IMG/VR virus record: IMGVR_UViG_3300033076_000676
Location: 1-35,652 of that record
Strand: one strand, 5' to 3'
Origin: a virus
Taxonomy: Duplodnaviria > Caudoviricetes
Length of the DNA stretch: 35,652 bases
The position numbers and the translations under genes are program-made. Under the pieces are notes generated by a model. That model had not been told where the DNA came from. It worked only from the letters and a program-made list of their open reading frames with translations, and did no database searches. Shown here one piece after another: positions 1-35,652 of the stretch (the first letter of the stretch is position 1; every line of letters starts with the position of its first letter).

Positions 1-239
1 CGGGTTGCATAAGAACCTCCTGTTCTGGAGGAACGCACTGCGTCGTATACGCATCGATCCCATGTAGCTCGGGGGACGCGTAAGAACTCTTTTGTATCTC
101 CGTATGCCCTGCACCCAAGGGTTACTTCCGTATCCCCTACGTTCAGGCTGATGGATTGCCTGAACTTATGCTCAGGTGTATTCCATGCCTCGCCGAAGTC
201 GTTAACTAATCTACTTAACTTGCCATCAAACATAGTCAT
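1..239 (-). CDS. hypothetical protein, truncated by the window edge (MTMFDGKLSRLVNDFGEAW...)
   Basis: Own translation: ATG at 239 preceded by AAGGAG, overlaps the stop of the upstream gene, frame open to the window edge; not in the ORF track. Confidence 0.6.
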   Translation of the reverse strand, partial: MTMFDGKLSRLVNDFGEAWNTPEHKFRQSISLNVGDTEVTLGCRAYGDTKEFLRVPRATWDRCVYDAVRSSRTGGSYAT

Positions 240-1335
240 GGCTGAACTCCTTTCCTTTAATTGGCGTGATCTCTGCTATCTCTAGCAACTCAGGTTCGAT
301 CTGATCCCATGCTGTAAGCACGTCGTCAGCTGCCTCTTCAGGTGAGAAGTTCACCAGGTCAGAGATCTCCTGGGCAGTAGCCCCTTCGAAATCCTCGTTG
401 CCATACGTTTGATACAAGAAGTTCATTGCCATCATTGGGTTGTCTTCCACCCACTTGAGGGCGCCGTAGTATCCATCGATAGCGACAGCGTTGTAGCTGG
501 CTCGGATGACCCGCTTCAAAGCTTCACCGCTCAGATACTTTGGGAGCTTTCCCTTGGCGTTGAACTTCTTCTTACCCACAGTAGACTTCTTGTGCTTCTT
601 CTTGCCAGTAGTCGTAGTCTTCTGGGATGAAAGCCCAAGAGTTCCTTGACGTTCTTCTTCGTCGAAGCGATTCCACATCTCCCAAGTCGGACTCGAACCA
701 TAGTAGGTTCCCTTCCCATACTTGGTCTCGTCGTACTTTGGGTACGTCATGAACCCATGTTGGTAAGGACTGAAGGCATACGTGTTTGAATACCAGACAG
801 TGAGATCCTTGTTACCTAGATCCCAGAAGTCATAGCCAGATTCACGGTTGATGATGGCTACATCGCCAGCCTGATTCATCAATGCGAACTTATTGTTACT
901 GCCGATGTGGTCACCGACTAGCTTGATGAAACCAGGGTTGGTCATCAGCTCAGGGTGAGCTTGCAACAACGGCTTGAGATAATCTTGGATGTAATGCCAT
1001 GTGTCCGACATCTTCGGATCAGCCGCATTACCTGTGCGCAGTACGCCGTTGTGTGCCATCCAGATACCAGGAACAACCTCGTATGGGTGGCAGTTGGCAA
1101 TGTCAATCTCACCGTGTGTTTTCATACGGAAGTGAATGACTGCCTCGTGACATGCAACCTGATCGTAGTAAAGGTCTTCGATCTCAGCTAGGTTACCGAT
1201 ACTCTTGATGACTTCGACTGTGCCATCAGTCTTCTTAACGATGGCGCCAAAACCATCTGAGTTCTTTGAATAGAAATCTGCTAGTTGAGCAGAGGTAAAG
1301 CAAGCGTCTTTCGGGTGATGAATAAGAATGCACAT
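226..1335 (-). CDS. class II (Ntn) glutamine amidotransferase domain protein with C-terminal extension
   Basis: True start is probably MCILIH (Cys2 is the Ntn nucleophile) after an AAGGAA RBS; motifs NSDGFG, HFRMKTHG, NCHPY and HNG are typical of GATase-II. Confidence 0.85.
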   Translation of the reverse strand: MCILIHHPKDACFTSAQLADFYSKNSDGFGAIVKKTDGTVEVIKSIGNLAEIEDLYYDQVACHEAVIHFRMKTHGEIDIANCHPYEVVPGIWMAHNGVLRTGNAADPKMSDTWHYIQDYLKPLLQAHPELMTNPGFIKLVGDHIGSNNKFALMNQAGDVAIINRESGYDFWDLGNKDLTVWYSNTYAFSPYQHGFMTYPKYDETKYGKGTYYGSSPTWEMWNRFDEEERQGTLGLSSQKTTTTGKKKHKKSTVGKKKFNAKGKLPKYLSGEALKRVIRASYNAVAIDGYYGALKWVEDNPMMAMNFLYQTYGNEDFEGATAQEISDLVNFSPEEAADDVLTAWDQIEPELLEIAEITPIKGKEFSHDYV

Positions 1336-1361
1336 AATAAATTCCTTTTTAGTTTGATTGA

Positions 1362-1487
1362 TTAAAGATTTGTGTGAACCCACTGATGCGGGACACCGTT
1401 GAACTTCAAGATGGATCGGATCGTTACGAACTCTTGCTCGGTCAGATTCGTCCAGGTATTACCGTCATTGGTATAGATCGCGTACAT
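1362..1487 (-). CDS. small hypothetical protein, 41 aa (MYAIYTNDGNTWTNLTEQEFVTIRSILKFNGVPHQWVHTNL)
   Basis: ATG overlaps the amidoligase stop (TAATG coupling) and the ORF fills the gap to the GATase RBS; below the ORF-track cutoff. Confidence 0.5.
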   Translation of the reverse strand: MYAIYTNDGNTWTNLTEQEFVTIRSILKFNGVPHQWVHTNL

Positions 1488-2974
1488 TAAGCAGCTCTCC
1501 TTTCGTTGTCTGTGTTCTCGTTAAGCGATAGATAGCTACGCAAGAACTTGGTGTCAGGCTTCATCTCCGCACTCATGATGAACTTCTTAAAGCCAATGGC
1601 ATGGAAGTCAGTGATTGCGGTAACGCCTGGTGTGCAGAAGGTGAGCACAGCGTTTACGAACTCGAGAGCAGAAGCGATTGACTCATAGCGCAGAGAACCA
1701 CGGAAGATACGGAACTCGATGGTGTCTCTACCTGTTACGTTCAATGCTTCGTAACGGTCGCCGTTGTTCTTACCAACCGATGTGAACTTCGCCATCTGTG
1801 GTTTGAACTTGGAATAACCTGAGTCATACCGTCGGGCAATCGCTCGAATCAACGCCTCGTTTCTTACGTCATTCAAGAAAGATTGAATGCGATAGATCTG
1901 AGACTGAGTTACATACTGGCGACCAACATGCACATGGAAACCGCATGCGCCACCCTCGTGTGAGCGAAGACCACGCTTTGCTTCATCGTTGTTGAGGAAC
2001 GCATCGAACTTGGCAAGGTGAATATCCAAGCCGGCTGGTTGCGTCACAATCTCGAAGCCCTCTCCGATTGAACCATCTCTCTCGAAGAACGCATACTCAC
2101 CAACGTTGCCGCCTGGATTCAGGATCTCATGCACCTTACCGCATGCCATATCCTTGTTGCCATTGCGAACCTGAACCTCTAGCTCACAACCGAATGCACG
2201 ACGGTGGCTACGGAACCAGGGCGAGTCAATGATGTTGAAACCTTTCTGTCTTGAGCTGTGATACCCATCAATCAAGCCAGCATAGGGAGACCATTGAGCG
2301 TCATGCCAAAGGTTACGTCGTGCATCAAACGTCAACCCAGCCGTGCGATTGTCGCCGTACTGAGTACTGTTGTTGTACGAACGATAGGCTACATAGTAGG
2401 CAGACATGAACAAGCGATTGGTTCCGTCAGCAGAGCGGGAGTATGTTCCAGCAGACACACGCTGGTCAGCGCAATGAGAACAAGCTGACTCACGCCAGTT
2501 GGCATTCTCTTCTGTGCCATGAATCATCCAAGTCTCGTGGCTACCAGACCAGTGACCGCAATCAGCACGAGTCATGCGGTGTTTATGTGCAACCTCGAGC
2601 AGCCAGTCGGTGTCATTCAACGCTTCGAATGAACCGAAGTTGTTGTTGAATATCTCACCGGTAATCATTAGCTCGTTGCAACGATAGCGTAACGTGTAGC
2701 TAATCAAGAAGTTAAGACGATTGACTGTCTTAGGATGAGTGCGGACATGCTTGTTAACCTCTGTGCCGAGGTCAATTAAGAAGGTAACACTATGCGTATT
2801 GGGATACGTCATAGCTAGCATGTCAATCAATCGAACCCACTTGTTTGTGTGGATCCTTGCGCCAGTAGAACGAGCTACTGATTTAAGTGCACGTTTGGTT
2901 AGCGCTTGTATGAAGCTGGTCCGAAGCTGACCATCAGCAAACACACGCTTGCGTGCATAGGAATACAAGTTCAT
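1487..2974 (-). CDS. putative amidoligase (COOH-NH2 ligase, Amidoligase_2-like)
   Basis: Motifs FGCELEV, ERDGSI..GFEIVTQP, CGFHVHV, RYEALN and TIEFRIFRG; AGGAG RBS; N-terminal CGH...CSHC segment. Confidence 0.85.
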   Translation of the reverse strand: MNLYSYARKRVFADGQLRTSFIQALTKRALKSVARSTGARIHTNKWVRLIDMLAMTYPNTHSVTFLIDLGTEVNKHVRTHPKTVNRLNFLISYTLRYRCNELMITGEIFNNNFGSFEALNDTDWLLEVAHKHRMTRADCGHWSGSHETWMIHGTEENANWRESACSHCADQRVSAGTYSRSADGTNRLFMSAYYVAYRSYNNSTQYGDNRTAGLTFDARRNLWHDAQWSPYAGLIDGYHSSRQKGFNIIDSPWFRSHRRAFGCELEVQVRNGNKDMACGKVHEILNPGGNVGEYAFFERDGSIGEGFEIVTQPAGLDIHLAKFDAFLNNDEAKRGLRSHEGGACGFHVHVGRQYVTQSQIYRIQSFLNDVRNEALIRAIARRYDSGYSKFKPQMAKFTSVGKNNGDRYEALNVTGRDTIEFRIFRGSLRYESIASALEFVNAVLTFCTPGVTAITDFHAIGFKKFIMSAEMKPDTKFLRSYLSLNENTDNERRAA

Positions 2975-3004
2975 TTGTTTCTCCTAAAGTTAAAAGAAGG
3001 AAGA

Positions 3005-3040
3005 GGCGAACGCCCTTCCGTATGGTTAAGGGCGTGAGCC
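3005..3040. promoter_or_regulatory. conserved hairpin element, copy 1 (upstream of the amidoligase)
   Basis: GGC-GA-ACGCCCTT-CC-GTAT-GG-TT-AAGGGCGT-GA-GCC; same architecture as the copies at 5032, 6249 and 6585. Confidence 0.6.
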
Positions 3041-3355
3041 GGGGAGGGGAAGTTTGGTAGAGTTACCAATGACAACAGGTTGTTTTGGTCTAGTCTTGCC
3101 CAAGAACTTCATGTCCATGTATCGAATGAAGTCACCTGAGAAGTACTGATCGACATCATCTGAGTCATCGTAGTCAATGTCCCAGATGCCATCGCAGTTG
3201 TCATCTTCTAACCTGATGATCAATCCATCATCGGTATCCCATTGCCAGTCGCTGTTCCATATTTCTATGGCATCACGAACTAGCCTGCGCTGAGCTGGTT
3301 CTATGTCAACGCCGGTACCATGGAAGGCGCCACGCCAATCAAATCTACTTTGCAT
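3026..3355 (-). CDS. hypothetical acidic protein
   Basis: 109-aa ORF in a tightly packed minus-strand operon. Confidence 0.65.
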   Translation of the reverse strand: MQSRFDWRGAFHGTGVDIEPAQRRLVRDAIEIWNSDWQWDTDDGLIIRLEDDNCDGIWDIDYDDSDDVDQYFSGDFIRYMDMKFLGKTRPKQPVVIGNSTKLPLPGSRP

Positions 3356-3689
3356 TGTTAGCCTCCTTGATAGCGTTAGCTACGTGACCATCAAGAGTCT
3401 CGACCCACTTCATCAGCTCTTCACATTTCTCTTCGCTGATATCGTAAGCGTCCGCTAACATAGAAGAACTTTTGGCTAGGCAGTGTGCTACCTGTTTAGC
3501 TGCAGCTTCTGGTAAATCATCGTCGTCATACTTACTAGCTACTGCTGATAACAAACGCATAGCTTGTGAACAAGCCATCACATGAGCTAATAGATTGCGA
3601 AAGCCTGCGCCTTGGATAGCCTCGACGGTATCCAACGACTCATCAACTCTCTCTTGTAGTGCTTGGATTATTTCTTTGTGCTTCTTCAT
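3345..3689 (-). CDS. hypothetical helical protein
   Basis: 114-aa ORF coupled to its neighbours (TAATG overlap at 3689). Confidence 0.7.
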   Translation of the reverse strand: MKKHKEIIQALQERVDESLDTVEAIQGAGFRNLLAHVMACSQAMRLLSAVASKYDDDDLPEAAAKQVAHCLAKSSSMLADAYDISEEKCEELMKWVETLDGHVANAIKEANNAK

Positions 3690-3988
3690 TAGTAAGTTCC
3701 TTTCTTTGTTTTGAATTTAGGATTGATGTCCCATCCGCTACCGTCATAGACACGCTTGTCGCCTGTCTCGTACGTGACGTAGATGTAGCCATCGTTATAG
3801 AACCAACAACCGAATGTCACCTTGCCTTCAGTTGTCCTGGCAAAGACAGATCGCAATCCATCAGTGCAGTTGCCTGTGTTCGTAGTGAGAACGATCTCAC
3901 CACCGGCATTGTTCTTTGTGGTTGCAAAGACCTCAGCCTGTGCGCTGGATAAACCTATGGCGCACAACAAACCTATGATTAGTTTCAT
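3689..3988 (-). CDS. small exported protein with signal peptide
   Basis: MKLIIGLLCAIGLSSAQA has an AxA cleavage motif; mature part has two Cys. Confidence 0.7.
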   Translation of the reverse strand: MKLIIGLLCAIGLSSAQAEVFATTKNNAGGEIVLTTNTGNCTDGLRSVFARTTEGKVTFGCWFYNDGYIYVTYETGDKRVYDGSGWDINPKFKTKKGTY

Positions 3989-4584
3989 TTCGTATTACCT
4001 CCTGGTAGTGGAAGAACTGTCGCCGCTCCCACATTCGGCGTTGCTGCTGTGTCTGGTATATCGAACACTTCATCTCCGTCATCCCACACAAAATCCTCTA
4101 TGGTTGACGAGAGCATCCCTTCATATGCTGAGAAGGTTCCCTTCTGACCAATGCCCGGCTCTTCCCAGTAGGCTTCCAGTTCTACATCTGGATAGTTCTC
4201 TGAGATGAACTGATACAACTCATCCGGTGGACACCAGGCAGAATCAAAAGAAACCTTGGTGAACCAGACATCTCCGATACGTTGGATAGGATCTAATAAG
4301 GTAGGATCGACATCCCACTTGGTTCCCCAGTTTCCGCAGCACCAGTCATACCAATTGGCATAGCCATACTCTTCTCGATTGGCAGCTGACCTACGCTCCA
4401 GCTCCGCCTGTTCAGGCGTGCCTTTACCTAGGAAGCCAGACGTTGTTTCGAGTAAGGCTTGAGGACAGGGACGGATAGCTTGGAAAGGATTCTCCTGGGT
4501 AAAAGCCCGAAGAACCTGTAACCCACGATCTTTGGCGCTATCCTTAATATGCAAACTCACTTCGTTGTAGCACCAGTTAGGCAT
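3985..4584 (-). CDS. YubB/DUF1281-like ferredoxin-fold domain protein
   Basis: MPNWCYN start, YANWYDWCCGNWGTKW, FDSAWCPP and YWEEPG motifs are characteristic of this family. Confidence 0.8.
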   Translation of the reverse strand: MPNWCYNEVSLHIKDSAKDRGLQVLRAFTQENPFQAIRPCPQALLETTSGFLGKGTPEQAELERRSAANREEYGYANWYDWCCGNWGTKWDVDPTLLDPIQRIGDVWFTKVSFDSAWCPPDELYQFISENYPDVELEAYWEEPGIGQKGTFSAYEGMLSSTIEDFVWDDGDEVFDIPDTAATPNVGAATVLPLPGGNTK

Positions 4585-4783
4585 GTTGATCCTCCTCTTT
4601 TCTTAATATGAGGTATTGATCCCATAGTTCTTTCTCACTCCATTGCATGTAGTGTTCTGTCAATGCATCTCTGATGACTGATAAAGCTTCGTCATCCAGC
4701 TGTTGCATGTGTCTGTTAACAATGAAGTCAGACATAGTTTTTTTCTTAAGTGTTTTGAAGTCCATGTCACACCCCCCATACAT
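4577..4783 (-). CDS. hypothetical protein (start uncertain)
   Basis: Short ORF overlapping both neighbours in the operon. Confidence 0.55.
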   Translation of the reverse strand: MYGGCDMDFKTLKKKTMSDFIVNRHMQQLDDEALSVIRDALTEHYMQWSEKELWDQYLILRKEEDQHA

Positions 4784-4997
4784 CGTTCTGATCTAGGTCT
4801 TGGTGCATGAGACGCTCGCACTCAGCCATCTCAATCTCATCGATTGACTCTGGGATAGGGAAGTAAATGCCAGGGAAGGCAGATCTCACAGTGTTGTGGA
4901 TCGCCATCTCTTTGCGTGCTCGAGCAAACGTCTTGCGAATGTCAGTCGAACATGCAGGTGTGTACTTAAACTGTGGGTTAAGGATATGTTTATGCAT
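4767..4997 (-). CDS. hypothetical phage protein
   Basis: TAGGAG RBS upstream; ILNPQFKYTP..STDIRKTFARAR segment resembles small phage proteins (from recall). Confidence 0.65.
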   Translation of the reverse strand: MHKHILNPQFKYTPACSTDIRKTFARARKEMAIHNTVRSAFPGIYFPIPESIDEIEMAECERLMHQDLDQNDVWGV

Positions 4998-5031
4998 GAT
5001 GAATCTCCTATTAAGGTTAAAGAAAAAGAAA

Positions 5032-5068
5032 GGACGAACCCCTTCCGAAAGGAATAAGGGGTGAGTCC
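5032..5068. promoter_or_regulatory. conserved hairpin element, copy 2
   Basis: GGAC-GA-ACCCCTT-CC-GAAA-GG-AAT-AAGGGGT-GA-GTCC. Confidence 0.6.
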
Positions 5069-5109
5069 GTAAGGTAAATGTAAGGAAGGTTTAACTACGA
5101 AGGTTGTCT

Positions 5110-5550
5110 GCTAAGTCTTGCTCCGTTCGCCTGACTAATCAGGCTCACGTAACTTAGCTGGAGCTGCGCCTTAGCGCCACCTTCTAGAACGCTGAAGCAT
5201 ACGGAGTGAGAGCTTCACCTTCATCTGTAGCTCCCGGCGTAAACGCCATCCGCTTACAGCTATCGGTTCGCCTCACCCCTGTTGGAATCGATGTCGTCAC
5301 TCATCGACTCACTATTGCCACCCCGTTCCTTGCTATCACTAGTGATACGCTCGTCACTCAAGGCAACCGTTCGCTCTTCGCTCCTCTATCTGAGCTATTG
5401 ATCCCACTTACTGAGGCTTACGCCATCTGCCAAGCCGCTAAAGCTACTTGGCGCTGGCCGCCTCATCGTGGACACGGAACGATGCGAATGGTGCTTGTCT
5501 GCTACTCAAGCGTTCGAGCGGGAAAGCTATGCTCGAACAAGCCATCATTC
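5110..5550. other. highly structured non-coding region (candidate ncRNA or ssDNA element)
   Basis: About 440 bp with no convincing sense-strand ORF and many nested inverted repeats, e.g. GCTAAGT/ACTTAGC, GCCTGA/TCAGGC, TATCACTAGTGATA, GCCAAG/CTTGGC, CATCGT/ACGATG, GTTCGAGC/GCTCGAAC. Confidence 0.5.
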
Positions 5551-5763
5551 AATATCAGGTGGAAGTGGAATACCTGCGTCACATAACATAGACATCAGGA
5601 TAGAGACACGTGCCTGGAGAACCTTATTCTCATCAGACAGTTGATTGATACGATCCTTGTAGGATGTATTGACAGAGCGAAGTAGGAATATCTGGTGCTC
5701 TAAACCATACGTTGGTGATACCTTACTCTCGTTAAAGCTAGGTATCTCATCAAATAAATCCAT
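5545..5763 (-). CDS. hypothetical coiled-coil protein
   Basis: TAGGAG RBS; 72 aa. Confidence 0.65.
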   Translation of the reverse strand: MDLFDEIPSFNESKVSPTYGLEHQIFLLRSVNTSYKDRINQLSDENKVLQARVSILMSMLCDAGIPLPPDIE

Positions 5764-5815
5764 GTTGTTCTCCTAATCACGGAACGATAGTGAGGTAGAA
5801 GTCTCACTAGTCGAG

Positions 5816-5869
5816 AATAAAAAAAGGGTGACTGCCCGAAAACCCCGAAGGATCTCCGAGCAGCCACCC
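5816..5869 (-). terminator. intrinsic terminator
   Basis: Minus strand gives a 20-bp stem with G-U pairs, GGGTGGCTGCTCGGAGATCC-TTCG-GGGTTTTCGGGCAGTCACCC, with a C(UUCG)G loop followed by TTTTTTT. Confidence 0.85.
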
Positions 5870-5875
5870 AGTTAC

Positions 5876-6205
5876 TTACTGTGCCTTAGCCATAAAGTGC
5901 TTACGCAAAAGCGCAGCACCTTCAAGCACCTTGGAGTTCTTAACTCCTGCGTTGTCAATCAAAGCGAGTGCTTCGATCACCTTCTGGGTCATCTCACACT
6001 CACCGGAAGTCATACGAGCTAGTGTGCGAGCACCCTTAGCTTTGAGTTCTTCCTTGTCTCGCTTGCTTGCTGGAGCAGTGCGAATAATCGCTGATGCTTC
6101 CCAGCTAGCGGTTGGCATAGTTCCAACGCTGATAATGCCACGCTCGACTAGAGCATTGATACGGTTGATTTGTGCAGTAGATGCAGGTTTAGTAGTAGTA
6201 GTCAT
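5876..6205 (-). CDS. hypothetical early protein
   Basis: AAGGAG RBS, own terminator, internal duplication (PASTAQINRI / PASKRDKEEL). Confidence 0.75.
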   Translation of the reverse strand: MTTTTKPASTAQINRINALVERGIISVGTMPTASWEASAIIRTAPASKRDKEELKAKGARTLARMTSGECEMTQKVIEALALIDNAGVKNSKVLEGAALLRKHFMAKAQ

Positions 6206-6248
6206 GGTAAAGCTCCTTGTAAAAAAGAAAATGTAAATAGAAAGATGA

Positions 6249-6287
6249 AGGAAGCGTCCCCTTCACTGAAAGTGAGGGGCGATTCCT
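6249..6287. promoter_or_regulatory. conserved hairpin element, copy 3 (divergent)
   Basis: AGGAA-GCGT-CCCCT-T-CACT-GAA-AGTG-AGGGG-CGA-TTCCT. Confidence 0.5.
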
Positions 6288-6330
6288 GGGTGTGAAACAA
6301 CTGCAGGGTTAAAAGCGGGAAAGCCTTAGA

Positions 6331-6522
6331 TCAAACACCTTGGCGCTCCTCACTCCAGAGAATGAGAATAGGAGTAATGGTGAAGAAGAAAACACAGAGA
6401 GCGATAAGAATGGGAGAAGTCTGAGTGAGAGATCCATTCATGTATCCGTAAACGATTGTGATGTTTCCAAGTACTCCGATTGTCCAAAGTACCCAAAAGA
6501 AGATGTAGTTGATTGTGCGCAT
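6331..6522 (-). CDS. small membrane protein with two predicted TM segments
   Basis: TAGGAG RBS; two hydrophobic stretches. Confidence 0.7.
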   Translation of the reverse strand: MRTINYIFFWVLWTIGVLGNITIVYGYMNGSLTQTSPILIALCVFFFTITPILILWSEERQGV

Positions 6523-6584
6523 AATTAGCTCCTAGTCAGTTAAGAAAAATGTAGATAAATGAAAGAGATAACCAAGCCAATACA

Positions 6585-6625
6585 GGCGCAGTCCTCTTCC
6601 GTAAGGAAATTAAGAGGACTAAGCC
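6585..6625. promoter_or_regulatory. conserved hairpin element, copy 4
   Basis: GGC-GC-AGTCCTCTT-CC-GTAA-GG-AAATT-AAGAGGACT-AA-GCC. Confidence 0.55.
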
Positions 6626-6649
6626 GAGGGAAACTGACCTAAAGTGTGA

Positions 6650-7200
6650 TTAAGTAGCACAGAATTAGCACAGAGTACTGCTAACCTGTTGATTTATAAC
6701 GGAGTGCTACTGATTAGTGATCGGTGACAGATGCATGCACACCGAAAGGCACCCCCACACGGACCAATACATGTGTACCGGGGGGCTGTGAGGCTCCAGC
6801 TGTACCCTTTCGCTCACGCGAGGGTCTCTTTTTCTATACACATCTCCCCAACCTGCATACCTTTTCCCTGTTTTCTATACACATCCTCGATTCACAGAGA
6901 AAAATGTGTAACAAACTACACAAACGTACGTTTAAACGTACATCTAAGTGTGCAATAGGGGGTGGCAGGGGACCAAAAGTGACGGGAACCGGGGGTATGA
7001 AGCGGTCCCTGCCTAATTTTTTGGGTGCAATCGGGTGGTTTTGTGGGTGAAACTTTACAATCATGTATCCAAAACTTTACAATAACGCCAGTTTGTAAAG
7101 AATCTGAAGCAATCAACTGTAATTTAGTTGTAAGTAACGAACACTAGTGGTACTATTAGTGTTAATCTGGTAGTTAATGTGCACATCTAGTAACTACTAG
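6650..7200. repeat. non-coding junction rich in direct and inverted repeats (candidate genome terminus, packaging or origin region)
   Basis: TAGCACAGA x2 (6655, 6666); TTTTCTATACACATC x2 (6830, 6871); palindrome GTACGTTTAAACGTAC (6926-6941); AAACTTTACAAT x2 (7050, 7072); palindromes at 7140-7200. Confidence 0.55.
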
Positions 7201-7264
7201 TACCCCCGCAAGCCGTCTAATGGGTTGGGACTACTCAGCCGGGCTCAAATAGCGGGGTTTTTAT

Positions 7265-7340
7265 TGACTGGTAGCTCAGCAGGTAGAGCAACGGGCTGTT
7301 AACTCGTGGGTCGTAGGTTCGAGACCTACCCGGTCAGCCA
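7265..7340 (+). tRNA. tRNA-Asn (anticodon GTT)
   Basis: Cloverleaf: TGACTGG/CCGGTCA acceptor, GCTC/GAGC D-arm, ACGGG-CTGTTAA-CTCGT anticodon arm, GTAGG-TTCGAGA-CCTAC T-arm, discriminator G, encoded CCA; 76 nt. Confidence 0.95.
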
Positions 7341-7500
7341 CTTACCACCCACATGGACTCGTGCTGTGTGGTGCAACCCCCGCTCATAGACAAAATAAGT
7401 CTTACGACCAGGGGTTTGCTTTGCCATCGAAGCATTGATAGTGATGTACCCGCCTTGTAAGCGGGAGAAGCGAGTGCAAGTCTCGAAGGTGGCTCCAGAT

Positions 7501-8298
7501 TTAAGAAGCAAGCGCCTCCAGGGTTCTCTTCACCTGACTCACCCCTCCAGACACCGGGTGATACGGAATCTTGGAGGACTTGATGATCCCGTCATGGGCG
7601 TGGGACAGGAACCCTACCATCCCAACGGCGGCATCTGCACCCTTCAACATGGCTTTCAGCGTGTCGGAGGACTGGTCTTTGGACCAGAACCGCAGATCCA
7701 GTCTCTGACCCATAGTGGTCTCGAGGTGCCTGGCTTGATCGTTCAGTGCGCCAGCGACTACAACCCTAGGCTTTTTTTCTCGGGATGCACCTCTGGGCAT
7801 CGGGTTGTGTTGAACGTGTTGCGGTGTTGCCCCAATCACCGGGGTGGGTGCCAGCAGCATTCGGAGGGTTGGATCCTGTAATGCAGCGACCAGGATCTTG
7901 GACAGCAGGGCGCCAGCCTTACTGACCAGCTCACCCTCAATTTCAATCCTGGCTCTTTGATTGGCGGCCTCTACAGCTTCGGCAATCTGAGATTCCAGGC
8001 TAGACACCTGTACTTCCTCCAGCTCCTTGAGCTTCTTCGGCACACCGTCGATGAACCAGGGCACTTGAGAAAGTGCGGCAATTTCCCTACGGCGATCCTT
8101 CGGCATCTGCTCCTGAGCTTTCTCTAAAGCTTCACGCAGACTGAAGACCTCCTTGTTCTTCATAGCAGTGGCGGCAGTCTCAATGAGAAGCGCCTGCTCC
8201 TCTGGAGACCAACGTACTCGAGACACTTTTGGTTCCTTTCGGCCATTAGCAGGAGTACGTATATTCGCTGATTTTTTGGGCATTTTGGGCAACCTCAC
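7501..8298 (-). CDS. hypothetical protein, possible N-terminal DNA-binding helices and a DUF2325-like C-terminal domain
   Basis: RVRWSPEEQALL resembles a Myb/HTH-like start; C-terminal ADAAVGMVGFLSHAH...KIPYHPV resembles DUF2325. Confidence 0.55.
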   Translation of the reverse strand: MRLPKMPKKSANIRTPANGRKEPKVSRVRWSPEEQALLIETAATAMKNKEVFSLREALEKAQEQMPKDRRREIAALSQVPWFIDGVPKKLKELEEVQVSSLESQIAEAVEAANQRARIEIEGELVSKAGALLSKILVAALQDPTLRMLLAPTPVIGATPQHVQHNPMPRGASREKKPRVVVAGALNDQARHLETTMGQRLDLRFWSKDQSSDTLKAMLKGADAAVGMVGFLSHAHDGIIKSSKIPYHPVSGGVSQVKRTLEALAS

Positions 8299-8326
8299 TT
8301 AAAATATATTTGGAGTACTGATAACT

Positions 8327-8590
8327 ATGCTATCGAAGCACCAACTTGAAGCATTCCTAAACCAATACGAAGTTCTTCGAGGAATCGAAGTGACGTATGA
8401 GAGCGAAATCAAAGAAGCGATTGCGCCTCATGTAGTTCTCCTCACTGGCATGGTGAACATCAAAGGAACTCCACACCTGTTCGAGACTGAACTGAACCTG
8501 GCGGAATTCCACACCCGTGAAGACTTGATGCTTCTCGGTAAGACAATCCTCAAAGCTTTCGATAAAGCCGGGGTAGAACAACTAGGATAA
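8327..8590 (+). CDS. hypothetical protein
   Basis: GGAG RBS; first gene of the plus-strand block. Confidence 0.7.
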   Translation: MLSKHQLEAFLNQYEVLRGIEVTYESEIKEAIAPHVVLLTGMVNIKGTPHLFETELNLAEFHTREDLMLLGKTILKAFDKAGVEQLG

Positions 8591-8596
8591 AAATTT

Positions 8597-8842
8597 ATGG
8601 CAGCACGCAAACGAGCAATCCGACACGACGACAACACACGAGCAAAGATCCAGGCGGCACAACTGATCAATCGATTGACAGCACATGCTACTGGTGAAAT
8701 CGAACTGTCAAGTACACAGGTAAGAGCTATTGAGGTTCTCCTCCGTAAAACCCTTCCTGATCTCTCTGATGTCCGTATGGAAGTTGATGCACAACCAATT
8801 ACGTTCCAGCTTGATCTAGGAAAATCAGGCGAGCAAGAATAA
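8597..8842 (+). CDS. putative terminase small subunit
   Basis: Immediately upstream of TerL; RAKIQAAQLINRL...STQVRAIEVLLRKTLPDL pattern. Confidence 0.6.
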   Translation: MAARKRAIRHDDNTRAKIQAAQLINRLTAHATGEIELSSTQVRAIEVLLRKTLPDLSDVRMEVDAQPITFQLDLGKSGEQE

Positions 8843-10270
8843 TTGGAAGTCATCAAATACAAACCACCTGGCGCTAACGCCGTTAAGTTCCACAGTTCCG
8901 ATGCCTTTGTGCGGGGGCTGATGGGGCCGGTGGGTTCCGGGAAGTCCTCTTCATGCTGTGTAGAAATCGTAGCTAGAGCACTTCGCCAGAAACCATCAGC
9001 CGATGGGGTACGAAGATCCCGTTGGTTAGTAATACGTAATACATATCCTGAGCTTAAGTCCACAACGATCAAGACCTGGGAGACCTGGTTCCCATCGACT
9101 GTGGCGCCAATCAAGTGGGATACGCCGATCACTTCGAATATGAAGATCTCCGATATTGGAGATGGCACTTCCATGGAACTCGAGGTTATGTTCATGGCGC
9201 TTGACCGTCCTACTGAGACAGGCAAGTTGCGCTCACTTGAATTGACCGGAGCATGGATTAATGAAGCATCTGAAATACCAAAAGAAATCTTCGACATGGT
9301 TACCCAGCGTGTTGGGCGTTTTCCTAGCAAGCTCCAGGGTGGTCCATCCTGGTGTGGAATCATTCTTGATACCAACCCTTGCGATGACGATCATTGGTAT
9401 TACAAGCTAGCAGAGGAAGAGAGGCCCGATGAATGGGAGTTCTTCCGTCAACCAGGCGGTCTGTACAAGGAGGGGGATCAGTATGTTCCCAATCCAGATG
9501 CAGAAAACATATTTAACCTACCTGGCGGATATCGATATTATCTACAACAAGTCCCTTCAAAGCAAGAGGACTGGATTAATGTATTTCTACTAGGGAACTA
9601 TGGATCCACAAAAGACGGTAAACCAGTTTATCCAGAATACAACGATAAGGTTCATTGCCTTCCAAAGAACGTGGAAGCAGAGCGTGGCCTCCCTATCGTT
9701 CTTGGTTGGGACTTTGGTCTTACCCCTGCTTGTGTGGTCATGCAGGTCACAGCAAGAGGAAAAGTAATCGTCCTCGATGAGGTGATTTCAGAGGACATGG
9801 GTATCCGGCAATTTGCCAACGATGCCGTTAAACCTCTACTGAACAACAAGTACCAAGGCTTCACTGTCTATTCTGCAGGCGACCCAGCCGGAAACATACG
9901 GGCGCAAACAGATGAACGTACTTGCTTACAAGAACTACTAGAAGCTGGTATCTACACAGAGCCGGCACCAACCAACGACTTTATCCCACGTAGGGAGGCG
10001 GTTGCCTTCTTCATGACGAAGATGAGCGACGGTGAACCCGCGTTCTTGCTGAACCCGCGTTGCGTAAACATCCGCAAAGGTTTGGCGGGTCGTTACAAGT
10101 TCGAGCGTCTGAAGACATCTGGACCAGCTCGATTCAAAGATAGACCTCTCAAGGACGGTTACTCGCACATCCAGGATGCGCTGCAGTACGCCTGCTTGAA
10201 GGTTCGAAGCGGTCTAACCCCATCAAGGGCGAGACATGTAAATAGAAAATCCGCTAAAGGCTGGACCTGA
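8843..10270 (+). CDS. terL: terminase large subunit
   Basis: Walker A GPVGSGKS, Walker B region AWINEASE, coupling motif DTNP, nuclease motifs GWDFG and HIQDALQY; TTG start. Confidence 0.95.
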   Translation: MEVIKYKPPGANAVKFHSSDAFVRGLMGPVGSGKSSSCCVEIVARALRQKPSADGVRRSRWLVIRNTYPELKSTTIKTWETWFPSTVAPIKWDTPITSNMKISDIGDGTSMELEVMFMALDRPTETGKLRSLELTGAWINEASEIPKEIFDMVTQRVGRFPSKLQGGPSWCGIILDTNPCDDDHWYYKLAEEERPDEWEFFRQPGGLYKEGDQYVPNPDAENIFNLPGGYRYYLQQVPSKQEDWINVFLLGNYGSTKDGKPVYPEYNDKVHCLPKNVEAERGLPIVLGWDFGLTPACVVMQVTARGKVIVLDEVISEDMGIRQFANDAVKPLLNNKYQGFTVYSAGDPAGNIRAQTDERTCLQELLEAGIYTEPAPTNDFIPRREAVAFFMTKMSDGEPAFLLNPRCVNIRKGLAGRYKFERLKTSGPARFKDRPLKDGYSHIQDALQYACLKVRSGLTPSRARHVNRKSAKGWT

Positions 10271-12354
10271 TGAGTTATTTGAACAACCAACCTCCTGTTG
10301 AAGCAGAGGTATCTGAACCAGGTGATCTAGAAGAGAACCTAGGTTTTGAGACCAACCTAGCTGCTTACGTCAAGCGATGCTGGGAAAGCGCTCGAGTTGC
10401 GCGCAATGAGATCACTGAACGTCTTCTCCGTTGCGAGCGTCAACGTCGTGGCGTCTATGACCCAGACAAAGCTGCTGACATTGCACGCATGGGCGGCTCT
10501 GATATTTACATGATGCTTACAGACGTTAAGTGTCGTGCTGCAGAGTCATGGATCCGTGACGTGATGTTGAACCAACAAGAGCGCGTGTTCGAATTGCAGC
10601 CTGCGAAGTCTCCGATGATGCCAATCGAAATGAAGTCGGCAATCATCGACTTGGTGAAGATGGAGGCCGAAGAGTATCTAGCTCAAGGCGGAGATCTTCA
10701 TCCTGAAACGTTCCGTGCCCGCATGGAAGAAGTCCATGAAAACATCACTCAGCGTTTGCGTGATGAGGCACAGGACGCAGCTCGCCGTATGGGTGACAAG
10801 ATCCAAGACCAGTTGAATGAAGGCAAGTTCTACCCAGAACTCAAGGCGTTCATCACTGACTTTGTGACCTTCCCTACAGCGATTATCAAAGGACCAAACA
10901 TCAAGCGCCGTAAAGGTATGGTGTGGGGTCCAGAGTTCCAGCCCATCGTTACCACAGAGTTCGTAAGAGAGATTGAGCGTGTCAGTCCATATGACATCTT
11001 CCCATCCCCGAGTTCTACTGGTATCGATGATGGATTCATCATTCAAAGACACAGGTTGAGCCGTGGCTCCCTCGAGGCTTTGCGTGGTACTCCAGGCATC
11101 AATGAAGACGCACTAACCACAATCATTCAGAGATACGGCAAGACTGGCTATAAGAGCTGGCAAGCCGGTGACACAGAGCGTCGCACCCTAGAAGGCAAGC
11201 CTTTCCGCACGCCAATCAACGAAGACAGTATTGAGACCCTAGAGTTCTGGGGATCGATCAATGGCGCCTGGTTGATTGAGTGGGGTATGGAAGGTGACAT
11301 CAAGGAAGATCGTGAGTATGAAGTCACTCTATGGATGGTTGGGCAAACTGTTTTTAAATGCATTCTCAATCCGGATCCGCTCGGTCGTCGTCCATATGAC
11401 ATCGCCAGCTGGGAAGAAGTACCGCATTCCTTCTGGGGAGTAGCGCTTCCTGAGATCATGCGTGACACCCAGGTGATGTGTAACGCCGCAGCTCGTAGCT
11501 TGGCGAACAACATGGGTATCGCTTCTGGTCCACAGGTTGAGGTTACTGTCGATCGTTTGCCTGACGGCGAAGACTTGACTGACATCTATCCTTGGAAGAT
11601 CTGGCAAGTAACCACAGACCGTACTGGTGGTGGTCAGCCAGCCGTAAGGTTCTTCCAACCAAACATGAATGCAGACGTTTTAATGTCTGTGTTCCAACAG
11701 TTTGCTAAACAAGCTGACGAAGTAACAGGCATTCCAAACTATGTGTATGGAAGTAGCAGTGTTAGTGGTGCAGGTAGAACTGCTAGTGGTTTATCTATGC
11801 TTATGGACAACGCAAGCAAAGGTATTAAGCAAGCAGTAGCAAACATTGATAAAATAGTATCTGGTATTGTGCAACGACTATATCTGCACAATATGATGTT
11901 CGACGATGATATTTATATCAAAGGCGACTTCAAAGTTGTAGCTAAAGGCGCAATCGGTCTTATCCACAAAGAGACCTTGCAAATGCGTCGTAATGAATTC
12001 CTCATGGCTACAGCTAACCCAATCGATTCTCAAATTGTTGGACCAGAAGGCAGAGCGTACTTGCTACGTGAGCTTGCTCGTGGCTTGCAAATGGATACTG
12101 AAAAGATCGTTCCAAATGCAGAGTCAATCAGCCAGCAGAAGGTTCAAGCAATGGCTATGCAGATGGCTGAGCAAATGGTTCAGCAAGCTCAAGCCCAGGC
12201 TCCTCAAGCCGCTTTACCTAGTGGTGAGCCAGCTGGCGGACAGGCTGCGAATACGGTTACACCAGTAGCTATGGCGGATGGTGGTCAAGCAACAGTTGAC
12301 GGACCATTCATGGCAGCTCTCAAAGAAGAGCTTGCAAGAAACGACGCTCTATAA
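10270..12354 (+). CDS. portal protein
   Basis: 694 aa directly after TerL; VSPYDIFP, FWGVALPE and RTASGLSMLM motifs; Gln-rich C-terminus. Confidence 0.9.
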   Translation: MSYLNNQPPVEAEVSEPGDLEENLGFETNLAAYVKRCWESARVARNEITERLLRCERQRRGVYDPDKAADIARMGGSDIYMMLTDVKCRAAESWIRDVMLNQQERVFELQPAKSPMMPIEMKSAIIDLVKMEAEEYLAQGGDLHPETFRARMEEVHENITQRLRDEAQDAARRMGDKIQDQLNEGKFYPELKAFITDFVTFPTAIIKGPNIKRRKGMVWGPEFQPIVTTEFVREIERVSPYDIFPSPSSTGIDDGFIIQRHRLSRGSLEALRGTPGINEDALTTIIQRYGKTGYKSWQAGDTERRTLEGKPFRTPINEDSIETLEFWGSINGAWLIEWGMEGDIKEDREYEVTLWMVGQTVFKCILNPDPLGRRPYDIASWEEVPHSFWGVALPEIMRDTQVMCNAAARSLANNMGIASGPQVEVTVDRLPDGEDLTDIYPWKIWQVTTDRTGGGQPAVRFFQPNMNADVLMSVFQQFAKQADEVTGIPNYVYGSSSVSGAGRTASGLSMLMDNASKGIKQAVANIDKIVSGIVQRLYLHNMMFDDDIYIKGDFKVVAKGAIGLIHKETLQMRRNEFLMATANPIDSQIVGPEGRAYLLRELARGLQMDTEKIVPNAESISQQKVQAMAMQMAEQMVQQAQAQAPQAALPSGEPAGGQAANTVTPVAMADGGQATVDGPFMAALKEELARNDAL

Positions 12355-12364
12355 GGAAAGAATT

Positions 12365-12949
12365 ATGGGATACAAACCAGACTGGCAAAACGGCACGATG
12401 AAGAAGTCTGCCGGCCACAAGTGTTCACCTGGCATCCAAGCACGTGAGTTGTTCCACGGCGCAAAGATGGCTAACGGCGGAATACTTAAAGGTTATGCAG
12501 ACGGCGGTGAAGCCGATACATCTGCAGTGTTCAAAGACACTGTGACTCAAACTGATTCTGGCTACGAGCCAATCAAAGAGTCTGCAGCTCCTGCAGCTGA
12601 AGCACCAAAGAACTTTGGAGCAGCCTTTAAAGAAGCTCGTGCTTCTGGCGCCAAAGACTTTGAGTGGAACGGAAAGAAGTACACAACACAAATTAAAGAA
12701 GAAGTTAAAGCAGCTCCGAAAAAGCCTGCCTTCGACATTGAAGATGGCAAGTTCATGACTGACAGCCAAGTTCGCGCATCAGCAGACAAGGCAGATGAGG
12801 ACAGGATCCGCAACGCAAAAGGTGGCAAGTTTGTTCAAGGCGCTACACCTAGCCGTCAATCAACTCCTACAGCGGATACGCGCACCAAGGAAGAAAAGAT
12901 CAAGGCAGCTAAGGGCGGCAAGTTCGTTCAAGGACGCACACCAGAGTAA
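12365..12949 (+). CDS. hypothetical virion-associated protein
   Basis: Likely start MGYKPDW at 12365 after AAGGA; FGAAFKEARASGAKDFEWNGKKYTT motif; repeated AKGGKFVQG. Confidence 0.7.
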   Translation: MGYKPDWQNGTMKKSAGHKCSPGIQARELFHGAKMANGGILKGYADGGEADTSAVFKDTVTQTDSGYEPIKESAAPAAEAPKNFGAAFKEARASGAKDFEWNGKKYTTQIKEEVKAAPKKPAFDIEDGKFMTDSQVRASADKADEDRIRNAKGGKFVQGATPSRQSTPTADTRTKEEKIKAAKGGKFVQGRTPE

Positions 12950-13179
12950 TGCTTAACCATCCAGATAAACGAATCCTCCAAGCCCTGGCTTCCCTCGAGT
13001 CTGATACAGACTTTCAGGTAGTCAAGGATTGGTTGTATGCCTCTCTGAACCAGATGTATATCGACGGTTCATTCGCCAAGGAAGACCACCAAGCAAGATG
13101 GTTCCAGGGCGCACAGCAGGTGTTGGCTGACCTTCTATCCAAGGCAGACCACGCCAGAGACGCAATACGAAAGAATTAG
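12949..13179 (+). CDS. small conserved protein between portal and scaffold
   Basis: TAATG coupling; position typical of podovirus head modules. Confidence 0.7.
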   Translation: MLNHPDKRILQALASLESDTDFQVVKDWLYASLNQMYIDGSFAKEDHQARWFQGAQQVLADLLSKADHARDAIRKN

Positions 13180-13182
13180 CCC

Positions 13183-13286
13183 AGCCGGGCAAATACCCTA
13201 GCTGACGGGTTTCAGTCAGCAATTAATGAAGACTAGATCACAGATCGAGTGAATACCTCGAGGACTCACTTTATCCGTACCTGGCT
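13183..13286 (+). promoter_or_regulatory. structured leader of the scaffold gene
   Basis: AGCCGGG/CCTGGCT closing stem encloses GCTGAC/GTCAGC and AGTGA/TCACT hairpins and ends just before the GGAG RBS. Confidence 0.45.
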
Positions 13287-13302
13287 CATGGAGACATAAA
13301 TT

Positions 13303-14223
13303 ATGGCAATGCCACGTGCAGTAGAAGCAGCAGCAAAGAAAGCCGAGGAGCTACACGCTCAGTTGTACAAACAACAGAATCCGGAAGATCCCTCAGCATC
13401 GAACCCCAACCCAGACCCTGACCCAGCTCCGCAAGACCCGCCAGCTGATCCAGCGCCCCAAGATCCACAAGATCAGAAGCCGCAAGATCCGCCGAAGGAA
13501 GATCCTTGGGAACACAAGTACAAGGTTATGGAAGGCAAGTATCGAGCTGAAGTGCCGCGACTTGCAGCTGAAAACCGTGATCTGCGTCAGAAATTCGATG
13601 CACTCACATCAGAGATAGAGAGTTTAAAGAGTCAGGCAAGTAAGCCAGCTCAATCACTCATCAGCCCTGAAGACAGAGAGAAGTACGGAGACGATCTTCT
13701 TGATGTCATTAAACGTGCCGCTCAAGAACAAGTAGCAGCCAAAGACCAAGAGATTGCTGAATTGAAGCGTCGTCTTGATGGAGTCCACCAGGACACTGCC
13801 AAGACAGCTGAAGTCACTTTCTACGACCGTCTAGGCGAACTAGTTCCTGACTGGGTATCGATTAATGCCGAAGATGGCTTCTTGAAGTGGCTTGATGAAT
13901 ACGATGAGTTCACTGGTCGTACACGCCAAGACCTCCTATCCGATGCTGAGAACGCTCGTGATGCAGTTCGAGTAGCACGGTTCTTCACCAAGTGGAAAGC
14001 CGAGCAACAGTCTTCTGTTGCAACCAGTCAAAGAGCACTTGAGTCCCAGGTTGTGCCTGACTCCAACAAGGTAGTCAAAGCACCGCAAGGAAAACGATTC
14101 TTCACTCGAGCAGAGATTTCGCAGTTCTACGCTGCAGCTCGCAGAGGTGAGGTAAGTGCAAAAGATATGGTTGCGATGGAAGCAGAAATCCATGCCGCTA
14201 CGCTCGAAGGTCGAATTCGTTGA
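13303..14223 (+). CDS. capsid scaffolding protein
   Basis: Pro/Asp/Gln-rich N-terminus, coiled coil, position directly before the major capsid gene, C-terminal EIHAATLEGRIR. Confidence 0.8.
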   Translation: MAMPRAVEAAAKKAEELHAQLYKQQNPEDPSASNPNPDPDPAPQDPPADPAPQDPQDQKPQDPPKEDPWEHKYKVMEGKYRAEVPRLAAENRDLRQKFDALTSEIESLKSQASKPAQSLISPEDREKYGDDLLDVIKRAAQEQVAAKDQEIAELKRRLDGVHQDTAKTAEVTFYDRLGELVPDWVSINAEDGFLKWLDEYDEFTGRTRQDLLSDAENARDAVRVARFFTKWKAEQQSSVATSQRALESQVVPDSNKVVKAPQGKRFFTRAEISQFYAAARRGEVSAKDMVAMEAEIHAATLEGRIR

Positions 14224-14264
14224 CCTTGAGTATCAGCGGTACTCAACCATATTAGGAGATTCAA

Positions 14265-15245
14265 ATGGCAGTAGATGTATCTAGCGGATATCCGCAGTAT
14301 TCTGGCAGCGCAAGCGGCTCGAAATTCATTCCAGAGATTTGGTCTGGCAAGCTCCAAGTTAAGTTCTATAAGTCAACAGTGTTGGCTGAAATCACGAACA
14401 ACGACTGGGAAGGCGAGATCAAGGGTTCTGGCGACAAAGTTCATATCCGTTCTATCCCAACAATCACAATCCGTGATTACACAAAGGGCTTGAACCTAAC
14501 AAACGAAGTGCCTGAAAGCACACCAATCGAGTTGACAATCGACAAGGGTAAATACTTCTCTGTTGTTTGCGACGACGTTGATGAAGTTCAAGCAGACGTT
14601 CGTTTGATGGACATGTTCACAAACGACGCAGCTGAGCAAATGAAGATCGCTATCGACGGTAACGTTCTTCAAACAGCTTACGTTGATGCAGCTTCAGCTA
14701 ACAAGGGTACAACTGCTGGTGCCATCTCTGGCAACATCAACCTTGGTACAGCTAACGCAGCTTTAGCGTTGACAAAAGACGGTGCCTCTAGCACTAAAGC
14801 AGTTCTTGATTTGATCCTAGACATGGGTCAAGTTCTTGACGAGCAAAACGTTCCTGAAGATGGTCGCTGGATGGTGATCACTCCTTGGATCGCAGCTTTG
14901 ATCAAGAAATCAGAATTGCGCCAGGCTTACCTAACTGGTGACGACACAAGCCCATTGCGTAACGGCAAGATCGGTATGATCGACCGTTTCACATTGTATG
15001 TATCTAACAACTTGAAGACTGTTGCTGATAACGCCGGTACATCTGGCTCAACAGCTGACGACTTCGTTGGTACATATGTGATGGCTGGTACACGTGACGC
15101 AGTTAGCTTCGCTTCTCAAATCACTAACGTTGAAACACTACGTGCACAAAGCACATTCGGTAACATCGTTCGTGGTTTGAACGTTTACGGTTTCAAAGTT
15201 GTTAAACCAGAAGCTTTGGTAACAGCTTACGTAAAACGTGGCTAA
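14265..15245 (+). CDS. major capsid protein (HK97 fold, P22-coat-like)
   Basis: FIPEIWSGKL, WEGEIK..GDKVHI, LDEQNVPEDGRW and VRGLNVYGFKVVKPEAL motifs; strong RBS; followed by a terminator. Confidence 0.92.
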   Translation: MAVDVSSGYPQYSGSASGSKFIPEIWSGKLQVKFYKSTVLAEITNNDWEGEIKGSGDKVHIRSIPTITIRDYTKGLNLTNEVPESTPIELTIDKGKYFSVVCDDVDEVQADVRLMDMFTNDAAEQMKIAIDGNVLQTAYVDAASANKGTTAGAISGNINLGTANAALALTKDGASSTKAVLDLILDMGQVLDEQNVPEDGRWMVITPWIAALIKKSELRQAYLTGDDTSPLRNGKIGMIDRFTLYVSNNLKTVADNAGTSGSTADDFVGTYVMAGTRDAVSFASQITNVETLRAQSTFGNIVRGLNVYGFKVVKPEALVTAYVKRG

Positions 15246-15258
15246 TCAGTAGTAACGG

Positions 15259-15291
15259 AGGGGTGGGAGAAATCCTGCCCCTTTTTCTTTT
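15259..15291 (+). terminator. intrinsic terminator after the capsid gene
   Basis: AGGGGTGGGA-GAAA-TCCTGCCCCT followed by TTTTCTTTT. Confidence 0.85.
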
Positions 15292-15303
15292 ATGGGGTAA
15301 TTA

Positions 15304-15588
15304 ATGAAGTTATTGAGACAAAAGACATCTGGTGAAATCTATATCTGGGACGAAAGCTTAGCTGCACGCTCTGACATGGAAGAGTACGTTAAACCAGAAG
15401 TTCAATCTGAGAGTGTTCCAGTAGAGCAAGCTGAGATTGAAGTAACAGAAGTTCCTGAAATCGAAGTGACAGCTCCTGTTGAAGAGGTAGTGAATGAAGA
15501 AGAAACCAGTGTGGGATCAACCGAATCCGAAGAAGCAAAGCCAGAAGCTAAGCCCAAAGCAAAAAGCAGAAGCAAAAGCCAAGGCTAA
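15304..15588 (+). CDS. hypothetical acidic protein
   Basis: 94 aa, Glu-rich, first gene after the capsid terminator. Confidence 0.65.
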   Translation: MKLLRQKTSGEIYIWDESLAARSDMEEYVKPEVQSESVPVEQAEIEVTEVPEIEVTAPVEEVVNEEETSVGSTESEEAKPEAKPKAKSRSKSQG

Positions 15589-15652
15589 GGCTGCTGGTAG
15601 ACCATACCCCAACCTGGTTGACAACATGAACGCTGCCAAGAAAGGTAAGTAA
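15494..15652 (+). CDS. small basic phage protein, 52 aa (MKKKPVWDQPNPKK...AAGRPYPNLVDNMNAAKKGK)
   Basis: Own translation in the +1 frame; GAGG RBS at 15484-15487; stop abuts the next ATG; not in the ORF track. Confidence 0.65.
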   Translation: MKKKPVWDQPNPKKQSQKLSPKQKAEAKAKAKAAGRPYPNLVDNMNAAKKGK

Positions 15653-15964
15653 ATGAAAGCCAGCAACATTAAGCGTGAGGGCGGCAAGCTCGTCTACCGA
15701 GGCGAAGAGTTTGCTGGCTTCAACAAGCCGAAGAAAGACACCAGCGGCGGCAAGCACAAGAAGGTGGTGCTAGCCAAGAAAGGCGATGAAGTGAAGTTGG
15801 TTCGATACGGTCACAAGGACTACGAAGACTTCACGCAACACAAGGACCCCGAGCGTAGAGCGAACTATCTGAAGCGCTCCGCAGGAATCAAGGACAAAAA
15901 CGGGAAGCCCACCAAGGACGACCCATTCAGCCCAAATTACTGGGCACGTAAGGATTTGTGGTAA
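15653..15964 (+). CDS. basic viral protein, DUF5754-like
   Basis: VRYGHKDYEDFTQHKDPERRANYLKR...SPNYWARKDLW pattern; family assignment from recall. Confidence 0.6.
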   Translation: MKASNIKREGGKLVYRGEEFAGFNKPKKDTSGGKHKKVVLAKKGDEVKLVRYGHKDYEDFTQHKDPERRANYLKRSAGIKDKNGKPTKDDPFSPNYWARKDLW

Positions 15965-16290
15965 TGGCAACTTTTCAAAACGTTATCGATAGCGCACGAG
16001 TAGATCTGCAGGATGCGGACAAGATTCGCTATACCGATGCACAACTACTCGAGTATGCAAACGATGGCGTTCAGGAAGGTTTTCGCTATCGCCCTGACTT
16101 CCTATTGGGACAGTATGGCGCAGCAGCCACAACCTTTGTAGCGGGCAGCACAGTACCGTACCCATCCAACTACCAGATGTTATTGAAGCACTACGTCGTT
16201 GCTCGAGCAGAGCTTCGTGACGATGAGTACTCACAAGACGGTAGAGCAGCTGCGCTTCTTGGGCGCTTTGAAAAGGAGCTTAAGAAGTGA
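15964..16290 (+). CDS. putative head-tail adaptor/completion protein
   Basis: VIDSARVDLQD...RYTDAQLLEYANDG...RPD pattern; position after the capsid gene. Confidence 0.65.
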   Translation: MATFQNVIDSARVDLQDADKIRYTDAQLLEYANDGVQEGFRYRPDFLLGQYGAAATTFVAGSTVPYPSNYQMLLKHYVVARAELRDDEYSQDGRAAALLGRFEKELKK

Positions 16291-16937
16291 GCACGGCACA
16301 TTCAGCATTCCTTGATTATGTAATGCCGCACGTACCTGGATGCACTCCAGAGATGGCTCTACTCGAGATCAAGAACACAATCATTGACTTCTGTGAGAAG
16401 AGTTTGATCCTCCAGGTTGACCACGACCCAGTTACTGCGGTTGCTGGAATCATGGACTACGACCTCGAGCCACCGAAAGATTACCTTGTAACCAAGATCA
16501 TGAAGGTTTGGTACAAGGGTCAGGAGCTAGACGGCGAATCTCCTGACGAGATTAAAACACCATCTGTGTACAACCAGAACTCCGGTTACCTAGTGAACCG
16601 TGGAGACCCTAGGTTGTACCTCCAAAAAGACGCTCGCAGCTTCTCTGTGTATCCGATACCAACTGAGACTGCGAAGCTCTCCCTAACCTTGCGTGTGGCA
16701 CTCAAGCCCACTCGGTCAGCACAAACCATAGACGATCTTATTTTCGAAGAGTATGCGGAGATCATTGGTCATGGTGCTATTACACGCTTGGCCCTATCCC
16801 CTGGCAAACCTTACACCAATCCGCAGCTAGCTAGTGCACGCCTTGGCTTGTACACAGCCGGATTAAATGTAGCTCGAGACAGAGCGCAGAAGGGTTACGT
16901 CAGACAAAGCAAACATGTGAAGATGAGGCGCATCTGA
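16287..16937 (+). CDS. putative tail adaptor / tail tubular protein A-like
   Basis: VMPHVPGC...IIDFCEKS and VYPIP...VALKPT motifs; position in the module. Confidence 0.65.
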   Translation: MSTAHSAFLDYVMPHVPGCTPEMALLEIKNTIIDFCEKSLILQVDHDPVTAVAGIMDYDLEPPKDYLVTKIMKVWYKGQELDGESPDEIKTPSVYNQNSGYLVNRGDPRLYLQKDARSFSVYPIPTETAKLSLTLRVALKPTRSAQTIDDLIFEEYAEIIGHGAITRLALSPGKPYTNPQLASARLGLYTAGLNVARDRAQKGYVRQSKHVKMRRI

Positions 16938-17269
16938 TGTCCGAAAAGATCAAACTAGTACAAGGCGACTCACGCCCAGCGTTGGTTGTCACACTAACAG
17001 ATGACCAAACAGGAAGTGCGATTAGCTTAACTGGAGCAACCGTTCGCCTCAAATTTAGGGCTGTCGGCACAGAAACAGTGTTGAGCACCCTAATTGGAAG
17101 CGTTGCTGGAGATCCTGTTGGTCAGGTTGTATTCCATTGGGCCAGCGCCCCTAACAGCTTGAACGTTGAGCCTGGCGATTATGAAGGTGAGATTGAAATC
17201 ACATTTCAAGACGGTCAGATTCAAACAGTATATGACTTGTTGAAGTTTAAGATTCGTCAGGACTTCTGA
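16937..17269 (+). CDS. BppU N-terminal-like Ig-fold structural protein
   Basis: IKLVQGDSRP, ISLTGATVRL and GDYEGEIEITF motifs. Confidence 0.65.
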   Translation: MSEKIKLVQGDSRPALVVTLTDDQTGSAISLTGATVRLKFRAVGTETVLSTLIGSVAGDPVGQVVFHWASAPNSLNVEPGDYEGEIEITFQDGQIQTVYDLLKFKIRQDF

Positions 17270-18204
17270 TGAGTAAGGCTCGTGTAAGTATTGCTGTTGT
17301 TGATGCAAGGGCGAGCGCCTCTTATCAGCTACCAGTTACAGCGATTCAATATATTGAGCTTGTCGCTGCGGCAGAGGTAGATACAGTGGGGCGTCACAGA
17401 TACATCGTTGATGGCGCTGCCGTTGCTGATGAGCGGGTTATTGCTTTTGCAAAGAACATTCAAAGCACCACCTTGATTGCGGACGCTCTTAGCACAATTG
17501 GAATGTTGAAGAACCTTGTTGACTCCGTTGAAACATCAGAGTCATTTGAGGCGCTTCTTGTAACAATCGTGGAGCTTTTCTCCGAGGCATTGATTTCTGA
17601 TGCCGATCTAATTGACTTTGCCAAGAATCTTGTAGACGGGGTATCAATCAGTGACCTGGTAGCCGCAGATTACTTGAAGCCTTTTGAAGAGGTGTTGAGC
17701 GCAGCCGATTTGTTCTCTGCCGGGTTTGAAACCGGCAAGTCAGAAACGGTTAGCCTTGACGGATTCGCCGGTACGTTTGGGGGTGAAACGAGCATCTTCA
17801 ACTCGTACGTATTAAATGACGACTTGTTCCGGGAAAGAATCACAGCGCTATTTAATAAGGCGCTGTCCGAATCGCCTGAGGCGGTAGATGAGTATGATCG
17901 AGTTGTTCAGTGGGATAAGTCTTACGCTGATTCCATTGATACAGTAGAGCTTTTCTATAACACTTTCGATAAACCGCTAACCGACACATTTACACTTAGC
18001 GATTTGTGTGTTCAGCAGCTCATCATAGAAAGAGCGTTTAGTAGCTCCGCCACAGCATCAGACGCAACGTCTGTTGGTTCGGAAGTTGTTTATTCCGATC
18101 AATTCTCTGTTAGTGACTCCATGTCTTACGAGAAGATTGCCGCTCCACCTTTCTTGTTCAATAACTATCAGTTCAATACTATTAGGCTAAACGCCACAAT
18201 ATAA
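17269..18204 (+). CDS. acidic, repetitive putative tail/virion protein
   Basis: Loose repeats of the type K.L.D....SD; located in the tail module. Confidence 0.6.
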   Translation: MSKARVSIAVVDARASASYQLPVTAIQYIELVAAAEVDTVGRHRYIVDGAAVADERVIAFAKNIQSTTLIADALSTIGMLKNLVDSVETSESFEALLVTIVELFSEALISDADLIDFAKNLVDGVSISDLVAADYLKPFEEVLSAADLFSAGFETGKSETVSLDGFAGTFGGETSIFNSYVLNDDLFRERITALFNKALSESPEAVDEYDRVVQWDKSYADSIDTVELFYNTFDKPLTDTFTLSDLCVQQLIIERAFSSSATASDATSVGSEVVYSDQFSVSDSMSYEKIAAPPFLFNNYQFNTIRLNATI

Positions 18205-18293
18205 ATCACCAGTAGCAATACGATAAGCAGAGGTCGGTATTGCATGCAAAACAGTATCACTTCTGCTAATATTCGCTTATAAGGAGTAACACA

Positions 18294-18737
18294 ATGCAAG
18301 CAAAAGACACATTGGAAATGTTGGGTCGTTTGAAGATTGAGGTTTTTGACGACCAGGGTCAAATCAAAGAAGTTAAAGAAATCCCTAACCTAGTTGTTAC
18401 AGCTGGCAAGGGTTTCATCGCGTCTCGCATGAAGGACACAACATCAGCTGCGATGAGCCATATGGCAGTTGGTACAGACAACACAGCTGCAGCAGCTGGT
18501 CAAACAGCTCTTATCGCTGAATTGGCTCGCGTTGGCTTGGCGTCCACAACAGTAACTGGAAGCACAGTAACTTATGTTGCTTCATTCCCTCCTGGAACAG
18601 GTACTGGTGCCTTGGTAGAAGCCGGCATCTTGAACGCATCAAGCGCAGGCACAATGCTATGCCGTACAACATTCTCAGTTATTAACAAGGGTGCTGCTGA
18701 CTCAATGACTATTACTTGGACAGTAACAGTATCTTAA
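18294..18737 (+). CDS. tail structural protein (fibre/baseplate attachment-like)
   Basis: NLVVTAGK, HMAVGT and LVEAGILNA...MLCRTTF motifs; AAGGAG RBS. Confidence 0.7.
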   Translation: MQAKDTLEMLGRLKIEVFDDQGQIKEVKEIPNLVVTAGKGFIASRMKDTTSAAMSHMAVGTDNTAAAAGQTALIAELARVGLASTTVTGSTVTYVASFPPGTGTGALVEAGILNASSAGTMLCRTTFSVINKGAADSMTITWTVTVS

Positions 18738-18749
18738 TAAGAGGTCGCC

Positions 18750-19820
18750 ATGACAGTTAAGTTTTCTAACAATGCGGCCGGGACTCTTGGTGCCGCAATT
18801 TTAAGCACAGATACTAGCTTGTCTGTGGCCTCTGGTCAGGGTGCGCTATTCCCAACTATTGGCGCTAATGAGTTCTTTTACGTCACTCTAATTGACTCAA
18901 GCAACAATCTTGAGGTCGTTAAGGTCACTGCCAAATCGTCAGATACATTCACGGTAGTTCGCGGCCAGAACGGCACAACTGCGCGTGCATACTCTGCTAA
19001 CGATAAAGTTGAGTTGCGCGTTGTATCTATTGCGTTTGATGAGTTCGTGCAGCGTGATGGTGGCGTTGCAATGACTGGCGACTTGAACATGGGTGGCAAC
19101 CAAGTATCCAATATTGGTGCGCCTGACTCAACAGATGACGCAGTACATGCCGGCAGGGCAATCAACACATCTGGTGGAATTCAAGGCGGTGGAGACCTAA
19201 CTGCAGATCGCACATTATCTTTGACAGACACAGGTGTTGGTGCCGGCTCTGTTGGATCTGCATCTGAAATACCTGTTCTGACTATTGATGCTAAAGGTCG
19301 CGTTACAGCAAAGACCACAGCTCCACTTGATATGTCTAGCAAGGTTAATAAGTCCGGCGACACAATGACCGGCACCCTTTCTGGAACAACATTTAAGTCA
19401 GATAGAACCAGCCAGGACGCTCGCAATACAGGATTCCAACTGGCAACTGGCGTTGATATTGGCGAGTGCGACAGGTCAACTCAGTACTACGACGATCTAG
19501 CCTCTAACTGTAACGGCTACCTGCCAAATGGTAATTGCGCCGGCAACCCAACATGGACTCCGCCTAACGGCAACTGGTGGTCATGGGGCGTATCTGGCGT
19601 GCCAACTAGTAACTGCGCTAACTATGGCTCATACGACGGTGCTGGTGGTTTCTCGCAGTCATTCAATTCTGTGAGCGTAGGCTACAACTACGACGGATAC
19701 TACGAGGCAGCAAACGAAATCGGCGGATCAGAGCAGAGACGCAACTACAGAAACTGTAACTGCGGTTCATTTAACTGCCGCACTAACTGCAACTGCAACT
19801 GCAACTGTAATTGCAAATAG
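18750..19820 (+). CDS. tail fibre protein with an Asn-Cys-rich C-terminal domain
   Basis: Fibre N-terminus MTVKFSNNA...EVVKVT...TVVRGQNGT; fibre repeats MTGDLNMGG, GGGDLTADRTL, IDAKGRVT and KSGDTMTG; C-terminus NCNCGSFNCRTNCNCNCNCNCK. Confidence 0.85.
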   Translation: MTVKFSNNAAGTLGAAILSTDTSLSVASGQGALFPTIGANEFFYVTLIDSSNNLEVVKVTAKSSDTFTVVRGQNGTTARAYSANDKVELRVVSIAFDEFVQRDGGVAMTGDLNMGGNQVSNIGAPDSTDDAVHAGRAINTSGGIQGGGDLTADRTLSLTDTGVGAGSVGSASEIPVLTIDAKGRVTAKTTAPLDMSSKVNKSGDTMTGTLSGTTFKSDRTSQDARNTGFQLATGVDIGECDRSTQYYDDLASNCNGYLPNGNCAGNPTWTPPNGNWWSWGVSGVPTSNCANYGSYDGAGGFSQSFNSVSVGYNYDGYYEAANEIGGSEQRRNYRNCNCGSFNCRTNCNCNCNCNCK

Positions 19821-19827
19821 GAATTTC

Positions 19828-20496
19828 ATGCTCAAACTAAAGGCGGCTGAGTCTCTCTTCCCTGACGAGATAAGGGTGTATGAATCAAACGTACCTGCGC
19901 ACATAAATGAAAAGATAGTTAATTCTTTTTACGTTGATCATCAGCAACCAGGGCAACCTGGTCGCAAATCAAGAATCGATTACCGCAGTATGACGGATTC
20001 GGATGTGGTGGAGGCGCTGCAAACAGTCTTTAATGAAGCATTTAAAGCGTACGTGGACGAGCTATACGACCAAAGTATTTACGAAGCCTGCGATTTTTAT
20101 CAGGACTGGTCGGCAAACTCGTCTTACAACGGTCAGGCGTGCATTTCACACACTCACAACGAGTCGTTCATATCTATAGTCTACTATCCTATTGATGCAG
20201 CGGCAGAACCTCAATCTATTTTAAGAAGCATTGTTGCCGATCTTTTAAGTGGGCAGATAGTGTTTTTAAATTCAGATGGCACATCAATAACAGATCGGTA
20301 CTCAAAACAAAACAGACTGTTATGCCAAGTTAGCCCCAAAGCGGGAGATGTAATTGTGTTTCCTGGTCATATTCCTCACTTTACAATTCCAGGCTCATTC
20401 AAACATCGTTTTTGCATTGCAAGTTTTGTGCAGGCAAAACAAAAAACGTCCTTTAAAATAGGGACAAACGAACCACTTACTGGAGAATGCAAGTGA
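19828..20496 (+). CDS. putative 2OG-Fe(II) oxygenase-fold protein (TIGR02466 / 2OG-FeII_Oxy_5-like)
   Basis: HTH...ISIVYY, PKAGDVIVFPGHIPH and RFCIAS give an HxH...H ligand set plus the distal Arg. Confidence 0.8.
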   Translation: MLKLKAAESLFPDEIRVYESNVPAHINEKIVNSFYVDHQQPGQPGRKSRIDYRSMTDSDVVEALQTVFNEAFKAYVDELYDQSIYEACDFYQDWSANSSYNGQACISHTHNESFISIVYYPIDAAAEPQSILRSIVADLLSGQIVFLNSDGTSITDRYSKQNRLLCQVSPKAGDVIVFPGHIPHFTIPGSFKHRFCIASFVQAKQKTSFKIGTNEPLTGECK

Positions 20497-21212
20497 AACT
20501 TATCGTTAGAGATTTTACTCAGCCGACATCAGTTGATGTTAGCGACTACCCAAAGCTTGTTGAAACAGACGCCGGTCACCGCGTTGGCAATAAAGACATA
20601 GAATGGAAACAAGACTTCGTTCCATTTACGTATCGCTACTACTTATGGTCAGATCAAGATGACAAAATGATCTCCTTGGATGCGCGATATGTAATAGAAA
20701 GCAGAGAGGGTTTGCAGGCTATGACTACATTGTATGGTCATAGATATAAGGTGTCCGGAGATAAGAGTCTCAATATTGGATCGGGTCCTACAGCCGTGGT
20801 CTTCTTTGCGCAAAATCTAGATGAGTCCGCGATTCTCATTAACGAGTTTTGCACAACAGAGTTAGAGCACATCTCAGATGCCTCGAGTGCTGGCAGACTA
20901 AATGTCATCGCTGAGCATTGCCCTGCGTCAAGACCGTTTTTAGCTAGATGGCAGGCTAAAAGAGAGTTGCTTGCACAGATCAACACAAATGATGCGGTTG
21001 CTAACTTGGAGAAGCAGGTTGATGTTTTGTGTGAACTGGTGTTCGCCCTAGCAGACATGGCCGCAGAAAAACCATCTTGGTACGATACTTTTAAGCAGTC
21101 CGTTAGAAGTAGCTCTTCAGCCAGCCCATCGGATGAGTTGATTGAAAAAATGAAGAATGAGAAATCCAGACTGCGCAGCCTTGTAGAAAAGTACGTTCAA
21201 CAAAGAGGATAG
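20487..21212 (+). CDS. hypothetical protein with helical C-terminus (possible fibre chaperone or accessory factor)
   Basis: 241-aa ORF overlapping the oxygenase stop; coiled-coil-like DAVANLEKQVDVLCELV. Confidence 0.65.
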   Translation: MQVKLIVRDFTQPTSVDVSDYPKLVETDAGHRVGNKDIEWKQDFVPFTYRYYLWSDQDDKMISLDARYVIESREGLQAMTTLYGHRYKVSGDKSLNIGSGPTAVVFFAQNLDESAILINEFCTTELEHISDASSAGRLNVIAEHCPASRPFLARWQAKRELLAQINTNDAVANLEKQVDVLCELVFALADMAAEKPSWYDTFKQSVRSSSSASPSDELIEKMKNEKSRLRSLVEKYVQQRG

Positions 21213-21213
21213 C

Positions 21214-22398
21214 TTGAAGCAGTCTCTAGTCATTTTTCACTCAGATAGTAGGGAAAGCGAAAACAAAGCCAGCCAACTAGCGCGGGCTGCGGCTGCTTAC
21301 TCATTGCGACCAGTCTTTGTTTCTCCTAAGCCTTCGAGGCTACATGAGCAAGGCGCAATGAAGGTTAATTATGACTCAGATAAAATCGAATCGATCTGCG
21401 AGTTAATTTACAAGACCAATCCTGCCGCAATACTGTCTTGCAGTGATGGCGTGACCATTCATGCGCTGCAAGCATCTGAGTATTGTGGCCTAACATCTGG
21501 CACGAATTTCGAGGCGTTCCAATCGAAAGCAGCCAGCTACAAATTGTTTTCCGAGGCCGGCTTTGCGACACTGCCATTTAAGCAGATTCTGACATTAGAA
21601 GACATTGAAGAGTGCGACATTCAAGGCGAGATCTTTGTAAAGCCAGATTGGTCTAGCGCGGTATACGGGCAAGTGCCGTGGGCGTACAAGCGTTTTGTTT
21701 CTACCAAACATTTACTGGATTACATAGTTAATAGTGGGTTGCGTGATAGGTTCTTAACCGCCTCTGCGAATCCCTTTGAGCGGTCGATTGTTATGCCATT
21801 CATAGCACACGATGGCATTACAACGATTAGTGGAATTTTGAGAAAAGACCGCGCTGTACCTCTAGCGCATTCTTTTGTGAAAATTTCTGGTGACGATTAT
21901 TTTTACGACTACTTGAATTTTGCAGATATTGGCGATACTAAGAAGCTGAACCCGTGCATCTCTAGGTTGTGGGATCTGGGTTTTCACAGTCACTTTACTT
22001 ACCTACAGTGCTTAAACCTTGGTGGTGTTAACTACTGTATGGATGCCAACACGCGGATGTCAACGTACTTGGACACATGGGTGACAAGGCACGATCCAAG
22101 CTTTTATGAAAGATGTCTTGCTTTCGTCTTACAAGAAAGCAACGCGGTTAATTTTGAAACACCATCACCACACACCATGATTGCGAGGGTGCGGTGCGAC
22201 CCACACCTTCCTATCAAGAGCTTAACCTGGAAGGATGTGGCTGGTGTAGAGCCTTTGAATTTTAACAGCCTGTCAACATCTAGGGCGCCTTATGACAAGG
22301 CATATTCATGGCCAACATTTGTTGTCACAGCTGATTCACAAGAGCAATTGCTAGTAAGGTATGAGCGGTTTTTACAAGGTGTATGTGTAACACAATGA
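21214..22398 (+). CDS. ATP-grasp fold ligase (divergent)
   Basis: AAILSCSD pre-grasp region, SKAASYKLFSEAG, IFVKP, IVMPFI and CMDANTRMS (equivalent of the usual E-x-N-x-R motif); TTG start. Confidence 0.7.
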   Translation: MKQSLVIFHSDSRESENKASQLARAAAAYSLRPVFVSPKPSRLHEQGAMKVNYDSDKIESICELIYKTNPAAILSCSDGVTIHALQASEYCGLTSGTNFEAFQSKAASYKLFSEAGFATLPFKQILTLEDIEECDIQGEIFVKPDWSSAVYGQVPWAYKRFVSTKHLLDYIVNSGLRDRFLTASANPFERSIVMPFIAHDGITTISGILRKDRAVPLAHSFVKISGDDYFYDYLNFADIGDTKKLNPCISRLWDLGFHSHFTYLQCLNLGGVNYCMDANTRMSTYLDTWVTRHDPSFYERCLAFVLQESNAVNFETPSPHTMIARVRCDPHLPIKSLTWKDVAGVEPLNFNSLSTSRAPYDKAYSWPTFVVTADSQEQLLVRYERFLQGVCVTQ

Positions 22399-22409
22399 GG
22401 GGTAAGTAA

Positions 22410-23762
22410 TTGGCTATTTTTAAAATCCTGGCTCGCAGAGAGATTGACAAACAAGAAGCTGTCTTCTTCTACGACAACATCAATTCCACTTTAAAAACAG
22501 AGGCTGGTGTTGACGTCGTGCCGCAAGACATCTACACAGAGCAACGTGAAGAGTTTTTCCAAACAACCAAAGATAACCCGGCAAACAAGACTTCGCCCAA
22601 GGTTCTCAAGATTAGCTTGGGACTATCGTGCAACTATGAGTGCACATACTGTAACCAGAGATTTGTTCCACACGCGGACTCAACAAACAAGGACGACGTT
22701 CAGCCGTTTCTTGACAATCTAGATAAATGGGTTAAGGAAGCGCCAGACACTATTGAGTTCTGGGGCGGTGAGCCACTAGTCTACATCAAGACATTAACTC
22801 CGCTTGCGGAGGCGCTGAGAGAGAAGTACCCAGACTCAGCGTTTACTATGATTACTAATGGGGCACTACTCAATCCTGGCTTAAACGAATGGCTAGATCG
22901 ATTGGGGTTCAATATTGGCATTTCTCATGACGCCATGGGCCAGCACGTCAGAGGTCCAGATCCCCTTGATGACGAGCAATCGCGTGAAGGCATCATAGAC
23001 CTGTACAAGAGACTTAAACCACAAGGTCGCATTAGCTTTAACACAATGATGCACAAGGGCAACCAGTCTCGAGCTGACGTTCAGCGCTGGTGGGTAGAAA
23101 GATTTGGCGAATCAGTCAACATTGGTGAGGGCGCGTTCATTGACCCCTACGACGAAGGTGGAGTTGCTAGCAGCCTTGAAAGCGAAGAAGAACAGATTGC
23201 ATATCGCAAGCAATCTTTTGAAGAATTACGCTCTGGCTCGGTCACGAAGTTTGATGTTGTGCGCGGGAAGATGGGTGACTTCCTGTATTCGCTTAGAAGT
23301 AGGAGAAACGCATACAGCCTTGGCCAAAAATGCGGAATGGACAAGCAAGAGAATATTGCGGTTGATCTCAAAGGCAACGTGCTAACTTGCCAAAATGTAT
23401 CTTCCGCTTCTCGGTCACCTAACGGCGAAAGTCATTTGATTGGGCACGTAAATAATTTTGATGACATTCGCTTGAATACAATTACTCACTGGGCCAAGCG
23501 TGACGAGTGCCCTAACTGTCCTGTTCTGCAGATATGCAAGGGCAGCTGCATGTTTCTGCACGGGCGACTCTGGGATGTTGGATGCGCCAATTCTTACAGC
23601 GACAACATTCCGTTCTTTGCTGGATCTATCGAATACGTAACTGGATTTAAGCCATACCGCATAGAGCACGAAGCACTTCCAGAAATTCGACAAGACATTT
23701 GGGCTGAAAACTATAAACCCAAAAAAACATTAAAGACGATTCCTATCGTTCCAATTAGTTAA
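22410..23762 (+). CDS. radical SAM / SPASM domain protein
   Basis: CNYECTYC (CxxxCxxC), FWGGEPL, ITNG and ISHD; C-terminal KCG...GNVLTCQ...CPNCPVLQICKGSC...C SPASM cysteines; TTG start. Confidence 0.93.
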   Translation: MAIFKILARREIDKQEAVFFYDNINSTLKTEAGVDVVPQDIYTEQREEFFQTTKDNPANKTSPKVLKISLGLSCNYECTYCNQRFVPHADSTNKDDVQPFLDNLDKWVKEAPDTIEFWGGEPLVYIKTLTPLAEALREKYPDSAFTMITNGALLNPGLNEWLDRLGFNIGISHDAMGQHVRGPDPLDDEQSREGIIDLYKRLKPQGRISFNTMMHKGNQSRADVQRWWVERFGESVNIGEGAFIDPYDEGGVASSLESEEEQIAYRKQSFEELRSGSVTKFDVVRGKMGDFLYSLRSRRNAYSLGQKCGMDKQENIAVDLKGNVLTCQNVSSASRSPNGESHLIGHVNNFDDIRLNTITHWAKRDECPNCPVLQICKGSCMFLHGRLWDVGCANSYSDNIPFFAGSIEYVTGFKPYRIEHEALPEIRQDIWAENYKPKKTLKTIPIVPIS

Positions 23763-23772
23763 GGAGTATTCC

Positions 23773-23967
23773 ATGAGCGACGCAGCTTTAAACCCAAGGT
23801 TTTCTATTGCAGTAGAAGAAGACGAAACACACTATCACGTTTTTGTTTACACGGTAAAAGATGGGGTGAAAGCAGAATACCCAACAAGCATTTATCATTT
23901 CGATAAACATAGTGGAGTTGCTGTCAACGATCTTTTAGTAAATGCCGCACCACATCTTTTTGCGTAA
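23773..23967 (+). CDS. small hypothetical protein
   Basis: AAGGAG RBS; 64 aa; last gene of the enzyme cassette. Confidence 0.7.
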   Translation: MSDAALNPRFSIAVEEDETHYHVFVYTVKDGVKAEYPTSIYHFDKHSGVAVNDLLVNAAPHLFA

Positions 23968-23976
23968 GGACAGGGG

Positions 23977-24612
23977 ATGACAGTTAAATTCTCAAACAAC
24001 GCTAGCGCAACATTAGCGACAAGCATTAACACTGCAGTGACATCAATCCAGGTAACGGCTGGGCAGGGTGGACAGTTTCCTTCATTGGGGTCTGGCGAAT
24101 ACTTTTTTGCTACCCTCGTTGATAGCTCAAACAATATTGAGATTGTTAAGGTTACAGGCAGATCATCCGACATTCTTACGGTTGTTCGTGCGCAAGATTC
24201 AACAACCGCAAAAAGCTATGTAGCCGGCGACAAAATTGAACTTCGAACTACAGCCGCTGCTTTAAGTGCAATCTTGCAAGATGCTAAAGATTATTCTGAC
24301 GCAAGCGCCGGTAGCCTAATTAATGCACACGTCAACGACCCATCCGATGCGCACGACGCATCAGCGATTAGCTTTGCCACGACCGGCAGTATTAGCGCCA
24401 CTGATGTTCAGGCCGCTATCGCTGAGCTTGATACAGAGAAGGTGGCCAAGACAACTACTATTACCGCGTCTAACGGCATCACCGCATCTGGCGATCTCGG
24501 ATCCGGAGTAAGTATTAGCCCGACTGCTGGCTACAACGGGCACGGCGTTAGAACAGTTTCTTCATCTGCACCATCAGGCGGTAGCGATGGTGATATCTGG
24601 TATCAAGTCTAA
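23977..24612 (+). CDS. second tail fibre protein (paralogous N-terminus to 18750)
   Basis: MTVKFSNNA...DSSNNIEIVKVT...DKIELR; AHDASAIS and ATDVQAAIAEL; C-terminal APSGGSDGDIWYQV. Confidence 0.85.
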   Translation: MTVKFSNNASATLATSINTAVTSIQVTAGQGGQFPSLGSGEYFFATLVDSSNNIEIVKVTGRSSDILTVVRAQDSTTAKSYVAGDKIELRTTAAALSAILQDAKDYSDASAGSLINAHVNDPSDAHDASAISFATTGSISATDVQAAIAELDTEKVAKTTTITASNGITASGDLGSGVSISPTAGYNGHGVRTVSSSAPSGGSDGDIWYQV

Positions 24613-26015
24613 TGCCAAAGATTTACGTTAAAGATAGTGGCGCCTGGAAACAGGTTCTTCGCATTTGGGTCAAGCAAGCCGGCACTTGGAAAGGTGTTGC
24701 GGCCGGTCTAGTGACTAGTGGTGGTATTGGAAGGCAGTTCTACCCAGACACAATCGGAACAGTAGTTTACTCAGCTGCTGGCACATACTCGTACACAGTG
24801 CCTGCCGGTGTTACTCAGCTCGAGATCACGTACCCAACGTTAAGTGAACTAGTTACTCAGACAGTCTCGGTGACATCTGGTGCGACATACACAGTGACAA
24901 TTGGTAACTATGGTTCAGGATCTTCATTTGGAGCCTTGCTAACACCTTCTGCATATACAAAGACCGTTGCATCTTTTTCTGGCAACGTTGATTCTCAGGT
25001 GTACGCGGTCTGGGGTGTTGCAACGGCATCTGGTGACACAGCGTATTCTGGAACCGGTACTAGTGGAGCGTTAAATTCAGGTGCTGCAAGCGCTGGCTGC
25101 TACTACAGTGAATACGGGGAAGGGGGGCACGGTGACATTGACGCCAGCATCTCTATCAACACAGTCAAGTCAAGCACATTGGTCGCGCCACTTGATGTTG
25201 CTGTTATCAATTTCTCTGGTCGCGGCGAGTCTGGCGTTACCATTACAGAACAACCAACTGCAGGTAATAGTTTTAGGGTAACTGCTCGAGCATATGACGG
25301 CGGTTATAGTGAAGGCGGCCAATCTTGGAGTCTTCAGCTGCGTCAAATTGTTTCATTACAGATTAAGGCAATTGGGGCCAACTACCAGAACTACACATCT
25401 GGTGGCACATACAGCTTCACAGTGCCGGCTGGTGTGACATCTCTATCTGCAACTGTCTATGGCGGCGGTGGCGGATCTGGTGCATGTAACAACAACGGCG
25501 ATGCCTGGGTTGGCGGCGGTGGTGGCGCTGGTGGTAAAGCCACTAGCACGATTGCGGTAACTCCTGGCGAGACTTTGACATTCGAGGTTGGTGCTAAGGG
25601 TTATGGTGCATCTTCTAGATTCAACGGCGCTTATTGGTACAACCCAAATAACAGCACGCTAGGCACCGGCACGAACGGTGGCAACACAGCCATCAAGCGC
25701 GGGTCAACGGTCTTGCTGTCCGCTAATGGTGGTACTGGTGGTGTTCAATACGGCTACGGTGTAGGTGGATCACCAGCGGTAGCTGGCACATCCCCTCCTG
25801 GTCATACGGGCGACGGAGACGGCGAGCAAGGCTCTACACCTGGTTACAAGGGGTACGGATACCAAGGCTTAATCCGTGGCGGTACAAACGGATCTGGCAC
25901 ACCTCCGGCCGGTTATGGAGATGCTGGCACAGGATACGGTAACGGCGGCGGTCACGGCAACTTCAACCAGCCAGGTTGCGACGGTCAGCACGGAGCCATA
26001 TTGCTGTCCTGGTAA
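24612..26015 (+). CDS. glycine-rich tail fibre tip / adhesin-like protein
   Basis: IYVKDSGAWK..WVKQAGTWK N-terminus; twice GTYS(Y/F)TVPAGVT; GGGGG-rich C-terminal domain. Confidence 0.8.
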   Translation: MPKIYVKDSGAWKQVLRIWVKQAGTWKGVAAGLVTSGGIGRQFYPDTIGTVVYSAAGTYSYTVPAGVTQLEITYPTLSELVTQTVSVTSGATYTVTIGNYGSGSSFGALLTPSAYTKTVASFSGNVDSQVYAVWGVATASGDTAYSGTGTSGALNSGAASAGCYYSEYGEGGHGDIDASISINTVKSSTLVAPLDVAVINFSGRGESGVTITEQPTAGNSFRVTARAYDGGYSEGGQSWSLQLRQIVSLQIKAIGANYQNYTSGGTYSFTVPAGVTSLSATVYGGGGGSGACNNNGDAWVGGGGGAGGKATSTIAVTPGETLTFEVGAKGYGASSRFNGAYWYNPNNSTLGTGTNGGNTAIKRGSTVLLSANGGTGGVQYGYGVGGSPAVAGTSPPGHTGDGDGEQGSTPGYKGYGYQGLIRGGTNGSGTPPAGYGDAGTGYGNGGGHGNFNQPGCDGQHGAILLSW

Positions 26016-26078
26016 GGGTTTCCCCTAATGTAAATACTTACACGTAAATATCAATATCACTTATAATCATTAACAATT

Positions 26079-26270
26079 ATGTCTGACAAAAAGCCACTAC
26101 CACTAACTGACGAACAGATTGAAGACCTGGTTGAGAAGGTAACCGAGCGCGTAATCGAGAACGTCTATATCAGCATCGGTCAATCGGTCGTCAAGAAGTT
26201 CTTCTGGATTATTGGTCTAGGGGCTTTGAGTCTTCTGACATACCTAGCGGGGAATGGAACATTCAAATGA
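26079..26270 (+). CDS. small membrane protein
   Basis: C-terminal hydrophobic segment FFWIIGLGALSLLTYL. Confidence 0.65.
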   Translation: MSDKKPLPLTDEQIEDLVEKVTERVIENVYISIGQSVVKKFFWIIGLGALSLLTYLAGNGTFK

Positions 26271-26623
26271 ATGAACTAATCGCAACCCTATTCCTAGCTC
26301 GAGACATTGCTCACAAGGCTCACCTGGCAACAGGTAGCTATGCACAACACGTTGCTCTTGGTGAGTTCTACAGCTCGATCATTGATCTAGCAGACAAACT
26401 AACTGAGGCTTATCAAGGTCGCACAGACACATTGCTCGAGATCCCATTGATGGACGACGAAACAACTGGCGACATCATTGAAGACCTAAGGAAGTACCAG
26501 GACTACGTTGAGCAGAACAGATACTCAGCAGCAAAAAAAGAAGACACACCGATTCAGAACATCATCGATGAGGTAGTTGCGCAGTTCCTATCTACTCGAT
26601 ACAAGTTGACAAGATTGAAGTGA
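26267..26623 (+). CDS. ferritin/Dps-like four-helix protein (DUF5856-like)
   Basis: AHKAHLATGSYAQHVALGEFY...DKLTEAYQG and IQNIIDE...YKL motifs. Confidence 0.7.
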   Translation: MNELIATLFLARDIAHKAHLATGSYAQHVALGEFYSSIIDLADKLTEAYQGRTDTLLEIPLMDDETTGDIIEDLRKYQDYVEQNRYSAAKKEDTPIQNIIDEVVAQFLSTRYKLTRLK

Positions 26624-26630
26624 GGTTGAA

Positions 26631-26921
26631 GTGGAAGAGCCAATCATTGAAACAAAGACGCCAGCGCTAGTTTTAATTGAATGGCTGGATGCCGAGCATG
26701 AGTTCGGTTGGCAGGAGGGGAATGAGATCGATGATCAAGAACCCGTCCTTACGTGCTTTACGGTTGGGTGGTTGTTGAAGAAAACAAAGCTCCACGTAAA
26801 AGTTTGCCAGACGTTTTCACATAACAACCATGCACAAACGTTGACGATCCCGAAAGGCATGATCGTAAACATGACAGTTTTACAACAACCGATGAAACGA
26901 CATGCAGCCAAGGGTAAGTGA
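26631..26921 (+). CDS. hypothetical phage protein
   Basis: LVLIEWLDA...CFTVGWL...TIPKGMI pattern common in phages. Confidence 0.7.
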   Translation: MEEPIIETKTPALVLIEWLDAEHEFGWQEGNEIDDQEPVLTCFTVGWLLKKTKLHVKVCQTFSHNNHAQTLTIPKGMIVNMTVLQQPMKRHAAKGK

Positions 26922-27849
26922 AGATGAGTTCATAGCGATCTGGAGAAGATTGCAAAGCGCCGCTTTAGTGGCAAAAGAAATTGGTGTTGATGTACGCAAC
27001 GTACACCTACGCCGCAAGCGCATTGAGGAGAAGCGTGGTATTGCTCTCAACTCAAACGATAGGCGCTCTCCTACATTCCTCCGCAGAGAACACGCACCTC
27101 GTGTTGATTGCGAGATGGAGAATGGAGTAATCATTGTTGGTTCTGACGCGCATTACTGGCCCGGTCAGATCAGCACAGCACACAAAGCTTTTGTTCAGGT
27201 CATCAAAGACCTGAAGCCTGAGCTAGTAGTAATGAACGGCGACCTATTCGATGGCGCCAGAATAAGTCGGTACCCACAATCAGCGTGGATCAAACTACCG
27301 ACAGTCAAGGAAGAACTTGACGCAGTTGCAGAACGTCTCCATGAGATCAAGACTGCAGCTGGCAGTGGTAAAACCTGGTGGTGCTTGGGCAACCACGATA
27401 TGCGCTTCGATGCAAAGCTAGCAAACAATGCATCCGAGTTTGAAGGCGTACCAGGCTTTACCCTTGGCGATCACTTCCCTGGTTGGAACATCAGCATTAG
27501 CTTGTTCGTAAACCAGAGCTTGATGATCAAACATCGTTTCCGTAATGGAACACATGCCACGTGGAACAACACCTTGTATAGCGGTGTATCCATGTGTACT
27601 GGTCACTTGCATCGTCTCCAGGCAACCATCTTGAATGACTACGGTGGTACACGCTGGGGTATCGATTGCGGAACCCTAGGCGAAACAGAGGGTGACCACA
27701 TGCACTACGGAGAAGATAACCCAACCAACCATTGCTCTGGCTTTGCTGTGTTAACCATCGTTGATGGACAGTTATTGCACCCAGAGTTCTGTGTTGTGAT
27801 TGGCGAGAAAGCCTACTTTAGAGGGAAAGAAGTTATATGCAACAAATAA
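26902..27849 (+). CDS. calcineurin-like metallophosphoesterase with an N-terminal HTH-like segment
   Basis: SDAH, NGDLFD, GNHD, KH and GHLH motifs. Confidence 0.88.
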   Translation: MQPRVSEDEFIAIWRRLQSAALVAKEIGVDVRNVHLRRKRIEEKRGIALNSNDRRSPTFLRREHAPRVDCEMENGVIIVGSDAHYWPGQISTAHKAFVQVIKDLKPELVVMNGDLFDGARISRYPQSAWIKLPTVKEELDAVAERLHEIKTAAGSGKTWWCLGNHDMRFDAKLANNASEFEGVPGFTLGDHFPGWNISISLFVNQSLMIKHRFRNGTHATWNNTLYSGVSMCTGHLHRLQATILNDYGGTRWGIDCGTLGETEGDHMHYGEDNPTNHCSGFAVLTIVDGQLLHPEFCVVIGEKAYFRGKEVICNK

Positions 27850-28322
27850 GAGAAAAAGTTTTATTGTTCTTCGTTGGCTTGCTACTTGGATTGCTATGTG
27901 GTGAAGCCAAAGCGCAGGACACAACGATCAACTACAAAGGTCAACCAGTACCGTCTGCTATCGCACCTTCAATGAGTGCGTTCTCGCAAGACGTGTGTGG
28001 CATTCCTGTGTCTGGAGCTATCAGCTCTACTGTTATTGGTGTGAGCGGTGGCTCTGTTTACACAGACACGAACTGTGAACGCATCAAGCTAGCCAAGACG
28101 TTGAATGACCTTGGCTTGAAGGTCGCTGCAGTGGGCATCCTCTGCGAAGACGAGCGTGTTTGGCGCGCAATGGAGATGTCTGGTTCGCCATGTCCTATCG
28201 GTGGATCTATAGGGGATACGGCAAGAAAGGCATGGGCTGAACGTGAGCCGAAACGATTTGAACAACTATATGGCAAGGTTCCTTCTTTTACTGAGCCTGC
28301 TACTACTGGGGAAACCAAATGA
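27837..28322 (+). CDS. exported Cys-containing phage protein
   Basis: Signal peptide ending AKA; SAIAPS...DVC, NCERIKLAK, LC and SPCP motifs. Confidence 0.7.
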   Translation: MQQIREKVLLFFVGLLLGLLCGEAKAQDTTINYKGQPVPSAIAPSMSAFSQDVCGIPVSGAISSTVIGVSGGSVYTDTNCERIKLAKTLNDLGLKVAAVGILCEDERVWRAMEMSGSPCPIGGSIGDTARKAWAEREPKRFEQLYGKVPSFTEPATTGETK

Positions 28323-29304
28323 TCTCTTGGCTCAAAGCTGTTATTGCACGACTCAGTGGTACCAAGGTGGACCATACGGAAGCTACTGTATTGCCAACTC
28401 AACCTGTTGGGCCTGTCAGCCAGGAGCCTACGACCAAACGTGGCAAAGGACGTACTGCCCTAGCTACCAATGTGCCGACAGAACAGAAACCCAAACGCTC
28501 GCGTGCCCAGCGAACTACAGCGGAAGCATCACCCAAACAAGAACGTACTTCTGCAAAACGAACAGCTATTCAGCCTGGACAACAACAAGCAACACCTGCA
28601 CCCCAAACCCGCCAACCTGCAAAGCGGGGTCGGAAACCAAAACAGTAAGTTGTGATACTGGGTACACGGGTTCAATAACGCAGACAAGGATTAGCACATG
28701 TCCAGATCCATATGGTCAACCGGTGTGGCAACCCTGGGGGACTACATCCAACAGTTGCGTGAAGTCGATAACCAACGTCACGAATCCTGCGTCGCCTGTA
28801 AGCCCCGTGAGTCCCACCAGTGCAGCAGCAACCACAACATCAACTGCAACTGTGCAGACAGCACCTGTAGTGCAGACGAGTCCAACAACGGATGGCGTAA
28901 GTGCCCAGACAGTGGAAAGCTCTGTTCCTACATCTCCTGCCCCGACCAGTGCAGGGGAGACAGCGCAACCGAAGGTGGAGAGCAAGTCGAGCAGTGCCAC
29001 TGCATCGTCCCCTGCAGCACCCCCTACGACTGCAAGTGCCAGCAACGGCACAACAAATAAAGACACACCAACACCTAAAGGAAGGACAGCAGTTCCCGGC
29101 TTTGGGCTGGTAATGAGTCTTGAACTCTTTATTAAGCCTGGGATAGTCCAACCAAACGTATTTCCTGAAGTTGTTATGAAGCAAGAGCTACCAGTTGAGT
29201 TGCTCATGCATGGCGTCTTCATGCTCGATCTACTGACTGGCGTGGAAATCCCAAATCAATTAAACCGATTTGAAGAAATCCAAAGCCTAACAGTGGAGTA
29301 CTAA
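28270..29304 (+). CDS. exported Cys-rich repeat protein with Ser/Thr/Pro-rich linker
   Basis: Likely start MARFLLLLSLLL (signal peptide); two repeats ET.T..C...Y.GSITQTR...C.....W.TTSN.C. Confidence 0.7.
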   Translation: MARFLLLLSLLLLGKPNDLLAQSCYCTTQWYQGGPYGSYCIANSTCWACQPGAYDQTWQRTYCPSYQCADRTETQTLACPANYSGSITQTRTYFCKTNSYSAWTTTSNTCTPNPPTCKAGSETKTVSCDTGYTGSITQTRISTCPDPYGQPVWQPWGTTSNSCVKSITNVTNPASPVSPVSPTSAAATTTSTATVQTAPVVQTSPTTDGVSAQTVESSVPTSPAPTSAGETAQPKVESKSSSATASSPAAPPTTASASNGTTNKDTPTPKGRTAVPGFGLVMSLELFIKPGIVQPNVFPEVVMKQELPVELLMHGVFMLDLLTGVEIPNQLNRFEEIQSLTVEY

Positions 29305-29756
29305 TGAGCGATTTAGACAAACTAGACCAAGCCCAAGACAAGTTAAACAAAGCAATCGACTTCGCAAAGAAGAACGCGATGGTTATTAGTTTTGTTGTTG
29401 GCGCTATCCCGGTAATCGGTGGCACCTTCTACACAGGCATCACCGAGCTAAACAAAGCTAAGGATGACCTAGCAGCATTCCACGACATCGTTGAAGAGTT
29501 CCCTAGCGTTAAGCGCAAGGCAGATTCTTTAACCGAAAAGGTGAATGCCCAGCAAGAAACCATCATCAAGCTACAAGAGAAGTTGGCTGACGCCTACATC
29601 AATTCTCGTGAAGCAAAGGTGTTGGCTGAAAGTACCCAACGTGAAGCTCGAGCTGCAGCAGCGGCATCGAAGACTGAGATTGAATCATCTGTCTCTTCAT
29701 TGAGAACTGAGATGAACACTCTCAAGCGTGCAACTTCAAACCCATTAGGTAAATAA
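29304..29756 (+). CDS. membrane-anchored coiled-coil protein
   Basis: One TM segment followed by a long coiled coil; TAATG coupling. Confidence 0.65.
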   Translation: MSDLDKLDQAQDKLNKAIDFAKKNAMVISFVVGAIPVIGGTFYTGITELNKAKDDLAAFHDIVEEFPSVKRKADSLTEKVNAQQETIIKLQEKLADAYINSREAKVLAESTQREARAAAAASKTEIESSVSSLRTEMNTLKRATSNPLGK

Positions 29757-29759
29757 ACA

Positions 29760-30242
29760 ATGATGACACTTATCTCTACCGCCCTATCTTTCTTGATGGG
29801 TGGCGTACCAAAGATCCTTGATTTCTTCCAGGACAAATCTGACAAGAAGCATGAGCTAGAACTAGCACGCATGCAGACAGAGCGCGAGATGCAAATGCTA
29901 GAACGTGGCTATGCAGCTCAAGCTCGAGTAGAAGAGATTCGTGCAGATCAGATTGCAACTCAGACACAAGCAGATGTGCACATGGCTCTATTGGCGCATG
30001 ACACAGAATCTGCCAAAGGTGCATCTCAATGGGTTATCAATGCTCGTGCCATGGTTCGCCCAGGTATTACATACGGCATGTTCACTCTGCTTCTATTCGT
30101 GGATGTGTTTGGCTTTTACTACGCATGGAAGACTGGCGTTGCATTCGATACAGCTTTGAACATCCTATGGGATGACGATAGCCAGCAGATCTTTGCATCG
30201 ATCATTGCCTTCTACTTCGGCGGCCAGGCGTTTAAGAAATGA
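29760..30242 (+). CDS. putative holin (3TM/GTA-holin-like)
   Basis: SQWV...AMVRPGITY, TM segments and IIAFYFG; directly upstream of the lysozyme. Confidence 0.65.
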   Translation: MMTLISTALSFLMGGVPKILDFFQDKSDKKHELELARMQTEREMQMLERGYAAQARVEEIRADQIATQTQADVHMALLAHDTESAKGASQWVINARAMVRPGITYGMFTLLLFVDVFGFYYAWKTGVAFDTALNILWDDDSQQIFASIIAFYFGGQAFKK

Positions 30243-30712
30243 TCGAACAACGTGTCATTGATCAAATCAAGCACGACGAAGGCGTAAGAACAAAGCCATA
30301 CAGATGTCCTGCTTTGCTGTGGACTGTAGGGGTAGGTCACGTGATCGACCCTAACCACATCAGAGTAAAGCTAGAGGATAGGAAGAATCTTCCAATTCCT
30401 GCTGGCTGGGATAGGACTCTGACAATGGAGGAAGTTGATGAGATTCTTAGAAAAGACCTTGCGGTATTTGAGGCGGGTGTTCGCAGACTTTGCCCTAATG
30501 ATCTTACTCCTGGGCGCCTTGGTGCACTCGTATCGTTCGCTTTCAACGTTGGGTTAGGTAATTTACAAAGATCTACCATACGAATGAAGCATAATAGAGG
30601 GGAGTTCCAAGAAGCGGCTGATGCATTCCTTATGTGGACTAAAGCTGGCGGCAAAGAACTACCAGGACTTGTTAAACGTCGTAAAGGCGAACGAGCACTA
30701 TATTTATCTTAA
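30239..30712 (+). CDS. endolysin, GH24 (T4/P21-like) lysozyme
   Basis: EGVRTKPYRCPALLWTVGVGH (E-x8-C-x5-T), ALVSFAFNVG and LPGLVKRRKGE motifs. Confidence 0.93.
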   Translation: MIEQRVIDQIKHDEGVRTKPYRCPALLWTVGVGHVIDPNHIRVKLEDRKNLPIPAGWDRTLTMEEVDEILRKDLAVFEAGVRRLCPNDLTPGRLGALVSFAFNVGLGNLQRSTIRMKHNRGEFQEAADAFLMWTKAGGKELPGLVKRRKGERALYLS

Positions 30713-30721
30713 GAGAGAAAC

Positions 30722-32536
30722 ATGGCTGGATTACATCTAAAAGCATTCGGTGGTTTCGTACCACGAGTTGCTTCTCACTTGTTGCAAGACAACGAAGCGC
30801 AGAAGGCGGTGAACACAAAGCTCTACTCAGGAACATTGCAATCCTGGAAGAAGCCAGCCTCACTGGATCCCTCTGTATCCGTTGACCCGGCAACCAAGAC
30901 GATATATGCAGCCAAGAACGTATCTGGCGACAACGTATGGATGGCTTGGACAAGTGAGGTTGATGTAGTTAACAGTCCAGTTCAGTCAGAGGCACAGGCT
31001 TTCTCTATCTACTACACAGGTGACGGAGAGCCAAAGAAGACTAATACCACATTGTGCGGCGCTTCCAATGGTGGAGAACCGGTAGCCTGGTTGAAGATGG
31101 GGGTGGCTGCTCCAGTTACTGCGCCTACTGTGACTCGAGTTGGTGCTGGTGCGTCACCTGAGTCTAGGGTGTACGTATATACGTACGTCAATACATTTGG
31201 TGATATCGAAGAAGAGAGTGCGCCTAGCCCCGTCTCTGCGATTGTCCTATGCGGATCAGGTGACACAGTTACTGTGAACGGTTTTGCCGCAGCCCCAACA
31301 TCTGGCTACAACATCACCAAAAAACGTATCTACCGTTCTGTATCAGGCTCTGGTGTCACAACATTCCAGTTTGTTGCTGAGATTGCTGTTGGTGTTACAA
31401 GCTTCTCAGACAACGTAGCCTCGGCGGGCCTGGGTGAGCAGCTCCAAACATTGCAATGGGAGACGCCTCCATCTGATTTGCATTCGATCATTGCCCTACC
31501 TAACGGCTACCTAGCTGGATTGTCTGGCAGTGATGTGTGCTTCTCTGAGGTGAATGCTCCTCACGCCTGGCCGTCTGCATATCGTTTGACGATCCCATTC
31601 CAGCCAGTTGGATTGGGTGTGTTTGGTCAATCTATCGTTGTACTAACTAAGGGTAATCCCTATATATTATCTGGCGTGTCGCCAGAGAGCACGACCGCTG
31701 AAAAGATACCGATGGTTGAGCCTTGTATTGCCAAGCGCTCGATCACCCAGGACATGATGGGCGTTACATACGCCAGTCCAAACGGTTTGATCTTGATCGG
31801 CGCTTCTGGTCCAACTCAACTGACAGAGAACATCCTATTGAAAGATGAGTTTGCCAAATACAATCCTGAGAGCATTCGTGCATCTTTCTTTGCCGGCAAG
31901 TACTTCGCTTTCTTCTCAGACAGTGAAACAGACATCGTTAACGGCGCCCTAATCCTAGACAGGAATCTAGCGGCTACACCGTTGAGCGTCACATCTATCA
32001 CGTCTGCATCGTCATTTGTAGACCCATCTACAGCCCAGCTATATATCGTTGACAACAACGAGATCAAGTTGTGGGAGGGAGACCAGTACAACACGCTTCC
32101 ATATGAGTGGAGATCCAAGCGCTGGGTGTTTACAGCCCCAGACAATATGGCGGCACTCGAGGTTGAGGCTGACTTCAGCAACATCTCTGAAGGTCAATCA
32201 CTCCAGGATCGCGTAGCTCAGATCATTGCGGCTAACCAGGCTATCTGGGCATCTGGCACCAACCTACTTGGATCTCTCGATGCAACGCTATTGAATGCCT
32301 ATGAGGTGAATGGCTCATTGCTACAGACAATACCTACAGTGGTTGATAACCGCTATCTACTGGTTGAAGTATATGTAGATGACAAGCTAGTTCACTCGAA
32401 GCAATACACCCAGCGCGGTGTCTATCGCATGCCGTCTGGATACAAGGGTCAAATCTTTGAGGTGAAGGTGAACGGCAACATCGAACTCCGTTATCTCAAG
32501 ATGGCAGCGTCTGCGAAGGAGCTTAAGAACTTATGA
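30722..32536 (+). CDS. tail nozzle / tail tubular protein B-like
   Basis: 604 aa, beta-rich; YVYTYV...EESAPSP, RIYRS, CFSE...PHAWP and YASPNGL motifs; precedes the ejection proteins. Confidence 0.7.
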   Translation: MAGLHLKAFGGFVPRVASHLLQDNEAQKAVNTKLYSGTLQSWKKPASLDPSVSVDPATKTIYAAKNVSGDNVWMAWTSEVDVVNSPVQSEAQAFSIYYTGDGEPKKTNTTLCGASNGGEPVAWLKMGVAAPVTAPTVTRVGAGASPESRVYVYTYVNTFGDIEEESAPSPVSAIVLCGSGDTVTVNGFAAAPTSGYNITKKRIYRSVSGSGVTTFQFVAEIAVGVTSFSDNVASAGLGEQLQTLQWETPPSDLHSIIALPNGYLAGLSGSDVCFSEVNAPHAWPSAYRLTIPFQPVGLGVFGQSIVVLTKGNPYILSGVSPESTTAEKIPMVEPCIAKRSITQDMMGVTYASPNGLILIGASGPTQLTENILLKDEFAKYNPESIRASFFAGKYFAFFSDSETDIVNGALILDRNLAATPLSVTSITSASSFVDPSTAQLYIVDNNEIKLWEGDQYNTLPYEWRSKRWVFTAPDNMAALEVEADFSNISEGQSLQDRVAQIIAANQAIWASGTNLLGSLDATLLNAYEVNGSLLQTIPTVVDNRYLLVEVYVDDKLVHSKQYTQRGVYRMPSGYKGQIFEVKVNGNIELRYLKMAASAKELKNL

Positions 32537-32724
32537 AGAAGCCAGCTATCCCAGCTGTTGCGGTGCAAGATCAAACTGTTGCCGTACTACTCAGACCAAT
32601 TAAGGAGAACATCGAAATCCTAACAGGACGTAGAGGAGAATCCTTAACAAAACTATCTAGTAGTGCTACATTAAGCGAAGTAATTACTAAACTAAATGAA
32701 GTGATTGATCGACTAAACGCTTAA
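32533..32724 (+). CDS. small virion-associated hypothetical protein
   Basis: Coupled to both neighbours; KPAIP...IKENIEILTGRRG. Confidence 0.65.
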   Translation: MKKPAIPAVAVQDQTVAVLLRPIKENIEILTGRRGESLTKLSSSATLSEVITKLNEVIDRLNA

Positions 32725-33140
32725 TGACGCAACTGATACTTGACTGTGAACCAGTATTCCAGTTTGTTACACAGTTTTACCCGCTAGTTAGATCTGCGGG
32801 TCAGCAAGGTATCGGTCTTCAAAAAGATGGGCGCCTCATAGCGGGCGTCCTCTACGACGATTACAACGGCTCCAATATCTGGATGCACGTTGCAGCAGAA
32901 CCAGGCAAACGTTGGCTTACGAGGGAATACCTCCAAGCCTGCTTTGCCTATCCATTCAATCAACTTGGCGTGAAGAGAATTACGGGCTGGGTTGAGGCGA
33001 GTAACACAGACGCTAGACGCTTTGACGAACACCTCGGTTTCCAAAAGGAGGCTGTGTTGACAGGCGCAGCTCGAGACGGCGGTGACGTCATTATCTATCG
33101 TATGTTTAAGGAAGAGTGTAAGTATGTACACAAGAGATGA
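32724..33140 (+). CDS. GNAT-family acetyltransferase-like protein (T7 gp13-like position)
   Basis: FAYPFNQLGVKRITGWVEASN...HLGFQKEAVL motif. Confidence 0.8.
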   Translation: MTQLILDCEPVFQFVTQFYPLVRSAGQQGIGLQKDGRLIAGVLYDDYNGSNIWMHVAAEPGKRWLTREYLQACFAYPFNQLGVKRITGWVEASNTDARRFDEHLGFQKEAVLTGAARDGGDVIIYRMFKEECKYVHKR

Positions 33141-34290
33141 GCTAGGCGGGTACATGTACCCAGACAATGCGTTCCAACCTATGGGTGGGCGCAACAATCC
33201 ATTCATGAAGAGCATGAGGCTTTGGGGTGGTGGTAAAGGTGGCTCAGCCCCCGATCCAAACCCAGGCATGGTTGCATCCGCTGAAGCCGCTAAGACTGTA
33301 GCTGCCTCAAACGAAAAGATCGCCTCAGATAGCTTGGCGTTCTACAAGCAACAGTACGAAGACTTGAAGCCATTGTTCGAGCAGATCACATCTAGCCAGC
33401 TCGAGACGGACGCTGCTACTCGTAAGCAAGCTCAGGAATACTACGACGACTACAAGACAACATACCGTCCTGTAGAACAGAAGATGGTCAAGGATGCTCT
33501 TGACTACAACACTGACGCTAAGCGTGAGCAACTAGCTACTACTGCATCTGGTGATGTAACCCAGGCATTTGGTGTGGCTCGTGGTCAACAGAACAGACAA
33601 CTAGCTGCAGCTGGTATCCGCCCAGATTCAAATCGTTTCGCAGCTTTGAATAACAACCTGATTGTTCAAGAAGCGCTAGGTAAAGCTGGCGCACAAAACA
33701 AAGCGCGTGTTGATGCAGAAGGTCTTGGATATGCCCGTTTACAAGACGCGGTATCTTTAGGTAAGGGTCTTCCTGGTAACTCAACAACATCGTATGGTGT
33801 ATCTATCAATGCTGGTAACTCAGCTGGTGCTAACGCCAATGCCTCTTACGCATCCATGAACCAAGGCTACGGTACTGCAATCAACGCAAACAACGCAGCT
33901 GCAAACGCTTATGGCACAGCAGGCAACATCTACGGTCAAGAGTTCTCTGGTCGTATGCAAGGCTACAACGCTCAACAACAAGCAGCCGGTGGATTCTGGA
34001 AAGGCGTTGGTGGTCTAGTTGGTACAGGTTTGAGCATGGGCACTGGCTCAGTAGGTGGCAAGCTACTTGGCTTTGCTGATGGCGGTCCTCTCGTGAAGAA
34101 GGGCGCTATCCGTGGTCCTGGCGGCCCAGTAGATGACAAGATTCCAGCAATGCTTTCTGACGGCGAATATGTTTTGCCAGCAGATACAGTTAAGGCAATT
34201 GGTAAAGATAAGTTGGATAAGGTAGTAAAGAAAACTCACACGCCAGCTGAAGTACAGCGTAAGCGTAAAGCACTCAAGGGGAAGAAATAA
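33124..34290 (+). CDS. putative internal virion / DNA ejection protein
   Basis: GGGKGG N-terminal motif; Ala/Gly/Asn/Gln-rich helices; C-terminal FADGG..GPGGPVDDKIPAMLSDGEYVLPADTV; start uncertain. Confidence 0.7.
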   Translation: MYTRDELGGYMYPDNAFQPMGGRNNPFMKSMRLWGGGKGGSAPDPNPGMVASAEAAKTVAASNEKIASDSLAFYKQQYEDLKPLFEQITSSQLETDAATRKQAQEYYDDYKTTYRPVEQKMVKDALDYNTDAKREQLATTASGDVTQAFGVARGQQNRQLAAAGIRPDSNRFAALNNNLIVQEALGKAGAQNKARVDAEGLGYARLQDAVSLGKGLPGNSTTSYGVSINAGNSAGANANASYASMNQGYGTAINANNAAANAYGTAGNIYGQEFSGRMQGYNAQQQAAGGFWKGVGGLVGTGLSMGTGSVGGKLLGFADGGPLVKKGAIRGPGGPVDDKIPAMLSDGEYVLPADTVKAIGKDKLDKVVKKTHTPAEVQRKRKALKGKK

Positions 34291-35396
34291 TGGGCGTCGG
34301 ACTAGCAGCAGCGGGTGGCTTCTTTGAGGGGCTTCAAGAAGGTTACAAATCTGGCACAGGTCTTCGCTTGGCAGATGAAAAGAACAAGCGTGAACAAGCA
34401 GCGTTCGAGCTACAACAAGAGCGCGACAAGATTGAACTTGAAACAAAGAAGCGTGAAGAGGCTTACCAAAAAGACCTACGTGAATCGTTGAGCAAAGTAC
34501 AAGCTGAGATCAAAGGTGGTGTCGTAGGTGGTGAAGCCGTTGATGAGAACGGTACATCGCTTGGCAACATGCAGTTCGCCAACCAGCAAGAGGCATCTAA
34601 CTCTTTGCAATCTCAAGGCTTGCGCTTCAAAGAAGGCACAGCAATCGAGAAGAAAGGTCTTGACCCTATCGAAGGTCAGATGCGTATTGCTGACACATTG
34701 AAAGAAGTTGCCGCTCGTCACGGTAAAGTGGACTTGAAGATGCTTCAAGAGTCTCGTGACTTTGGTCGCAAGATCAAGGCTGAGGGTGCCGTTGATGCGA
34801 TGAAATACTTCATGACAAATCCAAACGACCAGGCTGGAGCAAGAGAAAGATTCAACAAGAATGGCGATGTCAAACTTGGCGATGACGTTCAGCTTGGCAT
34901 TAAGGATGGCATGTTTGGTCCAGTGGTCTATGGCTACAAGGTTGGACCGAAGGGCGAGAAGATCGAAGTGTTCGATGGCTTCCGAGACATCATCCTTCCA
35001 TCAATGTCTGTAGATGCTTACGGCTCTGCAATGGCTAACTTCAAGACAACTGAAGTTAAAGAGAAGGGCGAGAACGTTCGTCTTGGTGCGAAATTGGCAA
35101 GCGATGAAAGCATTGCCGCCAACAAGAACAAGATCGATAGAGCCAAGCTTGCACAAGATGGTCAGAAAGAACTTAACGAAATTGTTAAGACTCGCTTTAC
35201 TGGCATCTTCCGCAACCCGCTTGATAATGCAGAAGCTGCTAGACAGAAGCAGATCGAGGCTGCGGTTGCTCGTCGTGCTGAAGAGTACTACGGCACCGGC
35301 AACGTTGGTCTGCAAGAAGCTTTTGATCGAGCGCAGACCGACGTATTCCGTGACTTCAAAGTAGACACTTCTGAACTAGCACCTAAGAAAAAGTAA
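34290..35396 (+). CDS. putative internal virion / ejection protein
   Basis: Gly-rich amphipathic N-terminus followed by a coiled coil; position in the module. Confidence 0.65.
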   Translation: MGVGLAAAGGFFEGLQEGYKSGTGLRLADEKNKREQAAFELQQERDKIELETKKREEAYQKDLRESLSKVQAEIKGGVVGGEAVDENGTSLGNMQFANQQEASNSLQSQGLRFKEGTAIEKKGLDPIEGQMRIADTLKEVAARHGKVDLKMLQESRDFGRKIKAEGAVDAMKYFMTNPNDQAGARERFNKNGDVKLGDDVQLGIKDGMFGPVVYGYKVGPKGEKIEVFDGFRDIILPSMSVDAYGSAMANFKTTEVKEKGENVRLGAKLASDESIAANKNKIDRAKLAQDGQKELNEIVKTRFTGIFRNPLDNAEAARQKQIEAAVARRAEEYYGTGNVGLQEAFDRAQTDVFRDFKVDTSELAPKKK

Positions 35397-35399
35397 ACA

Positions 35400-35652
35400 A
35401 TGGCTGACATCTTTAAAACTTCAATTGAGGCGGGTCGTGAGGCTCGCAGTAGAGGACAAACTGGCGAACCTCCTGGCGGTGACGCTTCACTTGGAGTGAT
35501 GGCAGACCAGATCAGAGATGGCGCAAGCTACCGTGGTCCTGCATCAGGCAGTGTTGCACCTACACGTGCTACTGCTATTGCACCTCCAAGCGCTAAGGCT
35601 CCGACAACAGAAGAAATCCTAGCCTCTATCTCTGCTCGTCCTACTCGTGATC
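35400..35652 (+). CDS. probable large internal virion protein, truncated (MADIFKTSIEAGREARSRG...)
   Basis: ATG at 35400, frame open to the window end. Confidence 0.6.
   Translation, partial: MADIFKTSIEAGREARSRGQTGEPPGGDASLGVMADQIRDGASYRGPASGSVAPTRATAIAPPSAKAPTTEEILASISARPTRD

Follow-up and report, generated by a model that had tools for sequence, protein, structure and literature searches.

The question raised by this locus is why a tail fibre gene in a freshwater, podovirus-like phage should be followed immediately by genes for an oxygenase, an ATP-grasp ligase and a radical SAM (rSAM) enzyme, and what these enzymes act on. An initial annotation of the window (the whole 35,652-nt stretch of DNA analyzed) had read six co-directional genes here, in the order fibre with a Cys/Asn-rich tail, oxygenase fold, unknown, ATP-grasp, rSAM/SPASM and 64-aa ORF, with gaps of about 11 bp or less, neither a transporter nor a protease among them, and tail genes resuming afterwards. 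An ORF check of the window found all six where they had been placed (Table 1), spaced by 7, -10 (an overlap), 1, 11 and 10 nt, with the next tail gene 9 nt further on, and searches with Pfam, NCBIfam and PHROG likewise found no protease or transporter in the cassette. The cassette is real and not an assembly artefact, since a single contig from run X1 (possibly the source sample) covers positions 17623-24411 with zero differences, most of the cassette is tiled by near-identical contigs from another study, X2, and a ~5% divergent strain in X4 covers most of it gap-free.

Table 1. Features of the cassette and of the adjoining fibre system, in window coordinates
Feature	Position	Strand	Remarks
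Tail fibre A, 356 aa	18750..19820	+	Anchor domain ~1-103, stem, Cys/Asn-rich tip ~237-356; predicted substrate
(Asn-Cys)n ladder, residues 336-355, with terminal Lys356	19755..19817	+	Lys356 codon 19815-19817; sequence
2OG-Fe(II) oxygenase, H110-x-E112...H184; common accessory	19828..20496	+	PF13759 match, motif
Partner protein, family F10, 241 aa	20487..21212	+	Occupancy counts versus F2
ATP-grasp ligase	21214..22398	+	Atlas structure match; invariant residues; tied to terminal Lys
Radical SAM/SPASM enzyme	22410..23762	+	PF04055, TIGR04085, phrog_1802
64-aa protein, small family	23773..23967	+	Co-occurrence with this tip family
Second fibre system, context outside the cassette	23977..26015	+	Anchor gene 23977-24612, Gly-rich fibre 24612-26015

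Fibre A begins with a domain that known fibres share: PHROG tail-fibre families are matched by residues 1-106 (phrog_8469, E 6.8e-28), and residues 2-103 align with chain 1 of PDB 8JOV, a tail fibre (E 6e-19). Through this domain the protein is presumably anchored to the virion. All 12 Cys of the protein lie within residues 240-355, 11 of them after an Asn, and Lys356, on which the initial annotation was silent, is both the last residue and the sole Lys among the final 120. The alternating Asn-Cys stretch, here called the ladder, stands at the C-terminus in 154 of 162 unique homologues and is directly followed by a Hint domain in 6, so that a free C-terminal ladder is conserved across stems, which vary from 81 to 686 aa. 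Tip homologues were found on other stems as well.

The rSAM/SPASM gene is what it had been called. Both the Radical_SAM domain (PF04055, 33.8 bits against a cut-off of 29.5) and the SPASM domain (TIGR04085, 33.8 bits against 27) score above threshold, and the protein matches phrog_1802 (E 1.4e-64). The core CxxxCxxC motif is formed by C74, C78 and C81, and the SPASM region has seven Cys (C308, C327, C367, C370, C376, C380 and C392); the rSAM Cys are invariant among 51 sequences, and the seven-Cys pattern CX9-15GX4C...CX2CX5CX3C...C is found in all 117 full-length homologues. No eighth conserved SPASM Cys exists, and 97 of the 117 have no Cys at all between the core motif and the SPASM domain. 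Matches of the rSAM profile to PDB entries begin at position 44 or later, and no PqqD/RRE domain was detected by Pfam in 51 homologues at E values up to 1. Such enzymes are widespread: 2905 of 7996 scored candidates are relatives, distant ones included, and an estimated ~1700 viral stretches contain a pattern match. Scores lie far below every curated maturase cut-off, among them those for PapB (56.2 against 340 bits), SCIFF (31.4 against 425) and TIGR04463 (38.6 against 525), which, like the missing RRE match, weighs against a thioether maturase. PapB is the second-best NCBIfam match, and CteB (5WGG/5WHY) the second-best PDB match.

Far from lacking a Cys-rich fibre neighbour, the rSAM homologues usually have one. 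Where at least 4 kb of flank could be inspected, a ladder was encoded upstream in 121 of 128 loci, as against 1 of 105 in a downstream control, and the association is therefore far above chance. Counted per cluster, the figures are 74 of 78 at 90% identity and 36 of 39 at 70%. In the reverse direction, an rSAM gene follows on the same strand in 45 of 53 loci with an (NC)4-stop ending; three fibres whose last residues read NCNCNC-x-K had none within 2.4, 1.6 and 8 kb of downstream flank. This two-way co-occurrence supports the earlier proposal that the enzymes act on the C-terminal domain of the fibre, and it is very likely that the rSAM acts on the ladder.

A seven-Cys SPASM domain without a conserved eighth fits an AuxI cluster with an open iron site, a non-Cys fourth ligand being possible; the auxiliary clusters of anSME, in contrast, are fully ligated. 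Thioether formation is, in our view, the probable chemistry. A different reaction on the ladder, such as epimerization, an aromatic C-C crosslink or anSME-like oxidation of Cys, with the Cys ladder serving as a metal or Fe-S site in the trimer, seems unlikely to us. It draws on the many reactions that SPASM enzymes are described as catalyzing (PMC9389541), on anSME and YydG, with other enzymes that form no thioethers, standing beside CteB among the PDB matches, and on the prospect that alternating Cys on a strand would face one side, as in metal-binding spikes. The composition of the ladder can be read in both directions: the Cys keep their places but are separated by a variable residue (N 69%, C 10%, D 8%, A 6%; 841 ladder Cys), as a metal site might allow, whereas NxxcB, which makes Cys-Asn beta-thioethers with Asn as the native acceptor, is reported to accept Asn, Asp, Ala and Gln (PMC9389541), in agreement with the residues that precede ladder Cys. 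In addition, aromatic residues are not conserved across tips, whereas Asn-Cys is.

Thioether formation by such an enzyme on a protein has a counterpart in CrpC of Methanococcus voltae, a seven-Cys SPASM enzyme for which ranthionine crosslinks on the protein CrpA were shown (Dieter et al. 2026, PMC13692751). As described there, CrpC resembles the phage enzyme in its SPASM domain and in the kind of substrate, shown for CrpC and predicted for the phage enzyme: a folded protein, encoded by an adjacent gene, whose C-terminal region is rich in Cys. It differs in having a predicted RRE and in belonging to TIGR04463, and the CrpA motif is CxxQ/D instead of (NC)n; the system described is archaeal, its substrate is no virion protein, and it comes without a partner gene, an oxygenase or an enzyme set for acylating Lys. 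NxxcB (with NxxcA), PapB and CteB share the radical Cys-to-carbon thioether chemistry predicted here. As described, their substrates are short leader-core peptides, set free as products, unlike the core considered here, which would be the alternating Asn-Cys end of a fibre.

Three other proteins may assist or extend this reaction. The oxygenase-fold gene encodes a member of 2OG-FeII_Oxy_5 (PF13759, 33.6 bits against a cut-off of 27) with the triad expected of 2OG-Fe(II) enzymes, and some oxygenase is present in 143 of 192 loci. The 241-aa gene, left as unknown in the initial annotation, belongs to one of two mutually exclusive partner families (F2 only in 168 loci, F10 only in 20, both in 0, neither in 4), and it appears core-like because one or the other is present in 188 of the 192. 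F2 is the commoner and contains an Ig domain. The F10 partner, whose AlphaFold model (pLDDT 65.5, poor in its N-half) gave no match in a fold search, is likely an adaptor or chaperone. Finally, of the loci that carry this tip family, 14 of 32 encode a member of the 64-aa family, as against 0 of 160 others, and although the homology of the copy in the window to that family is weak, a role as a tip-specific helper is possible.

The ATP-grasp protein had no match in Pfam, NCBIfam or PHROG at the thresholds used. Its Atlas model aligns with named ATP-grasp folds at TM 0.75-0.78, and the residues K105, K143, Q265 and D277-x-N279-x-R281, which include the ATP- and metal-site positions, are invariant in 10 of 10 family members; the last of these is the canonical D-x-N-x-R motif. 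The nearest named models are of the L-amino-acid-ligase/CPSase type, and weak PDB matches were obtained to VanA and 3VOT (E ~0.004-0.005). L-amino acid ligases (BacD-like, 3VOT) and D-Ala ligases, which it resembles in fold (TM ~0.75), weak sequence match, ATP-site lysines and D-x-N-x-R, join free amino acids in their known members, whereas the gene coupling described below points to a protein Lys as the acceptor here. An assignment as a graspetide synthetase (TIGR04192) was rejected by sequence, the window protein matching only D-Ala-D-lactate ligase (E 0.18). The initial annotation was right to place an ATP-grasp gene in the cassette, but the gene does not belong to the core: it is a rare add-on, present in 7 of 204 loci.

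All seven of those loci encode a fibre ending in Lys. Another 20 have a terminal Lys together with a GNAT and a desaturase, 177 have neither, and no mixed cases occur (Lys/enzyme counts 15, 0, 0 and 91 at 90% clustering), although fibre and accessory genes can travel as one block, so that the Lys loci overcount independent events (4 ATP-grasp and 5 GNAT clusters at 70%), and many of them were retrieved by searching for one of the two coupled features. Both enzyme sets are absent from 177 of 177 non-Lys loci. Searches seeded with the enzymes agree: a terminal Lys is present in 4 of 4 ATP-grasp loci and, among 19 GNAT loci, on 12 of 12 visible ladders. Tips 81-84% identical to that of fibre A end in Cys where an amide-forming enzyme is absent. 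The sole Lys-ending rSAM locus with neither family (L377) encodes, immediately behind the rSAM, a different GNAT-like protein that falls slightly short of the PF00583 cut-off (E 0.0014). In a quick tree search with 82 rSAM rows, 8 changes were needed to account for the Lys label on 9 rows, and well-supported branches force 7 of these. A Pfam screen of 78 representatives, standing for 287 ORFs in 174 non-Lys loci, was empty, although a divergent ligase could escape it, and a weak asparagine-synthase-like family (E 0.017) occurs in 4 non-Lys loci. Neither the ATP-grasp nor single members of the main GNAT family match Pfam; a 63-sequence GNAT profile matches PDB 4LUA (E 5.5e-7) and 3G8W (E 2.5e-4), and 10 of its 13 matches are named acetyltransferases. 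GNATs use acyl-thioester donors.

We are confident, if slightly less so than for the rSAM and the ladder, that the ATP-grasp acts at Lys356. Since it always co-occurs with the terminal Lys, an added acyl mass on Lys356 would be at least as likely as a crosslink of -18 Da. A protein-protein amide, with the role of the rSAM unchanged, is improbable but deserves consideration. Lys356 might form an isopeptide with a carboxylate, either on its own fibre chain or on an adjacent one (a Glu/Asp, or a C-terminal carboxylate that closes the trimer), or an amine might be joined to its alpha-carboxylate, and the oxygenase could hydroxylate the linked Lys as in corallotide. In that graspetide system, Lys is the amine donor in isopeptides, and the ATP-grasp is accompanied by a 2OG oxygenase and a partner protein (PMC13097080), but its repeated donor-acceptor motifs are unlike the one terminal Lys here, with no nearby conserved Asp/Glu, and the phage ATP-grasp has its nearest named models elsewhere and is tied to a fibre and an rSAM. 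Such an amide would require no external acyl donor, and no gene for acyl-donor biosynthesis is visible in the cassette; it explains the Lys coupling of the ATP-grasp loci equally well, and 1 of 10 family members weakly matches TIGR04192 grasp-with-spasm (E 0.0016). On the other hand, the L-amino-acid-ligase/CPSase-type neighbours speak against it, 3 of the 7 Lys ladders, including fibre A, have no Asp/Glu in the last 25 residues, although an acceptor might lie further upstream or on another chain, and the amine would seem to accept an acyl group from outside because, in 21 other Lys loci, GNATs take the place of the ATP-grasp. We therefore favour acylation by a free acid, about as firmly as thioether formation.

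A further possibility is an ordinary RiPP with the ladder as its core, released as a free peptide, and the fibre-like part as leader or carrier. Selidamides, whose GNAT maturases attach acyl groups to the side chains of Lys or ornithine in cyclized ribosomal peptides, are such free bacterial lipopeptides (Hubrich et al. 2022, PMC8784127); they provide a model for the GNAT-desaturase sister loci, although the window has an ATP-grasp in that slot and a phage fibre as substrate. In many relatives the ladder is on genes of its own (81-135 aa, often three in tandem), and a long fused fibre thus appears not to be required. However, the short precursor, leader cleavage and export of a strict RiPP are not seen here, the substrate being a 356-aa fibre, and proteases or transporters are neither in the cassette nor recurrent among neighbour families. 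Given the cleavage chemistry of Hint domains, their position after the ladder means that a cut there would keep the ladder attached to the fibre. As the loci also lie within the tail modules of phages of podo-, sipho- and myovirus-like type, we consider a released peptide very unlikely. Least likely of all is that the enzymes form a moron for DNA bases or small metabolites, incidentally placed behind the fibre gene, for although phage rSAM and 2OG enzymes often modify DNA and the oxygenase weakly matches a PHROG labelled DNA endonuclease V (E 4.7e-4), this leaves both the two-way ladder-rSAM coupling and the single-residue Lys coupling unexplained.

The reading that we favour, by a modest margin over doubt, is a RiPP-like maturation of the fibre in which the rSAM links the ladder by Cys-to-Asn thioethers and Lys356 has its amine coupled to a carboxylic acid by the ATP-grasp. 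With the fibre held on the virion by its N-domain, the rSAM would bind the ladder, probably aided by the 241-aa partner and the 64-aa protein. AuxI, ligated by three Cys, would have one iron site free to take up a thiol of the substrate, in line with the proposal for CrpC; abstraction at an Asn C-H and formation of a C-S bond would follow, at -2 Da per link. The 2OG enzyme might hydroxylate the tip or the added group. The ATP-grasp would activate the acid, probably an amino acid because its nearest models are of the L-amino-acid-ligase type, as an acyl phosphate and amidate the Lys epsilon-amine, while in the sister loci GNAT, desaturases and oxygenases could add a tailored fatty acyl chain instead. 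The outcome would be a rigid, chemically decorated fibre tip. We found no paper on such chemical finishing of phage fibre tips.

More tentatively, and with the odds slightly against it, the loci could represent a modular tip assembly line shared by several tail types, in which the rSAM staples all ladders, a terminal Lys flags the tip as a target of acylation by either enzyme set, and host recognition depends on enzyme-made chemistry, including lipidated tips, as well as on protein sequence. Phage host range is read almost wholly from fibre sequence. If tips are stapled and acylated, widespread phages and prophages would build part of the virion surface chemically, and recombinant fibres and structure predictions would miss this chemistry. 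The loci may also be a source of new enzymes with which to acylate proteins site-specifically at the C-terminus and to place several thioethers on folded proteins, and the terminal-Lys rule makes the ATP-grasp target directly testable by one point mutant. Cultured carriers of the core module include Achromobacter phages JWF and 2-1 and Ralstonia phage RSP15. The second fibre system behind the cassette has no ladder; its anchor gene encodes the same N-domain as fibre A, with 54% identity over 101 aa.

The cassette in the window consists of six genes read in the same direction, with spacings of 7, -10, 1, 11 and 10 nt, in agreement with the initial annotation, which had described a co-directional cassette behind a tail fibre with a Cys/Asn-rich end. 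The first gene is a fibre by its N-terminal domain (PHROG, E 6.8e-28; PDB 8JOV tail fibre, E 6e-19), which is common to a second, ladder-free fibre gene (54% over 101 aa). All 12 Cys of the first fibre lie within residues 240-355, 11 of them preceded by Asn, and the chain closes with an (Asn-Cys)n repeat, or ladder; its final residue is Lys356, with no other Lys in the last 120 residues. The annotated oxygenase and rSAM/SPASM identities also held, both exceeding curated cut-offs. The ATP-grasp assignment was borne out by structure (TM 0.75-0.78 against named ATP-grasp models) and by the active-site residues K105, K143, D277, N279 and R281, invariant in 10/10 homologues. Several of the matched models bear an L-amino-acid-ligase C-terminal domain, and weak PDB matches were to VanA and the ligase 3VOT.

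Coordinates of features in the window and in related loci (L-numbers, own coordinates)
Feature	Location	Span	Strand
Tail fibre with ladder	window	18750..19820	+
2OG-Fe(II) oxygenase	window	19828..20496	+
Partner F10, 241 aa	window	20487..21212	+
ATP-grasp	window	21214..22398	+
rSAM/SPASM	window	22410..23762	+
64-aa gene	window	23773..23967	+
Ladder-free fibre	window	from 23977	
DUF5856 gene (starvation-inducible regulator by PHROG); calcineurin-like metallophosphoesterase gene; both lie between the tail and lysis genes	window	26267-27849	+
Cys/Thr-rich repeat protein, 353 aa, hydrophobic N-terminus, adjoining lysis genes; no Pfam or PHROG match	window	28243-29304	+
GNAT-desaturase sister cassette	L074	6326-6925	-
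GNAT-desaturase sister cassette	L093	6381-6986	-
GNAT-desaturase sister cassette	L275	10499-11068	-
Two-ladder locus of T4-like type	L377	5539-8267	-
158-aa F10-like gene	L328	5524-6000	
158-aa F10-like gene	L329	5529-6002	
Ladder-Hint fusion (JWF gp028)	L014	5793-7244	
Tandem ladder paralogues	L004	5711-6582	
DctP-like and 92-100-aa genes	L003	4864-7119	
Heme oxygenase and ferredoxin-dependent bilin reductase genes adjoining a ladder-rSAM cassette	L299	3592-4744	
65-aa ladder ORF (phage RP12)	L016	2975-3172	
CSGC-type repeat peptides (Erwinia phage Asesino)	L017	5139-6182	

The arrangement is real and widespread. The initial annotation had proposed looking for co-occurrence of rSAM homologues with an upstream (NC)n-ending fibre, and a ladder ORF was found upstream in 121 of the 128 loci whose upstream sequence reaches 4 kb or more (47 of 175 loci had less and were left out), against 1/105 in the downstream control. 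After clustering, the count was 74/78 at 90% and 36/39 at 70%. An antisense control gave 10/128, probably through reverse reading of the ladder repeat itself. Among the seven misses, L013, L143 and L135 have near-motifs outside the search pattern, L119, L123 and L200 have the fibre deleted or broken, and L142 has no assigned cause. The three broken loci, where the rSAM is kept even though the fibre/partner region is damaged, are probably decayed prophage copies. In the reverse direction, starting from (NC)4-stop DNA, 45/53 viral loci had a gene for this rSAM on the same strand, no more than 3.7 kb downstream; the eight misses were four matches outside any ORF of at least 30 aa, one without a stop and three with less than 1.5 kb downstream. 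The genomic evidence that rSAM and ladder are an enzyme-substrate pair is strong. The ladder-bearing proteins (162 different, 81-686 aa) carry the ladder at the C-terminus in 154 cases and directly before a Hint domain in six. Some oxygenase is present in 143/192 loci, and the 64-aa gene in 14/32 loci having the window's tip family versus 0/160 others. In the isolated Achromobacter phages JWF and 2-1, and in the isolated phage RSP15, the module sits in tail regions.

A partner gene is near-universal and takes two exclusive forms, F2 (168 loci) and F10 (20 loci, including the window), with no locus encoding both. F2 has an N-domain and an Ig-like domain. Its predicted structure is good (pLDDT 94.6), and the only matches to solved structures were obtained for the C-terminal Ig-like domain (Z 11.9, rmsd 1.8, 89 residues), in a comparison that barely probed the N-domain. 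For F10, the AlphaFold model has low quality in the N-terminal half, and Foldseek returned no match to it. Profile comparison of F2 with F10 found no link (probability <1%), and the similar strand/helix order of their modelled N-domains is only a hint of a relationship. The 158-aa genes of L328 and L329 weakly match the F10 N-domain alone, which suggests that this domain is the partner's working unit.

As to the rSAM chemistry, the seven-Cys SPASM pattern occurs in 117/117 full-length homologues, 97 of which have no further Cys upstream of SPASM. CrpC, which forms demonstrated ranthionine links on a Cys-rich protein, has the same seven-Cys count; in the proposal of its authors, three Cys bind AuxI and leave an iron open to the substrate thiol (PMC13692751). 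NxxcB joins Cys to the Asn beta-carbon and also accepts Ala, Gln or Asp in its place (PMC9389541), acceptors that can be set beside the residues preceding ladder Cys (n=841: N 69%, C 10%, D 8%, A 6%). Protein substrates of rSAM thioether enzymes are also known, namely CrpA and, as cited there, QHNDH (PMC13692751). By analogy, the rSAM probably works like CrpC or NxxcB, and we claim no family membership. Against a ranthisynthase assignment stand scores far below every maturase family cut-off, the lack of an RRE in a Pfam screen of homologues and in PDB profile matches, and PDB neighbours that also include anSME and YydG.

The terminal residue of the ladder goes together with particular accessory genes. 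The first locus set contained just seven Lys-ending ladders: an ATP-grasp accompanied three of them, and His-box desaturases (PF00487, E 1e-11 to 2e-13) the other four. Scanning viral sequences with the ATP-grasp alignment returned four loci, all with an rSAM and a Lys-ending ladder; a metagenome scan with this alignment found nothing, and isolated phage genomes gave no tblastn hit to either the tip or the ATP-grasp. When loci were picked by a DNA pattern for Lys-ending ladders, 9/96 had a fitting ORF: two were non-fibre chance ORFs, two had only 300 nt of flank, and the remaining five, which have flank, all carry desaturases. A second pattern scan (8/66) yielded four repeats of known loci, L377, and three fibre-like proteins (L392, L399, L405) ending NCNCNC-x-K with no rSAM in the available flank, which we treat as look-alikes outside the module. 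An antisense gene of ~190 aa accompanies the desaturases at each locus whose flank is complete; a 63-sequence profile places it in the GNAT acetyltransferase group (4LUA, E 5.5e-7). Scans with the GNAT brought up 19 loci, not all of them new, and 12/12 visible ladders ended in Lys. In these sister cassettes (see the table; also L335, L349, L352 and others), the GNAT is accompanied by His-box genes resembling fatty-acid desaturases (one or two per cassette) and by several oxygenases of cupin/2OG-like type, and the ladder always ends in Lys; they are a candidate fibre-tip lipidation pathway.

Pooled, 177 loci had neither feature, seven combined Lys with ATP-grasp and 20 combined Lys with GNAT plus desaturase; mixed cases were absent. 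Clustering gave 15/0/0/91 at 90% and 9/0/0/47 at 70%. The loci selected by rSAM alone were divided 126, 2 and 4. Fibre and accessory genes may move as blocks, so the count of independent events is perhaps 8-10 rather than 28. The apparent exception is L377, with two Lys-ending ladders (135 and 139 aa) and neither ATP-grasp nor the main GNAT/desaturase. Directly after its rSAM comes a gene for an unrelated protein of GNAT-like type (PF00583, E 0.0014; score 19.3 bits, cut-off 20.7), and L377's closest ladder relatives end without Lys. The locus also has two antisense genes, one Asp/Asn-hydroxylase-like, and no F2 or F10 partner was detected in its flank. In an 82-row rSAM tree (quick search), nine Lys rows need eight changes, seven of them forced by well-supported branches; the trait therefore does not track rSAM descent. 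Among tips 81-84% identical to the window's, those of L002, L107, L112, L132, L177, L203, L204 and L216 end in Cys, at loci lacking these enzymes, and those of the GNAT loci L092 and L275 (81% for L275) end in Lys. Pfam returned no hit when non-Lys loci were screened (174 loci, represented by 78 ORFs), but both main enzyme families are themselves invisible to Pfam. A weak asparagine-synthase-like family (E 0.017) lies beside the cassette in four non-Lys loci of myovirus-like phages.

In this sample, three separate enzyme families of two amide-forming folds fill one slot whenever the ladder ends in Lys. The rule offers one sharp residue-level prediction. ATP-grasp and GNAT enzymes have an amine acceptor in common. 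In graspetides the ATP-grasp acts on such an acceptor (PMC13097080), and GNATs acylate Lys in selidamides (PMC8784127). In the simplest model, the last Lys would be epsilon-N-acylated: the window's ATP-grasp would add an amino acid or other acid to Lys356, and at desaturase loci the acyl group would be a tailored fatty acid. Its chief rival, an isopeptide crosslink at the Lys as in corallotide, requires no outside donor; however, a conserved nearby acceptor is missing, and the GNAT loci would be left unexplained. On balance we lean slightly towards the full mechanism, with the rSAM cross-linking the ladder through thioethers and the ATP-grasp acylating Lys356.

The cassette enzymes are members of known superfamilies. 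Phage-encoded glycosylation of virion proteins is known, so modification of the virion is not in itself novel. Judged by titles and abstract openings, we found no report of rSAM, ATP-grasp or acylation on phage fibres, or of an ATP-grasp/GNAT switch that depends on Lys. What would be new, if true, is the RiPP-type stapling of fibre tips and their acylation. PMC7159879 deals with other systems.

The window is a whole virus record with an estimated completeness of 64%. It encodes a terminase, SU10-type portal and adaptors, major head protein, endolysin and internal virion proteins (Pfam/PHROG), and the phage is therefore podovirus-like. Freshwater metagenomes contain near-identical DNA, contigs from public runs confirmed the assembly of the cassette, and none of the datasets listed as containing such DNA is from RNA. 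Promoter and terminator scans were at chance level (8 vs 13.0 and 10 vs 8.3, respectively). The nearest cellular rSAM copies are mostly in Burkholderiales genomes, e.g. Limnohabitans, and the loci of this type examined run on into phage lysis or tail genes.

Several variant loci were also seen. A Hint domain is fused straight after the ladder in L014, L015, L012, L100, L116, L162 and L217; its cleavage would expose the ladder as C-terminus, where a nucleophile might be attached. A different, unannotated C-terminal domain takes this position in L003, L226 and L231. The jumbo Ralstonia phage RP12 has, between ORF074 and ORF075, an unannotated ORF that bears an NC ladder close to its end, followed by a gene that may be F2-like, by three genes annotated as rSAM and by a DUF3050 gene. 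Gel-band-based virion MS of the distant phage RP31 (PMC5468394 Table S3) lacks all of ORF68-76 and is uninformative. In Asesino, two peptides of 127-155 aa with ~20 Cys and a 68-aa paralogue precede two rSAM genes, which we regard as a different phage RiPP-like system. The DctP-like solute-binding gene and its small neighbour lie beside the cassette in L003, L019, L041, L143 and L146, non-Lys loci of myovirus-like phages. Finally, L004, L006, L009, L128, L134 and L136 encode three tandem paralogous ladder proteins (89-115 aa) with fibre-like repeats, which could form a heterotrimeric mini-fibre.
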